Of a stretch of DNA of 64,000 nt, positions 1 to 64,000 are shown piece by piece. Below the pieces are notes generated by a model. The model was not told where the DNA came from. It searched no databases and worked only from the letters and a program-made list of their open reading frames with translations. This DNA is from Candidatus Poribacteria bacterium (GTDB lineage: Bacteria > Poribacteria > WGA-4E > WGA-3G). A program made the translations under genes and the position numbers. Positions within the stretch are counted from its first letter, which is position 1; each line of letters opens with the position of its first letter. The stretch lies in NCBI GenBank assembly GCA_965197475.1, contig CBDANF010000003.1:1184001-1248000 (forward strand), read 5' to 3'.

Positions 1-3000
1 GCCATGTTCATTTGTGCCATCCCAATATGCCGCCCGGCTCCGACTCTGATATGAACCGGGCAACTGATGCCCTAACGCCAAAGTTCGCACCACATCACCC
101 GTTATAGCATAGATTGTCACCGTCACATCGCTGGACTTTTCCAACTGATAAGATATCCACGTCTCCGGATTGCACGGGTTCGGAAAATTGGGTAAGGCTC
201 TCGTCTTCTGATTCGTCAAATCACCGATACCTGCCAATTTTACCTGATAAGAATGAGTAGGCGTAGGAAGTGAGGCAGTAAGGTGTTCCGCCGCCAAAGC
301 CACAACCTCTGTATGCGTTAGAACTCTGCTATAGAGGCGAACATCATCAATATGTCCTCGCCATCCTTTACTGCTTGTAGTCCTACTCCCTATGCCGATG
401 GAAAAGTTTTTGACGTCGGTGATGGTCCCCGCAAGTGCGGGATCAGCATGTGATAGGGTATCAAGCACACCGTCAATATAGACGCTAATTTTTCCACCGG
501 AACGCCATGTAAATACAAGATGTTGCCAGTCTGTGCTTGTAGAGCGCGCTGAAGTCTCTACAGCATGCATCCCTGCTGTTGTCGTAATACCGGCTTTGAT
601 AACTCCTTTTTCACCTCCTTGATCACCATTAGAGTCGTAGCGAAAGCTGAATGATGCATCGTTACTACCATCAACTTTACCAACTACAAACCCCCTGTCT
701 GTTTCGGCCCATTTAGATTTCACCCAAAGGGACAGAGAAAAAGCACTCAGCCCGTTAATGAAGTCAACGTCCTCCGTTCCAAAGTAAACCCTTTTATCAT
801 TTTTATCATTATTAAATGCACTATTTCCTATCCTTGCACCCATAGTACGTGCCCAAGTATTGGGACTTGAACTACCAGCTTTTGTTAGGTCATTACCGTT
901 CCCGCTTGCATCCGCAGCAGTATCGCCTGTGCCTTCATCAAAGGCCCAATAACCGATTAAACCTTGTTGGAAATCTGCGGATTCAACAGAACTGGGATAG
1001 ACATAAGTAATGGTTTCTATTTGTGCAGTTTTTTCTTTATCGTCTTTTGAAGTAGCCGTGACTTGGACAAGATAACCACCAGGAATAGAAAGTGCAGTCC
1101 CGGGAATTGTCATTGTAACTTTTGAAGAAGCCCCGGGAGCAAGCGACACTGATGCCGAACTAAATCTCACGGCATTCTCTGATGTTGTCAATTGTATCGT
1201 ATCGTTTACTGTGCCAGTATTGGTGATAGTAAGGGTATATTCAGCTTCCTGCCCTACATGTAACCTCTCAGCCGCTAAACTATCCATCAAAGCAACACCA
1301 TGAATAACGCTAACAGTCGTTGTTGCGGTGAGCTGCGCGGTTTTAGTGGTATCGCCCTGCGAAGTAGCAGTGATGTCAACCATGTATTCACCTGCAGTCG
1401 TAAGCAACGTGCCTGGCACCGTTAACCTCACAGTAGAAGATGCGCCGGGGGCAAGCGATACCGATGTCGCGCTTAAGGCCGCATTCACATTACCTGATGT
1501 TGTTAATTGGATTGTATCCCTTGTGGTGCCGGTGTTCGTAACGGTAAAGATATATTGGATACCGTTCCCGGTATCAATCGCCTCAGGTGTCAAATTCGCT
1601 ACACCTGTTAAAGAGACACCGTGAGCAGATGCCTCTCTATTGTTAACGCGTGGCAGTCTTGCGATTTCTCTGGCACTCAGAACTTTATTGTAGAGGCGGA
1701 CATCATCAATCAACCCATCCCACCCACGACTTCTATCTTTACCGCCTCTCCCGATGACCAATTTGTGAACATTAGATAGCGTGCCCGAGATGGCGGGTCG
1801 AATAAATGAGGGTGTATCAAGTTTGCCATTGATATAGAGTTTCATCGGTTCGCCGCTGCGCCATGTAAACGCGAGGTGTTGCCATTCTGTCGTTTGCACA
1901 CCGCCTGAACTCTCAAGCGATTGTGCCCCACTTGTTGTCGTAATACCGGCTTTGATGACGTTACGTTGACCGCCGTTATAACCATCCTTATCATACCGGA
2001 AACCGAAAAAATGATCTTCGCCATTAGGGTTTCTGCCATTTATAAAGCCTCGGTCGGTGCCGGTGCCATTAGATTTCACCCAAAGGCATAGCGAGAAAGC
2101 ACTCAGCCCGTTGATCAACTCTGCACTGTCCACAACAGTGGCATTCTGCTTACTGCCATCATTCTTAAACGCACCCCCAATTTTACCTTCGTTAAATGCC
2201 AAGGCAACCCCTTTACTGAGCTGTGTGTAGCGGCTATTATCGCTCCCATCAAACGTATATTTCCCACCTGCCTCATCAAAGGTCCAATAGCCAATTAACC
2301 CGTTATCTACATCTGGCCTCTCCGGAGAAATATCCAGAACCATATCTGGCGTAACATCCTTAAATCGTAACCAGTCGGCATATCTTGCGTTCCCATTGCG
2401 ATCAACAGTATGAAATTTTACTTTTTTATCCTTTGCTCTTGACAGGTCAAGTTGGACAACCATCCTCTCGCCGGACAAAGTTTCACAACCATACATATGA
2501 TTGCTTGCGTGCAGAAATCGGACATGATAGAGACCATCCGGATCAATGAACTCAAAAAATGCATGAGGATTATTCGGTGGATATGCCACAGTTGCAAGCG
2601 TTTTAATCTTTACACCGTTTTCAATCTCACTGATTTTGCCACCGTTGAAGTAGGGATGCAAATCCAACCATTCCGCTGCACATTGAGATAAGCCGTCTCC
2701 TGGTCCACCCATCACACCGCCATCCGAACGGTAATCATGCTGTAGGACAAAATTATGCCCGAGTTCATGAGCAGTGACCTGCCAGCTAAAACAAGCCCCA
2801 GAGGCAGGGATGATTGTACGTCTCCCTGAAAATGCTAATCCGCACGCACCATCTACATTTCCACTGCCATGATCTATGTAAACCAGTAAGACGGTATTGC
2901 GTGTTTTAATCCTACCCTCAAATTCACTAAAACAACGGGATACACCATTCCGATATGCCGAAGCGTCCCTTCTTCCTATTACATGATGTACCACAACATC

Positions 3001-3264
3001 TCCGTTTTCGTCAGCCTCATAACGGAAGGTTTTTCTACCGAACCCAAATCTTTCCATATAGTCCGCGTAAAATCTCTGTGCGCGTTTTACCGTCCTGTCA
3101 ATACTCGCGTCAATGCCTTGACGGACACTACGGTCTTTTGGTAAAAAATAGACAGTCCTCACGATATATTCTTCCGGTGCCGCTTCCTGTGCAAAACCGG
3201 GAAGTAAAAATGTTAAAGTAAAAAGCGCAACTATGATAACTGTTGAACGAATGTATCCCAACAT
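1..3264 (-). CDS. Secreted HExxH zinc-metalloprotease-like protein with 2 LamG domains, Ig-like repeats and FlgD-like C-terminal domain (3' end runs off window; absent from ORF track)
   Basis: ATG at 3264 after AGGAG gives MLGYIRSTVIIVALFTLTFLLPGFAQE. Same frame spot-checked at 1884 (WQHLAFTWRSG, LamG) and 183 (NFPNPCNPETWISYQL...YWDGTNEHG). AHELGH motif near 2760. Paralog of 3317..5275. Confidence 0.85.
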   Translation of the reverse strand, partial: MLGYIRSTVIIVALFTLTFLLPGFAQEAAPEEYIVRTVYFLPKDRSVRQGIDASIDRTVKRAQRFYADYMERFGFGRKTFRYEADENGDVVVHHVIGRRDASAYRNGVSRCFSEFEGRIKTRNTVLLVYIDHGSGNVDGACGLAFSGRRTIIPASGACFSWQVTAHELGHNFVLQHDYRSDGGVMGGPGDGLSQCAAEWLDLHPYFNGGKISEIENGVKIKTLATVAYPPNNPHAFFEFIDPDGLYHVRFLHASNHMYGCETLSGERMVVQLDLSRAKDKKVKFHTVDRNGNARYADWLRFKDVTPDMVLDISPERPDVDNGLIGYWTFDEAGGKYTFDGSDNSRYTQLSKGVALAFNEGKIGGAFKNDGSKQNATVVDSAELINGLSAFSLCLWVKSNGTGTDRGFINGRNPNGEDHFFGFRYDKDGYNGGQRNVIKAGITTTSGAQSLESSGGVQTTEWQHLAFTWRSGEPMKLYINGKLDTPSFIRPAISGTLSNVHKLVIGRGGKDRSRGWDGLIDDVRLYNKVLSAREIARLPRVNNREASAHGVSLTGVANLTPEAIDTGNGIQYIFTVTNTGTTRDTIQLTTSGNVNAALSATSVSLAPGASSTVRLTVPGTLLTTAGEYMVDITATSQGDTTKTAQLTATTTVSVIHGVALMDSLAAERLHVGQEAEYTLTITNTGTVNDTIQLTTSENAVRFSSASVSLAPGASSKVTMTIPGTALSIPGGYLVQVTATSKDDKEKTAQIETITYVYPSSVESADFQQGLIGYWAFDEGTGDTAADASGNGNDLTKAGSSSPNTWARTMGARIGNSAFNNDKNDKRVYFGTEDVDFINGLSAFSLSLWVKSKWAETDRGFVVGKVDGSNDASFSFRYDSNGDQGGEKGVIKAGITTTAGMHAVETSARSTSTDWQHLVFTWRSGGKISVYIDGVLDTLSHADPALAGTITDVKNFSIGIGSRTTSSKGWRGHIDDVRLYSRVLTHTEVVALAAEHLTASLPTPTHSYQVKLAGIGDLTNQKTRALPNFPNPCNPETWISYQLEKSSDVTVTIYAITGDVVRTLALGHQLPGSYQSRSRAAYWDGTNEHG

Positions 3265-3316
3265 ATTAGTCTCCTTTTTTTCTGAAAAATAAAGTAGCAT
3301 TTATCTACTTTCAATG

Positions 3317-5275
3317 TTACTTTTGTAGAAACTCCCGAATAGAAGTTTTGGTTGTAATTTGTGCGGTTTTTGTGCTATCCCCTCCCGAAGTAGCGGTGAC
3401 TTTGGCGACATGATCGTCAGCAGTAGCGCGCACAAACCGCGGCACTGTCAATGTCACTTTTGAAGAAACACCCGGCGCAAGTGATACAGATGTCTGACTG
3501 AGTGCCGCATCAGCATTACCTGAAACTTCAAATTTTATCGTATCTTTTGTATTCCCCGTGTTAGTGACGGTAAGGATATATTCAATATCCGCATCTGCCT
3601 TGATCGTTTCAGGTGTCACATTACATATGCCTGTTAGAGCCACGCCATGAGAGGCGTTGTTCCCCCTTTCAATGAAAGCCATATCTCTAATTTCTTTGTC
3701 ATTCAGAACCCTGTTGTAGAGGTGAACATCATCAATCAGACCCGCCCATGAACGATTTCTGTCCTTACCGCCTCTACCGATTAACAATCTACCAACACCG
3801 GTTACTTCACCCTTGGTCGGTTCACTATTAAATGTAGATTTATCAAGCACGCCGTTAATATAGAGTGCAAGCTTCCTACCACTCTGCCATGTCAATGCAA
3901 TGTGTTGCCATTCGGTAGTTTGCACATCGCTCGCGCTCTCATACGTTTGAACACCCGTTGTTGTGGTAACACCGACTTTAATAACATTTGTCCCACCACC
4001 TACAGATCCTTCCGTATCGTAACGCATGGAGAATATCTCATCTTTCCCATTCGGCGTTTTTGGAAAAATAAAACCGCTATCGGTATTAACTTTAGATGAT
4101 TTTACCCAGAGGCTTAGAGTAAATGCACTAAGTCCGTTGATCAAGTCTGCCCCGTTAACGACAGTGGCATTCTTCTTTTTACCATCAAGTTGCAAAGCCC
4201 CCCCAATTTTTCCGCCATTAAATACCATAGAGGTTCCGCCACTCAGCTGTGCATAGCTGCCGTTGCCACTCACATCAAAAGCGTATTTCCCAGCTGCCTC
4301 ATCAAATGTCCAATAACCGATTAATCCATCATCTACACCTGATGCTCCCGGTGAAATATCCAGCACCATATATGGCTCAATATGACCATATTTAAACCAG
4401 CCTGCATATCTTGCATTTCCATTGCGATCGACAGTTCGAATATTGACTCTGTCTTTACCCGCTATTGTTGCGGTGTCAATTTTGACGATTGCCTGCTCGC
4501 CAGATAGCGTCTTACAACTATGCATCATTGTGTATAAGTGTAGAAACATGAGATGATAGAGTCCATCCGGATCCGTCAACTTAAAATATAGATGCAGATT
4601 CTCTGGTGGATATGCGATGGATGGCAGCCTCTCAATCTTTACCCTGTTCTCAACCTCACTAATTTTACCGCCGTTGAAGTAGGGATTGAGATCCAACCAT
4701 TGTGCTGCACATTTAGATAGCATATCTGGCGGGTTGTAGGACATGATATATCTACCGCCTCGGAAATCATGTGGCAATACAAAGGTGTGTCCGAGTTCAT
4801 GTCCAACCGTGCCCCAGAAAGGCGCACCAGGGACAAGTATACGTCTATTTGAGTAAGCCACCCCAGCACCATACCCTACATGATCTATAAAAACCAGTAA
4901 GATGGTTTTGCGTGTTTGAATTCTCCTCGCAAATTCGCCAAAACATCTTGATATACTCTTTTTATAATGCGCTGCGTCTTTTTTGCCCATTACATGATGA
5001 ATCACTGCATTTCCATTTACATCAGTCGCAAACCGAAAGGTTTTTCTACCGTACCCGTAATTTTCCATTTGGTCGGCGTAAAACTTCTGCACACGTTTAA
5101 TTGTTTTATCAAGCCTTGCATCTGTGTTTTCTCGTGGCTGTTTGTCTTTTGGATAAAAGTAGACAAGTTTAACTGTATACTCGTCTGATGCCTTTTCTTG
5201 TGCAAAACTTGGCGATAAAAATATTAAGGTTAAAAGCACAATTATGAAAAATTTTGAACGAATGTATCCCAACAT
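3317..5275 (-). CDS. Secreted HExxH metalloprotease-like + LamG + Ig-like protein
   Basis: Signal peptide; GHELGHTF plus Met-turn-like YIMSY; GLIGYWTFDE...WQHIALTW...GLIDDVHLYNRVL (LamG); C-terminal TVTNTGN Ig-like domain. Confidence 0.85.
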   Translation of the reverse strand: MLGYIRSKFFIIVLLTLIFLSPSFAQEKASDEYTVKLVYFYPKDKQPRENTDARLDKTIKRVQKFYADQMENYGYGRKTFRFATDVNGNAVIHHVMGKKDAAHYKKSISRCFGEFARRIQTRKTILLVFIDHVGYGAGVAYSNRRILVPGAPFWGTVGHELGHTFVLPHDFRGGRYIMSYNPPDMLSKCAAQWLDLNPYFNGGKISEVENRVKIERLPSIAYPPENLHLYFKLTDPDGLYHLMFLHLYTMMHSCKTLSGEQAIVKIDTATIAGKDRVNIRTVDRNGNARYAGWFKYGHIEPYMVLDISPGASGVDDGLIGYWTFDEAAGKYAFDVSGNGSYAQLSGGTSMVFNGGKIGGALQLDGKKKNATVVNGADLINGLSAFTLSLWVKSSKVNTDSGFIFPKTPNGKDEIFSMRYDTEGSVGGGTNVIKVGVTTTTGVQTYESASDVQTTEWQHIALTWQSGRKLALYINGVLDKSTFNSEPTKGEVTGVGRLLIGRGGKDRNRSWAGLIDDVHLYNRVLNDKEIRDMAFIERGNNASHGVALTGICNVTPETIKADADIEYILTVTNTGNTKDTIKFEVSGNADAALSQTSVSLAPGVSSKVTLTVPRFVRATADDHVAKVTATSGGDSTKTAQITTKTSIREFLQK

Positions 5276-5387
5276 AGTAACCTCCTTGGCTCATGTAAAG
5301 AATGAGTGCTAATGAAAAAGTTTAACCCGCTTGGTCATTGCCTTCATTAAAAACAACCGCACACATTCTTTACATGAGCGGTATTGT

Positions 5388-6674
5388 TTAGTAATACACT
5401 TCATCTTGCCTTGACCAATTGAAATGCTCGCTTTCAAAACTAAATAGAAAAATACTTATTGTGTTGGACTGCCAAGGACTTAGATTCAGTATCTTGTTCT
5501 CGCCGCGGTCTATCTTTCTAAGAAAATGAAGAAAGTAATCCGCATCAGGTGTGACAAGTCTAGTTGACGAAAAAATAGACAACAGTGCCACTTCCATTTT
5601 TAATCGCTTCCGCTGTGTGTCGTCTAAGAGCAGCAGCGTATCTATGAGTGCCAACGTTATGTCATGTAAAGCTAGTTGACTTGAAACCTTCCTTTGCACT
5701 TGGTCTACTTCATATCGAGAAAAAGCACCTTCAGAAAGCACATTTTTGATAGTCTGCTGGAAGAGAGGGTAGTTTACAATGTTGGAAACTATACGCATGC
5801 TGTTAAGCATTTCCGCTATCTCTCCGTTTTGAGATTCAATGAATTGTTCAAGCACACCTTTAGAAGCTAAGGCTAACCGCTTCGATGCATTCGCGTCAAG
5901 TGGAGCTAACTGTTCAATATGTGCTGCTAACACATATTCAGCGAGCTGGTTTATCCATTCTTGAAGTTCTAGTTTTCCCGTCAATTTTCTCTCTCGTGTG
6001 TAGTGTGTAACCAAACTATGCCAAACTTTGGATTGTGATCGGGTCAATATCCCATCCACCTTATCTTTATCGTGTAGTAAACTTACTACTGATTGCTGTA
6101 AAGGTTGTAGCAATATGTTCATTACGCTTAGGTGTGGTTCCCGACCATTTCTGTCAAGAAGCAGTTGCTTGATATTTTGATGTTGCTCAGACGTCAGACT
6201 GAGTGCCTGGGTCAAGTGATACAACATGAACTGAACGCTCGCTTGCGAATATCGCTGTCGCCGCGCCTTGGTGAAATCCACATAATTTTGAAACTGTGTC
6301 TCCGTCAAATGTTCGGCAAATGCCACCTTAATATCTGGATTCGACGACAACAATTCAAGCAATACTATACAAATATTCTTTTCTGGTTTCTCTGTTACGT
6401 AGGCACGCAATTTCCTGTCCTGCTTTAGTATTGTCTCAATTGATTCTCGAATTGATTGACGAAGTGCATTGACACTTGTCTCGTCCAGTTCATAACGATC
6501 ACCGATAGTTTTGCCAACGTGCTGTAGGAAAACCTCAGTTATATCGTCTTGGGTTGGTTCGCTTTTAATAATTTCAGCCGCTGCAAAAACAGGGATTGAT
6601 ATTACCATTAGTAAGAGAACACTTATTCTTATTAGATAGGCGGAGTAACGGTAAAGAAAAGGATTAAACATCAA
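5388..6674 (-). CDS. Hypothetical secreted helical protein
   Basis: 428-aa ORF with signal-peptide-like N-terminus, RBS AAGGAG, repeated L-x-L-T/D-x-x-Q helical motifs. Confidence 0.65.
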   Translation of the reverse strand: MMFNPFLYRYSAYLIRISVLLLMVISIPVFAAAEIIKSEPTQDDITEVFLQHVGKTIGDRYELDETSVNALRQSIRESIETILKQDRKLRAYVTEKPEKNICIVLLELLSSNPDIKVAFAEHLTETQFQNYVDFTKARRQRYSQASVQFMLYHLTQALSLTSEQHQNIKQLLLDRNGREPHLSVMNILLQPLQQSVVSLLHDKDKVDGILTRSQSKVWHSLVTHYTRERKLTGKLELQEWINQLAEYVLAAHIEQLAPLDANASKRLALASKGVLEQFIESQNGEIAEMLNSMRIVSNIVNYPLFQQTIKNVLSEGAFSRYEVDQVQRKVSSQLALHDITLALIDTLLLLDDTQRKRLKMEVALLSIFSSTRLVTPDADYFLHFLRKIDRGENKILNLSPWQSNTISIFLFSFESEHFNWSRQDEVYY

Positions 6675-7241
6675 TTTTCTCCTTAATATTTACTTGAGTA
6701 TACGAGTTGTGCTAATTATCCGAAAGTATATTTACTATAGTTTGGACAATTTTTAATTTTTTTAGAGACAAAAAGCAGAAAAGAGGTTATCCTTTCAGTA
6801 TAGTATTTCATTTTTGAAAGGACATCAAAATGGATCCTCTTCTCCGATTAGAACATATGTTATCAGAATGTAGTTTGCGTTCTCAAGACGAACCTGACCA
6901 CGAAACAACAAGCACACGTCTTATTGTTCAGTTCTGATTTAGCGTTAGACGCTGAAAAAATGATGGATTATCCAGATTCGTTTTTGTGTTTTACCTTTTA
7001 TTGTATCCTTTGTATCGCCTATGTTATCTGCCATTGCATAACTACTTACTCCTTTGTTGTGAAACGGAAACACGGTCAGAAATTGTTAAAATCCATTTCA
7101 AATCTAATATTAAATATAATATATTATACTATATTTATGATCTAACATGGAATTATACATTATGTACGACTAAGTTTGTCAAGTTAAATTTCAAGTTTAA
7201 TTTTTATAATGTTATTTTGTAAGCAATATTAAATATAAATT

Positions 7242-8042
7242 TTACAGGTTCATCTGCTGGAATTGCTGTGGTGCCTGGATCTCTATCAAGGATTGGAATC
7301 TCGAAAAAGGTAATCTCTCAAGCCAACCGATGACGGCTTCACAGAGTTCAGTGAAACTCTTGAAAAAATAACTCCTGTTGATTTGATCTTGCATTAGATG
7401 CCACAATCGCTCAATGAGATTCAGATGCGGACTATAAGTCGGCGTTGGCACTAAACGCAACCGCTCTTTGTGGTGGATAAGAAAATCATCCAATTTCGCC
7501 GTGGTATGACTTGAGGCATTGTCTCGAACGATAAACAGCAACTCATCAGGATACATTTCCATTAGATTTTGCCAATGTGTTTTGATCTGATGATGCGTTT
7601 TGTTAGCATAGATCTCGGACAAGCCAGCACCCGAAGGATATTCTAAGGAGCCGATGAGGTATTTCCGCTGGTTTTTGCCGGGCGTGTTGACCTTATATTC
7701 ACTGCCTTGCTGGCGATAGACGCGTCCGGTCTTGGGACACCAAGACACATTCGCTTCGTCAAAGAAAAATAGGCGAGCCTCCTTTTTGCTATTCTCGGGT
7801 GGCGGGAGACCTAAACGCCGAAGTTGGGTATCTGGGACAATCAACCGCGTCGCCTCGCTCGTCAACTGCCCGTTTTTGCAAAGAGGACAACTCTGTCAGT
7901 TGTGTCCGTTTTGCTTGATATTCCGGGTCTGGACTCCCAACACGAAGTTTACTACGACCCGTTCGGTAGCCCATCCGCCGTAAAGCGAAATAGATCGCTG
8001 GTGGTGTTACCGAAATCTCGTGATATGCCTTGAGATAAACTC
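7242..8042 (-). mobile_element. IS630-family transposase, 5'-truncated and frameshifted
   Basis: FFFDEA...RDNASSH...PTYSPHLNLIERLW (DDE_3); upstream frame has a winged-HTH tail (YFALRRMGYR...SPDPEYQAKR). Confidence 0.85.
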
Positions 8043-8339
8043 TACATGATGCACCACAGCATTTCCATTTGCATCGGTTGCAAATCTAAATGTTTTTCTG
8101 CCGTACCCGTGGTTTTCCATTTGGTCGGCGTAAAACTTCTGCACACGTTTTATTACATTATCAGTCTTCTCATTTATGTTTTCTCGTGGCTGAGTGTCTT
8201 TTGGATAAAAGTAGATGAGTTTTACCGTATACGCATCTGATGTCTTTTCCTGTGAAAAACTGGGAAGTATAAATGTTAAGGTTAAAAGCGTAACTATGGT
8301 AACTGATGAACGAATGTATCCCACAATACTATCCTCCAA
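8043..8339 (-). pseudogene. N-terminal fragment of a third metalloprotease-LamG paralog, fused to the IS630 remnant
   Basis: About 95 aa near-identical to the start of 3317..5275 up to AVVHHV, then abrupt switch to transposase sequence. Confidence 0.85.
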
Positions 8340-8403
8340 ATATCATTATTTCGTTGTTCGTAGTGGTGGTTTAGCGTTTCCCCACTGGTTAATGTGGCAT
8401 CGG

Positions 8404-9219
8404 TTAGTGCTTAAGTGCTCCCCATGACAAAGCTAATTTTGATGTTGTGAAAACAACCGCCGACGGTTTTTTTAAGTTTGGACTCAGTTCGTTCGGATGT
8501 CGTGCGATGCTGCTAATTCTGACTTCATCAATTGATCCTGTCCACAAGTCCCTTTCAAATATACCGTCTCTTTCTTTATCGTCACCACCGATGATAATAA
8601 AGTTCGTTTTGTGTTGAAACTGTACATCACTGTCCTGCTCAGCAGACCCCATAAGTTTCCCGTTGACATAGAGTCTCATCTTGCTTCCATCATAGGTCCC
8701 TGCGATGTGATACCACTTATTATCTTCTATGTCCTCGTTGGAACTTACGTGTACGGTGCCTTTTCCCATGGTGCTAACGCGGAATACGGGACGATTATTG
8801 TTTAAGTAGAGGATATAAGAATCAGCTCCCGACAAATTAAAATCTGCACAGATATTGCAGTTAGGCGGTATCCGCAGCTCGTCGGGGTATACCCACGCTT
8901 CAATAGTAAAAGCGGTTTTCAGTAGGTTTTCACCTGTTTTTTGAACCCAGATCCCTCCATCTCCGTCAAAATCAAAGTATCCGCCGTGTGCATCTTCTTT
9001 ATACCATTCTTGGTTTGCGTGCCATGTTACGTCACCTTCCACCATTACCTCCACATAGTTGCCAGTGAGATCTTTAATTTCGTTTTCGTTGAAATGCCAC
9101 AACGCGATTGTAGCATCGTCAACAACGTATTCATAACCACTTGCCCCGAAGGCAGGGACAAGTCCAAAAAAATGACTAACACATAAAAATATAGTAAACT
9201 GACATCTTATCGTAAACAT
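8404..9219 (-). CDS. Secreted LamG-domain protein with C-terminal W-motif
   Basis: TIALWHFNE, FTIEAWVYP, WYHIAGTYDG, GSIDEVRIS; ends SKLALSWGALKH. Confidence 0.85.
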   Translation of the reverse strand: MFTIRCQFTIFLCVSHFFGLVPAFGASGYEYVVDDATIALWHFNENEIKDLTGNYVEVMVEGDVTWHANQEWYKEDAHGGYFDFDGDGGIWVQKTGENLLKTAFTIEAWVYPDELRIPPNCNICADFNLSGADSYILYLNNNRPVFRVSTMGKGTVHVSSNEDIEDNKWYHIAGTYDGSKMRLYVNGKLMGSAEQDSDVQFQHKTNFIIIGGDDKERDGIFERDLWTGSIDEVRISSIARHPNELSPNLKKPSAVVFTTSKLALSWGALKH

Positions 9220-9239
9220 TGTTTACCTCCATTAAGTAA

Positions 9240-9386
9240 TATGGTGAATTATAAAAATAAGTGGACATTTTCTTCTGATTTGCTGCGTTTGTAGTTGTGC
9301 AATTCATTGCGCAACTACATTCACAGGTAGTCGCACTTTGTAAGCGTGCCGGAAATAGTGTATCGTTAATTGTAAAATCTACCATA
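9240..9386. mobile_element. MITE-like element with imperfect TATRGT-type ends enclosing GTAG REP palindromes
   Basis: Ends resemble those of 15670..15828; internal gtagttgtgcaattcattgcgc and gtagtcgcactttgtaagcgtgc. Confidence 0.5.
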
Positions 9387-9387
9387 A

Positions 9388-10227
9388 CTAAAATCTGGGT
9401 TTTTCAGATTCTGTTTGATCAGTTTCGGATTCATTGTAGGTTTCAGTCTCATCCAATTCTTTGACGGTGGGTACTTCACTTTCCTCATTTGCTGCGGTTA
9501 ATTGCTTAATACGGGCACACAGTTCTTCAAACAATTTAGGTGCAGTTTCTGCTGCTTTGAGTTCTGCGGAGAGTTGCGTCCACTGCTGTTCGGCGATATC
9601 GTTTCGAGATTCTACGCTGCATTTACGTTTCATATAATTCCAGAGATCTGCCTTACTGACATTTTCCTTTCCGAGCGATTCAGACAACTGATTCGCAATT
9701 GCGAAAGCAGCTTTTTGTGCATTGGTAATATTTCCGCCGGACTGTGGGGTTTGAGGTTGTTGCTGAGCGTTGCCGCCTCCGGCTTTACGATGCAGATAGA
9801 AGTTCAGCACCTCACGAATTACGGGGACAGGTATCAACTGTTTGATTGCGTTCCGTTGTGCTTTATGAACTGCTTTAGTAAATGCGAACGGATCGGGACG
9901 ACTCCCGTTCATCTTCGGCTGCTCATACGCACCCCAACGAGATGAACCTGTGATTGTATCTACTGCCTTGACAGTAGCAATCCAGGAATGCTCAAGTTCT
10001 TCATACTTGAGCTCCTCTACCTGAATGCCGCCGCGGCGGTTTGCCGCTTCGTTAATACCTGCTAACGTCAACCCTTCAACAACGCGTCCGCCTTGTTTGA
10101 AAGAGTAGACGTAATCTTGGATCGTTTGTCCGGTCATCAGTTCAACGATTGCTTGATCGTCAACTTGGTCGACGACTTCATATTCAGCAGTTACAGGAAC
10201 GATTTCATCCTTTTTTTCTTCAGACAT
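9388..10227 (-). CDS. Hypothetical protein, possible Rad52/ERF-like single-strand annealing protein
   Basis: 279-aa ORF with RBS GGAG; beta-rich core ending AFTKAVHKAQRNAIKQLIP, Q-rich linker, acidic tail. Confidence 0.5.
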   Translation of the reverse strand: MSEEKKDEIVPVTAEYEVVDQVDDQAIVELMTGQTIQDYVYSFKQGGRVVEGLTLAGINEAANRRGGIQVEELKYEELEHSWIATVKAVDTITGSSRWGAYEQPKMNGSRPDPFAFTKAVHKAQRNAIKQLIPVPVIREVLNFYLHRKAGGGNAQQQPQTPQSGGNITNAQKAAFAIANQLSESLGKENVSKADLWNYMKRKCSVESRNDIAEQQWTQLSAELKAAETAPKLFEELCARIKQLTAANEESEVPTVKELDETETYNESETDQTESEKPRF

Positions 10228-10423
10228 AAGTATTCTCCATAAATTTTAATGTTGTTATTTTAGCATAACATGTTTTTCATTATACATCAATAAAAATATA
10301 CATTCGTTAATAGTAATTCAGTTTTATGTGTATTTTGAGGTTTTCGTGTATTCTATGATACCTGTTCATGACACTGTTTGTCAAGGGGTTATTTCGGGAT
10401 AAATTAGTTTGCGAGATGGGGAA

Positions 10424-10478
10424 CAAACTAACAGTTTGTGCTACAAAAACTCTTGACATAGCACAAACTGTTAGTTTG
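10424..10478. repeat. Inverted REP-like doublet
   Basis: caaactaacagtttgtgcta ... tagcacaaactgttagtttg; related copy at about 15738-15757. Confidence 0.7.
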
Positions 10479-10536
10479 CAGGTATGGAATTGTTTTGAAT
10501 GTGCATACGGATTTCGGGTGCCTTCCTGACAGAAGT

Positions 10537-13500
10537 TTAGTTCTGCTTTTTTAGGTTGCCCCATTGCGTAATATATTTTTCACTTGCAGACACATGTCCA
10601 CGGGTTCGAACCGTAGCTAACTGATTTCGGAATCCTGAAAAAGAGATGTCCTCTATACGGTAATAGTAGGCGACATCCGGTTTAGCGGTTGTATCTGTCC
10701 ACGTATACGTGTTCTGTTCACCGGTTGTGCTGGCACCTTGAATTATCCGTGAATTTACCTGTCTGAACGCACCATCACGCGACTCGCTGCGACGGATATT
10801 AAACCCCGCATTGTCAAGTTCTGATTCTGTTGTCCATTTCAGAACAACCCCTGACTTCGCACGTTCCGCACGGAAACGAGACAACGTCACAGGGAGTGCA
10901 CCCCCGCCCCTATATCCAGGATTTCCGATGTCTGTTGTGCTACCCCAATACTTGCTGACTAACAACTCAAAATCTGCAGTACGCCGCCAACTGTTTAATG
11001 CAGTGCCGTCAAGTGGCGCGCCTGTCTCAATGTCATATCGTCGCATCAACGATGTTCGCATACCATCTTCTGTCATTCCAGAGGACAACTCCCACGCAAG
11101 TTCATCTTCTGTCGAAGGATCACCATCAAGGTTTCCAACAACGTCGCTGACAACACCGTTCGGATCCGACAATTTCAAGAAGAAACCGTCCAAACCGAGT
11201 ACCATGTTCCGGTGTTCGTTCTGTTCAAACTCATCGTTGTGACGATTGAAGAAGTTATAGACACGATCTTCTGGAAAACTCTCAGAATTCCGACCGTTCC
11301 ACGTCACAATAAGTGCTGTCTGGTTTGCTGGTATGTGTAGTTCCTCAAGTGTGATCGTTGCATGTCGATGCGCGCCAGTGACATCGCGCGCCTCTATTTG
11401 GAGTTGCCAACCGTTGAGATTCGCTGCCTGTGTATCGGAGTTATTGAACAGCTCAATCCACTGTGGTAGCGAACGAAGTCCGCCGCGAGAGGCGTACATC
11501 AACTCACTGAAACCGATCTGACCGGGGGCAGAAAGTGTACTGAGGGGTGTGGTAGGTTCCACTTGAGGTGAAGGGTCCAAAGTAGTTTCTTCCTCTGTTA
11601 TTTGCTGTTGGTTTTCAGTTTCGGCAGTGACCTCCTCTGTTGTTTGCTGTTGGTTTTCAGTTTCGGCAGTGACTTCAATGGTAACCGTGATACTATCAGT
11701 ACCTCCGTTGTCATCGGATACTGATACCTCAACTTGATATGAGTTTTTAGTCTCATAGTCAAGTGCATCAGAGGTAATCAACTGTCCAGTGCTGCTGTTG
11801 ATGCTAAAGGATCCTGCATCGGTGCCACTGAGTGTATATTCCAAAGTATCACCGCTATCGCCATCCGTTGCAGACACAGGCAAACCGATATTTGTGCCTG
11901 ACGTTGTGTTCTCTTGAATGGAGCGCGTCGTGCTGGGACCATCATCAAATGTTGGCGCACTGTTAGTAACATCGTCCTGATCAGTTGATGGAACAATAAC
12001 TTGTTGTTCTGAAACTGGATCCATTGACGGAACTATGACTTGTTGCTGGCTTGTAAGATCGTCGCTTGTGTCGTTAGTGATGTTGATAGTGACAGTGATA
12101 GAGTCTGTTCCCCCTCTTCCATCTGAAACAGTGACCGTTACTTCATAGGAGTCCTTAGTTTCGTAGTCCAAGGAAGCACTTGTCTGCAACTGACCTGTGT
12201 TACTATTGATGCTAAATGACCCGGCATTAGTACCACTGAGACTGTAGGTTAAGGTGTCGCTGCTATCTTTATCCGTTGCCGATATAGCGGATCCGATGTT
12301 TCTGCCTGAGGGGGTGTTTTCTTGGATGGAACGCGCTGCGCTGTCACCGTCAGTGAACACTGGTGGATTGTTAGACGTATCATCGCTTGTGTCGTTTGTG
12401 ATATTGATAGTAACATCAATCGTATCCGTACCGAAACCGTCATCAACTTTGACTGTTAGCGTATAAGAGCTTGTTGCTTCATAGTCCAACACGGAAGTGG
12501 TTTTTATGGTTCCGCTTCGCTGACTGCTCTCAATCGTAAACGGTACGTTCTCAGTCTCAATACTGTAGGTATGGTCCCCCGCGAATACGTCAGCATCACT
12601 TGCTGACACTGTGCCAACCGTGGTGTCTGAGGGTTCGTTTTCATTAATAGTAAGGGTCTGGCTATCTTCCGAGAACACTGGCGCATTGTCGTTTTCGTCT
12701 TTGATTAAGACCTGATACGCGAACCTAGCACTGCCACCGTTGCCATCTTCAACTTTGATCCATACTGGTTGGTATTTAAGTGGAGGCACTTTTGAAAAAA
12801 CTGGATATGTATCATAATCTAATCCACTACTACCGATATGGACCTCACCCGTTTCAGAATTAATCGTGTAGAAATCGATATAACTCTGCTTATGACCAGG
12901 CATTAGACTATAATAATTAGAATCAGCATCCAGACTATAAGTTAACGTGTCATCTTCATCCTCATCAACTGCTTTTACACTTCCTATGAGATAATTCGAT
13001 AGGTTTTCTGAAACGTACACGTCAGTAGCAATAATAGGTTCACCATTCTCATTAACAAACGTCGGCGGGTTGTTAGGAATAGGATCGTCAACTGAACCCG
13101 TGTGGTAAGTAACGAGTGTCACATCGTCGGCATCAACTGTGTCATCCCAATTGACATCAGTGCGAGAGTTAACGATAGTCTCTCCGGTTTGTCCTAATGC
13201 ATCGGTTACAAGTGCCAAATCCGTTGCATCCACGCTGCCATCCTCATTGACATCCCAGGGTGGGTATTCAGTGAGAGTAATCGTGACAGTAACTGTTTTT
13301 GATTCAGCCGCAGCGTTTGAATTGCCTGAGCCATCGGTAGCAGCATCTGCAGCGACGCTAAAAGTCACTGTGCCACTCTGTGTCACCTCAACCTTAGCCC
13401 TATATTGAGTCACCGTATTATTACCACTCCATCCCATTAAAACTTCCGAACTGGTCACATTCGCTCCTGCAGTGTTTTCTGTGAGTGTGAGGTCTGTCTC

Positions 13501-14442
13501 CGCGAGACCTGATACTTCCTCATCAAAAACAATTGCTACAATAAAAGAGTTATCAAATTCGACACCTGGCGGTCTGGTAAAACTTGCTACATTCGAATCC
13601 GAGTTTATCGGTCTATCATTTTCAGGTATGACGGCACTTACGACACCAGTTACCGAATCCAGCTCCAGAACCCAATTTTCATTCTGTCGGATGAATGTTC
13701 GAATCACAGCCACAGGCGATTTATCATCTGTGATGGTAACAGAGATGGTATCGGTTCCACCTTTGCCATCAAAGACAGTGACGGTCACGGAATACGAGGT
13801 TTTGTCTTCATAATGAAGGAAATCCTTATTGCTCAGCTGTCCATTTGTGCTATCAATTTCAAACAACGCCGCATCGGTTCCACTAACGGTGTATGTCAAT
13901 ATGTCACCATCGTCATCCGTTGCTGACACAGGGTCGCCGAGGTCCTGCAAGGGATATGTGCCCTTATCTACAGATCGAGTGGTGGTACTACCCTCATCAA
14001 ACACTGGTGGATTGTTAGGGGTATCATCGCTTGGGTCGTTCGTGATGTTGATAGTAACAGAAATTGAGTCTGATTCGCCATTTTCATCTGAGACTGAAAC
14101 CGTATAATGATAACTCGTCTGTGTTTCATAGTCCAATGTTACCGTGTTCTTTAGCACTGCTACAGATTGATTAGTCTCAGTCCTAATACTATCAATCGTA
14201 AAGTCGCCAGGACGCGCCCAAGGGTTTCCAGTCTTGACGAAACCCACGATGTCGTTATCTGGATCTGTCACAGGTAGCCGAACAACTTCTGTGTTTATTG
14301 CTGTATTTTCGGCAACTGAAACAGTCTTGGAGTCGCCATCATCGAAGGTTGGTGCTGCAGCATAACTAATGCCTTGATAGATTAGTAGAATTGTGGCGAA
14401 AATCAACACTGCAATTTTTCGATTGATATTTTTCATATTCAT
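10537..14442 (-). CDS. Large secreted cadherin-repeat protein with dockerin/EF-hand-like segment, lamin-tail-like domain and C-terminal W-motif
   Basis: Repeated N-x-P-x-F...ATD.D...LDYE cadherin motifs; WDVNEDGSVDATDL; FSELMY...QWIELFN; LPVTLSRF; ends EKYITQWGNLKKQN. Confidence 0.88.
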   Translation of the reverse strand: MNMKNINRKIAVLIFATILLIYQGISYAAAPTFDDGDSKTVSVAENTAINTEVVRLPVTDPDNDIVGFVKTGNPWARPGDFTIDSIRTETNQSVAVLKNTVTLDYETQTSYHYTVSVSDENGESDSISVTINITNDPSDDTPNNPPVFDEGSTTTRSVDKGTYPLQDLGDPVSATDDDGDILTYTVSGTDAALFEIDSTNGQLSNKDFLHYEDKTSYSVTVTVFDGKGGTDTISVTITDDKSPVAVIRTFIRQNENWVLELDSVTGVVSAVIPENDRPINSDSNVASFTRPPGVEFDNSFIVAIVFDEEVSGLAETDLTLTENTAGANVTSSEVLMGWSGNNTVTQYRAKVEVTQSGTVTFSVAADAATDGSGNSNAAAESKTVTVTITLTEYPPWDVNEDGSVDATDLALVTDALGQTGETIVNSRTDVNWDDTVDADDVTLVTYHTGSVDDPIPNNPPTFVNENGEPIIATDVYVSENLSNYLIGSVKAVDEDEDDTLTYSLDADSNYYSLMPGHKQSYIDFYTINSETGEVHIGSSGLDYDTYPVFSKVPPLKYQPVWIKVEDGNGGSARFAYQVLIKDENDNAPVFSEDSQTLTINENEPSDTTVGTVSASDADVFAGDHTYSIETENVPFTIESSQRSGTIKTTSVLDYEATSSYTLTVKVDDGFGTDTIDVTINITNDTSDDTSNNPPVFTDGDSAARSIQENTPSGRNIGSAISATDKDSSDTLTYSLSGTNAGSFSINSNTGQLQTSASLDYETKDSYEVTVTVSDGRGGTDSITVTINITNDTSDDLTSQQQVIVPSMDPVSEQQVIVPSTDQDDVTNSAPTFDDGPSTTRSIQENTTSGTNIGLPVSATDGDSGDTLEYTLSGTDAGSFSINSSTGQLITSDALDYETKNSYQVEVSVSDDNGGTDSITVTIEVTAETENQQQTTEEVTAETENQQQITEEETTLDPSPQVEPTTPLSTLSAPGQIGFSELMYASRGGLRSLPQWIELFNNSDTQAANLNGWQLQIEARDVTGAHRHATITLEELHIPANQTALIVTWNGRNSESFPEDRVYNFFNRHNDEFEQNEHRNMVLGLDGFFLKLSDPNGVVSDVVGNLDGDPSTEDELAWELSSGMTEDGMRTSLMRRYDIETGAPLDGTALNSWRRTADFELLVSKYWGSTTDIGNPGYRGGGALPVTLSRFRAERAKSGVVLKWTTESELDNAGFNIRRSESRDGAFRQVNSRIIQGASTTGEQNTYTWTDTTAKPDVAYYYRIEDISFSGFRNQLATVRTRGHVSASEKYITQWGNLKKQN

Positions 14443-14924
14443 TATCCCTTCTTAGTTTTAAAAGATATAGACATAAATTTTGATGTATTTGTACACAGTG
14501 ATATAATAATTTATAGGTGTATTTCAAATTTAGACTGTATCAAAATAACACCAGGGGTTGTGTATACATATTGTGACAGTCTACAAGGAGGGTTGACAAG
14601 CATATCTGTCAACGAAAAAGAAGAATTTTTCAGGCAACTCGTCCCTATAGGGAGCTGGTTTCCACTTAAAACTAACAGAAAGCGTGACTTTCTGCTATAA
14701 TAGAAACCAGTGCTGTCATATTCCAGTTATGGCAGTGCTAAGCGTCGCTTGGTGTTGCTGCACCGGCGACGCACCTAAAAGATTAGGTAGCAGCCCTAAC
14801 GTAACCCACGCGCTCTTCGTGAATTTCTAACGTCACATATATTGTAGCAATTATACAAAATTTGTGCAATAAAAAAATGAATCAGGCTCCAAATCAGCAT
14901 ATTTAGCATAACTCAACGCCAAAA

Positions 14925-15613
14925 ATGCGTAAATCAGTAGGACAATTCCGCAAAAAATGCTATAGTGATGAGGTTTTCATCGTAGAGAGTTTTCCAATCC
15001 CGGTTTGCGATTTCAAACGTGCGCCTGCTTGGACATCACCTCTAAAATGTGCTGATTGCACCGGCACCTTGGCAACTTATGGGAAGTGTGCGACAAAAAG
15101 AACTTGACACTTTCTTAGGATTTCGTGGGAGTGTGATAACCACCGCTTACGGGCTCCCTGTTGATTTTGCCATAGCAACTGCAGATACCGATGATAGAGA
15201 AGTGCTACCCTTGTTATGTGAATGCGGCACTTATCCTGTTATTCTCGGAGACAAAGGTTATATTTCCAAGGAACTTGAGGTTGATTTACTGAAGATGGAC
15301 AATGTGTGTCTATTATCAACGCGGCGTTCGAACCAGAATGCACAATATCCACCAAAGTTTCGTAAATTAAGACGACGGATTGAAACAACGATAAGTCAAC
15401 TCACTCATCAGTTCAATGTTTCACGGATACGCGCACGGTATCATTGAGGATTTCGGACACCCTTGAGCAACAAGTTTGCTGGTTGGACACTCGGTGTTTT
15501 TTTGAACAAATGTTTAGGACACAAGTTGATGGCACTCAAAGACGTTGTTTGCGCATAAATAAATCTAACTGTAGTATAAGAATATTACAAAAAGTTAACT
15601 GGCACAAGTCGTT
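14925..15613 (+). mobile_element. IS982-family transposase pseudogene with right end
   Basis: FIVESFPIPVC, LGDKGYIS, RRRIETTISQL split by a frameshift and TGA; end-like aactggcacaagtcgt at about 15598-15613. Confidence 0.8.
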
Positions 15614-15669
15614 TTTATAACACAAAAATACATGTTTTCAGCATTCTCTACCCAATCTACAAAACATGT

Positions 15670-15828
15670 TATAGTAAAATCTGTAATTATCTGGACACTG
15701 CTGTAGCGTCCACTTTCAGTTTGCGCAAGGACGACACAAACTAAAAGTTTGTGCTACAAAATATGCGGTAGGAACTGTTTCCCAACTGGACCGATAACAA
15801 TGTCCAAGTAATTCTAAAATCTACTATA
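15670..15828. mobile_element. MITE with imperfect TIRs containing REP palindromes
   Basis: tatagtaaaatctgtaattatctggaca ... tgtccaagtaattctaaaatctactata. Confidence 0.65.
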
Positions 15829-15850
15829 ATAGACAACATTAAGGTGAAAA

Positions 15851-16375
15851 ATGAATATATATTGGAAATTAATGGTAGTGATACTACTAATCACAGTAAA
15901 TTCTATTATTGTCGGATGTGCACAGAAAAGCACTGAGGTACAGTCTTCCTATGAGATAATTCATGGTAATACACAAGTCACCACGAAAACTACTGTACTT
16001 CCGAGTCAAAAGAGCGGATCAGAAAAGAAAAAAGTTCTAACGCTAAGTCCTAATGCATCTTTAAGATGGCTGAAAGAACGCGGTTATCGTATTAGTAGAA
16101 GGGGTACAACATACGAAATTACGTGGAATAATGGTTCTTCAAGATATTTTTCATCAAGAGGTGGTAAAATACAATCTCCGGGAAAGAAAATAGACTGGGA
16201 TGAGTTGTTTACACGGTATGAAACAGGTACTACTTCCGCATATACCACGCAAGATGTGAGAGTGTTAAGGAAGGACCCTAACTTTATTATTACAATTGAT
16301 CATGTTGGTACACTCCGTGTTCACTTTCATGAACAAACTAAAGAAGTGGATAATTCAGATCCTATTTTGGATTGA
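15851..16375 (+). CDS. Hypothetical lipoprotein
   Basis: Hydrophobic leader ending IVGC lipobox; RBS AAGGTG. Confidence 0.7.
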   Translation: MNIYWKLMVVILLITVNSIIVGCAQKSTEVQSSYEIIHGNTQVTTKTTVLPSQKSGSEKKKVLTLSPNASLRWLKERGYRISRRGTTYEITWNNGSSRYFSSRGGKIQSPGKKIDWDELFTRYETGTTSAYTTQDVRVLRKDPNFIITIDHVGTLRVHFHEQTKEVDNSDPILD

Positions 16376-16592
16376 GCGGAGTGAAACATAAGACTAATGG
16401 CTCTGCACTCCTATGCATTTTCCATTGACAAGCTCCTCTAAAAATGATAAACTGTAACTGAAATTTTGGTTGAATACTCACCGTAACTTGGTAATCTCAA
16501 ACAGAAACGAATCGCCCGGCCGCATATAGAATTAAAGATATAACAGAGGTCTATCAATGGTGGTCCTCTGGCTAAGGAGTTATACAAAGTCA

Positions 16593-17897
16593 ATGAAACA
16601 TTTTACATGCCTATTCATAACATTTTTTGCCATAGTATCTATACAGGGGCAATTTGCTACCGCCGATGATTGGTCTCAGTGGCGTGGTCAAAACCGCGAT
16701 GGCGTTTGGAACGAAACCGGAATTATTGAAAAATTTGATGCACCAGAAATTCCTATTCGCTGGAGCGTTCCTATCGGAAGCGGATACAGTGGACCGAGCG
16801 TCGCAGATGGAAGGGTCTACATCACCGATAGACTCACCAAACCGAAACAAGTTGAACGCGTTCACTGCTTTGATTGGGAAACAGGAGACGAAATCTGGTC
16901 TTACACCTACGATTGCGTATATAGAATCGAATATCCTGTGGGTCCGCGTGCAAATGTTACAATACACGATGGGCTCGCTTATGCTTTAGGTGCAATGGGA
17001 CATCTGCACTGTTTCGATGCTGCTACCGGTGAAATCAAATGGAAGAAAGATCTCAATTCAGAGTATGATATTAACATGCCTATTTGGGGAATAGCATGTG
17101 CCCCTATCGTTGAAAAAGACTTCGTCATCGTTCAAATCGGTGGGAAGCCGGACGCTTGTATTGTAGCGTTTGACAGGAAAACAGGAACGGAAAAATGGAA
17201 AGCATTGGACGATAACGCCTCTTATTCTGCACCCATTGTTATCACACAAGCAGGGAAACGAGTCTTAATCTGCTGGACAGGTGCTAACATCGCTGCTCTT
17301 GATCCACAAACAGGCGCAGTACACTGGAAATATCCATTTCCACCAACACGATGGGAGATAGGGATTGCAACCCCTATCATCAACCAGAATCAGTTATTTG
17401 TCACCAGTTTCTATGAAGGGGCAATGCTCCTGAAGTTATCACAAGATAAGGTAGATGCAGAACTTGGGTGGCATCGACAAGGAAAAGATGAGAAAAATAC
17501 TGATGCGATTCAAACGACGATGTCAACACCAATTTGGCAGGGAGATTATATTTACGGTGTAGACAGTTATGGTGAAGTTCGATGTCTTGATGCAAGTAAC
17601 GGTGATCGGATATGGGAGGATCTCACTGCTGTACCTGTTGCGCGCTGGAGTACTATCCATTTTGTTAAAAACGCTGACAAAGTCTGGATGTTCAATGAAC
17701 GTGGCGAACTTCTCATCACGAAACTCTCTCCCGAAGGGTTGAACATCATCAGTCGTGCCAAATTAATTGAACCTACACGCGACCAACTGAACCGTAGAGG
17801 TGGCGTCACATGGGCACATCCAGCATTCGCATATAAACACGTCTTTGCACGGAATGACAAAGAACTTGTTTGTGCAAGCTTAGAAAAAACTAAATAA
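16593..17897 (+). CDS. PQQ-like (BamB-type) beta-propeller protein
   Basis: DWSQWRGQNRDG, GYSGPSVADGRVY, TWAHPAFA; start moved to ATG 16593 after AAGGAG. Confidence 0.85.
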   Translation: MKHFTCLFITFFAIVSIQGQFATADDWSQWRGQNRDGVWNETGIIEKFDAPEIPIRWSVPIGSGYSGPSVADGRVYITDRLTKPKQVERVHCFDWETGDEIWSYTYDCVYRIEYPVGPRANVTIHDGLAYALGAMGHLHCFDAATGEIKWKKDLNSEYDINMPIWGIACAPIVEKDFVIVQIGGKPDACIVAFDRKTGTEKWKALDDNASYSAPIVITQAGKRVLICWTGANIAALDPQTGAVHWKYPFPPTRWEIGIATPIINQNQLFVTSFYEGAMLLKLSQDKVDAELGWHRQGKDEKNTDAIQTTMSTPIWQGDYIYGVDSYGEVRCLDASNGDRIWEDLTAVPVARWSTIHFVKNADKVWMFNERGELLITKLSPEGLNIISRAKLIEPTRDQLNRRGGVTWAHPAFAYKHVFARNDKELVCASLEKTK

Positions 17898-17922
17898 TAG
17901 CATAAAATACTGGAGGCAAAAA

Positions 17923-20900
17923 ATGGATTCAAAACTTGCAGTTGGTAGAGGCGGGTCCCCGCACCCGCCCATTGATCTGCATCAGGGACAACAACTTCAC
18001 GGATTTGAGGTAAAAGCCATCACTCCGATTGAGGAATTGCGGGCAGTAGCAATAGAACTTTTGCATCTACGTAGCGGCGCACGGTTGTTGCATCTCTATA
18101 CAGACGACCCCAGAAACTTGTTTTCGATCAGTCCATTAACGCCAGCATCAGATGATACAGGATTACCGCATATCCTTGAACATTCCGTAATGGCAGGATC
18201 TCGTAACTATCCGGTAAAAGGAGGGTTCAATGAGATAATGAAAATGAGCCTCGCTACTTATGACAGTACGAATGCCATGAACTACGTTGATCACGCCTTT
18301 TACTATACCTCAAACAATGTCAAAAAAGACCTATTTAATCTTGCAGAAATCCACTTTGATTCAGTTTTTCATCCGCTACTGACAGAGGAAACTTTCAAAC
18401 GTGAAGGACACCATCTTGAACCTACTGATCCAGATCAGCCTACCGAAGACCTAAAAATAAATGGGATCGTCTACAATGAAGTCAAAATTGGCTTGTCCGA
18501 TCCAGGATACTGCTTATATTCTACCGTAAACGGTAATCTTCTGCCTGATACCTGCTATGCCTGCAATAGTGGTGGAAATCCACTGGTTATGCCTGACTTA
18601 ACCTACAAACAATTAAAAACCTATCACCAAACCTACTATCATCCGCGCAACAGTTACTTCTTCTTCTACGGCAATATTCCAACAAGCGATTATCTCTTAT
18701 TTCTCGCTGATAAATTGTTGGCAATTTCAAAGACAGAAACAAATGGGTTTCTACACCCTCTCCGACCAGCAATAACACACCAACCGAAGTGGGAATCCCC
18801 AAGGATTGTGAAGGATACTTATCCAATTGATCCAGATGAACCACTCACTGAAAAGACGTATCTGATGCTGAGTTGGCTCATTGGAGATACGACAAATCCC
18901 GAAGATGCTGTTTTGTGTCGCATTTTAAATCTAATTCTGTTTGGCAATGAAGGAGCACCTTTCCGCAAGGCGATCATCGATTCAAAACTTGGAACTGATA
19001 TACGATATAATATCTTAGATGGTATAACAGGACCAAATAGAACATTTAGTGTCGGTTTGGTTGGAAGTGAAGCAGATCGCGTTGAGACTTTCACAGAATT
19101 GGTCATTAATACACTCACTCAAATTGCAGACGCAAAAATTGACCGAGAGAAGGTAGAAACCGCATTCCAACAAATCACCTATGACTATCAGGAAGTAACA
19201 CCAAATTTCCCGTTTCAAATGATGAAACGTGTCGTAAACACATGGATATATGAAAAGGAGCCGACCCTCTTTTTAAAGATGGGGAAGCATCTATCTGTTA
19301 TCCGCCAACGTTGGGAGAAAAATCCGGGCATCTTCAATGAATTGATTCGCGAGCGACTCCTTGACAACCCACATCAGTTGACGACCATCCTCTCCCCTGA
19401 CCCAGATATGCAGGCAAGGCTTGATGCGAATGAAAATGCACGTCTAAAAGCAATCCGCTCGGAACTTACAGATGAGCAAATGACACAGATTGCTGCCGAT
19501 GCCGCTGAATTGGAACGCCTTAGTGGACAACCCAACTCACCTGAGGATTTGGCAAAGTTACCGCAGCTGCACGTCTCTGACCTTCCCGCACAACCACTGC
19601 ATATTCGGACAACTGTTGAAACGGTTAGCGGACGTCCGCTGCTCCAGAACAACATTCTTTCAAACGGTGTGAACTACCTCGTGTTAAATTTCGACTTGCA
19701 AGGGTTACCGCAACACCTTTGGCAATATCTACCCAGATACACTGATGCCATTGGCAAACTCGGCGCGGGCAAGATGAATTACGAACAGATGGCACAGCGC
19801 AGAGCAGCAGCCACCGGTGGCATTGGATGCTCGCCAAACTTTACCACCCACGCGCTTGATCCGTGTCGCTCAGTATGGGATCTGCAATTTCGACTCAAAG
19901 CACTTGACGGTAAAATTGAGGCTGCCTTGAGTGTTTTACACGATTTAATTTTCGCTGTAAACCCGCGCGATAAAGATCGTCTCTACGACGTTCTGAATCA
20001 AGCAGTAGCTTCTAAACATGATTATTACGGTGCATCTGTTGCAAACCGTCGTGCTGCCCGCGGACTTTCACAACGGGGATTTCTCACAGATATCGTCTAC
20101 GGACTACCACGACTCCGCACGAGTGAAATGTTGCTCAACCGTTTTGACGAATCTTATGAAGAACTCACCGGTTATATTGAACAGATTCGTGAGTTCCTAT
20201 TAGTCCAAGGTCGCGTAACCGCCAGTTTTACCGGTTCTGATACAGCTTTTGAGCTGTTTCGAGGACAGTTCTCCGAATGGATCGACGACATGCGTGACGA
20301 ACCGATAATCCCAGCACCGATAGGTTTTAAATCTTTTGGGACGCCACCACGTGAAGGATTGGCGGCTCCTATTCCAATAGCACACTGTACACAGATGATG
20401 CCAGCACCACACTACGCACATCCGGATTCAGGACTCTTAACTATCGGATCGCATATATTAGAAAATGATTACATGTTGCCCGAAATCCGGCTCAAAGGCA
20501 ATGCCTACGGTTTTTGTTTCTCATATAACCCATTTGAACCCATGCTGTACCAAGGATCACAGTTTGATCCGCACGTTGCTCGTACGCTCAACGTGTTCGC
20601 ACAGACAGCTAACTATGTTAAACAGACAGAGTGGATACAGGCTGATATTGACCGGGCGATTATTGCTAAATCGTCAGATTACCTAAAAACAATTCGACCC
20701 AGTCAAGCCTCAACTGATGCCATCTGGCATTATATTAAGGGGCAAACACACGAAGTGGTTGAAGAAAAATATGCACAACTCCGACGCGCAACCCCCAAAG
20801 AAGTGAAACGTGCACTACTCGAAACTTTGGAGGAAAACAGGGATAATGCCTCTATTTGCGTCATCGCAAGTCGTGAGAAATTAGAAGTCGAAAATCAGAA

Positions 20901-20934
20901 AATGGATCATCCCCTTTCAATTGAAGACATATAA
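17923..20934 (+). CDS. M16C (presequence protease/insulinase family) peptidase, divergent copy
   Basis: HILEH inverted zinc motif, GIVYNE, EIRLKGNAYG. Confidence 0.9.
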   Translation: MDSKLAVGRGGSPHPPIDLHQGQQLHGFEVKAITPIEELRAVAIELLHLRSGARLLHLYTDDPRNLFSISPLTPASDDTGLPHILEHSVMAGSRNYPVKGGFNEIMKMSLATYDSTNAMNYVDHAFYYTSNNVKKDLFNLAEIHFDSVFHPLLTEETFKREGHHLEPTDPDQPTEDLKINGIVYNEVKIGLSDPGYCLYSTVNGNLLPDTCYACNSGGNPLVMPDLTYKQLKTYHQTYYHPRNSYFFFYGNIPTSDYLLFLADKLLAISKTETNGFLHPLRPAITHQPKWESPRIVKDTYPIDPDEPLTEKTYLMLSWLIGDTTNPEDAVLCRILNLILFGNEGAPFRKAIIDSKLGTDIRYNILDGITGPNRTFSVGLVGSEADRVETFTELVINTLTQIADAKIDREKVETAFQQITYDYQEVTPNFPFQMMKRVVNTWIYEKEPTLFLKMGKHLSVIRQRWEKNPGIFNELIRERLLDNPHQLTTILSPDPDMQARLDANENARLKAIRSELTDEQMTQIAADAAELERLSGQPNSPEDLAKLPQLHVSDLPAQPLHIRTTVETVSGRPLLQNNILSNGVNYLVLNFDLQGLPQHLWQYLPRYTDAIGKLGAGKMNYEQMAQRRAAATGGIGCSPNFTTHALDPCRSVWDLQFRLKALDGKIEAALSVLHDLIFAVNPRDKDRLYDVLNQAVASKHDYYGASVANRRAARGLSQRGFLTDIVYGLPRLRTSEMLLNRFDESYEELTGYIEQIREFLLVQGRVTASFTGSDTAFELFRGQFSEWIDDMRDEPIIPAPIGFKSFGTPPREGLAAPIPIAHCTQMMPAPHYAHPDSGLLTIGSHILENDYMLPEIRLKGNAYGFCFSYNPFEPMLYQGSQFDPHVARTLNVFAQTANYVKQTEWIQADIDRAIIAKSSDYLKTIRPSQASTDAIWHYIKGQTHEVVEEKYAQLRRATPKEVKRALLETLEENRDNASICVIASREKLEVENQKMDHPLSIEDI

Positions 20935-20994
20935 CGTAAACTTGTGGACCATATTTTTAGTAAAATGTAAAATCTAATAAAAAATGGAGGCAAA

Positions 20995-23900
20995 ATGGAT
21001 TCTAAACTCGCAGCTGATAAAGGCGGGTCCCAGCACCCGCCCGTCGACCTTGAACCCGGACAGCAACTTCACGGATTTGAAGTCAAAGCTATTACACCAA
21101 TTGATGAATTACGGGCAGTTACGATTGAATTGGCGCATAACCATAGCGGTGCTCGTCTACTTCATCTCTATACGAACGATTCCGAAAACCTTTTCTCAAT
21201 CAATTTTCCTACCCCACCTTCAGACGACATGGGAGTTCCTCACATCCTTGAGCATGCTGTCTTAGCAGGATCACAAAAATTCCCGGTTAAAGAACCGTTT
21301 TTTGAAATGATTAAGATGAGCATGGCTACTTTTATCAACGCCATGACCGGATCAGACCACACATATTATCCGGTCGCGAGCAACGTTAAAAAAGACCTTT
21401 TCAACCTTGCAGAAGTCTACTTTGATGCTGTTTTTCACCCATTACTGACTGAAGATACTTTCAGACGTGAAGGACACCATCTTGCCCCTGTCAATCCGGA
21501 AGACCCCACAGGTGATTTGAAGATTACCGGTATCGTCTATAATGAGATGAAAGGTGTTTTTTCTGATCCGGAATCGCGGTTGTATCGCTCAATGACAAGT
21601 CGTCTTTTACCTGATACACTCTATGCCAAGGAATCAGGTGGAGACCCGGATGCAATTCCTGACCTAACTTATGCGCAGCTCAAAGAATTTCACGAGACAT
21701 ATTACCATCCAAGCAATGGGTATTTCTTCCTCTACGGGGATATTCCCACGAGCGATTACCTGGCATTTCTTGCGGATAAATTAGATAAAATATCAAAAAA
21801 TGAGACCGTTGCCTCCAGACAACCCCTTAATCCGGAAGTTACGCACCAACCGAGGTGGAAATCACCGCAGACCGTATCCGATACATATCCCGTTGCACCA
21901 GATGAATCTCTCACTGAAAAGACGTATCTGATGCTGAGTTGGCTTATCGGAGATGCGACTGCCCCTGAGGATGTAGCCATGTGTCACATTCTGAGCCTAA
22001 TTCTGCTTGGTAATGAAGCAGCACCACTTAAAAAAGCGATTATTGACTCAAAATTGGGAGTGGATCTGATTTACTCTGGGGCGAGTTCTATCGGTCCCAA
22101 CAGTACTTTTTACGTCGGACTCAAAGGGAGTGAAGCAGACCGCGCCGAGGCATTCGCAGAATTAGTCACTAACACCTTAACCGAACTTGCTGAGAATGAG
22201 TTAGATAGTGGAATGGTAGAAGCAGCATTCCAACAGTCAACTTATCACTATCAAGAAGTGGCACCGATGTTTCCGCTCCGTATGCTTTTCCGTGTTATTG
22301 AAGCATGGATATACAACAACGATTCGGATGCCTTCTTGAAGATGGGCGAAAGTCTCGCTACCATCCATCAACGATGGGAAGAAAACCCATCTATCTTCAA
22401 CGAAATGATACGCGAACGGCTTGTTGACAATCCGCATCGTTTGAGCAGTGTGCTATCACCCGATCCGAACATGCAAGCAAAACTTGATGCTGAATTGGAA
22501 CAACGCACCAAGGATATCCGCGCACAACTTACCGACGAACAGGCGAAACAGATTGCCGCAGCTGCTGCAGAATTAGAACGGATGAACGGGCAACCGAATC
22601 CACCGGAAGCATTGGCAAAACTGCCGCAACTTCAAGTCGGTGATCTTCCTGATAAACCGAAACATATCCCTACGAGTGTTGAGAAAGTGAATGAGCAAGA
22701 TCTCCTCTGTAATGATGTATTTGCAAACGGGGTTAACTATCTCATACTGAACTTTGACTTGAAAGGACTACCGCAGCATCTTTGGACATATCTACCAAGA
22801 TATACCGATGCAATTAGCAAACTCGGTGCGGCAGATTTGAATTTTGTAGAAATGGCAAGACGAAAATCATCCGTCACAGGTGGGATCGGATGTGGGGCAG
22901 GATTTAACACACACGCGCTTGATGGTAACCGTTCAATGCAAAACATGCGTTTCAGTATGAAAGCACTTGATGCCAAAATGGACGCTGCACTTGATGTCCT
23001 TCATGATTACGTTTTTTCTGCGAACCCGCGTGATATGGAACGTCTTCACGATGTATTAGTCCAAGCTGTCGCTGAATACCGCACTGAGATGGTTCAGGAT
23101 GGCTCAAGCACCGCAATTCATCACGCATCTCGTGGACTCTCTCCGCAAGCGCACCTCGCAGAGATTGTTTATGGACTCCCGCAACTCCGCGACAGTGAAA
23201 CACTGCTCAACAGTTTTGACGAACTTAACAGCGACCTTATGGGTCATATAGAAGAGATTCGCGATTTCCTGTTAACCCGTGGACGCGTGACTGCAAGTTT
23301 CACAGGATCAGATTCGGCTTACGAAACGACCCACGCAAAACTTGGTGAATGGCTCAGCACTATGAGAGATGAACCGCTTGTATCTGAACCCATAACCTTT
23401 GAAACGTTTGATACGCCGCCGCGTGAGGGATTGGCAGGACCGATTCAGATTGCGCATTGTGCACACGTAATACCGGCACCGCATTATTCACATCCGGATT
23501 CTACGTTGCTTACTATCGGTGCACATCTCATAGGGATGGATTATATTCTAAGTGAAATCCGCTTTAAAGGCAACGCTTACGGTGCCAGGCTATCCTATAG
23601 TCCATTTGATGCGGCACTTTACCAATCCTCGTTCAGGGACCCGCACGTAGCTCGGACAATTAATGTTTTTGAGCAAACGGTAGACTACATCAAACAGGTG
23701 GAGTGGACGCAAACAGACATTGACCGTGCTATTATCGCAACGGCTAAAAATGCTGAAAAACCGCTTCGTCCAAGTCAAGCTGCAAGCGACGCGCTGAGTT
23801 ATCATCTCACTGGACAGACGCGCGAAATGCGAGAGGAACGTTATACACAACTTCGCAGTGCGACACCTAACGAGGTAAAACGCGCGCTGCTCCAACTTTT

Positions 23901-24012
23901 TGAGGAAAACAAGGATAATGCAGCGGTTTGTGTCGTCTCAAGTCGAGAAAAACTGGAATCGGCAAACAGTGAACTTGTACAACCTCTTGTGATTGAGGAT
24001 ATATTGACCTAA
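20995..24012 (+). CDS. M16C (presequence protease/insulinase family) peptidase
   Basis: GVPHILEHAVLAGSQKFPVKEPF, FINAMT, GIVYNEMKG, EIRFKGNAYG, SFRDP. Confidence 0.93.
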   Translation: MDSKLAADKGGSQHPPVDLEPGQQLHGFEVKAITPIDELRAVTIELAHNHSGARLLHLYTNDSENLFSINFPTPPSDDMGVPHILEHAVLAGSQKFPVKEPFFEMIKMSMATFINAMTGSDHTYYPVASNVKKDLFNLAEVYFDAVFHPLLTEDTFRREGHHLAPVNPEDPTGDLKITGIVYNEMKGVFSDPESRLYRSMTSRLLPDTLYAKESGGDPDAIPDLTYAQLKEFHETYYHPSNGYFFLYGDIPTSDYLAFLADKLDKISKNETVASRQPLNPEVTHQPRWKSPQTVSDTYPVAPDESLTEKTYLMLSWLIGDATAPEDVAMCHILSLILLGNEAAPLKKAIIDSKLGVDLIYSGASSIGPNSTFYVGLKGSEADRAEAFAELVTNTLTELAENELDSGMVEAAFQQSTYHYQEVAPMFPLRMLFRVIEAWIYNNDSDAFLKMGESLATIHQRWEENPSIFNEMIRERLVDNPHRLSSVLSPDPNMQAKLDAELEQRTKDIRAQLTDEQAKQIAAAAAELERMNGQPNPPEALAKLPQLQVGDLPDKPKHIPTSVEKVNEQDLLCNDVFANGVNYLILNFDLKGLPQHLWTYLPRYTDAISKLGAADLNFVEMARRKSSVTGGIGCGAGFNTHALDGNRSMQNMRFSMKALDAKMDAALDVLHDYVFSANPRDMERLHDVLVQAVAEYRTEMVQDGSSTAIHHASRGLSPQAHLAEIVYGLPQLRDSETLLNSFDELNSDLMGHIEEIRDFLLTRGRVTASFTGSDSAYETTHAKLGEWLSTMRDEPLVSEPITFETFDTPPREGLAGPIQIAHCAHVIPAPHYSHPDSTLLTIGAHLIGMDYILSEIRFKGNAYGARLSYSPFDAALYQSSFRDPHVARTINVFEQTVDYIKQVEWTQTDIDRAIIATAKNAEKPLRPSQAASDALSYHLTGQTREMREERYTQLRSATPNEVKRALLQLFEENKDNAAVCVVSSREKLESANSELVQPLVIEDILT

Positions 24013-24023
24013 TAGTTGAGTTG

Positions 24024-24053
24024 TTGGGTTTCGCTGCGCTCTACCCAACCTAC
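24024..24053. repeat. GTAG-type REP (gttgggtttcg...ctacccaacctac family)
   Basis: Palindromic; related copies near 15645, 29462, 30081, 41741, 53663. Confidence 0.75.
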
Positions 24054-24086
24054 GAATCACCATAACAAAGATAAAAGGAAATTAAA

Positions 24087-25484
24087 ATGATGAAAAAATT
24101 GGGAATTTTGACGATATGTATTTGTGCTCTGGCGATGTTCGTTGCGTGTAGTTCAAAAACCACTGATGAGTCGGTAGTTGATACTGAACAAACGCCCAAT
24201 TTTGAAAAAAACTGGCATCACTGGCGCGGTCCACACACAACCGGTGCCGCTATTAATGCAAATCCGCCTACTACATGGAGCGAGACAGAAAACATTCGCT
24301 GGAAGGTCCCTATTCCCGGTATGGGGCATGCCACACCAATAGTCTGGGAAGATAAAATCTTCATCCAGACCGCGATTAAAGGCGAGATGCCCGAAACACA
24401 AACTGAGAACACAGAAGCTGAAAATCCGCCCGAAGACTCTCGACGGAGAAGGCGAGGTAGAAGGGGAAACAGAACTTATCCTCCGTATAAGTTTAATCTG
24501 CTTGCACTCAACAGAAGTGACGGAAGCATTTTGTGGAAGAAAACCCTTAAAGAAACCGCTCCTCATGAAGGAATGCACGAACATGCAAGTTTCGCATCTA
24601 ACTCGCCAATAACCGATGGAGAACATATTTATGCGTATTTCGGCTCTCGCGGTCTATACTGCTTGGACATGAAGGGAAATCTGAAGTGGGAAAAAGATAT
24701 TGGAAAGATGCGGAAAAGCGGCACCTTCGGTGAAGGTAGCTGCCCTATCATCCACGGTAACACGATCGTTATCCTCCAAGACCACGAAGGTCCATCCTTC
24801 ATCATAGCGTTGGATAAGCGGACAGGTGACGAACTGTGGAAAATTGACCGAGATGAACGGACCACGTGGACATCGCCTATTGTTGTGGAACACAGTGGCA
24901 AACCACAGGTAATTGTCTCTGCTACAAATAGGTCGCGTAGTTATGATTTAGAAACCGGCGAGGTTTTATGGGAATGTGGTGGGATGACAGGAAACGTTAT
25001 ACCTACACCTGTAGCTGCCGATGGATTTGTTTACCTCATCAGTGGTTTCCGAAATGCCGCGCTGCAAGCTGTTAACCTTGCAAATGCCGTAGGTGATATT
25101 ACCGGATCCGAAGAAGCCATCGCTTGGGAATACAATCATGACACGCCTTATGTACCATCACCACTCCTACACGGGGATATCATCTACTTCCTAAAGGGCA
25201 ACAATTTAATTTCAGCTGTTAACAGAATAACAGGTGTCTCACACTACGGACCTGACCCTGAAAGGATAAGAGGCATATCTGGTGTTTACGCCTCAATTGT
25301 TGGCGCAGGGGACCGCGTTTACGTCGCCAGTAGGAATGGCACTGTAGCCGTTCTAAAACACGGACCTACCTTTGAAATTCTGGCGACAAATAAATTAGAA
25401 GATAGTTTCAATGCATCGCCTGCCATTGTTGAGTCTGAGTTATACCTACGTGGCACTCGGTATCTCTACTGTATAGCAGAATAA
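24087..25484 (+). CDS. PQQ-like beta-propeller lipoprotein
   Basis: Lipobox FVAC; NWHHWRGP, WSETENIRWK, PYVPSPL, FNASPAI. Confidence 0.87.
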   Translation: MMKKLGILTICICALAMFVACSSKTTDESVVDTEQTPNFEKNWHHWRGPHTTGAAINANPPTTWSETENIRWKVPIPGMGHATPIVWEDKIFIQTAIKGEMPETQTENTEAENPPEDSRRRRRGRRGNRTYPPYKFNLLALNRSDGSILWKKTLKETAPHEGMHEHASFASNSPITDGEHIYAYFGSRGLYCLDMKGNLKWEKDIGKMRKSGTFGEGSCPIIHGNTIVILQDHEGPSFIIALDKRTGDELWKIDRDERTTWTSPIVVEHSGKPQVIVSATNRSRSYDLETGEVLWECGGMTGNVIPTPVAADGFVYLISGFRNAALQAVNLANAVGDITGSEEAIAWEYNHDTPYVPSPLLHGDIIYFLKGNNLISAVNRITGVSHYGPDPERIRGISGVYASIVGAGDRVYVASRNGTVAVLKHGPTFEILATNKLEDSFNASPAIVESELYLRGTRYLYCIAE

Positions 25485-25506
25485 CTACAACGTTGTTTTC
25501 ATCTTA

Positions 25507-25533
25507 AGGGTGGGCCTTTGTGCCCGCCTTTTT
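25507..25533 (+). terminator. Probable intrinsic terminator
   Basis: aagggtgggc-ctttgt-gcccgcctt hairpin followed by a T-run after the stop. Confidence 0.55.
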
Positions 25534-25657
25534 ACTGTCTGAACCAGGATTTGATAATGCCAGGTTTCAAAGCATACTAACGGCTACTGATAGTCCTTAG
25601 ACATTTTCATTGATATCCGATAACAAATATGATTAAATATATGTCAAGGAGCAATCT

Positions 25658-26010
25658 ATGAAAAATGTCCTATTAATCTCAATACTCTTTTGTACAATCA
25701 CAGGACCTGTCCTCGGTGATTTAACACAGACAGACCTTGATAAAATACGTTTGGTGATCAATGATGAAATCAAGAAAGAAATTTCTAACTCTGAAACGCG
25801 GATGAAAGAGTATATAAACATCAAAATTGAAAGTGTAGAAAAACGATTAAACATGTTGTTTGGTGTCGTCATTGCTTTAATCGCGGTTGTTGGAATTCCC
25901 AAATCGTTGTCGCATGGCGTAGTTCTAAATATAATGAATTAGAAAAACAGGTGGAACAACTCACACAAGAAATCCAAACCCTGAAGCAGCAGCGTATTGT
26001 AAGTTCCTGA
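25658..26010 (+). pseudogene. Small coiled-coil/TM protein with 1-nt frameshift
   Basis: After VVGIP another frame continues QIVVAWRSSKYNELEKQVEQLTQEIQTLKQQRIVSS* (to 26010). Confidence 0.6.
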
Positions 26011-26076
26011 ATAAGTTAAGCGAGGTATCACAGATATATCACTTTCACATTGGTGTATTTCTTTCTCCTTTTATAT

Positions 26077-26823
26077 CTAATAGGTAGCTCTACCTCCGCT
26101 GACATCGTAACACTGTCCTGTTACAAAACTTGCCTCATCTGAGGCTAAGAAATTAACGACAGCGGCAACCTCTTCAGGTTTGCCTACGCGCCCCAATGGA
26201 ATCTTACTTACCATATAATCAATTGTGGATTGCGCCATGCCTTCCAAAATCGGTGTTTCAATTACCGCAGGCGACACCGCATTCACACGGATATTATAGT
26301 CCGTTACCTCTTTCGCGAGTGCTTTTGTCAAGCAGATAACACCCGCCTTAGACACGGAATACGGAATAAGTGTTGGATTGCCTTCCTTGCCAGCAATTGA
26401 AGCAATATTCACAATTCTGCCGTAATCCTGCGCAATCATCGGACTAATCACCGCCTTACAACAGAGGAAAACACCTGTCAGATTCACACCTATTACAGCG
26501 TTCCAATCCGATTCCTCCAAATCTGTTAGCGGTAGTGTTCTCCCCGCAATTCCGGCATTGTTGACAAGGATATCAACTCGTCCAAATTCTGAAAGGACAT
26601 TTTTTATCGCATAATTGACATCAGATGCCTGGGAAACATCCGCTTGAATCGGGAGTGCTTGCCGACCAAGTTTTTCTATATTCTTCGCAACGACTTCAGC
26701 TGATGACAGGTTTAAATCCATGATAGCTACGTCTGCTCCGGCATTCGCAAACCTGATGGCAATGGCTTTCCCGATACCTTGCCCTGCTCCCGTAACAATT
26801 GCAAATTTATTATTCAAATTCAC
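26077..26823 (-). CDS. SDR family (FabG-like) oxidoreductase
   Basis: TGAGQGIG, NNAG, YSVSK. Confidence 0.92.
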   Translation of the reverse strand: MNLNNKFAIVTGAGQGIGKAIAIRFANAGADVAIMDLNLSSAEVVAKNIEKLGRQALPIQADVSQASDVNYAIKNVLSEFGRVDILVNNAGIAGRTLPLTDLEESDWNAVIGVNLTGVFLCCKAVISPMIAQDYGRIVNIASIAGKEGNPTLIPYSVSKAGVICLTKALAKEVTDYNIRVNAVSPAVIETPILEGMAQSTIDYMVSKIPLGRVGKPEEVAAVVNFLASDEASFVTGQCYDVSGGRATY

Positions 26824-27379
26824 ATGTCCACCTCTGTTCTAAGAAATCGTCTAATTCAATTCCAAATGCGTCCGCTATCCGATTAACATAACTGAAAAAT
26901 CCAACGACCTCCACAATAGCGAACAATGCCTCATCAGTGAGACCATAATCACGAAGGTGTTCTAAATCTGCGGGTGTGATGGTATGCGCTGCCTCAGTCA
27001 CTTTGACTGCGAATTCAAGGATAGCTTTCGTAATATCATTGATGTCAGCATTTCGGAAATCGGATGCAATATCTTTTGCAAGTTGCTTATCTGTGAGTTG
27101 GTCCCGCAACTCATCTGCATGCGCAACCGTTCAGTAGTGGCACTGATTTACTTTTGAGACAACGGTAGCAATCATTTCCCGTTGTGCGCGAGTGAGAGGG
27201 GATTCATCGTCGTGCATTACCACTTTGTAAAGCTCAACAAAAGCACGCATGCTTTTTGGACGAACACTGAATAATTTGACGATATTGTAAAGCTGTCCCG
27301 CCCGTGCTATCGCTGCGTCATATTCCTCTTTCACGATGCCAGTAGCTTCCGCTTGATCTACAGTTTCAATCCATGCCAT
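26810..27379 (-). CDS. AhpD/CMD-like peroxidase-related selenoprotein (in-frame UGA at 27131-27133, CxxU)
   Basis: ...VSKVNQCHY-TGA-TVAHADELRDQL... joins two ORF-track ORFs in one frame; UGA occupies the second Cys position of the AhpD CxxC motif. Confidence 0.85.
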
Positions 27380-27382
27380 CTT

Positions 27383-28630
27383 TTACTCACCAATGACGAT
27401 GCCGTATTCACCAACGACTGCACCTCTGTGTCCAGATTGATAATGCAGATGCCGCTCACCCACGATCGGTTGTGAGCTTTGCACTTCAACAGAGCCGCGT
27501 ACGTTCCCCATTGCAGCTTCGTCAACATCTCCACAACACCGGGGTTTAATCTGCCGATGTAGTTGCCGCCGAATTTCACCACGTTTATTTCGGACAATTA
27601 TGTTGACAAACGCATCTACTTCTCCAACGTTGAGAAAACGAAACCAGTCTTTCGCACCACTTGCAACTTCTGGGAAAAACAACCGAAGACCGACTTGACC
27701 ACCTTCTTCGGATGCACCAGGAAGGTCAATGACAGCGGTTCCACTGTGCATGTGACGTTCTGCCACAATCGGTTGATCGCATCGTATCATTATGGAAGAT
27801 TTGATTTTAATATCCTCCATCTTCGGCATCCAGCACTCAAAAGGATCTAAATCGTGTTCCATTGTTGTCACGGGGTTTCCGGTCCCATCTTCATGTGCTA
27901 TCAGCGTTACCTTACCACTTTCTCTACCGACATTAACAATGACCGCCCAGTCTTGCCACGCAGGTCCAACCTCTGGAAAATAGAGGGTCCGCGGTGCGTC
28001 AGAGATAACTTGACCGTATTGTCCAACACAGGTTTTCCCACCTTGATAATGGAGATGCCGTTCCCCCACAATCGGTTGTGTGCTTTGCACCTCAACCGTG
28101 CCAGTAACGTTGCCCATCAAACCTTCGGCTATATCCCAACAGCATAACGGCTTGATTGGATGGTGGTGTTGCCTAACAATATCACCGCGCCGGTTACGGA
28201 TGATTATGTTTACCAATGCATCTGCCTCGCTAACGTTCAAAAACCGAAACCAGTCAAGTGCCCCGGAAACCAATTCTGGAAAAAAAAGCCGTAGACCGAC
28301 TGTTTCATATTCCTCTGCCGCCCCCACAAAATCGAGAATGTTCGTGTTGTTGTGCATGTGGCGTTCCGCCACAATCGGTTGATCAGCGGTTAGCTGCATC
28401 GAGGAATTCTGTTTAATCGCTTCTACGTTTGGTGTCCAACATTCAAAGGGGGAAATCTCCTTCTCCTCCGTCCAAGTCGGTTGACCGTTGCCAGCGTGCC
28501 TGGCTATTCCTGTGACACGGGTTTCCTCTGTCCCTACGTTGATAACTTGTACCCAGTCCTGCCAAGATGGACCTACCTCTGGAAAATATAACGTTGTTGC
28601 AAGTGCCATTAATCTCTCCTTCTCTTTCAT
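27383..28630 (-). CDS. Hypothetical protein with four ~100-aa internal repeats
   Basis: 4x L[YF]FPE[VL]...DW...NV...QPIV[AG]ERH arranged ABAB. Confidence 0.8.
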   Translation of the reverse strand: MKEKERLMALATTLYFPEVGPSWQDWVQVINVGTEETRVTGIARHAGNGQPTWTEEKEISPFECWTPNVEAIKQNSSMQLTADQPIVAERHMHNNTNILDFVGAAEEYETVGLRLFFPELVSGALDWFRFLNVSEADALVNIIIRNRRGDIVRQHHHPIKPLCCWDIAEGLMGNVTGTVEVQSTQPIVGERHLHYQGGKTCVGQYGQVISDAPRTLYFPEVGPAWQDWAVIVNVGRESGKVTLIAHEDGTGNPVTTMEHDLDPFECWMPKMEDIKIKSSIMIRCDQPIVAERHMHSGTAVIDLPGASEEGGQVGLRLFFPEVASGAKDWFRFLNVGEVDAFVNIIVRNKRGEIRRQLHRQIKPRCCGDVDEAAMGNVRGSVEVQSSQPIVGERHLHYQSGHRGAVVGEYGIVIGE

Positions 28631-28733
28631 TAGAACTATTTGTACTTGATATAATCTTATGTTTCCGCTACAATTTTAACTTAATATTACCTATTATTCC
28701 ACTAAAATTTGGCACACCCTACGGAGGTTATTG

Positions 28734-29018
28734 ATGGCACGAAAAAAACTTACTGACGTTGAAATTCAGAAAAACTTGGAAAAACTCAACGGTTGGACTA
28801 TCGAGAATGGTAAACTACATAAGGAATTCCAGTTTGACAACTTCGTTACGGCTTTCGGTTTCATGACACAACTCGCCTTAATCGCCGAATCAATGAACCA
28901 TCATCCGGAATGGTTCAACGTCTATAACCGCGTGACAATTGACATGAGCACACACGATGCGGATGGCATTACGGAATTGGACATTAAATTCGCTGAACAT
29001 GCTGATGCGCTTGCGTAG
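28734..29018 (+). CDS. phhB: Pterin-4-alpha-carbinolamine dehydratase
   Basis: AESMNHHPEWFNVYNRV...THDADGITELD. Confidence 0.93.
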   Translation: MARKKLTDVEIQKNLEKLNGWTIENGKLHKEFQFDNFVTAFGFMTQLALIAESMNHHPEWFNVYNRVTIDMSTHDADGITELDIKFAEHADALA

Positions 29019-29171
29019 AGTGAGGATTAATTGAGGGTGGTACATAATTCTTCTTTTCTTGTAGAAGGGTTTGTAACCCTGACACTCTGTTGTAGTTGTG
29101 CATTCACGCGTCTCTTCTGGCAGCGGTATTTATGAGTTATAGTATTTTCTGAGGATGGGCACAGTACTATA

Positions 29172-29315
29172 ACCCAAGTTGCCACCTTTTTGCGGACCCT
29201 CTTGTAGGAGGGGTTTCTAACCCCGATTTACAGTGGAAAACATCAGAGGAAAATCCTTATTTTTCCGATTGAAACAGTGTCTGCTTGCTTAAAATTTGTA
29301 AGTAGCAACTTGGGT
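29172..29315. mobile_element. IS982-like MITE with 7-bp TSD, carrying a REP
   Basis: TIR acccaagttgc/gcaacttgggt flanked by TACTATA on both sides; internal gtaggaggggtttctaaccccgat. Confidence 0.8.
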
Positions 29316-29426
29316 TACTATAGCAAAAATTGCTTTTTACTATCTTTTTCCGGATAGGTGTCTCTATAAGGATGAAGCCACATTGTGTGGCGAATCTAAA
29401 GCTTTTTTGTCAGGCATCCAAGATTA

Positions 29427-30145
29427 TACCATTTCTAAGTTATTATATTGCATTAATTCGTCCGTTGGGTAGAGTTTGCGAAACCCATTATGTGTCAACT
29501 TAAGGAAATTAACCCTTATTTGTATGTATTTCAGCTCCAGCAGGGCGAAAGGTGTCCAGAAAACGCGTATAAAAAACTTCTTTAGCCCCAGCGGGGCGAA
29601 AGGTATATAAAAAACTCGTGATAACAATTTGATCTTGATGTGTGCACCAAAACAGGATACACCTTTCGCCCCGCTGGGACTAAAGATTAGGTAATCACAC
29701 GCTACTATACACCTATCGTCCCGCTGGGACTAAAGACTCATATATGTCCAACTGACATTTCTCAAATGGCTTATATGTCAATATAGACAAGGGTTCTCTT
29801 GAATTGCGGTCATGAAAATGCTTTCTGAAAATCGGATATGATTTTAGATTTTCCTAAATTTTCAATCCAAATAGCACTGTATTGTCCGTTAGAGTAGTCA
29901 TGAATACGCAAAAATCAAGCAAAACTGTCTAAGACAAAGAGCATTTTCATGTTGTTATACGCTCTTAGTGTTGGTAGTTAATGGGTTCCTGACGATTTTG
30001 AGAAATATCAGTCCAATATATATTTTTAAGTTGGCACATAAGGGTAGAGCGACACGAAACCCAACAACAGTGTGACAGAGTTGGGTTTCGCAAAATCTAC
30101 CTAACGGACAGGCTACTATGACAATTTGTCAATTAGATATGGTAT
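29427..30145. mobile_element. Nested MITE/REP composite
   Basis: Outer taccatttctaa/ttagatatggta; inner cccattatgtgtcaacttaa (29484)/ttaagttggcacataaggg (30044); four gccccagcggggc-type palindromes 29533-29732. Confidence 0.65.
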
Positions 30146-30275
30146 TAGCCTGAACCATTCAGTTTAAACGTTGTGTGGTTCCGGCATAATGAGTAAATTG
30201 TAAACTGTGGTTGAGACGTTCACCCGAAACTGCTTGGACGCTTCCTACTACATACGACTAATTGGAGAAAAGAAT

Positions 30276-30719
30276 ATGAGAATATCTGTGAAATTGAGCT
30301 GTATTATGCTTCTCACACTTGTCCTCCTATGTAGATGCGATTGGTTTCGTGAAACAAAAGAGGTCGCTCAAGAAGAACTTGGGCCCAAGGAACTTCTGCG
30401 AAAGTATGAATGGTTTAAAAACGCATCAAGTCAACTTGATAAGAAACAGGCAGATATTAAAGTTTATCAAAAACGTATCACTTCAATGTCAAAGAATTAT
30501 ACTGACATACCGCGCAACAAATGGGCGCGCGAAGACAGAGAGCAATACAACCTTTGGGAATCGGAAGTCGCGGGAATAAAAGCCAGTTACAATACGCTTG
30601 CCGCAGATTATAATGCACAGATGGCAAAAGTAAATTGGCGTTTTACAAATGTAGGACAATTACCGGAAGGTGCAATAAATCCTTTACCTCGTGAATTCAA
30701 GCCTTACCAGGAGGAATAG
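30276..30719 (+). CDS. Hypothetical exported coiled-coil protein (probable lipoprotein)
   Basis: ATG after GGAG, hydrophobic leader with Cys, helical body. Confidence 0.75.
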   Translation: MRISVKLSCIMLLTLVLLCRCDWFRETKEVAQEELGPKELLRKYEWFKNASSQLDKKQADIKVYQKRITSMSKNYTDIPRNKWAREDREQYNLWESEVAGIKASYNTLAADYNAQMAKVNWRFTNVGQLPEGAINPLPREFKPYQEE

Positions 30720-30726
30720 AGAAGTT

Positions 30727-31290
30727 ATGAAATTTAGTGTGTGTCTATTCACAGTTATGATCGGTTTAATTTGTGTCTTTAGTGGGTGTTCAGAACCGTT
30801 TGAACCTGTTTCGAGTTCCGGGGTTAAAACCACCCAGGTTGAGGTGCCGGTAAATGCCGAAGGTATCACTGTGGAACAACAGAATATTCGGGATAGGTTG
30901 ATAATGGACAACCAAGTTGGAAGTATCAAGCACCTTTACGTGATATCGGCATACAGCGGGCAAACCATCATCTACTCCACAGTACGAGGAAAGGTGACAA
31001 GCAGCGGTAAGCGGTTGTCACCAACATCCGTGGTTGTCGGTGATCATGACGAGCACAAAGGTCATGGATATTCTGTTATACCCGGTAGTCATCAATTGGT
31101 CACGGACGAAATTGTGCAAGATGATGGTACGTACGGATCATCTACCCCTTATTTGTATTGGTGGGATACCAAAGGTGTTTACCATCAGCACTATGTTTCG
31201 GGTGGACAAATTATTCATGTTTCGAATGAACCCATCAGCGTAAAAGGTGTTGTCATTAACATGGCAATAGAGAAACCAATGTCCGAGTAA
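30727..31290 (+). CDS. Hypothetical lipoprotein
   Basis: FSGC lipobox; RGKVTSSGKRL, DGTYGSS, YLYWWD; starts 7 nt after the upstream stop. Confidence 0.78.
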   Translation: MKFSVCLFTVMIGLICVFSGCSEPFEPVSSSGVKTTQVEVPVNAEGITVEQQNIRDRLIMDNQVGSIKHLYVISAYSGQTIIYSTVRGKVTSSGKRLSPTSVVVGDHDEHKGHGYSVIPGSHQLVTDEIVQDDGTYGSSTPYLYWWDTKGVYHQHYVSGGQIIHVSNEPISVKGVVINMAIEKPMSE

Positions 31291-31416
31291 TTAGTGATCT
31301 TCTCAAGTCCACATTATAAACGAGTTAGAAATGTTAAAAAGATGAGACAATTTTCTGATAAATTAGTGGACACAGTCCTTGAGTTCCAAAAACCCTTATG
31401 AAAGAGGTATATTTTC

Positions 31417-32496
31417 ATGAGTCAAAAGATATATCGTGCAGCAGCAATCGGACATTCCGGTGCCGGAAACTTCGGTCACGGATTACATACTGCATATAAG
31501 AACATAGAAAACGTTGAATTTATCGCTGTCTCTGACCCTGATGAAGCGGGTAGAGCGAAAGCAGTTGAGGAAACAGGTGCATTACGTAGTTACGCTGATT
31601 ATCGTGACATGTTAGAGAAAGAGACATTAGACATTGTGAGTGTTTGTCCGCGCTGGACATCGGAACATCTCGCGATGGTAACAGCTTGTCTTGATGCAGG
31701 ATGTAGTGTTTACTGCGAAAAACCTATGACAAGCACACTTGCAGATGGGGATATAATTGTTAAAACAGCACAAGAACGCGGCGTAAAAGTTGCCGTCGCA
31801 CATCAGGCTGTTTACCTACCGGCGACACATGCTATTAGAAAGATGCTCCAGGATAGCAAGATCGGCACTGTGCAAGCCATCTATGCCAGTGGTAAACAGG
31901 ATAGACGTGGAGGCGGTGAAGATATGATTGTCCTTGGTACGCATTTGTTCAATATGATGCGTTTCTTCGCTGGCGATGTTTCCTGGATGCAATCGCATGT
32001 CACCAAAGATGGGAAAGAGGTCGCTTATGGTGATGACCACGAACCGACTGAACCTGTAGGTGCGGTTGCTGGTGATTGTATCAACAGTTATTTCGCTTTT
32101 GAGAGTGGTGTTTCCGGGTTCTTTCAGTCACGCAAGGATCAGGCTGGATCAGGTAGATACGGCATGGAGATTGTTGGAAGTGAAGGGATTTTCTCGCTCC
32201 GAGGTGATGTTGCCAACCGACTTATGGTTTATCCCTATCCAGTATTAGTTCCTTCAAACCCAGCACAGGAGTGGGAAGCGATAGACCTTGACGATACACC
32301 TTTTTTTAGAGGAAATGAACTCGCTATTCTTGATCTGATTGATGCAATTGAGAATGATCAAAAACCGATTTCCGCTGCTGAAGATGCTGTCGCTGCATTG
32401 GAGATGATTTTGGGTGCCTATGAATCCCAACTCACAAGTCAACGCGTTCCGTTTCCGATAGCGAATCGCGAACATCCGTTGAGTCGTGGTACTTAA
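31417..32496 (+). CDS. Gfo/Idh/MocA oxidoreductase
   Basis: YCEKPM, GTHLFN. Confidence 0.9.
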   Translation: MSQKIYRAAAIGHSGAGNFGHGLHTAYKNIENVEFIAVSDPDEAGRAKAVEETGALRSYADYRDMLEKETLDIVSVCPRWTSEHLAMVTACLDAGCSVYCEKPMTSTLADGDIIVKTAQERGVKVAVAHQAVYLPATHAIRKMLQDSKIGTVQAIYASGKQDRRGGGEDMIVLGTHLFNMMRFFAGDVSWMQSHVTKDGKEVAYGDDHEPTEPVGAVAGDCINSYFAFESGVSGFFQSRKDQAGSGRYGMEIVGSEGIFSLRGDVANRLMVYPYPVLVPSNPAQEWEAIDLDDTPFFRGNELAILDLIDAIENDQKPISAAEDAVAALEMILGAYESQLTSQRVPFPIANREHPLSRGT

Positions 32497-32559
32497 GCAG
32501 CACACCCATAGGTGCCAATTTAGCGGTCCTACAACCCTTCTGGGACTTAGCGCGTACTT

Positions 32560-32925
32560 TTTTCTTAAACTGACACATATCTGTTCCGCGCAGCAACTTT
32601 AGGACCTGTCCAAAGTCCGCCATCAGCAGGAGGCGCAGAAAGTGCAGCCTCAAGTGCTGCTTGCTGTGTTTCATCCAGAAAACGACACCTTCCATTGTTT
32701 TTGCGTTTGTCTCGTAGTGCTTCTTCACCCGCAGCGTTATAGCGTTTGAGTAGTTTGCGAACCTAGTCCGCAGTGCAACCTACAATATCAGCGACTTCGC
32801 GGGGTGTCCTCGGATGTGTGGTGTCAGCAAGAAGCCAAATAATATGCCAATGTGTCCGTTCCCGAGAACATTTACATTCAAGATACCTTTGTCTAAGAAC
32901 TTCTGTCGTAAAATGGGGAAAAACC
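32560..32925 (-). pseudogene. IS630-family transposase N-terminal remnant
   Basis: RERTHWHIIWLL...EVADIVGCTAD*VRKLLKRYNAAG...DGGLWTGPKV with in-frame TAG. Confidence 0.75.
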
Positions 32926-33026
32926 CGTTGTTTAGTGTTTTTGTTTACATGTGTTGACAATAACATATCTAAAAAATAAACGCAATAAGTAGTTTTGGAC
33001 TTGCAACAAGCCATTGAATTTTTCAC

Positions 33027-33056
33027 TTGACTCTCTTTTCTCCCACATGTTATACT
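33027..33056 (+). promoter_or_regulatory. Sigma70-type promoter inside the IS1595 left end
   Basis: TTGACT-N18-TATACT with extended -10 TGn. Confidence 0.6.
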
Positions 33057-33060
33057 ATCC

Positions 33061-33139
33061 TAACGTTGTTGGTAGGGAATCTCATCTGTCTCGCTTGAGG
33101 CAGTCCCTACCAAACCGAATGAGATCGGGAACAACGTTA
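33061..33139 (+). ncRNA. Candidate structured RNA (3-way junction with pseudoknot), unclassified
   Basis: P1 33061-70/33130-39; P2 33071-78/33104-11; hairpin 33086-33103; P3 33115-18/33125-28; TCTCAT/ATGAGA loop-bulge pairing. Confidence 0.6.
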
Positions 33140-33199
33140 AGGTTAAACAACGTGATCCTATAAACAAAACACGTACAACCCTTACCATAAGGGAATATC

Positions 33200-33436
33200 A
33201 TGGTACTTTTAGTGTGGCCACTTCTTGTATTTGCTTACTATAAGCAAAAATACACGTTGAAAAACTGGCTTTTGTTTTTCGCTATCATTGGATCTATAGT
33301 CACTGTTCTCGGTGCTCGAGAATACGCATTAGTAGCATTGGTAGCCCAAATTGTCGGCATACCTATTATTTTTCTGTCGGCAAGATTCACCGCTTGGTGT
33401 ATCAAACGGTATGTAAACCGAAAGAAAACAGACTAA
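33200..33436 (+). CDS. Small hydrophobic membrane protein (IS passenger)
   Basis: 78 aa, 2-3 TM segments, basic tail, RBS AAGGGA. Confidence 0.65.
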   Translation: MVLLVWPLLVFAYYKQKYTLKNWLLFFAIIGSIVTVLGAREYALVALVAQIVGIPIIFLSARFTAWCIKRYVNRKKTD

Positions 33437-33484
33437 CCCAACAACGAGGTGCCCCTGTCCCCTCTAACTCACAAAGGAACTATC

Positions 33485-33820
33485 ATGTTAATCATATTTC
33501 CAAAACCTGAACAAATCACTGGATTTTGTCCATTAGCCGTAAATCTTAATATTTATGATGAAATTGTGATCATCAAGAACAACGAATCAAACTTGTTCAA
33601 TCTGACTCTGTTGAAACATGTAGACGCTCATGGATCGAACCAATCAACTTTTCTCTACAATTTGGGCATCTTCCAATCCGAGTCAGATTGCTATACATTG
33701 TTCCAAAATATTCTCGAAGCTTTGAATTCGGATCAAAAGACATTCGAGCTTCCGCCATCTGTGCTGCAAGCACCGCCTGAACCCGCGGATCATGCAAAGA
33801 AACGCCCTGGGTACCTTTAG
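33485..33820 (+). CDS. Hypothetical protein (IS passenger)
   Basis: RBS AAAGGA then ATG 33485 (alternative GTG 33449). Confidence 0.65.
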   Translation: MLIIFPKPEQITGFCPLAVNLNIYDEIVIIKNNESNLFNLTLLKHVDAHGSNQSTFLYNLGIFQSESDCYTLFQNILEALNSDQKTFELPPSVLQAPPEPADHAKKRPGYL

Positions 33821-33826
33821 TTTCAC

Positions 33827-34711
33827 TCATCTCATACTCTCATTAACAAACTTATCAAAGATGCTGTCAATGCTCCTATAGTTATACTTGTAGCACGCCT
33901 CTGCGACATACAGGGGCGTATATTCAGTCCAATAGTGGTGATGTGAACCATACCAAGCGCGTTTGAGAAGCGACCAAAACCCCTCAATCGTGTTTGTGTG
34001 GACATCACCGTCAACAAATTGCTCTTGATGATTGATGATATGATGCTTCATATCTCTACCGAGTGCGAGATAAGCATTATATTCATCGGTCATCAACTCC
34101 GAATCCTGAACTTTCACGGCTCTTCGGATAAAGTCTAAAATAGTCCGTCCTGTCAAATCCCTTGCAAGTTGTGCTACAACTTTCCCACCGCGTTGGACAG
34201 CCCCGATGATTGCGTCTTTATCAGTGCCACGACCACGCTTGGCAGGCTCCGCATCTGCTTTCTTGTTCGGCTTGCGAGGTTTACCCCCGATGTAAGTTTC
34301 ATCAGCCTCTATGATGCCTTGTAATAGCACGTTGCTACCTTTCTTTGCCATTTCAGCACGGATACGAGTCATTATAAACCATGCAGTTTTCTGATTCAAG
34401 TCTAAATCACGACTCAACTGGTAACTGGATAACGACTTCTTCGCATTCACAATCAACGAGATCGCCAAAAACCACTTCTGAAGTGCTATCTTTGTCCCGT
34501 GAAACACCGTGCCACACGTCACCTTGAAAGTAGCAGTGCAATCATGGCATTGCCAGCGTCCGATGCGTCCCAATTCCGTCTCTGTCCGTTCCGCAACGTT
34601 TAGACTATCACAATGCGGACATCTTGGTTCACCACGCCACCGAATATATTCCAAATGCTCAATACATGCTTCTTGGTCAGGAAAACGCTCCATTACCTTC
34701 AATAAATCCAT
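33827..34711 (-). CDS. IS1595-family (ISXO2-like) transposase
   Basis: Zn ribbon CPHC...CHDC; IEADETYIGG, MTDE, HTNTIEGFWSLLKR. Confidence 0.95.
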   Translation of the reverse strand: MDLLKVMERFPDQEACIEHLEYIRWRGEPRCPHCDSLNVAERTETELGRIGRWQCHDCTATFKVTCGTVFHGTKIALQKWFLAISLIVNAKKSLSSYQLSRDLDLNQKTAWFIMTRIRAEMAKKGSNVLLQGIIEADETYIGGKPRKPNKKADAEPAKRGRGTDKDAIIGAVQRGGKVVAQLARDLTGRTILDFIRRAVKVQDSELMTDEYNAYLALGRDMKHHIINHQEQFVDGDVHTNTIEGFWSLLKRAWYGSHHHYWTEYTPLYVAEACYKYNYRSIDSIFDKFVNESMR

Positions 34712-34950
34712 CAGATACTCCTTGAAATAGGAGTTGCTTTTTCTGACGGATTTCTGATATAATACCAGATAAGATTAGAACCGTCAAAAAGCAACTCGCT
34801 TTTTGTGTTCATTTAGGGGGCTACCAACCCCCTACTTTCTTATCTATATTGTATCATAGTTGCACAATTAAAACAAGTGGAAATGTAGTCTACATCTGTG
34901 TTTGTAGCGATTTTTACATGTTTGTTGCAAGTCCAAAACTACTTATTGCG

Positions 34951-35228
34951 AATTTTAATAGCCGAGGAGTAGCACAAAACCATTCCCCATGAACACGGAA
35001 TGCACCAAAATGAAGATGAATTTGCTTTTCTTCTCTACGAGCTTCCTCCTCTGTATCAAACGGAATGACACCTATATCCCATATTGGAGATTCGTTTCCA
35101 GTCTGTAGAACGGCTTGACGAGTTAATAGATCTGTGCGAGTACGACCAATTTTAATAAAATCAGGTTGTTTGTCACCGAAATTGCTCTTCGCGAAAAAGT
35201 ATACTATGGGTTGACTTTCATTTTGCAT
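34951..35228 (-). pseudogene. GIY-YIG/T5orf172-like nuclease truncated by IS1595
   Basis: VYFF...IKIGRT...LQTGN...E..IH..F...RVHGEWF; the last 11 codons of the ORF are read from the IS end. Confidence 0.78.
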
Positions 35229-35250
35229 TATTGATTACTCCTATGAGGTA

Positions 35251-35415
35251 GGCAGCCACATTGAACTGGGTTGAAATTCCTCAGAATCTTGACTTGAACA
35301 GATCTTTTAGGCGAATGTAAGTTAGTCAATGTGAGCGATGGATAGGATAAGCAAAGGTCAACGCTGACCTTTCCTGCCAGAGCAATACTATACTACATTT
35401 TCGACCAAAAGTCAA
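35251..35415 (-). promoter_or_regulatory. Promoter plus structured 5' leader of the nuclease gene
   Basis: TTGACT-N17-TATAGT; helices GGCAG/CTGCC, AAAGGTCA/TGACCTTT, CACATTGA/TCAATGTG. Confidence 0.5.
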
Positions 35416-35475
35416 ATTTATTTTTACACTTTTGCAATAAGGACAAGGAACGAAGAGGTATACAGAAAATCAACG

Positions 35476-35858
35476 TTACTCTGTAACGGTTTTCTTAGCA
35501 TCTTGTTCGCTAAGTATGAAAAAATTACTAATTTCCGCTGAAACAGCCTTCTCTATGATCTCTTGAAGGTAAATATCTATCTCTAACTGACGACGCGCGG
35601 CGTTTAAGGCATCCGACTGTACAACTCAAGACTTGTTTGGATTGTCAGTTCTCCTGAAAAAGGTTTATCCGGCACTTTCCCTTGTTCTTCACAAACTTCA
35701 AAGTAAACTTCAAGCGACTTCTGCATTTCCTCCCGAAGTTCAGCTACAGATGCACCGTAGAACGTGATCACATCCTGTGTATTAATCACTGTTCCGTGGA
35801 ATAGATCTATTTCTGGATCAAAATCTACGACTCCGATATAGCCTCTGAATTCAATCAT
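35476..35858 (-). pseudogene. hicB: HicB-family antitoxin, frameshifted, no adjacent hicA
   Basis: YIGVVDFD...FHGTVIN..DVITFYG...PDKPFSG; shifted frame continues ALNAARRQL.. Confidence 0.75.
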
Positions 35859-35860
35859 GG

Positions 35861-36808
35861 TTAAAAACCGAGCTGCTTATCAACAACGTTTTTCAATGCC
35901 TCACCCTTCAAATACCGCTCAAGGTTATCCAAGAAAAACTCGGTAATACGTCGCATGCGGTGCTGTGAACCCCCAGCAGCATGCGGCGTAATGATAACAT
36001 TATCCATATCCCACAACAGACTCTCTTTATCCAGAGGTTCAATCTCTGTCACATCCAACCCCGCCCCCGCGATTTTACCGGCTTGCAAAATTTCAATAAG
36101 ATCCGCTTCATTAACAATGGGACCGCGGGCAACGTTAATCAGATATGCTGTTGGCTGCATCACAGACAAGTTTTCAGCATTGATCAATCCACGTGTCTCC
36201 TTAGTCAATGGACAAGCAATCATTACAATATCTACGCGACTCATCATGTCTGCAAGTTTTTCCATCGGCATCAGTTCGTCAACGTTTTCCGGCTTTTCGG
36301 TGCGGTAAGCATCCACAGCGATAACGTGCATATCAAATCCTTTTGCGCGTTTCACCATCTGCATGCCGATACCACCTAACCCGACAATGCCGATTCTGAA
36401 TCCATCAATCTCAATCATTGGAGATTTACTGCCACCCCACTGATGATTGTCTTGGTTACGTGTGAAATGGTGAATACCACGTGTTATACCGAGCAGGAGC
36501 GCAAACGCTTGGTCAGCGACGTGCGTGCCGTAAAGTCCAGCGGCGTTTGTCAAGACCACATCGCTTTCGCGTATCGCAGGATACATGTGTCTGTCCATAC
36601 CTGCACTGGATGCCTGAATCCACTTGATATTGGGCAGGAGCGGGAAAATATCCTCGCTACAGAAACCGAAAAAAATATCAATATCTTTGCCTTCTTCAGC
36701 AATTTCCTCGCGTGAACCCGGCATGACGTAGGTATGTTCATCACCAATAATGTTTTCTAACCGCTTTAACTGGTCGTCTTCAACTTGATGTTGTAATAAT
36801 ATCTTCAT
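35861..36808 (-). CDS. D-2-hydroxyacid dehydrogenase
   Basis: GLGGIG, INVARG, LDV..EP, TPHAAG. Confidence 0.92.
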   Translation of the reverse strand: MKILLQHQVEDDQLKRLENIIGDEHTYVMPGSREEIAEEGKDIDIFFGFCSEDIFPLLPNIKWIQASSAGMDRHMYPAIRESDVVLTNAAGLYGTHVADQAFALLLGITRGIHHFTRNQDNHQWGGSKSPMIEIDGFRIGIVGLGGIGMQMVKRAKGFDMHVIAVDAYRTEKPENVDELMPMEKLADMMSRVDIVMIACPLTKETRGLINAENLSVMQPTAYLINVARGPIVNEADLIEILQAGKIAGAGLDVTEIEPLDKESLLWDMDNVIITPHAAGGSQHRMRRITEFFLDNLERYLKGEALKNVVDKQLGF

Positions 36809-36841
36809 AAATTTCCTTCAGATACTGTTTACGAATTCCGC

Positions 36842-37735
36842 TTACCATGGTGGGGTTTCTGGCAATAATTCTTGAAATTTACTGAGTAATTCGTCTTCAT
36901 AGCTGCCTGCATATTGCTCATTAAAGAATCTATTTACCCCTTCCTCAAGGAAGTGTGCCCAAGATGTATCTTCTGCACCGGGATTGACAGGAAAAAACAT
37001 TGCACCCACACTTCGCGCGGCTTTTAGGTCCCCCGGAGAATCACCTATCATCAAAACACGGTTTTCAGGATATTTGTCCTTCGTTGTGATGGTAAGATGT
37101 TCTGTTTTCGTTCCCATCTCCTGTCCGGCAATCAAGGCTACATATTGGTCAATATCGTGTTCGTCCCATTCCCGTTTGAGTGCCTCATCAGGGGTAGCAG
37201 ACACGACAATGACATCCGCTTTTCCTTGGAGTCGTTGCAGCGCGTCACGGACACCGGGAAACGGGGGTAGGTTGTAGACAATCTCCGCAACACTTTCATT
37301 TACACCAAGACTCCATTGCATTACTTGACTCAACTCATCAAGTCTTTCACCAGTCGCGGCATCAAGTGCTTCCTGAAGTGCGGGATTTCCAAGTTTCGTT
37401 TCGGTTTCAGTCCATTCTCTCAGGTGCGGTAGTTCTGGCACTTCTACCCCCATCTTCTGTACAAGAGACATCTCACGTAAATAATCGAACACGAGCAACA
37501 CGGCTTTAAATCGATTCGTACCGCGCATCGTGGAATAGAGGTTGACAAAATCCCACGCCTGATGCACTTGTCTTGAAATGGACGCTAAACCAAAATGCTT
37601 GACGACGTTCACGCTAAAGCAGTCGTTGTGTTTGACTTCCATGCTATTGAAAACACACCCGTCTGAATCAATTCCGACAAAAAAATCGTGTTGTGGTTTA
37701 AAATCATACAATGCTTGTTGTGGTTCTTGAGCCAT
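36842..37735 (-). CDS. HAD-family hydrolase
   Basis: DSDGC motif I, MIGDSPGD motif IV. Confidence 0.88.
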   Translation of the reverse strand: MAQEPQQALYDFKPQHDFFVGIDSDGCVFNSMEVKHNDCFSVNVVKHFGLASISRQVHQAWDFVNLYSTMRGTNRFKAVLLVFDYLREMSLVQKMGVEVPELPHLREWTETETKLGNPALQEALDAATGERLDELSQVMQWSLGVNESVAEIVYNLPPFPGVRDALQRLQGKADVIVVSATPDEALKREWDEHDIDQYVALIAGQEMGTKTEHLTITTKDKYPENRVLMIGDSPGDLKAARSVGAMFFPVNPGAEDTSWAHFLEEGVNRFFNEQYAGSYEDELLSKFQELLPETPPW

Positions 37736-37745
37736 AAATTCTCCT

Positions 37746-39224
37746 TTATTCTACAATAACTTCTGGACGATTCTCCAACATCCATTCGGTATGGAACACC
37801 GTCGGTTCTCCATCTTCTCCGACAATAGTGTTACCATCAGCATCCAATTTATGGTAGGTATGTGCACCGAAGTAATCTCGCATCGCTTGGATAAGGTTGG
37901 CAGAGAGTCTGCTACTGCGATAACTATCAAAATAGGCTAATGCTGAACTGAACGCTGGAATGGGAACACCAAGTTGTGTGGCAGTGCTAACGACATTCCG
38001 CCAGTGAGGTTGCGCCGCTTCTATGATGCCACGGAAATAGGAGTCAAGCAACAAATTCGGCAGATCAGGATTGCGATCAAATGCTTCGGCAATCCTATGC
38101 AGGAATTTTGCCCGAATGATGCAGCCACCGCGCCAACCTAAAGCGATTTTGCCGAGATCCAGACCCCATTCATTTTCTACACTTGCTTCTCGCATTAATG
38201 CAAATCCTTGCGCGTAAGAGCAGATTTTGGCTGCATAAAGCGCATCGTGGATGGCATTCAAGGTTTCCTCTCGGTTTCCATCATAAGTGTCAACAGGTCC
38301 ATTAATAACCTCAGACGCATCAACACGTTCGCTTTTAATTGCAGAGATGCAGCGTGCAAAAACTGCCTCAGCGATCGTGGGAGCGGATATGCCCAGATCC
38401 AATGCAGAAATGCTTGTCCATTTGCCTGTGCCTTTTTGTCCCGCTTGGTCCAGCACAACATCAACAAACGGTGTACCACTCGCGTCCCGTTGTGTGAATA
38501 TATCTGCAGTAATTTCGATGAGATAGGAATTTAGTTCGCCTTGATTCCATTTGTTGAAGACTTCGTGCATTTCGTCCGCGTTCATCCCAAGAACGCCTTT
38601 CATCAGAGAGTAAGCTTCGCAAATCAGCTGCATGTCGCCATATTCAATGCCGTTATGCACCATTTTAACGTAATGTCCCGCACCGTTTGGTCCAATGTAG
38701 GAACAGCAAGGTGTACCTTCGACTTGCGCCGCTATCTTGGTGAAGATTGGTTCTACGAGAGCATAAGCTTCTGGCGAACCGCCCGGCATCATTGCTGGAC
38801 CTTTTAATGCACCTTCTTCACCGCCAGAGATACCTGTTCCGATGAAAAGAATATCCTGTTCAGCCAATTCTGCGTGTCGGCGAATCGTATCATTGAAATT
38901 TGAGTTGCCACCATCTATAATCAGATCGCCTTTTGAGAGATGTGGGACCAATTGTGCAATAAACGCATCAACCGGTTCCCCTGCCTTTACCATCAAAATT
39001 ATTTTGCGCGGTGTATCTAATTTTTCAATAAATTCCGCAATTGAGTGTGCACCTGTGATATTTTTTCCGGTTGCTGTGTCTGCTATGAAAGCATCAACTC
39101 GTGAAACGGTTCGGTTAAAAACCGCTACCTCAAATCCTTTGCTTTCCATATTCAGTGTGAGGTTTTCACCCATCACTGCTAATCCAATGAGTCCTATATC
39201 TGCTGCCAAATTTATTCCCTCCAA
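37746..39224 (-). CDS. gnd: 6-phosphogluconate dehydrogenase, NADP-dependent
   Basis: GLAVMGENL, VKMVHNGIEYGDMQ, QKGTGKWT, RDYFGAHTY. Confidence 0.97.
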   Translation of the reverse strand: MEGINLAADIGLIGLAVMGENLTLNMESKGFEVAVFNRTVSRVDAFIADTATGKNITGAHSIAEFIEKLDTPRKIILMVKAGEPVDAFIAQLVPHLSKGDLIIDGGNSNFNDTIRRHAELAEQDILFIGTGISGGEEGALKGPAMMPGGSPEAYALVEPIFTKIAAQVEGTPCCSYIGPNGAGHYVKMVHNGIEYGDMQLICEAYSLMKGVLGMNADEMHEVFNKWNQGELNSYLIEITADIFTQRDASGTPFVDVVLDQAGQKGTGKWTSISALDLGISAPTIAEAVFARCISAIKSERVDASEVINGPVDTYDGNREETLNAIHDALYAAKICSYAQGFALMREASVENEWGLDLGKIALGWRGGCIIRAKFLHRIAEAFDRNPDLPNLLLDSYFRGIIEAAQPHWRNVVSTATQLGVPIPAFSSALAYFDSYRSSRLSANLIQAMRDYFGAHTYHKLDADGNTIVGEDGEPTVFHTEWMLENRPEVIVE

Positions 39225-39886
39225 TGATAATATGTGTTTTGCATATCATACACTGCAAGAGATGGTGATGTCAACAGGAAATTAAATTGGGTGTGCTGTG
39301 TGCGAAAGGATATGTTTTTGGGAAGTTGGGCGGTGTGTTGTCTTAACCAGGATTTTTAGGATTATTTGGATTAGCATATATTTTAAACGTGCCTACTACT
39401 TTGAGCGCACATTTAACATTCGAATTATTTATGTCTCAACTAACTCAAAACCTGCCAAATCGGTTCCGCGTCCTCAACACCGACAAGTTTTGATCTAACC
39501 CGCAGTGGAAGAAAGTGAGTCGATAATATAGGTTGCCGGACATATAAAAAAAGGTATCTGTCTCTCTTCTTCTTGCTTAATAAGAACATTATATATCTCT
39601 TATCAAAAGAGTTTCTGTAACCCATAATTAATTGTAAACGTTAAAATTCTTAAATGGGGATGGGATGCTTTACGCAAACGCTCTGTTTCCATAATGCATA
39701 TTCAGTGTAAGTTGCCAACTTGAAATGTGCGCTTACACCGTTTGTATTCCTTTGATGTCCGAACGGTTTATTGCACATATATGGGTAGGTTAGTAACCGT
39801 TCGGACCCCTCTTAAATTTATATAGTAAATGAGTAGATATAAAAATCCACCTTTGGAAAACAGATTTTTCAGAAGGAGACTTAGGA

Positions 39887-41605
39887 ATGGCACCTAACAG
39901 TGTAACTGGTAGTTTTCAAGGTATTGAGGTTAGTTTTGTCTACAACGGCCCTCATATTGTAATGAGTGTTTTGAATACCGCTGAAGAAGGTAGGCGGCTC
40001 CGGGTGATGTATCAACAACAGCCACTGAGTGGGCGCGTCAATTGGACATCTTTTCAATTAACAGGACAATCACAAGTTGTTGTTGTACCGATAGAGGTGA
40101 TTCAGTCACACAAGTTAGCATTTTACGTTGACAATCATAAGCCGATTGCTACTTATACAGAAAAAATCGTAGACGAATTAAAACAGATTCAAGATCTACA
40201 GTTATCGGGTAATCCGGCAAAAAGTACAGCATCCGAGTCAGAGACACAACCACACCTAAATACACAAAATGGGCAACTGGTAGGAAACGAAAACAATACC
40301 GAAAACAAAGCAAACGATGTGACAATTCAAACTCCGAAACACGAAATTGGGAAGGATAATACTGCAGCAGATGATAAATCTGAAATAGCTGCACATCTAT
40401 CAAAACCCAAGACCGCTAATCCTACGTCAGATGAAACACTTGATGTTAAGCGCAACAATGCTACCCCAGAGTTAGCCGCCTCCGCATCATTACAACCACA
40501 AAATACAGATGTCAATTCTAACGGAAATAGAGGCCACATAACGCGACAGGAAGGTGTGCAGGATGAACCGATACCAAAAGAGAAATCTAAGGTGACGGAT
40601 ATACCCTCACAACAAGCACAGTCTGTTGATGAATCCGATCCAATTCCTAAACGTAAGAACCAATATATAGGTCAGTACATTCCAAGCGTAAGTACTGAAC
40701 TACAATTTAAAATGAAGGTGCCTTCGCTTCCAAAAAGTGCTTTTAAGAAGCAAACGACTTTCATACCCCCACGCAGTACTGGAAAATCAGATTCAAATGG
40801 CAAAAAACATGGTTTCTTTGGACAATTGGCTGGCGTATTCGGCTTCGCGTTTTCAAACAAGCAAAAGGAATTCTATTTGCAGCAAAACCGACATCTCCAT
40901 GAGAAATTTCATGCAAATTTGGAAAAGTTAAAGAGCGATTACAATAATGGATATGGAATTTCCCTGGATAATTGGGACCTTGAATCTCTAAGTGAACAAC
41001 AGACAGCTGTCCTTCTTCTAAATCTCATGGTCAATGAGGTCAGCGAATGGAAAAAGGCTGCCAAAAAAGGGAGCACAACTAAAGGCACCCTTGCGAAATC
41101 TCTTGAGAATATTGAGGATGAACTTAAGCATGTATTGAAACAGACAAGAGGCATTCAGGCACCAGCACCAACCCTTTTCCCGGATAGAACTGCTGCGACT
41201 GATCAAGATTTGATGGAGATCCAGAAGGAATGTGATGCTTACCTCAAACGTTTTTCTGAAAAATTAGCTGTACTTGAACAAAAACATGCAGAAAAGGTCA
41301 GAATCCCAGTATTCAAAAAGTTTTTGATCGAATTTGTACGAGATAAACTTTTTCCAAACGTCGTAGAATTCAGCTCACTTACCACTGTTCAGCCCCGGTT
41401 AAACTGGTTCCTTGATATAATTGACTATGAATTAATGCCGATTGAGCCGGGTAAAACGAAGTTTTCACCTGAACACCATGAGGTCAAAGAGAAACGCAGT
41501 ACCGATTTAGAATCCGATACGATCGTTGAAGTCGTTTCACCAGGTTTGCAAACAAAAGACGGAAAACGGGTTATCCAAAATGCTATCGTGATTCAAGCGG
41601 AGTAG
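39887..41605 (+). CDS. Hypothetical protein with disordered linker and C-terminal GrpE-like domain
   Basis: Helical region then IEPGKTKFSPEHHEV...TIVEVVSPGL...VI..A.V, resembling the GrpE beta domain. Confidence 0.65.
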   Translation: MAPNSVTGSFQGIEVSFVYNGPHIVMSVLNTAEEGRRLRVMYQQQPLSGRVNWTSFQLTGQSQVVVVPIEVIQSHKLAFYVDNHKPIATYTEKIVDELKQIQDLQLSGNPAKSTASESETQPHLNTQNGQLVGNENNTENKANDVTIQTPKHEIGKDNTAADDKSEIAAHLSKPKTANPTSDETLDVKRNNATPELAASASLQPQNTDVNSNGNRGHITRQEGVQDEPIPKEKSKVTDIPSQQAQSVDESDPIPKRKNQYIGQYIPSVSTELQFKMKVPSLPKSAFKKQTTFIPPRSTGKSDSNGKKHGFFGQLAGVFGFAFSNKQKEFYLQQNRHLHEKFHANLEKLKSDYNNGYGISLDNWDLESLSEQQTAVLLLNLMVNEVSEWKKAAKKGSTTKGTLAKSLENIEDELKHVLKQTRGIQAPAPTLFPDRTAATDQDLMEIQKECDAYLKRFSEKLAVLEQKHAEKVRIPVFKKFLIEFVRDKLFPNVVEFSSLTTVQPRLNWFLDIIDYELMPIEPGKTKFSPEHHEVKEKRSTDLESDTIVEVVSPGLQTKDGKRVIQNAIVIQAE

Positions 41606-41608
41606 CAT

Positions 41609-41720
41609 ATGATAACCAGAAAAAGTCTTCTTCAACGTATCTCGCGTATCCCACAAGTTAATATTGGGCATTTCCCTATCCCTTAGAGGAATGCCCGCGC
41701 CTATCTGAGAAACTTAGGAA
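41609..41720 (+). pseudogene. N-terminal remnant of a D-cysteine desulfhydrase/ACC deaminase-like gene
   Basis: MITRKSLLQRISRIPQVNIGHFP/PLEECPRLSEKLG with frameshift, cut by a MITE. Confidence 0.5.
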
Positions 41721-42007
41721 ACGTGAGTTCGACAAATGCCGTAGGTTGGGTTTCACGTTGTTCTACCCATAGTCGTCAATTTAAGGACATGAATTTGTTT
41801 TTCATGTATATAGCCTCGTAGAGGCGGTATGTTTATAGAAAAGGCGTTACCCCTCGTTCTTGAGCCTCGTAGAGGCGGTATGTTTATAAAATCTATATGT
41901 CGCTCCTACGGAGCTCAAGAGACAGGTAAACACGAATCTATAAACATATCGTCCCTACGGGACTAAATATGGGACAGCCTCAATCATAGCAAGTATTGAA
42001 CTCACGT
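41721..42007. mobile_element. IS982-type MITE with 6-bp TSD, filled with REPs
   Basis: acgtgagttc/gaactcacgt ends, TAGGAA on both flanks; internal 2x agcctcgtagaggcggtatgtttata. Confidence 0.85.
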
Positions 42008-42153
42008 TAGGAATCCAAACGGAATCAGCATGCACAATTCTATTTGATCACTGTATAATCCGCATATTTGCAACAACACTTCAAATCATCCACTCTGAAA
42101 ATACATATTGTCTGAATATTACCAATCACTGAAGACTGACAACCGAAAAACGA

Positions 42154-42948
42154 CTATAACATAATCACTTGCCCATCATAGACGAGGTAGGCATTGTCGG
42201 GGAGATCAATGTTCTGCTCAGCACACTGATCCCGAAAACACCGATGGTCGAGCCGATGCATAATATGGGTAAAATAGGTTTCTTTCGGTTGTAAGACATC
42301 GCTAACTTCAAGTGCTTCTCTAACTGAAAAATGCGTTGGATGTCCCGGATTAAAACTCAACGCGTCAATGACAAGCACCTCTATCCCCTCAAGCAGTGCT
42401 TGCGATGTTTCCGGTAGTCGTTTTACATCCGGTATGTACCCAAAGTCGTCAATCCGATAGCCGTTTGTATCAACGTTACCATGTTCTACCGGTATAGGTG
42501 TGATGTCAAAACCGAGCAATTGAAACCTGCCGTCAACCACATTCGGAAGCAAATGACCGACACCGCCCCCTTGAAACGTCTCTTTAGTAAACATATAATC
42601 AAAATTGCGTTGCAAAATCTCAATTGTTTGTTCTGGTCCATAGATAGGCATATCCACACGCTGTTTTCTGCACGGCATTACAATATCGTTCGTCCCACTG
42701 ATGTGATCTGCATGGCAATGCGTAAAGATGACAGCATCTATCCATTCAATCCGATTCCGATTTATTTGATCCATGAAGTTTGGACCGAGGTCAAATTGAA
42801 GATTTTTTCCATCCTTTTCTATATGGATGGACGAACGCGTACGGTAGTTTTTCGAGCCAACCTGCATTGAATTTTGACAAGTTTCGCACTCACATTTATA
42901 CTCAGGGACACCTGTTGAGGTGCCTGAACCCAAAATCGTAATCTTCAT
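42154..42948 (-). CDS. MBL-fold hydrolase, PhnP-like
   Basis: LGSGTSTGVP, THCHADH, THIMH. Confidence 0.9.
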   Translation of the reverse strand: MKITILGSGTSTGVPEYKCECETCQNSMQVGSKNYRTRSSIHIEKDGKNLQFDLGPNFMDQINRNRIEWIDAVIFTHCHADHISGTNDIVMPCRKQRVDMPIYGPEQTIEILQRNFDYMFTKETFQGGGVGHLLPNVVDGRFQLLGFDITPIPVEHGNVDTNGYRIDDFGYIPDVKRLPETSQALLEGIEVLVIDALSFNPGHPTHFSVREALEVSDVLQPKETYFTHIMHRLDHRCFRDQCAEQNIDLPDNAYLVYDGQVIML

Positions 42949-43174
42949 TCACAAAGAATCCTTTCATCAAACAATGGATAAATTAACGCATCAAGAATGT
43001 CTTGTTTTAGCAGATGTCCTCGGTGATACCAAATAACTTGAGTCATATTTTAGTGTTGAAACACGGGCGGGCACAGGGACCCGCCCCTACGATTGAGAGT
43101 AATTTATCACACCCACAACAGTTCATCAGTTAACTGTATTACACTCTTGCCAACACATTACAATTATTCTGACA

Positions 43175-44434
43175 TTATCCCAAGGCGTTGTCTACTTTAT
43201 TGATAGCGGCTGCCATTAACCGCGCATGCTCCTCCTGCATATTAACATTAAATCCAAATCTTAACGCACGACCGAGAATAGAGAGTGTTTGCGAACACAT
43301 ATCACGTGAATATTCTATTTCACCTTTGTATAGCGGGTCGCTCCACGGATAACCTGCAGGGTTTGGCGAATGTTTAAACAAGATGGAATCCCAATAGGTG
43401 TAAATATGTCTGTCAGGAAAACCTTCATTGTAAGCAGTCCCAGCACCTAATCCTTCTGCTCTGAGTGCTTCCGTATACTTTTTAGCAAGTTCTAAATCCC
43501 GCACAATAATAGCAGCACTAATACCACACTCACCGCTCGGATCATCTACGTGCTGTCGGATATAACCTTTTGGTTCATCGGAGAGTTCAGCAATAAACGC
43601 TTTTTTAAGCTGACGTGTATGTCCCAAAATGTCATCCAGTTTTGAAAGCTGCACGCGTGCAATTGCGCCTAAAATTTCACTCGGACGATAGGTTTGGCAC
43701 GAGAACGGCTTGTTTTGCCATTCGGAGCCGCTCATCCACATCGGTAACCCCGGTTCAGATGCAAACGCCGCGCGTTCATAAGTATCGTAATCATCAGAAA
43801 AGACGAGACCACCTTCCCCACAAGTAATCACCTTGAAGTAGTTGAGACTCCACGCCCCCGCATCACCCCAAGTACCGGCGTATTTCCCTTTATACTGTCC
43901 ACCTACACATTGGCAGCAATCTTCAACAACTTTCAGATTATGCTTTTTGGCAATCTCCATAATTGCTTCAAGTCGACACGGGACACCTTGCATGTGAACG
44001 GATAAAATCGCTTTGGTGTGTGGTGTAATTTTCCGTTCCACATCCGCAGGATCTAATCCCAGAGAATCATCAATTTCTGCAATTATCGGAATTGCCCCAA
44101 CACCGACGATAGCTGCCGCTGTCGCGATAAAGGTATATCCGGGTAAAATCACCTCATCGCCAGGACCAATACCCACCCCTGTGAGTGCACAGATGATTGC
44201 TGATGTGCCCGAATTCACCATTAGCGCATGTTTGACACCGAGACGTGCTACCGCTTCTTGTTCAAAAGCTGCGACATTAGAATTTTCAACAAATCGAAAG
44301 AGTTTTCCGCTTCGTAGGACTTCGGTCACAGCATCAATCTCGCGATCGTCTATGACACTCGGTCCATGCATGCCTCCTGGAATCGATTCCACGATGACAG
44401 GTGTTCCCCCATCTACTGCTAAACGTTCTGACAT
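43175..44434 (-). CDS. DegT/DnrJ/EryC1/StrS aminotransferase
   Basis: NSGTSA, EDCCQ, SLNYFKVITCGEGG; start at MSERLAVDGG. Confidence 0.92.
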   Translation of the reverse strand: MSERLAVDGGTPVIVESIPGGMHGPSVIDDREIDAVTEVLRSGKLFRFVENSNVAAFEQEAVARLGVKHALMVNSGTSAIICALTGVGIGPGDEVILPGYTFIATAAAIVGVGAIPIIAEIDDSLGLDPADVERKITPHTKAILSVHMQGVPCRLEAIMEIAKKHNLKVVEDCCQCVGGQYKGKYAGTWGDAGAWSLNYFKVITCGEGGLVFSDDYDTYERAAFASEPGLPMWMSGSEWQNKPFSCQTYRPSEILGAIARVQLSKLDDILGHTRQLKKAFIAELSDEPKGYIRQHVDDPSGECGISAAIIVRDLELAKKYTEALRAEGLGAGTAYNEGFPDRHIYTYWDSILFKHSPNPAGYPWSDPLYKGEIEYSRDMCSQTLSILGRALRFGFNVNMQEEHARLMAAAINKVDNALG

Positions 44435-44618
44435 CTTTTCCCTCCATACTATCTGGAACATCAAAATTTATGACACTTTACCCCATACTACCGTTTTTGT
44501 CAAGTTGATTTTCAAGAAGGTTGAATATTATATATTTATAGACATCAATTTTTATTTATGATACCATATCCGAACATTTGTCTCTTCAATCATTTAAAGC
44601 AACAAAGGAGTATAACAC

Positions 44619-45434
44619 ATGGAATTCATCCAGTTGACAGAAGCACAACGTGAGGAATTCGAAGAAAACGGATTTTTCATTGTCCGCTCTGTGCTTGATG
44701 AAGATATGATTACTCGGTTGACCGAAGCAGCTGACCGTATTGTGGATTCACTTGAAAGTGACGCACAATACGTACACAAGCGGGACGGATTGGTGCAAGA
44801 ACCTGCATTTGCAGAACTTACATCGCAGACAAAAGCGATTCCTTTGGTGATCCAGCTGCTTGGCACAAATATACATATTACCAATACTGCGCTACTCTAC
44901 AAACACCCACAGCCACACGCGATGCCTGAGAATCGCGGATGGCACCGTGATGTCGGGTTGCATTTAGATCTCGGGCACAAGAATTGCCCGCGTGTCGGTT
45001 TGAAAGTTGCTTACTGTTTAACAGATCTCAATGTCCCAAATTCCGGTGCAACGTTGTTTATTCCCAAAAGTCACACATCAGGTAAACCCTTGGGCATCCC
45101 AGAAGGTGAACTTGACCCGATCGAACCTTACGCTGAACCGCTCCTCCGTGCTGGGGACGCGTATTTCTTTGAAAACCGCATCTACCACAGCACCGGACTC
45201 AACTTTACAGACAAAACCGCTAAGATTGTCATTTACGGATACCATTACTCATGGTTAAAGCCAGAAGGATATCTTCTGTATTTCAATGACAAACAGCAGC
45301 CTGATGAAGATGTGCTGAAAAACGTTGATGATCTCGGCAGGCAATTTCTCGGTGGTGGAGGCGGCGCAGCCGCACAGTGGGCAGCAGAACACAATTTGAA
45401 GTTGGAACAAGAACCGCAAGTCGTGACAATTTAG
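44619..45434 (+). CDS. Phytanoyl-CoA dioxygenase (PhyH) family
   Basis: FEENGF, WHRD, PKSH, IYH. Confidence 0.9.
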   Translation: MEFIQLTEAQREEFEENGFFIVRSVLDEDMITRLTEAADRIVDSLESDAQYVHKRDGLVQEPAFAELTSQTKAIPLVIQLLGTNIHITNTALLYKHPQPHAMPENRGWHRDVGLHLDLGHKNCPRVGLKVAYCLTDLNVPNSGATLFIPKSHTSGKPLGIPEGELDPIEPYAEPLLRAGDAYFFENRIYHSTGLNFTDKTAKIVIYGYHYSWLKPEGYLLYFNDKQQPDEDVLKNVDDLGRQFLGGGGGAAAQWAAEHNLKLEQEPQVVTI

Positions 45435-45479
45435 TATAATTGAAATAGAATCACATCACTCTAATGAAAAGGAACATAT

Positions 45480-46633
45480 ATGAAAAAAATTAAGGTTGGT
45501 ATTGTCGGTTGCGGTGGGATCGCAGGAGGCAAACATCTGCCTGGACATAATAGTGTCAGGACTTACGCAATGTGTTTAAAAGTCCCACTGATAAGGGGGA
45601 TTTAGGGGGTTAAAAGCACTAAATTCTGCCTATTTAACCCCTAACCCCCATATCAAGGGGGAATGCGTAAGTCCTGAGTGTTAAAGGCGTATCAATCGTC
45701 GCTGCGTGTGATATTGACAAGGCACGCGCAAAAGCTTTTGCCAAAAAACACGACATTCCACACGTGTTCACCGATTACGAAAAGTTAGTTGAGATGGATG
45801 AGCTGGATGCGGTAAGCGTTTGCACCCCAAATAATTTTCATGCTGGACCGACTATCGCCGCACTGAATGCGGGAAAACACGTTATCTGTGAAAAACCGAT
45901 CGCCGCGAACGCTATAGATGGACAAGCAATGGTAGACGCGCAAAAAGCGAGCGGAAAAATTTTGCAGATCGGGTTACAATCACGATTCGGTGCCGGAGCA
46001 CAGACGTTGCGTAAACTCTATGATGAAGGATTTTTTGGCGATGTCTACTACGCTCGCGCCATGGCGATGCGGCGGCGTGGTGTTCCCGCATCTCCATCGT
46101 TTCTGAGCAAAGCCATTGCTGGTGGGGGACCGCTGATTGATATCGGTGTGCATATCCTTGATGTCCTGCTCTGGATGATTGGCTGTCCTAAACCAGTTGA
46201 AGCGTTCGGAATGACAGCGAAAAAATTTGGAGGCAAAACCGATGTCATCAATCCATGGGGAAAATGGAATCCTGAAGACTTTGAGGTGGAAGACTTCGCG
46301 ATGGGAACTATCAAGTTTGAGGGTGAATTGACGGTAACCTTAGAAACTGCTTGGGCATCCCATGTTCAGAATATCGGCGGCACCTTCTTCATGGGGGATT
46401 TAGCAGGTGCTACTTTTGAACCGCTTCAGATATATCTTGATCAAAAGGACGAGATGGTAAATTACGAACCTGAACTTCTCACCGGATTACCGGGGGAATT
46501 TGAATCATTCCATACGGCTATTCGAAAGGATTTACCCTCTCCTGTCCCTGCGGAAGAGGTATTGAACGTAGCGAAAATTTTTGACGCACTGTACGAATCC
46601 GCGAGGGTAGGACGTTCTGTTCCAATTTTATAG
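45480..46633 (+). pseudogene. Gfo/Idh/MocA oxidoreductase interrupted by a MITE
   Basis: MKKIKVGIVGCGGIAGGKHLPGHNS|VKGVSIVAACD rejoins in frame after removing the insert and one TSD copy. Confidence 0.9.
45557..45676. mobile_element. 120-bp MITE, TIR CAGGACTTACGCA, 5-bp TSD AGTGT
   Basis: Perfect 13-bp TIR with direct AGTGT at 45552-56 and 45677-81. Confidence 0.92.
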
Positions 46634-46673
46634 GTATTCTCTCTGGGACAGATTTTCATATCTGTCCCAAAAT

Positions 46674-47069
46674 TTACCCTTTTTTGTAACTTGCGCGCAC
46701 AACTGTTTTCATTCCACCCCGGATGTTAAAATCACCGACAGCCTCTGCTTCTCGTGGTTGACATGCTTCAACAAAATCCTCAAGCACTTTATTCACAACG
46801 TGTTCATGAAAAATACCTACATCTCTAAAAAACATAAAATACTCTTTTAACGACTTCAGTTCAATACAATGCTGGTCTGGAACATAAGTGATACAAATTG
46901 TAGCGAAATCAGGCAATCCTGTCTTGGGACAGACAGCAGTAAATTCCAGGTTGGTTATCTCAATTGTATAATTTCGGTGGTTGTACTGATTTTCCCACGT
47001 CTTAATTAGTGGAGTTTTAAGTTCACGGATATGGGTCTGTAAATCGTCGTAGTTTGAGTGATTGCTCAT
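46674..47069 (-). CDS. queF: NADPH-dependent preQ0 reductase
   Basis: EFTAVCPKTGLPDFA, ELKSLKEY, FHE, RGG. Confidence 0.95.
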   Translation of the reverse strand: MSNHSNYDDLQTHIRELKTPLIKTWENQYNHRNYTIEITNLEFTAVCPKTGLPDFATICITYVPDQHCIELKSLKEYFMFFRDVGIFHEHVVNKVLEDFVEACQPREAEAVGDFNIRGGMKTVVRASYKKG

Positions 47070-47270
47070 TTAAAATGCCTTTCAAGATATGCCAAATAAA
47101 TTTACACAACTTTTTTGAAGCTGCATTTACAAAGCAGTATCTGTTCCAGATTTCATACATTATACCTTATATCTTTGTCAAAAGGCAACGTAACGTCAGA
47201 GCCATTAATTCTAAGGTAGTTCCACTTTCGGCTCAAAGTCTATTCAAAGTCAAAAATGCTGGACACCTGT

Positions 47271-47512
47271 CGCCCCGTTGGGGCTCAGTATCCTGGACAC
47301 CGCTCTTCTATAAACATTCTGCCCCGCCGAATGCCACACGCGCATTCGGCGTTGATTTGGCCGGGGCTGCCCCAAAAGTATTTTTCTACAAGTTCTTTCA
47401 GTCAGCAAAATCGCAGAAAATATAATGATATAGGATCAAATATTGGTTTCCCAGCGGGGCGATAGGTGTTTAGAACAAGGTTATTGCCTCAGTCTAAGCC
47501 CCAGCGGGGCAG
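47271..47512. repeat. Cluster of GCCCCAGCGGGGC-type palindromes
   Basis: Copies at about 47271, 47450, 47498; same family as 29533-29732 and 53731-53795. Confidence 0.75.
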
Positions 47513-47638
47513 CATGCGCGTATGGCATGCTGCATGAGGTGTATAGTATAATCCAGTTAATATCTAAGGTGTGCCATCAACCTAAGTTATGACACAAGAA
47601 GCCTAAAATTGTCCAAACTATAGTTATGTTAAAAGCAA

Positions 47639-49201
47639 CTACTTAATAAGAAATGCATATAGTTTCGCTCGCTTCAGCACAAAGCGGAGTCTCAATGGCT
47701 GCTCAGCTGTCGCTAACTTTGCCGATTTCCATTGCACCGAGTGCCGTATACTATCCTCTGTCAACGGAACGCAGTCGTCAATTGAAAATCCGGGTTGAAC
47801 CTGCCCATCAGCTGTCAACACTTCAACACTGATCCGACCTGCACTTGTATCCGCATTAATCTCAAGTCCGCCGTTCGGAATACACAACGGGACGGTTTCA
47901 GCTACACCTTCAGTTCCATCTGCATCAAGGGAAACGAAACCATCTAATCGCCACTTCGCAAGTCCAATAGCCTTGTGTCTATCTTTCATCGCAGCACCAT
48001 GCGTGTGTTCCGTTCCTGTATAATACCAGTGAATTTCATCGTCAGTGATGATTGGCTGGGTAGCAGTTCCCATAATCATACCGGTGTCAAACGACCCGCT
48101 CTCGCCGCGTGGAATAATCGGTGTCCGATTTGAATCAAGATAATCCCAATTGAATCCATCTCGGCTGCATACCAATTGCGCATCAATCGGTCCATCAACG
48201 GGAATCTCATGCTCAGCTGCACCCGGTCCCGTCACATACAAAACCCCAGCAATGCCGATATAGATGTTGTGATAAAGGAAACTGGACATATTGTGAATTT
48301 CAGCACGATCAGCACCATATCTCTCGGCACCAACTTCATCATCCTGATGCGTTGCACGGAACATCGGTTCAAGCGGTTTCCAAGGTCCCTCTAAACGTGG
48401 ACTTTCGGTATACGCTATCATACGCCGTGCGTCTTTGTCCTCGTCACGCGTCAGGGCATAAGCTCGGAACAGAGATATCTTGTTATCATAGATTACATTG
48501 AATGCACCTTCATTGTTCCCTTCTGCGACCGGTTCCAAGTAGTCTGAGTCATCCCATCGAATACCATCAGGTGATGTGAGCAGGAAGACGTTGCGATATC
48601 GCCTGCAAAAACTGATCATCTTATACCGTTTCTGCGGATCCGATTCATCGTCATCACGGAATACGCAAGCGCCGTGTAGGTCCCAAACGATGTTATTGTT
48701 TGGATTTCCGTTGAATTCAAAAAGACCGAGATTCGGTTTCGTCCACGTCAATCCATCATCGCTTTCAGCATAACATGTGAGGTCACCACGATCATTCTCA
48801 ACAAATTTCCGCCCGTACGCATCATGTGTCTTTCCTCTGTATGTTGACGGATTTCGGTCTGGACGGGGCACATAAAGACCTGGAATTTCGTTTGCCTTAA
48901 ACCGCCAATGTGGTCCCATGCGACACATGTACCACATGCGATATTTTCCATACGCAGCATCGTACATCGCCGTGCCGTAGAGGTGTACGCGTCTGGATTG
49001 ATCTGGTCCTCCATGCTCCCAAGGATTGTTAGGGTCCGGTTCAAGGACAGGAACACTATGTTTTACCCCTTGATGTAGTGTACGGGTCACGCCTTGTTTG
49101 GAAGCAATCAGCGCGTCATCAATAAACAGTTCTGTGCTTGAGTCGAGTGTATGAACTGTGTTTGAATTCACATTTTTCCCTACAATTTTAGTGGTGTGCA
49201 T
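47639..49201 (-). CDS. Putative five-bladed beta-propeller glycoside-hydrolase-like protein
   Basis: ELFIDD, YRMWY, YAESDDGLTW, SPDGIRW, SRDGFNW, RLDGFVSL. Confidence 0.7.
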   Translation of the reverse strand: MHTTKIVGKNVNSNTVHTLDSSTELFIDDALIASKQGVTRTLHQGVKHSVPVLEPDPNNPWEHGGPDQSRRVHLYGTAMYDAAYGKYRMWYMCRMGPHWRFKANEIPGLYVPRPDRNPSTYRGKTHDAYGRKFVENDRGDLTCYAESDDGLTWTKPNLGLFEFNGNPNNNIVWDLHGACVFRDDDESDPQKRYKMISFCRRYRNVFLLTSPDGIRWDDSDYLEPVAEGNNEGAFNVIYDNKISLFRAYALTRDEDKDARRMIAYTESPRLEGPWKPLEPMFRATHQDDEVGAERYGADRAEIHNMSSFLYHNIYIGIAGVLYVTGPGAAEHEIPVDGPIDAQLVCSRDGFNWDYLDSNRTPIIPRGESGSFDTGMIMGTATQPIITDDEIHWYYTGTEHTHGAAMKDRHKAIGLAKWRLDGFVSLDADGTEGVAETVPLCIPNGGLEINADTSAGRISVEVLTADGQVQPGFSIDDCVPLTEDSIRHSVQWKSAKLATAEQPLRLRFVLKRAKLYAFLIK

Positions 49202-49256
49202 CGGCAGGTAAAATTTCTGTCCGATATGATTACTGGTAAATAAGTTGCTAACTATA

Positions 49257-50272
49257 ACGTGAGCTCGGTGTAAGAAATAAGTTTTACTAAATAGAGAACT
49301 CCTATGGTATAAAGAAATTATACCTATTCTATATCAAAGGAGCTCTCCATGTGCATTATACAACTTTTTTGTGATATTGACGACTTTTTTATTGAATACG
49401 AACAACAAATGGCATCCAAACCTTTACCGGATACCGAAACATCTAAAAAGCGTCCTCGTCCCTCAAAACTTCATAAAAGTGAGGTTATGACAGGACTTGT
49501 GGCTTTCCATCAAAATGGGCAAAGCACCTTCAGACAGTATTATCTTGAACACGTATGCAAAGAACTTCGGTGGGCTTTTCCGCATTTAGTCAGTTACTCC
49601 CGCTTCCTTGAACTCAAACGCGAGACACTTGAAGTTCTTCAGGCATATCTTGCTACTCGCTATGGTAGTAGCAGTGGGACAGCCTTCATTGACTCTACAC
49701 GACTGCCAGTTTGTGATAATCGCCGTATCACACAGCATTGCGTTTTTGCTGAAAAGGCTGCACGCGGTAAAACGTCAGTCGGATGGTTCTATGGTTTCAA
49801 ACTCCATCTCGTCATTAATGACAGAGGTGAACTCTTAGCCACGCAACTGACATCCGGCAACATTGATGACCGCCAACCCGTGTTAGAGTTGACGAAGCAT
49901 CTTGAGGGTAAACTCTGTGGGGATAAGGGATATATCTCCAAAGTGTTATCCGAGACGCTGGAAACACGGGATATTTGCTTGTTGACAAAAGTCCGAAAAA
50001 ATATGAAACCGCGGGCACTGTCAAAACTTGACGCAGCATTATTGAAACACCGCATGCTGATTGAGACAGTGATTGGACAGTTGAAATCCGAAACGCAAAT
50101 CCAACATACACGCCATCGGAGTTGGATCAACTATCAGGTGAATATCGTGGCTGCGTTAATTGCGTATACATATCGGGTAAAGAAGCCTTCTATAGATATG
50201 GTGGCACTTCGGGCAAAATACAAATGATACCGTTTCTTCACCATGTTTCAATTTCTTATACCGAGCTCACGT
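49257..50272 (+). mobile_element. Complete IS982-family element
   Basis: TIR acgtgagctcggtgtaagaaa / tttcttataccgagctcacgt. Confidence 0.92.
49349..50227 (+). CDS. IS982-family transposase
   Basis: FIDST, GWFYGFKLHL, GDKGYIS, IETVIGQLK. Confidence 0.95.
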   Translation: MCIIQLFCDIDDFFIEYEQQMASKPLPDTETSKKRPRPSKLHKSEVMTGLVAFHQNGQSTFRQYYLEHVCKELRWAFPHLVSYSRFLELKRETLEVLQAYLATRYGSSSGTAFIDSTRLPVCDNRRITQHCVFAEKAARGKTSVGWFYGFKLHLVINDRGELLATQLTSGNIDDRQPVLELTKHLEGKLCGDKGYISKVLSETLETRDICLLTKVRKNMKPRALSKLDAALLKHRMLIETVIGQLKSETQIQHTRHRSWINYQVNIVAALIAYTYRVKKPSIDMVALRAKYK

Positions 50273-50654
50273 TATAGATAAACGTAAAACTGAGTATGAC
50301 AAGCGAATCTCTCCCAGACTGAACAGCGTTTAGAAAATAACGAATTGCCAACGGGAATAGGATGACGTATAGACTCAGAAATACCTTCTCTACTATTAAC
50401 GGCGGAAAGATGAACATCAGCAATGTGAGAGAAATATGTGATAACCAATTCGGAAATGGAAACCAATTGATGTCGTAATAGTCGCGAAACTGAAATTTCG
50501 GATTGCCGTATTCCGTTATAATCTGTGAGTTATAGACATAGCTCACGCCATCTTGTGTTGGAAAGTAGTCGAACAACCATATCGGTAACAGATACACGAC
50601 TATTAACACACCAATTAATATTGAAGATTTTGTATAGAAACGGGAGAACGTCAT
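50273..50654 (-). pseudogene. Membrane protein (GT-C-like) truncated by IS982
   Basis: YFPTQDG, PFPNW, TM helices; the ORF reads into the IS TIR. Confidence 0.65.
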
Positions 50655-50891
50655 CGTTTTACCTTTCATTTCAAACTTCAATTTTAATTCAGTAGAGTCC
50701 TATTCTAATACTATCATGTTCCATATTTTGTAGATAGCTTTTGTATATGAGTCATTTACCATGAATCTTGCGAAAATTGACCATCTATGCTAACATTGCA
50801 GAGAAATGATAAAAGTTGAACGACTCTGCTTTGCATTGCAAGTCTAAAATCTGGGCTTACTGATTTTTCAGTCAAACAAGGGGAATGGTTT

Positions 50892-52226
50892 ATGACATTA
50901 GATCAGGTCAAATCTCTAGTCGAAGATCGCAGTATTGAGTTCTTCCTCTGTTCTTTTGTAGAGATGAGTGGGGCACCGAAGGCGAAGGTTATTCCAGCAA
51001 CGCATCTTGAGGATATGGCAGAAGAGGGAGCAGGTTTCGGTGGCTTTGCCGCTGGTGAGATAGGACAAGGTCCGCATGATCCAGAGATGGCAAGCATCCC
51101 TGACTTTAATTCGCTGACGATCGTGCCGTGGCAGGAGAACTTAGCATGGGTTGCGGGGGATATGTTCGTTGAAGGACAATCCTGGCACTATTGTCCGCGA
51201 ACCATTCTGCGGCAGCAATTGGAAAAAGCAAGACAGAAGGGTTATGTCTTTAACGTCGGCATTGAGGCAGAATTCATGCTGTTGGAGCAGAATGTAGATG
51301 GTCAATATGTCCCATGGGATACGCTTGATACCTTAAATAAGCCGTGCTACGACTTAAAAGCGTTGTACCGTAACCTTGATATGATGACAACCCTGATTAA
51401 GTATATGCAGGAATTGAAATGGGAACCCTACGCGAACGACCATGAAGATGGAACCTGCCAGTTTGAGGTGAATTGGACATATTCCGATGCACTTACGACA
51501 GCAGATCGACACACCTTCTTCAAATGGATGGTCAAAACGCTTGCGGAAGAACGCGGTTTGATGGCAACATTTATGCCCAAGCCGTTCACAAATCTAACAG
51601 GCAACGGTGCACACTTCCACATGAGTCTTTGGGATGAGGATAATGAGACCAATCTGTTCCTTGATGAGAATGATAAAAATGGCGTATCTCAACTTGCATA
51701 TTGGTTTACCGGTGGTATTCTCAAACATGCAAAAGCGGTCACGGCCGTAACGAATCCGCTTGTGAATAGTTATAAACGTTTAGTTCGTAGAGCACCGCGT
51801 TCTGGCGCATCGTGGGCACCCGTTTATGTTACTTATGGCGCGAACAATCGAACACAGATGATTCGGATTCCCGCGCCGGGACGGATCGAAAACCGCTTAG
51901 GCGATGGGGCAGAAAATCCTTATCTGGCGGCAACGGTTCTACTTGCAGCCGGTCTGGATGGCATCAAAAATCAGATTGATCCTGGGGTGCAAAACGAGGA
52001 TAACCTTTATGAAGTATCCGAAGATGAACTGCATCGCAGAGGCATTGATTTTCTACCCACAACACTTAGCGAAGCCGCAGATGCTCTGGAAGCAGACGAA
52101 ATCATCAAGAACGCGCTTGGTGCTGAGTATGCCGACTATTACATTCAAGTCAAACGTAAGGAATGGCGTGACTACCATCTGAGCGTCAGCCAATGGGAAA
52201 CCGACAACTATTTGGCGGTCTATTAA
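50892..52226 (+). CDS. glnT: GlnT-type glutamate-ammonia ligase / gamma-glutamylmethylamide synthetase-like
   Basis: GAGFGGFA, KPCYD, DHEDGTCQFEVNW, FMPKPF, NSYKRL, SGASWAP, NNRTQMIR. Confidence 0.85.
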   Translation: MTLDQVKSLVEDRSIEFFLCSFVEMSGAPKAKVIPATHLEDMAEEGAGFGGFAAGEIGQGPHDPEMASIPDFNSLTIVPWQENLAWVAGDMFVEGQSWHYCPRTILRQQLEKARQKGYVFNVGIEAEFMLLEQNVDGQYVPWDTLDTLNKPCYDLKALYRNLDMMTTLIKYMQELKWEPYANDHEDGTCQFEVNWTYSDALTTADRHTFFKWMVKTLAEERGLMATFMPKPFTNLTGNGAHFHMSLWDEDNETNLFLDENDKNGVSQLAYWFTGGILKHAKAVTAVTNPLVNSYKRLVRRAPRSGASWAPVYVTYGANNRTQMIRIPAPGRIENRLGDGAENPYLAATVLLAAGLDGIKNQIDPGVQNEDNLYEVSEDELHRRGIDFLPTTLSEAADALEADEIIKNALGAEYADYYIQVKRKEWRDYHLSVSQWETDNYLAVY

Positions 52227-52415
52227 TTGAGTGTGGAACATAATTGTTTGAAATAGTGCACCGCTCTTCTTGTGGGAGGGATTTACAATCCCGATTTATT
52301 CCGGTTCTGCTTTCAGAAACCGAAATTGAATCGCTTTGACAATTAAACTTCTGAATGGTAAACTGCTTTGGTATTATACACGCGAAATGTTTAAGTCAAA
52401 CTCACGTTAATGCTA

Positions 52416-53396
52416 CTATGCCTCGCGGCTAAACACCAATACGTCGTAACCCTGTCCCTTATACGAAAACTGATTTTTGAACCTGCCTTCGCAAGCAAAA
52501 CCCGCAGCTTCTAAAATTGCAGCCTTCTTTTCAGCAGTACTATCAATATAACACTGAACTTTCAAATCGGGAAACTTCAACGCTGAAAGTAGCACAGGCA
52601 CAGAATCGGTAAAGTTGGGATGAAAAAAGAGGTCAAGCAGCGCGATCGTCTTTCGCCACCGAACATCCCAGCTTACCGTTGCCCATCCGACGATTGCGCC
52701 GCTTTGGGTGACCAACAATTTCGCATCATCGTAGACATCATCGGTTTCCAAAGTGTGTTTGAAACTCAAAAAACCGCTTTCAAGATTTGTTGGTCCATAT
52801 ACGTTCCACGCGAGGCTGCGTAACGTGTCCCATCCGACAATACCGGACAACGCTGTCAACTTCGGCCAATCGTGCCATTCAACAGGTTTCGGATGCACGG
52901 GAGTAGGTGCAAAATAGTTTTCCAAAAAATCACTGTTCACATGATACTGCATAAAACCCGACTCTGGAATCACACTCTCAAATCCGAAACTATGGTAGAT
53001 ATGGTACGGATGACCGTTGTATCCTGTTCCGAGGTATAGTGCACGACCCTTGCGTTGTAGAAAATCCTCCATCTGATACGTCATTACTCCTTTACATGCT
53101 CCTTTTCTACGTTGTTCGGGTAATGTAAAGACATGCCCTAAAATCCCGATCCCTTGATGTTCAACCGTCATGGTGTTGGTAATAATATTATCCTTAATTT
53201 TCCCCACATAGAACCGAGTTTCCAATTCGTCAAGCGATTCAATAACACACCTTTCAATGTGCCATTTAAAGTTTCCTGGCTTATGTCCGAGGAACTTTTT
53301 TATTTGTTCCGCATGAGATTCATCAGGCACACTAATTGCTCCGACATCCATGCATTCGCCTGTTTTCAGCGTTATCTCCCCAAGTTTTTCGTACAT
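52416..53396 (-). CDS. GNAT-family acetyltransferase-like protein
   Basis: GHVFTLPEQRRKGAC, YHSFGF. Confidence 0.8.
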   Translation of the reverse strand: MYEKLGEITLKTGECMDVGAISVPDESHAEQIKKFLGHKPGNFKWHIERCVIESLDELETRFYVGKIKDNIITNTMTVEHQGIGILGHVFTLPEQRRKGACKGVMTYQMEDFLQRKGRALYLGTGYNGHPYHIYHSFGFESVIPESGFMQYHVNSDFLENYFAPTPVHPKPVEWHDWPKLTALSGIVGWDTLRSLAWNVYGPTNLESGFLSFKHTLETDDVYDDAKLLVTQSGAIVGWATVSWDVRWRKTIALLDLFFHPNFTDSVPVLLSALKFPDLKVQCYIDSTAEKKAAILEAAGFACEGRFKNQFSYKGQGYDVLVFSREA

Positions 53397-53662
53397 CTCT
53401 ACCTCACCTTCCAAAAGGGTGTGTTATATTTGTCAAAAGTTGCGATTGAAAGCCTACACTTACTACAAAAAGGTGTTCCAATGTCTATGCTAACACAAGT
53501 TTCCGATAAAATGCAAGAGATACTTCAAACCACGGATGTGTAAAATATTGTCATTTGAATCGCGGATTATACAGTTACACCAAATCAACGCTAAATGCGC
53601 TTGTGGCATTGGTGGATTTCGTAGATTGCGTTTTACTATGTGGTGAACGAATTGGCAGACTT

Positions 53663-53800
53663 GTTGGGTTTCGCAAGCTCTACCCAACCTACAGTCCGAA
53701 AAAATAGGGTTATTTTTATTGCTCGTACGCAGCCCCAGTGGGGCGGAATGTCTATAGAAACGCGGCAAACAACCCCTCTTAGCCCCAGCGGGGCGACAAG
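53663..53800. repeat. REP cluster
   Basis: gttgggtttcgcaagctctacccaacctac plus two gccccagyggggc palindromes. Confidence 0.75.
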
Positions 53801-54099
53801 TGTGGCAGCACCTTACGACCTTTGACAAATATTTACATACCCACAAACCACAACAGATGGGTATCCTTGCACTGTGGGTTCGTCCAAGCAATATGATAAA
53901 GCAAAGCGGTTACCGAGACTTACGGTTGAATGGATGGCAATATTTTGAAGATAAACCGTTAGGTAGGTATGAGAAATATGGAGGATTATAAAACTACGGA
54001 TTGTCTCCGTAAATCTTGAGTGAAAGATTAATACTGTGTAGTGGTGCGACTTATGACACTTTCTGGAAATATCTAACGATTAACATGGGGTTATAGCAA

Positions 54100-54495
54100 A
54101 TGAAACCTATATGGCGTGAGATGAATCTAACATGGGAGGAGTTTTCGAATCTTTCATTAGACCCGAAATTTCACATACCAACCGAACAACTACGATCTTA
54201 TAGTGCTTTAGAGATTGCTGAATATATCATTGACAATTATGGTGGTGACGTACTTGAATACAGGAAGGATGCAGGGACTTTAGAACCTAAAAAGAATTAT
54301 CTTATAGATTCTTTTGATTTTGCAAAAATAGATGTTAAAGGTGGTATAAAAATCAGACCAATTTCTAATGAAAAATATTGGGTAACTGATGGGAATAATC
54401 GCGTTATGTTAGGAACGTTATTGGTTTTACAAAAGAAAATTAAATTCCCATCAGAAGTTCGAGTGATGTGTAATATGGCAGTAAGGCAAGCATAA
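54100..54495 (+). CDS. Hypothetical protein with ParB/Srx-like DGNNR motif
   Basis: 131 aa, YWVTDGNNR; AT-rich. Confidence 0.55.
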   Translation: MKPIWREMNLTWEEFSNLSLDPKFHIPTEQLRSYSALEIAEYIIDNYGGDVLEYRKDAGTLEPKKNYLIDSFDFAKIDVKGGIKIRPISNEKYWVTDGNNRVMLGTLLVLQKKIKFPSEVRVMCNMAVRQA

Positions 54496-54496
54496 A

Positions 54497-55558
54497 TTAT
54501 CTGCGGGTTTTGAGTTTCGCCCAAGATGTCAAGGTTTTATTTTTCGCCCCTTTTTCAACACTTAAATCAGGGTTTTTATCATGACCATAAACAATTGAAT
54601 CCTTATTTTCTTTTGTTGGATCGGGAGGAACATATTTAGGTTTTTGAAAATCGCGAATAAACTTAAATATGTAATTCCCGTGGATATCCATTATCTGATA
54701 CCATAGATTATCACCATCTGTGATTAAATGTCTTGGGACATCAATTTCAGCTATCATGAGGTTGCCAAGGAGTTGCGTACTTCCAATCACGAAAGTGCCT
54801 TTAGATCGGCACATTTGGCAATGATATAATCCACTTGCACTGCTCATTTTAAATCTAAATCTTATTGTCCATTTATCTATAGCAGTAATCCGAATGTCTG
54901 AAAGGTATTGGGGTATATCCGTTCTAATGTGAACGTCATTGAAATAGTGGTGACTGTCTAGCCAACGCGCCTCGTAGTCTAAGAGTATGTCGTCGCCTGG
55001 TCCCATTAATGCGTTGTGGATATCATTGTGATAAAGTCCAAAGGCGTGACCTAATTCATGACCTGCGTAAGATGTTGAAATCAAATTGCCAGCGACAACG
55101 CCAACGCCACCTGTTCGCCACCCGAATATCGGCCATCCGATTCCCCCTCTATTTACGTTTATGAAATCCATGCCTCCAATAATGATGATTTGAATAGTGT
55201 CCTTAACTTCGGCGTTGTTGGTATTGAATTGAGCAGGAAGTTCTTTAGCGATTACTATTTCTGTCCTTTGTAGATAGTGATTAGCGTTGTGTTCTCCCTC
55301 AATTTGATGCACAACAACCTTACCCTGGGCATCCCGTTCCATCCGAAAAGTCTTGCGACCGAAGCCGTGCCTGTCCATTTCGGTAGCGTAGAGTTCCTGC
55401 ACATCTTCCATTGTGTCTCGGATTTTATCAGGCATATCAGGTGCTTGGACATCTGCGGGCTGGAAGTAGATGACTCGGACGGTGAAGGGGTCAACGGCAT
55501 CTGCTGGGCTAATGAGTATTGAGAGCAGAAATAAAACGACAAGATATATTTTTTTCAT
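54497..55558 (-). CDS. Secreted HExxH metalloprotease-like protein with C-terminal W-motif
   Basis: VRVIYFQP...EMDRHGFGRKTF, GHELGHAFGLYH, ends KTLTSWAKLKTRR. Confidence 0.85.
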   Translation of the reverse strand: MKKIYLVVLFLLSILISPADAVDPFTVRVIYFQPADVQAPDMPDKIRDTMEDVQELYATEMDRHGFGRKTFRMERDAQGKVVVHQIEGEHNANHYLQRTEIVIAKELPAQFNTNNAEVKDTIQIIIIGGMDFINVNRGGIGWPIFGWRTGGVGVVAGNLISTSYAGHELGHAFGLYHNDIHNALMGPGDDILLDYEARWLDSHHYFNDVHIRTDIPQYLSDIRITAIDKWTIRFRFKMSSASGLYHCQMCRSKGTFVIGSTQLLGNLMIAEIDVPRHLITDGDNLWYQIMDIHGNYIFKFIRDFQKPKYVPPDPTKENKDSIVYGHDKNPDLSVEKGAKNKTLTSWAKLKTRR

Positions 55559-55738
55559 GTTAGTCTTCCTTTTTTGTCAGTTACATAATTTCTACATGGA
55601 GACCATACGGTTGCGCAGCATCTGCATCAAAATCAAATCTTTCAATTACTGTTCCTGTTGATTTGTTGTTGCACCACTATATTTTAAAATGATAAATCGG
55701 TAAGTAAAATCGAAATTCCACCGAACTTCAAATGCAAT

Positions 55739-56494
55739 CTAATGCGACTTTTCAACTCGCGCCCAGGTAGTTGCAAGTTTATCTGAAGCATCTACAGCAG
55801 CACCACCAGGCTCCATGCTCTGCTCAATTTCGGCTTCCGATAAAGCTCGTTCCCAAACCATGACTTCGTCAATGAGACCGTTAAACTTTCGATTGTTTGG
55901 ACCCCATGATCCTACCATGGTGTTACCTTCTGCCCCCTTGTAGACAGATTTGTCTTTGTCTTCCGCCTTCGCCTCTCCGTTGATATAGACTCTCCGAGTT
56001 TTGGTATCCGCATCCAACCAAAAACAGATATGTGCCCATTCGTTTGCTTTAACCGCGGCAACCGCGTCAAGGTCATTGCCATAAAATCCCATACGAACGG
56101 TACCATTGTTCCAAATACGGAAGTGCAGACTTTTGTTCGTCTCATTGGCTTGGGTCTGTGAAAAGACATGCTGTTCGTCACCACCAGTCAACATCGGCTT
56201 TGCCCATAATGTCACTGTAAAACTCTTGTCGTTCAGTGGAATGTGTGGTGCCGTAACCTCTCCTCCTTCGCTGAACTTTAAAGCCTGTCCGACTTTGCCT
56301 TCAACAAAATCGGCAGTTCCAACGATTTCACCATCGTTTTTATGTGTGGAAAGATCTTTTACCGCATTTTCTTTGTCATCATCAAAGGAAAAGTAAAGCA
56401 TCAGTTCCTGATCCTTTAAACTAAACGCAATAACATGAAAAGGTATCACCAATAATCCGGTGATAATGAGAAGTGAAAATGTAATTCTATACAT
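55739..56494 (-). CDS. Secreted LamG protein with C-terminal W-motif
   Basis: LMLYFSFD, GLIDEVMVWERALS, ends DKLATTWARVEKSH. Confidence 0.87.
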   Translation of the reverse strand: MYRITFSLLIITGLLVIPFHVIAFSLKDQELMLYFSFDDDKENAVKDLSTHKNDGEIVGTADFVEGKVGQALKFSEGGEVTAPHIPLNDKSFTVTLWAKPMLTGGDEQHVFSQTQANETNKSLHFRIWNNGTVRMGFYGNDLDAVAAVKANEWAHICFWLDADTKTRRVYINGEAKAEDKDKSVYKGAEGNTMVGSWGPNNRKFNGLIDEVMVWERALSEAEIEQSMEPGGAAVDASDKLATTWARVEKSH

Positions 56495-56599
56495 ATTAAG
56501 TAACCTCCTAAAAATAAAATTGTTCACTATCAAATATAACACAGAATTGAAAAAATGTCAAGCATTTTGAAACCAAGGTCATTTAGTTTTCTGTGTATT

Positions 56600-56658
56600 G
56601 TAGGAGCGATCTCCGAATCGCGACATACGACCTGTCGGGAATCGGAGTTCCCTCCTAC
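56600..56658. repeat. REP doublet
   Basis: gtaggagcgatctccgaatcgcgac and tcgggaatcggagttccctcctac; the same units recur at 63149-63212. Confidence 0.85.
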
Positions 56659-56670
56659 GCGAGATCAGAC

Positions 56671-57567
56671 TTATGCAAATTGTCGATTCCAATCATGATG
56701 GGATTGGGCAACGCTCTCCGGATTTTTCTGACTCCGAGCAATAAACCCCGGCACATTTGCACGACCAGTTGGCAGACCAATTTGGCTATAGCGCGTATCA
56801 ACACTCCATCTAACCGTCTTACCACGATTCGGAAGTCCACGGTGCACAACCCGCTCACTCGTCAGTAGAACGTCGCCAACATCAAGCTCGGCAGTGACAA
56901 TATCACCAGATGGTAACTCCGTTTCACTGATGCCTTTACCACCGGTATGACCGGGTGTCTGTTCTTGGTAGTTGTGCGCTATGAGATTGAAGCGATGTGA
57001 ACCTCGGATAACTTGCATGCATCCGTTCTCTTGATATGCTTTAACCAATGGAAGCCAAACGTTTACAACCAGCGTTTCGCCCGCTTCTTCCGGGATGAGA
57101 TACGCCAAATCTTGATGCCACGGAATAACCGTAATATCCTGATTTGGTAACTTGGCACGGAAATTAAACTGCGGATGGGCAAAAATTTCCTTACCAATCA
57201 GTGAACCGACAACATCAAGTAATTTTGGAGCCGTTCTGAGTGTGAACATGCCAGCGGTACGTATTTTCTGGTTGCTAAAATTATTCCGCCAAATCCAGTT
57301 CGGATCGGAACAGGCACTGGATACCATGCCTAAACGCGTTTCAAACGGCTCGTCATCATAAGTTTTTGACGGATCAAGGATACCCTGTTTAACTGCCGCC
57401 TGAGTGCCTTCCTCAACCTTATTTGATAGTTCATTCATCAACGGCTGTAAAGCTTGGTTCGGTAGTAGATTTCGGATATGCAGAAAGCCATCGTCATGAA
57501 ATTGCTGCTTCTGCTGTGCAGTAAGTTCAACTGACTGACCGTTTTCCGATTTATGTTCTGTAGACAT
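56671..57567 (-). CDS. Phytanoyl-CoA dioxygenase (PhyH) family
   Basis: FHDDGF, PWHQD, ENGCM..IRGSH, VHRG...RWS. Confidence 0.9.
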   Translation of the reverse strand: MSTEHKSENGQSVELTAQQKQQFHDDGFLHIRNLLPNQALQPLMNELSNKVEEGTQAAVKQGILDPSKTYDDEPFETRLGMVSSACSDPNWIWRNNFSNQKIRTAGMFTLRTAPKLLDVVGSLIGKEIFAHPQFNFRAKLPNQDITVIPWHQDLAYLIPEEAGETLVVNVWLPLVKAYQENGCMQVIRGSHRFNLIAHNYQEQTPGHTGGKGISETELPSGDIVTAELDVGDVLLTSERVVHRGLPNRGKTVRWSVDTRYSQIGLPTGRANVPGFIARSQKNPESVAQSHHDWNRQFA

Positions 57568-57588
57568 TTCAAGTCTCCGTTTTGAGCA

Positions 57589-58332
57589 TTACGATATAGA
57601 TTTCAGTAAAGATGCCGACCCAGCATCCAGATATACCATGCAATCCGGATGCTTTTGCAAAATAGAGGCAGGGTGCATCGGTGTGATCTTACCATGTAAG
57701 CAATTGCGAACGGCTTCCGCCTTCCGTTCATCTGGCACCGTACATATAATCGTTTCCGATTTCATAATTTGACGGATGGACATTGAAATGGCATGGGTCG
57801 GCACATCATCTAATCCGTTAAACCATCCTTCGCCGACCTGTTGCAGACGGCATGCCGCATCTAATTCCACTACGATATAGGGATCTTCTGTCTCAAAATC
57901 AGCGGGCGGGTCATTGAATGCAAGGTGTCCATTTTCACCGATACCCACAAAAGCGACATCAATGCGGTGTTGCAAGATTATCTGATTGAGTCTGTCACAT
58001 TCAGCTTGCGGATCGTCTACTTCGCCATTCAGAAAATGCACCGTCCCCAGTTGAACGATATTCACTAACCGCTCCTGAAGATATTTGCGGAAACTGGCAG
58101 GATGCGTCTCTGGTATTCCGATGTATTCGTCCAGATGGAACATCGTTGTCTTTGTCCAGTCAATTGCGGTATCAGCGGTAAGTGCGATGAGAAAATCGAA
58201 TTGCGATGCGCCCGTTGCCACGATGAAGCTGGCGTGTCCGCTCGTATTAATTGCCTCGCGCAGTTTTGTGCTTGCTGCAGTAGCAGCTGCTATACTCGTT
58301 TCCTTTTTAGTAGTTGCTTTGAATGTATTCAT
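57589..58332 (-). CDS. nagB: Glucosamine-6-phosphate deaminase-like
   Basis: [31 protein letters not shown]. Confidence 0.88.
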
Positions 58333-58337
58333 TTTCT

Positions 58338-58994
58338 CTAAATCATGTCTTTCGCTTGCAAGATGCGGATAAAATCTTCTTTCCAACTCGGTGAGAGGGC
58401 AGGTAGTTTTCTCGCTTTTGCTATCTTTTTGTGGTTATTTGTATCAAAATAACGTAGATTGAGTATCTCTGTGACGCTCATCGGTTCGGATGCAATCTCA
58501 ATGCGTGAAATTGCATCGCCAGCAGCGATTTCACCTTCTGCCAGCACACGAAAGTAGAAACCGACTCGTCGACTCTGCAAAAACTGTTTAGGAAATTCCG
58601 GTAGTCCCATTTTGTATCCCAACTTGAAACAGGGAACGCGTGGTTGTGTAATTTGAAGTTGGACGGTTGAACCTATCTGAAAGACATCGCCAATGTGGAC
58701 ATCTTCTTCAAACATACCCTCAACGGTGAGATTTTCACCGAATTGTCCATACGACAAGTCATCTCTGTTCAATTCTTGCCGCCAATGCGAATAATGTTCG
58801 ATCGGATAGCCGTAAATCGCTTTATAGGTACCGCCATGTACCTTCAGATCGCCTTGACCATCGCCATCAATGTTCTTTTCTCTGAGCATGACGGTTCCCG
58901 ATACCGGTTCTTTAAAAATCCCTGTTTGAATAGTTTTTCCACCGTATCGGATAGGTTTCGGTTTTGAAACGTTTATGGATAAGAGTCTCATCAT
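58338..58994 (-). CDS. MOSC-domain protein (YiiM-like)
   Basis: [32 protein letters not shown]. Confidence 0.9.
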
Positions 58995-59210
58995 GTGGTT
59001 TAATATATATGTTTAGAGGATTTCTGTCAAGGAAGAATTATATATTGGTCGGTTAAAGGGAGCGAAACTTAACAAAGGCATTTATTTTCCAAACGCCGAG
59101 AAAAAATCAAATCAAAATTCGGATTTTTCAATTTTTTCAGATTATGCACCTTTTTGCCCTCAAAATTACGTCACTAATAATCGTAAACCGATCTCTTGTG
59201 GAGGACTCCG

Positions 59211-60944
59211 ATGGAAAAAGACGATGTTGAACTGATTCGCAGCATCTTGTCTGGTGACGATACGGCTTTCAGTGATTTGGTCCAAAAATACCAAAAGAGT
59301 GTTCACGCACTTGCATGGCGGAAAATAGGGGATTTTCAGGTCGCCGAAGAAATCAGCCAAGATACCTTCCTCCAGGCATACAAGAAACTCGCCACACTCA
59401 AGAATCCGAAACAGTTTGCCGGATGGCTTTATGTAATCGCCAGCAATCTTTGCCGTGACTGGCACAGAAGGAAGAAACCAACTATGCAATCGTTAGATGC
59501 CACCAACACAAGAACCTTGGAGAAAACCGCTTTTGAACGTTATGTAGCAGAACAACGTGAGAAGGCGGCAGCTGAACATCGCCGCGAACTTGTTAAAAAC
59601 CTTCTCGAAAAATTACCTGAGAGCGAACGCACGGTGGTGACGCTCCACTACCTCGGTGAAATGACATCCGAGGCGATTAGTAAATTTTTAGGTGTGTCTG
59701 TAAATACGATTAAGAGTCGGCTAAGACGGGCACGTAAACGTTTGAAGGAGGAAGAACCGATGATCCGTGAAACCCTTGGGAGCGTACAACTTCCTGCAAA
59801 CTTTACCCAGAACATCATGAAGCAAGTTGCAAACATTAAACCGACATCCCCTACAAGTGGCAAACCGTTGATACCGTGGATAGCTTTGGGTTCAGCAGCA
59901 ATTTTAGTTATTTTGTTGATGGGGGCAAGCAACCAATACCTCACCCGTTTTCAGAAGCCTTACAGTTTAGAGACACAATCGGAAACCAGTATTGAAATCG
60001 TTGATGCACCAATTATTCTTGATATCCAGTCAAAACCTGATACACGCCATCGGATCGGAGATGCTGTTGAAAATAAAAATAACGGTGCTGGTCAACAAGA
60101 ATCCAACGCGGCTTTAGCAGCAGATGTCCAAGACGATTCATCCAGGGTTTCTGTCCTACCACACCAATGGACACAGTCAACAGGGCCACAAGGCGGGAAT
60201 GTGCATGAGATATTTCTAACATCTGAAGGATCACTCTACGCTGTGTCGCCGACAGGTATCTACAAAATGACAGAAGATGCAAGCAGATGGGTATTAATCA
60301 ACAATACTGTGCCGACTGAAAATTATTCTGAAATGCCGATGGCGGAACAGGATGGCACCCTCTACCTCGTATCCACCGATCAAATCTTTGCTTCAACCGA
60401 TGCAGGCGTAACATGGAATTCCTTTAGTTTACGTCCAAGAGGAACTGCTATTGACCTGCTGATAACTGACGAAGCGTTTTACCTTGTAATAAACGATGAA
60501 ATTTTCAGATCTACCGATGCCGGTAAAAAGTGGACCGCTTTTAACGAAGGATTGGAAGATAAAAAAATTTCTGCTGCGGTTGCTATCGGAAATACTATAT
60601 TTGTTGGAACAAATCGAGGTCTCTACCGTTTCAAATCAGATAACTGGAAACAGTTGTCAGTGGGTACGTTCAGGACAATCAACTCGTTGGCGGTCTCTGA
60701 AAACACGCTCTATGTTGGAATGTTCCCTGATGATTCTACATTGACATCCGCAGAGAGGCGGACAAAGTTGATAAGAGAGATGATACGGAATGAAAATTCT
60801 AACCGATGGGAGATTTTCCGATCAGACGACTTAGGAGATTCATGGATTAAAATAACACCTAAAAATGAATTTTTTACTGAGAAGACAGCTACGGATACAA
60901 GGGTTTTAGTTGCTGGTAAGGCAATATTACTAATCGGAATTTGA
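59211..60944 (+). CDS. ECF sigma factor fused to a TM helix and extracytoplasmic beta-propeller (probably 3'-truncated)
   Basis: Sigma2 (AEEISQDTFLQAY..FAGWLY), sigma4 (TIKSRLRRAR), TM IPWIALGSAAILVILL, S-x-D-x-G-x-x-W repeats. Confidence 0.85.
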   Translation: MEKDDVELIRSILSGDDTAFSDLVQKYQKSVHALAWRKIGDFQVAEEISQDTFLQAYKKLATLKNPKQFAGWLYVIASNLCRDWHRRKKPTMQSLDATNTRTLEKTAFERYVAEQREKAAAEHRRELVKNLLEKLPESERTVVTLHYLGEMTSEAISKFLGVSVNTIKSRLRRARKRLKEEEPMIRETLGSVQLPANFTQNIMKQVANIKPTSPTSGKPLIPWIALGSAAILVILLMGASNQYLTRFQKPYSLETQSETSIEIVDAPIILDIQSKPDTRHRIGDAVENKNNGAGQQESNAALAADVQDDSSRVSVLPHQWTQSTGPQGGNVHEIFLTSEGSLYAVSPTGIYKMTEDASRWVLINNTVPTENYSEMPMAEQDGTLYLVSTDQIFASTDAGVTWNSFSLRPRGTAIDLLITDEAFYLVINDEIFRSTDAGKKWTAFNEGLEDKKISAAVAIGNTIFVGTNRGLYRFKSDNWKQLSVGTFRTINSLAVSENTLYVGMFPDDSTLTSAERRTKLIREMIRNENSNRWEIFRSDDLGDSWIKITPKNEFFTEKTATDTRVLVAGKAILLIGI

Positions 60945-60950
60945 AAACGG

Positions 60951-61217
60951 ATGTTATCTTGCTGCAACGCTTACCTACCTCAGTTGAAGCAGCGTGATTC
61001 AGCTGGGTTAGCACTTTTTGATACAGACATCACTGAATATTCCGCCGAGGGCGCAGCAACACACCTGCGTATGATTATGTCTGCACTTGAAAATCTGAAT
61101 CAGTTTATTCAGAATTACCGTCGCGGGTGTGGTGCAATCCAGATTGACTATGTGCAGATGGATACTGCTACCCCGTTTGACTATGCATTGTCGGCGTATC
61201 TTTTCCGACGCAAGTAA
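60951..61217 (+). pseudogene. DUF58-family remnant with internal deletion
   Basis: KQRDSAGLALFD joined directly to a DUF58-like C-terminus IDYVQMDTATPFDYAL..YL.RR. Confidence 0.6.
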
Positions 61218-61285
61218 ATATCGTGACCGATTATCCCAACGTTTTCAAATGTGTAAACCTATAACAAGATTTTACGTTTTACCAT

Positions 61286-61406
61286 CAGAACTTACGCACA
61301 AACGGTAGGCACGCTTTGTAAGCGCGCTGGAAACTCAAAATTCTGCTAAAAATTACACTATTTTCGTCATATTTATTGAAAAATCGTGAAAATTGCGTAA
61401 GTCCTA
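61286..61406. mobile_element. Second CAGGACTTACGCA-type MITE with a different interior
   Basis: cagaacttacgca ... tgcgtaagtccta; internal REP gtaggcacgctttgtaagcgcgc. Confidence 0.75.
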
Positions 61407-61429
61407 AAAATATAAAAATAGGAGAACCC

Positions 61430-62230
61430 ATGAAAAAATTAATGTTTTCACACTTAAAAGTCGGCATCTTCATCGCCCTTTTCCTCGTGTTGACTCAACC
61501 CTGTCTTGCAGGTACATGGCGCGATGATTTTGAAGATAACAACATCAGCGAATGGATGATCTTTAGCATTAAAAAGATTCAATTAAACCCTGGAAAGCCC
61601 AATGGAAGGTGGTGGATTAGCAATGGCGAAATTGTCGGAGAAATTTTCAATCGTGCTAATGCTGACACATGGTTCAGCTTGTTTCTAACGGGTGAACCGA
61701 CATGGGAACATTACTCAATATCTTGCCGTGCTAAACTGGTTAAGGGCGAGAATGTACATGGAAATCCGCCACTCATCGGACTCACACTTCACGATACAGC
61801 TGAAACAGATAATGGAGATGAGAAAAATAAAGACCTTCGTTATATGTTCGTACTTGATTATTTTAACAAGAGAGTTCAATTTATTCAAGCAGCTGGGATA
61901 AATGAGATTTGGGTGGCATGGGGAGCTTTCAAGTTTATGGCAGAAGAGGATACCTGGTATAACCTGACTGCTACCATTCATAAGGATGGAAGTGTACAAT
62001 TCCATATTAATAACCAGGAAATTTTTTTATTCAAAAATTTTTTATTGGAGAATGTCGATATCTCTACACGGAACGGTTATGCCGGACTAGTTGTCTCAAA
62101 TGCGAGAGCAAGGTTTGATGATATTGAAATTACTGGCGAGAATATCCGCAATGGCGGTCCAGGAAAATCATTCCAGGTTGTGCCCAAGGGTAAACTCGCT
62201 ACTACTTGGAGTAAACTTAAAATCAAGTGA
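61430..62230 (+). CDS. Secreted ConA-like/DUF1080-like protein with C-terminal W-motif
   Basis: Start ATG 61430 after AGGAG; AGTWRDDFED...ARFDDIEITG; ends GKLATTWSKLKIK. Confidence 0.82.
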   Translation: MKKLMFSHLKVGIFIALFLVLTQPCLAGTWRDDFEDNNISEWMIFSIKKIQLNPGKPNGRWWISNGEIVGEIFNRANADTWFSLFLTGEPTWEHYSISCRAKLVKGENVHGNPPLIGLTLHDTAETDNGDEKNKDLRYMFVLDYFNKRVQFIQAAGINEIWVAWGAFKFMAEEDTWYNLTATIHKDGSVQFHINNQEIFLFKNFLLENVDISTRNGYAGLVVSNARARFDDIEITGENIRNGGPGKSFQVVPKGKLATTWSKLKIK

Positions 62231-62323
62231 AATTTACATCAACGAATTTCACGTTGTAACCTAAATATAGCACCGGACTGGGTTTTACAGAACTCATTAC
62301 AATCTTAATATAGGAGAAAAATC

Positions 62324-63094
62324 ATGAATAAATCAATGTTTTCATATTTAATCGCCGGAATTATCACAACCCTTTTCCTTGTGTTGACTCAACCCTGTCT
62401 TGCAGGTACATGGCGCGATGATTTTGAGGATGATAGCACTCGCGAATGGAAGGTTTATGATATTGCATTATTCTGGCACGATCCCAACCTAAAGATTTCA
62501 AAATGGCAGATTGACGATAACCAAGTTGTCGGAGAAATCTTCGGCGAGGGTGTAGCGAGTCTATGGTTAACCGGCGAACCGACGTGGCGAAACTACTCAA
62601 TATCTTGTCGCGCAAAACTCGTTGGCGGAGATAACCTACCTAGTATAGCATTTGGACTAGTACTTCACGCAAGGGTTGACCGAGAAGTCTTACATCAGCA
62701 TACCTTCATTGTTGAAACTCTTTCCAACACAGCCAGAATTAATAAATTGATGGGGGAACCTTTTGAAGATTGGTCTGAGAAAGAGTTCCCATTTGTTGTA
62801 GAAGTAGATACTTGGTATTTACTTTCCGCTACCGTTCACGATAGCGGAAAACTCACGTTCCGGATTAAAAACCTGGACCCCGATTTTGATGGTGACGAAG
62901 AAGTGTTCACTACAACTTTCGCTAAACCGACAGAAGGAGGGTTAGCCGGACTCTATGTTGCGGGAGCGCGAGCTCAGTTTGATGATGTCGAAATTAAAGG
63001 AAGTAATATCCCTAATCACGGTTCAAGAGAATCGTTCTCTGTAGAACCACGAGGCAAACTTGCGACTACTTGGGGTGAACTTAAGAGCAAGTGA
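62324..63094 (+). CDS. Tandem paralog of the preceding gene, with C-terminal W-motif
   Basis: AGTWRDDFED...AQFDDVEIKG; ends GKLATTWGELKSK. Confidence 0.85.
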   Translation: MNKSMFSYLIAGIITTLFLVLTQPCLAGTWRDDFEDDSTREWKVYDIALFWHDPNLKISKWQIDDNQVVGEIFGEGVASLWLTGEPTWRNYSISCRAKLVGGDNLPSIAFGLVLHARVDREVLHQHTFIVETLSNTARINKLMGEPFEDWSEKEFPFVVEVDTWYLLSATVHDSGKLTFRIKNLDPDFDGDEEVFTTTFAKPTEGGLAGLYVAGARAQFDDVEIKGSNIPNHGSRESFSVEPRGKLATTWGELKSK

Positions 63095-63106
63095 ACCCGA
63101 AAGCAA

Positions 63107-63247
63107 CTAGTGGATTATCCATTCTAAAATTGTGAGGCGCCAAAGTAATCGGGAATCGGGGTTCCCTCCTACAAAGAGGATTATTCTGTAGGAGCGATCT
63201 CCGAATCGCGACATTTACCTATAAAATATGAATGGACAGACCACTAG
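63107..63247. mobile_element. MITE bounded by CTAG enclosing a REP doublet
   Basis: ctagtggattatccattc ... gaatggacagaccactag. Confidence 0.7.
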
Positions 63248-63364
63248 TGCTATATCCATCTAAATTTTCGGTGCAGGAGTCGCGACCAGCCAATCAACAT
63301 CGAATTCGCTGCATTCGGCGGGTCGCTCCTACGATTTATGAGATAGACTGTAATAAGGTAAATA

Positions 63365-64000
63365 TGATGGTGAAAAATCTAATGCCGCAAGCAGGGGAAA
63401 CAGAGTTGCTCGCGAAAATTTTGGCGAATGCCTTCGGAGCAGGTTTTGAGAGTTATCAGAATTGGAAGAGATCGGGCTTGATTTAAACAAAGATTTTGCT
63501 ATATTCTTTTCCAGTTTGAAACCGATGCAGGTTTCCGCAATTGTCCATCTAACAGACCCTGAAGTAATAAAACAGGTAATTGCTGCTGAAGCCGAAGGGA
63601 GTGCCGCCACAGAATATAAAGGCATAACCTATTGGAGAGTTCTGCCGAAGGTGGCGGCAACTTTGCTATATTGGAGAATACCCTCATCTTCTCACAACAG
63701 TCTGAAGTCTGCCAAAAGGTGATTGATACTCATAACGGGACGACACAAGCGATCACGCATAACCCAGATGACGGCATGTTCCGATCCGAAATTTTGAATG
63801 GGACCGATCAGTTGGGGGTTTACTTCAATGTTGAAGCTCTCACTACTAAGCACGGTGATTCACTAAAGGAAGAATTGGAATCAATGACAGAGAATCTTGA
63901 TGGCGAGGACGATCCATTATCTGTGGAAACATCGTCGATTTTAAAAAATGCGTTTAACTCGTGGGCAAAACTGATTGAACAGGTACAATTTGCGAGCGCA
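63365..64000 (+). pseudogene. Frameshifted fragment of a large (DUF3352-like?) protein, runs off window
   Basis: Three successive protein-like frames (..ANAFGAGFES / EELGLDL-like..EYKGITYW / SAEGGGNFAILENTLIF.. open to the edge). Confidence 0.55.

Follow-up and report, generated by a model that had tools for sequence, protein, structure and literature searches.

A compact structured RNA, encoded directly behind its own promoter in an insertion sequence of a Candidatus Poribacteria bacterium, has a structure far beyond chance, with every helix, a 7-bp pseudoknot included, compensated in dozens of relatives. The genes behind these RNAs encode TnpB, GIY-YIG or T5orf172 proteins, integrases or insertion sequence cargo. 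Our best explanation, held tentatively and at slightly less than an even chance, is that this genuine structured RNA, one of a family not described before, acts in cis as a switchable leader setting the expression of selfish genes. The window analysed is a 64,000-nucleotide stretch of contig CBDANF010000003.1 (assembly GCA_965197475.1), on which an earlier note had pointed out a promoter, helices, a bulge, a linker and a second AACAACGU; all of these are present in the sequence.

Structure of the core RNA

The core is a three-way junction of P1, a long P2-P3 arm and a short P4 hairpin, locked by a 7-bp pseudoknot (Table 1). Its helices are ordered P1(P2(bulge,P3))(P4), and the bulge-loop helix is the only one that crosses. 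On the + strand, the minimum free energy (MFE) is -39.3 kcal/mol versus -22.96 +/- 3.33 in 200 shuffles (z -4.9), none of which equalled it, while the - strand folds less stably (-36.4, z -3.9). The + strand alone accommodates the U-G and G-U pairs that recur among relatives, including ten U-G at pair 31-38 in the A/C/E-type set and nine G-U at pair 21-57 in the B/D-type set, which agrees with the strand originally proposed. Comparison also refined two details of the earlier note. The P4 hairpin stands, with its supposed 4-bp stem CCGA/UCGG giving way to the 3 bp CCG/CGG and 8-nt loop that relatives favour; the kissing of bulge and loop stands as well, extended from the loop sequence AUGAGA to the last seven loop nucleotides, AUGAGAU, which pair with all seven bulge nucleotides. 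Unpaired positions in the core are few and not conserved from one subtype to the other. In both subtypes the junction strands are short: 0 nt between P1 and P2, 1-4 nt between P2 and P4, and 0-3 nt between P4 and P1.

Table 1 Positions of the RNA, its promoter and the surrounding insertion sequence within the window
Feature	Position	Strand	Remarks
sigma70-type promoter	33027-33056	+	TTGACT-18-TGtTATACT; 33 A/C/E-type and 30 B/D-type loci compared
-35 box TTGACT	33027-33032	+	
18-nt spacer holding TG	TG at 33048-33049	+	
-10 box TATACT	33051-33056	+	extended: TGtTATACT 33048-33056
Core RNA	33061-33139	+	P1/P2/P3/P4 fold plus 7-bp bulge-loop pseudoknot; from folding and comparison
P1	33061-33070 / 33130-33139	+	10 bp
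P2	33071-33078 / 33104-33111	+	8 bp
Pseudoknot 5' strand, one-sided bulge AUCUCAU	33079-33085	+	
P3	33086-33092 / 33097-33103	+	loop GCUU; one U-G pair
Linker AAA between P2 and P4	33112-33114	+	
P4 hairpin	33115-33128	+	stem 33115-33117 / 33126-33128
Pseudoknot 3' strand AUGAGAU in P4 loop	33119-33125	+	
a'2, second P1 3' arm (AACAACGU + G)	33146-33154 (AACAACGU 33146-33153)	+	GUG, then a 3-codon frame
Small predicted hairpin CCCUUA-CCA-UAAGGG	33179-33193	+	MFE fold of 33061-33205
Cargo ORF 1	33200-33436	+	78 aa, hydrophobic, no Pfam family
Cargo ORF 2	33485-33820	+	111 aa, no Pfam family; ATG 33485, longer frame from GTG 33449
Transposase	33827-34711	-	294 aa; convergent with RNA and cargo; Pfam
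IS1595-family insertion sequence	32981-34950	- (transposase strand)	1970 bp; six identical genome copies
Terminal inverted repeat adjoining the RNA (CGCAATAAGTAGTTTTGGACTTGCAACAA)	32981-33009		29 bp, perfect
Other terminal inverted repeat, transposase 5' side	34922-34950		

Covariation and spread of the family

Five insertion sequence subfamilies of the genome, the window's and four sisters, differ in sequence and keep the helices and pseudoknot by compensation; their pseudoknot strands read AUCUCAU/AUGAGAU, UUUCUAU/AUAGAAA, AUGUUAG/CUAACAU, CUGUUAG/CUAACAG and AUGUUAC/GUAACAU. Among 33 distinct A/C/E-type sequences, the window's included, 98.5% of 1136 cells are paired, versus 31-43% in slid controls, and 31 of 35 pairs show compensatory changes. 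The pseudoknot of this set, although absent from the model, is 99.1% paired and compensatory at six of its seven pairs. The 29 distinct B/D-type sequences are 96.9% paired (28/33 pairs compensatory). Pairing reaches 91.5% on a structure-blind MAFFT alignment, and RNAalifold alone recovers P1 to P4, with compensation at 22 of 26 pairs. The covariation check on homologues that the earlier note recommended thus upholds the helices and the pseudoknot in A/C/E- and B/D-type relatives alike; the pseudoknot it drew is real.

We used two covariance models, R1 from A/C/E-type sequences and R2 from eight B/D-type sequences, since MAFFT alignment of all five subfamilies put B and D out of register. With default filters, R1 misses B and D in their own genome; with filters off, it finds them weakly (19.3 and 17.8 bits). 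Of the 151 genomes sampled from the phylum, one model finds the RNA in 99, with well over 400 matches in all, and the other in 28. At one own-genome match (C3:1701532-1701606), the bulge is not complementary to the P4 loop. Five real R1 matches lie on four predicted viral contigs in IMG/VR, where the palindromic, unspecific pre-scan pattern marked at least 120 stretches and 80 loci were searched with R1. Our own descriptor scan was run on loci only, and false matches in tandem repeats and AT-rich DNA were removed by eye. Among the relatives examined, 15 of 33 and 10 of 30 have the insertion sequence repeat, with 0-5 mismatches, 49-107 nt ahead of the RNA; at 20 of the 30 B/D-type loci, neither this repeat nor a transposase is nearby. 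Two loci carry tandem cores, in two and three copies, with no clear ORF behind them.

The label 'unclassified' in the earlier note, and the Rfam comparison it called for, were borne out by the absence of any matching Rfam 15 family. All 4227 models, run on window positions 30000-36000 at E<=10, gave no match at 33027-33160 and three chance-level matches elsewhere; at E<=1, no match came from thirteen loci that represent all five subtypes as well as free-standing copies. Literature on Poribacteria RNA motifs yielded no description of this RNA, and literature on Poribacteria insertion sequences or transposases and on RNA of IS1595 passenger genes yielded nothing relevant. Nor is the RNA described among the matches listed for TnpB or GIY-YIG pseudoknot RNA motifs, or among those listed for noncoding RNA, transposases and riboswitches of sponge symbionts. 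In the portions of the sources available, 'Poribacteria' occurs 0 times in the main text of PMC5737381, and the terms searched for occur 0 times in bioRxiv 10.64898/2026.10.21.760802. By the Rfam 15 scans and the literature covered, the RNA thus appears to be an undescribed family. A motif named after Poribacteria was reportedly listed in one paper's supplements; if it is in Rfam 15, the present RNA is no member, given the negative scans.

Promoter and transcript

As the earlier note proposed, a promoter stands directly ahead of the RNA, ending 4 nt upstream of the core in the window. Allowing at most 3 mismatches in 12 positions, we called a promoter 4-12 nt (mostly 5-6 nt) ahead of the RNA in 33/33 A/C/E-type loci and 3-6 nt ahead in 25/30 B/D-type loci, compared with 22/590 and 17/545 random positions in the same loci (about 3-4%). 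Judging by the usual spacing after a -10 box, the transcript probably starts at about 33062-33064. A sigma70-type promoter of its own would thus place the 5' end of the RNA at the foot of P1, with 7-9 of the 10 P1 pairs left in the transcript. Contigs from four sponge metatranscriptome runs of one study align to the insertion sequence, and those of three runs span all or some of the RNA region at 100% identity. This is weak evidence of presence in an RNA library: the contigs may be of DNA origin, are uninformative on ends, strand and level, and give no meaning to stretches they leave uncovered.

The host insertion sequence

The transposon setting described in the earlier note is an IS1595-family insertion sequence of 1970 bp, present in six identical copies. 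Members of this family have terminal inverted repeats and an 8-bp target duplication. The transposase matches PF12762 (DDE_Tnp_IS1595, E 1.6e-36) and, at its N terminus, PF12760 (Zn_ribbon_IS1595, E 1.4e-9). The assignment rests on this DDE transposase with zinc ribbon, the inverted repeats, and an 8-bp target duplication (AAACTAAA) found at one of the four complete copies listed, near C3:592372; the window copy is without one, and its flanks match those of other copies.

The RNA lies just inside the terminal repeat farthest from the transposase start, about 690 nt past the transposase stop codon, and is transcribed towards the convergent transposase gene, which has its start codon at 34711 of the opposite strand. 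The RNA has the position of a 5' leader to a two-gene cargo convergent with the transposase gene. The likely Shine-Dalgarno sequence of cargo ORF 1, AAGGGA (33189-33194), would fall inside the small predicted hairpin. By eye and unscored, ORF 2-like proteins close the cargo of sister subfamilies B and D, and one also follows the free-standing RNA copy L108.

In cargo-less relatives of 1.4 kb the promoter and RNA persist, flanked by the repeat on one side and the 3' end of the transposase gene on the other, and unrelated selfish genes carry the RNA too. The RNA thus belongs to the insertion sequence backbone and is not tied to particular passenger genes. The earlier proposal that it controls the downstream passengers accordingly holds as far as a regulatory role, our best reading, is concerned, and fails in being specific to these passengers.

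A second partner for the P1 5' arm

Just past the core lies a second copy of the P1 3' arm, which we call a'2; the 5' arm and its normal 3' partner are a and a'. In the window, a'2 offers an 8-bp complement to a, starting 7 nt past the core. The alternative pairing suggested in the earlier note is conserved and covaries: in 29/33 loci a stretch starting 5-11 nt past the core complements the 5' arm over 7 bp or more without a gap, versus 116/798 mismatched locus pairs, controls that are not fully independent, as arms often share sequence and the loci are kin. In the B/D type, helix a:a'2 is 89.9% paired versus 22-60% when slid, with one pair split CG:11/UA:10; the mean complement run there, 5.9 versus 5.1 in a control, is uninformative, since most arms share TCG.

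The a'2 element often bears a start codon or builds a terminator-like hairpin. The five ORFs tested that start 5-10 nt past the core all encode TnpB, with their AUG inside a'2. Counting ORFs of 80 aa or longer, the closest one downstream shares the strand of the RNA and lies no more than 215 nt away at 12 of 20 free-standing B/D-type loci. At four loci (L104, L101, L111 and L108) the MFE fold builds a'2 into a hairpin with U's behind it, and that of L118 uses a:a'2 instead. With 3-6 bp, -1.6 to -6.6 kcal/mol and 3-5 U, the terminator-like hairpins are weak, and their helix a'2:a2 is just 74% paired on the MAFFT alignment.

A proposed switchable leader and its rivals

In the cis-acting switch that we propose from these patterns, a would pair either with a', completing the locked fold, or with a'2 a few nucleotides downstream. 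In the window's subtype, a'2 would overlap a Shine-Dalgarno-like spacer and start codon; in the other, it would form the 5' half of the terminator-like hairpin that precedes the U's. Which partner wins would therefore decide translation of, or read-through into, the cargo, and within the insertion sequence might also govern antisense transcription into the transposase gene. A metabolite is a less likely input than one that depends on shape (folding kinetics, Mg2+, temperature, a host protein or kissing between copies). Several findings count against the switch, the weakness of the terminator-like hairpins among them. Its sign would be opposite in the two subtypes, a formed P1 freeing the start codon in one and permitting the terminator-like hairpin in the other; the window's cargo ORF starts 46 nt past a'2, which itself offers only a GUG with a 3-codon frame, so that the link to cargo translation would be indirect; and the tandem cores without a clear ORF at two loci suit an RNA acting alone.

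A bolder form of the switchable leader is possible though unlikely: that unrelated selfish elements of one phylum, namely IS1595, TnpB/IS605-type elements, GIY-YIG and other homing-type nuclease genes, integrases and predicted phages, adopted one new regulatory RNA class as a common control device. Such a device would sense the state of host or element and, by moving the P1 5' arm from one of its two identical partners to the other, would switch the selfish gene's translation or termination. Candidate signals are a host protein and copy number, the latter perceived through trans kissing between the pseudoknot strands of identical copies.

That the RNA is instead a stable, stand-alone small RNA carried as mobile cargo, acting in trans or as a protein decoy (against host defence, or as a sponge for a host factor), with the downstream genes incidental, is an alternative we take seriously while doubting it. 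Its own strong promoter and compact, nearly fully paired fold with little conserved unpaired sequence would suit such a molecule, as would the hairpin and U run directly after the B/D-type core. Tandem arrays of two and three units share one promoter, and about 150 nt beyond the two-unit array stands a strong terminator-like hairpin with no obvious ORF. Carriers include the four predicted viral contigs and selfish elements of three or more unrelated kinds, and the RNA is so far confined to one phylum, of which 151 genomes were sampled. Most loci, however, have a same-strand ORF starting within tens of nucleotides, and no terminator follows the core in the window's subtype. The TnpB start codon inside a'2, after a Shine-Dalgarno-like spacer, is likewise an arrangement that an independent small RNA gene does not need.

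A passive 5' end module is improbable. Here the fold at +1 would shield the mRNA from 5'-end-dependent decay and insulate it from the insertion context while sensing nothing, a role consistent with a predicted start that coincides with the foot of P1 at almost every locus, with very diverse downstream genes and with a shape kept rather than a sequence. A plain hairpin would suffice for this, and both the compensated 7-bp pseudoknot in all lineages and the covarying a'2 exceed what protection requires.

The remaining ideas of the earlier note fared less well. Nearly full pairing and short, subtype-variable junction strands make a metabolite riboswitch or a ribozyme unlikely. We consider it highly improbable that a small molecule bound at the junction stabilises P1. 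The P1-closed three-way junction with its tertiary lock does resemble junction-type aptamers, P1 is coupled to an alternative pairing over expression signals, and tandem copies exist; but the variable junction strands leave no conserved unpaired pocket, the genes in question are transposases, nucleases and integrases with no metabolic or transport theme, and no Rfam riboswitch family matches.

More improbable still is a new class of self-cleaving ribozyme that processes the leader or frees array units. Small ribozymes often lie near integrases, phages and mobile genes, and the compact pseudoknotted fold and tandem arrays would fit one, but hardly any conserved unpaired nucleotide is available for an active site and the Rfam 15 hammerhead, twister, twister-sister, pistol, hatchet and HDV models give no match. 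A hammerhead core, which has strands of about 7 nt and 3-4 nt plus a cleavage dinucleotide, would not fit into junction strands of this length. HDV-like ribozymes have a nested double pseudoknot with P1 crossing P2; in the present RNA only the bulge-loop helix crosses.

A DNA-level element, be it an integron attC-like recombination site or a subterminal fold of single-stranded DNA bound by the transposase, can practically be dismissed: an imperfect palindrome does adjoin the insertion sequence end, its pairing is conserved free of sequence, and tyrosine recombinase genes follow two copies in one locus, but the promoter is conserved at a fixed distance, the many G-U pairs become A-C mismatches on the opposite strand, and repeat and transposase are both absent near those 20 B/D-type loci. 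To our knowledge, DDE transposases do not use folded single strands, and we know of no attC site with a 7-bp pseudoknot. An attC site is a bottom-strand hairpin with R''/R' core sites, found in cassette arrays beside an integron integrase and needing neither promoter nor pseudoknot; the present RNA has both, the pseudoknot covarying, as well as strand-specific G-U pairs and P1 arms that vary freely without a fixed core site. We also rejected a DNA operator made of repeated arms, because arm sequence varies among the subfamilies of one genome.

If the switchable leader is correct, a widespread and strongly supported structured RNA family, with no Rfam 15 entry and no paper found, provides one RNA device common to several unrelated kinds of selfish DNA. 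This would suggest host-specific restraint, or expression, of transposases and homing nucleases, and would offer a clean model of a switch in which two identical partners compete for one strand. It would also bear on the regulation of TnpB genes from their 5' side, with practical interest for TnpB-derived tools, and would extend what is known of mobile elements in uncultivated sponge symbionts by a layer of RNA.

Comparison with known systems

The RNA shares with junction-type riboswitches, of which the purine riboswitch is an example with a P1-coupled expression platform, a P1-closed three-way junction with a tertiary loop contact that keeps its two other arms side by side, and a P1 strand engaged in alternative pairing over a start codon or terminator-like hairpin. 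Unlike in those riboswitches, the contact is a 7-bp Watson-Crick helix from internal bulge to loop, the junction shows neither conserved nucleotides nor a ligand pocket, the genes belong to selfish elements, and the competitor targets the 5' rather than the 3' arm of P1.

Stable RNAs with a promoter just inside an insertion sequence end, likely tuning the element, are also known from IS10 (RNA-OUT) and IS200 (leader/art200). RNA-OUT is antisense to the transposase translation start, which it overlaps, whereas the present RNA lies at the opposite end, away from that start (33061-33139 versus 34711), and occurs outside IS1595 as well; we therefore rejected an RNA-OUT-type antisense role.

TnpB omega-RNA is encoded at the tnpB 3' end or at the element's right end, beyond which its guide segment lies. 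The present RNA resembles omega-RNA and IscB HEARO RNA in being structured, element-borne and beside TnpB genes, but it precedes tnpB, ending 5-10 nt ahead of the start codon in five TnpB loci, which excludes it as an omega-RNA. It has its own promoter and no apparent guide segment, also heads GIY-YIG, T5orf172, integrase and cargo genes, and has no Rfam match. Both omega-RNA and HEARO RNA exemplify structured RNAs tied to mobile nucleases.

Like the ToxI RNAs of type III systems, it is a pseudoknotted RNA close to a promoter, with units occasionally in tandem and a terminator-like hairpin ahead of a protein gene. In a type III system, the antitoxin is made of short repeats in tandem, and an endoribonuclease toxin gene (ToxN/AbiQ, CptN or TenpN) stands behind it. 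In the present family, units are about 80 nt and usually single, being tandem in only two of the loci looked at, and the downstream proteins are mutually unrelated. Pfam searches of 39 downstream or neighbouring proteins and the window's cargo ORFs found no ToxN/AbiQ-type family, nor was a CptN or TenpN toxin found by Pfam. The earlier suggestion of an antitoxin-like RNA loses further ground in that no antisense target overlaps, so that neither a type I nor a type III antitoxin fits.

A very stable fold at the extreme 5' end also recalls ompA-type 5' hairpins and flavivirus xrRNA, the latter likewise combining a three-way junction with a pseudoknot. In contrast to xrRNA, the present pseudoknot joins bulge to loop rather than threading the 5' end, and a covarying a'2 is added.

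A pseudoknotted RNA inside an insertion sequence

An earlier note on this DNA had placed the RNA inside a transposon, and we found this transposon to be an IS1595-family element. The 151 bases around the RNA have six identical occurrences in the genome, and the repeated unit is a 1,970-bp element (window 32981–34950) with perfect 29-bp terminal inverted repeats. Promoter and RNA sit just inside the repeat on the transposase 3′ side and are directed inward. The promoter, helices, bulge, P4 loop and second AACAACGU described from sequence in that note all lie where it put them, within 33027–33160. The 79-nt core begins 4 nt past the −10 box and has almost all of its bases paired. Its minimum free energy (MFE) on the + strand is −39.3 kcal/mol versus −22.96 ± 3.33 for 200 dinucleotide shuffles (z −4.9); the − strand folds more poorly (z −3.9). 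Relatives of the RNA led us to redraw P4 as 3 bp with an 8-nt loop, the last seven bases of which pair with all seven bulge bases.

Features of the promoter, RNA and host element in the window
Feature	Position	Strand	Details
σ70-type promoter	−35 33027–33032; −10 33048–33056	+	TTGACT; 18-nt spacer; extended −10 TGtTATACT; from sequence
P1	33061–33070 with 33130–33139	+	from sequence
P2	33071–33078 with 33104–33111	+	from sequence
Bulge	33079–33085	+	7 nt; from sequence
P3	33086–33092 with 33097–33103	+	cap GCUU; from sequence
Linker, then P4 hairpin		+	linker AAA; P4 loop complementary to bulge; from sequence
Second AACAACGU	33146–33153	+	from sequence
a′2, second copy of P1 3′ arm	33146–33154	+	contains GUG with 3-codon frame
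Further hairpin	33179–33193	+	around likely ribosome-binding site of first cargo ORF; MFE fold, window only
Two small cargo ORFs	33200–33436; 33485–33820	+	without Pfam families; convergent to transposase
IS1595-family DDE transposase	34711 to 33827	−	294 aa; PF12762 E 1.6e-36, PF12760 E 1.4e-9

An 8-bp target duplication borders one of the four complete IS copies compared. The window copy has none, and its flanks (32965–32981 and 34950–34966) match two other copies: on the left it agrees with what borders the copy near C3:241933 on the right, and on the right with what borders the copy near C3:2788504 on the left. These matches suggest rearrangement through recombination among IS copies. Transposase relatives from public genomes (77 loci) come almost entirely from the sponge symbionts Candidatus Poribacteria. 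Among close relatives of the element, some span 1.4 kb and have promoter and RNA as the direct link from the repeat to the transposase 3′ end; others are without the RNA.

Further features surround the element. A long near-perfect inverted repeat at 34730–34799 (GAGTTGCTTTTTCTGACGG ... CCGTCAAAAAGCAACTC), bracketing the DNA immediately 5′ of the transposase start codon, takes in a TATTATAT box on the minus strand and gave a chance mir-957 match in the Rfam search; it may form a hairpin that limits transposase expression. A 104-aa T5orf172/MUG113 gene (PF13455, PF10544; 34914–35228, minus strand) abuts the IS, with its 3′ end running into the terminal repeat; the IS may therefore have landed in this gene or beside it. 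The same protein family lies behind a free-standing RNA copy in locus L101. Several short repeats within 29170–30150 (~80–340 bp, 77–100% identical) have many other occurrences across the genome and could represent either IS remnants or miniature mobile elements.

Covariation across a family of Poribacteria RNAs

Four sister IS subfamilies (B–E, the window's being A) in the same genome share the order repeat, promoter, RNA, variable cargo and convergent transposase. Their transposase DNA is 77–85% identical to the window's, and their RNA sequences differ with every helix kept. The two pseudoknot strands change in concert.

Pseudoknot strands in the five IS subfamilies
Subfamily	Bulge	P4 loop
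A (window)	AUCUCAU	AUGAGAU
B	UUUCUAU	AUAGAAA
C	AUGUUAG	CUAACAU
D	CUGUUAG	CUAACAG
E	AUGUUAC	GUAACAU

MAFFT was unable to align the A/C/E and B/D subtypes together, and we therefore built a covariance model for each (R1 and R2, respectively). The window's genome holds 26 matches, 15 to R1 and 11 to R2. Across 151 sampled Poribacteria genomes, whose relatedness makes these counts of occurrence and not of independent events, R1 matched 99 (1–15 per genome, well over 400 in total) and R2 matched 28. By family, R1 was found in 81/99 and 17/26 genomes of two families and in 0/25 of seven others. Four predicted viral contigs in IMG/VR also gave good matches (66–76 bits), and the family is seen so far only in Poribacteria and these few predicted viral contigs. 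One degenerate R1 match in the window's genome (G000:C3:1701532-1701606, or L013:2533-2607, minus strand; 44.6 bits) has a bulge that repeats the P2 5′ strand and does not complement the P4 loop, which marks this match as a variant or else a decayed copy.

All helices and the pseudoknot covary. Pairs were counted in the best-scoring loci returned, which are no random draw. In 33 distinct A/C/E sequences, the window's included (model-fitted alignment A9), 98.5% of 1,136 cells were paired versus 31–43% when slid, with 31/35 pairs compensatory. The model-fitted alignment of 29 distinct B/D sequences (A7) gave 96.9% versus 36–44%, with 28/33 compensatory. Model fitting favours nested helices, but the bulge–loop pseudoknot proposed in the earlier note is in neither model, so its count is free of this bias: 99.1% paired in A9 and 97.0% in A7, with 6/7 pairs compensatory in each. 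A structure-blind MAFFT alignment of 29 B/D sequences (A8) was 91.5% paired overall versus 35–44% slid (P2, P3 and P4, 95–97%; pseudoknot, 97.0%), with 31/38 pairs compensatory, and on it RNAalifold predicted P1–P4 unaided (22/26 compensatory). Recurrent wobble pairs (10 U-G at one P3 pair in A9; 9 G-U at one P2 pair in A7) would read A-C on the other strand; the folded molecule is therefore the + strand, as a G-U pair had already indicated in the note. The fold is conserved, strand-specific and pseudoknotted, and we have next to no doubt that the structure is real.

Promoter, transcription and downstream genes

A σ70-type promoter (at most three mismatches in 12) ends 4–12 nt, mostly 5–6, ahead of the model start in 33/33 A/C/E-type loci and 3–6 nt ahead in 25/30 B/D-type loci, versus 22/590 and 17/545 random positions in the same loci. 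The promoter is thus conserved at a fixed distance from the RNA. Homology among free-standing copies begins at the −35 box, so that the conserved unit comprises promoter, RNA and a short tail. Judging by sequence, the RNA is transcribed from its own promoter, and usual −10 spacing predicts that transcripts should start around 33062–33064, at the foot of P1. Sponge metatranscriptome contigs from four runs of one study match the IS; three runs reach the RNA region wholly or partly at 100% identity (X1, 32980–33079 and 33050–33258; X2, 33020–33193; X3, 33112–33267), although contigs prove neither transcription nor ends.

The RNA is tied neither to the window's cargo nor to IS1595. Neither IS repeat nor transposase lies within 1.5 kb in 20/30 B/D-type loci, and the upstream repeat is present in 15/33 A/C/E-type loci and absent in 18/33. 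Same-strand genes after the RNA are of strikingly selfish kinds: TnpB (OrfB_IS605 plus Cas12f-like TNB; 5/5 tested ORFs start 5–10 nt past the core), GIY-YIG nucleases (L132, L136, L147, L121, L228), T5orf172/MUG113 (L101), Schlafen/AlbA_2 (L098) and an HSDR_N_2 nuclease-like protein (L111). Two tyrosine recombinases follow the RNA in L121, and DUF805 membrane proteins follow it in L141 (by Pfam scan) and elsewhere (by eye); many downstream proteins were assigned no family. In 12/20 loci with a free-standing B/D-type copy, the nearest downstream ORF of 80 aa or more lies no further than 215 nt away on the same strand. By position, the RNA is a leader of same-strand genes. Tandem cores with a period of ~84 nt also occur (two in L274:1090-1230, three in L275:1080-1310, both minus strand), each array with one promoter, adjoining an IS1595-type terminal repeat and with no clear ORF after it; in L274, a strong terminator-like hairpin lies ~150 nt downstream.

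Two other elements recur nearby. Many loci carry, after the RNA, a second conserved element (GUGCAUAACGCAC ... ACGCUAUGCAC; L009:160-270, L011:190-300 and the tails of L095, L100, L126, L128, L129, L133, L138 and L149) whose outermost 7 nt are complementary (GUGCAUA/UAUGCAC). This element is followed closely by a short, highly basic ORF (~43 aa; in subfamily B, MAKKATGTRVR...) and could serve as a further structured leader or as a module for a small protein. About 40–75 nt ahead of the RNA, the TnpB-associated copies in L135, L144 and L151 have a block in common (GCTTTAGC...GGGGAGGAATGCCCGC). A small hairpin can form from this block, which may mark the left boundary of an IS200/IS605-type element enclosing promoter, RNA and tnpB.

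A second partner for P1

The second AACAACGU, noted earlier as an alternative P1 partner, proved to be a general feature. In 29/33 A/C/E-type loci, the P1 5′ arm (a) has a gapless complement of 7 bp or more starting 5–11 nt past the core, compared with 116/798 when arms and tails of dissimilar loci were combined. Since P1 varies at all ten pairs, this copy (a′2) tracks P1. In TnpB loci, a purine-rich spacer (GGAG, GAGA, AGGA) precedes a′2, which contains the AUG. The B/D-type a:a′2 helix is 89.9% paired versus 22–60% slid, one pair being split CG:11/UA:10. There, a′2 also supplies the 5′ half of a small hairpin, with a copy of the P1 5′ arm as the 3′ half and UUUAAC or UUUUAC after the hairpin; this hairpin is weak, with only 74% pairing in the MAFFT alignment. 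The covarying second partner thus overlaps start or terminator-like signals. MFE folds gave the core plus the a′2 hairpin in four leaders and the alternative a:a′2 helix in one. A short frame from the GUG/AUG inside a′2 encodes similar peptides (MNQTVNIIFIESAT...) in several IS-borne copies (L012:176-220, tails of L125 and L130); the similarity may point to a conserved leader peptide or simply follow from conservation of the RNA.

We tentatively infer that the RNA is a cis-acting switch. The P1 5′ arm would pair either with the P1 3′ arm (a′), giving the locked fold, or with a′2; the choice would set downstream translation or read-through and, within the IS, antisense transcription into the transposase gene. 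Four points weaken this idea: the responses of the two subtypes would be opposite in sign, the terminator-like hairpins have little strength, some tandem arrays lack an ORF, and no input signal came to light. That the RNA works by itself, in trans or as a decoy, seems to us unlikely beside the leader position, and a passive 5′ stabiliser or insulator is more doubtful still beside the tracking of P1 by a′2. The riboswitch and ribozyme ideas of the earlier note fared worse: with nearly every base paired and the junction strands short and unconserved, a metabolite pocket is improbable and a catalytic core slightly more so. A DNA-level site is scarcely credible given the wobble-pair strand bias.

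Comparison with known RNAs

Searching Rfam 15 with all subtypes matched no model, and the earlier description of the RNA as unclassified stands. We compared it with known families on their generally accepted features. Closest in working to the proposed switch is a junction-type riboswitch aptamer whose platform is coupled to P1, but the Poribacteria RNA is without its pocket and gene theme. An RNA-OUT-type antisense RNA is ruled out, as the RNA does not overlap the transposase start; an omega-RNA, as it lies 5′ of tnpB and also ahead of other genes; and an attC site, by promoter, G-U strand bias and pseudoknot. A ToxI-type antitoxin is likewise ruled out, Pfam having found no such toxin among the downstream proteins tested, and the antitoxin-like option raised earlier is not supported. 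Our literature search found no description of this RNA; the motif lists in the PMC5737381 supplements fell outside the comparison, and with a small probability a related motif has been named already. This is a real, well-supported new family of structured RNA, common to several unrelated kinds of selfish genes. Its kind, a structured leader or element-borne regulatory RNA, is already familiar; what is new is the family, the fold and the putative switch design, in which one strand has two identical partners.
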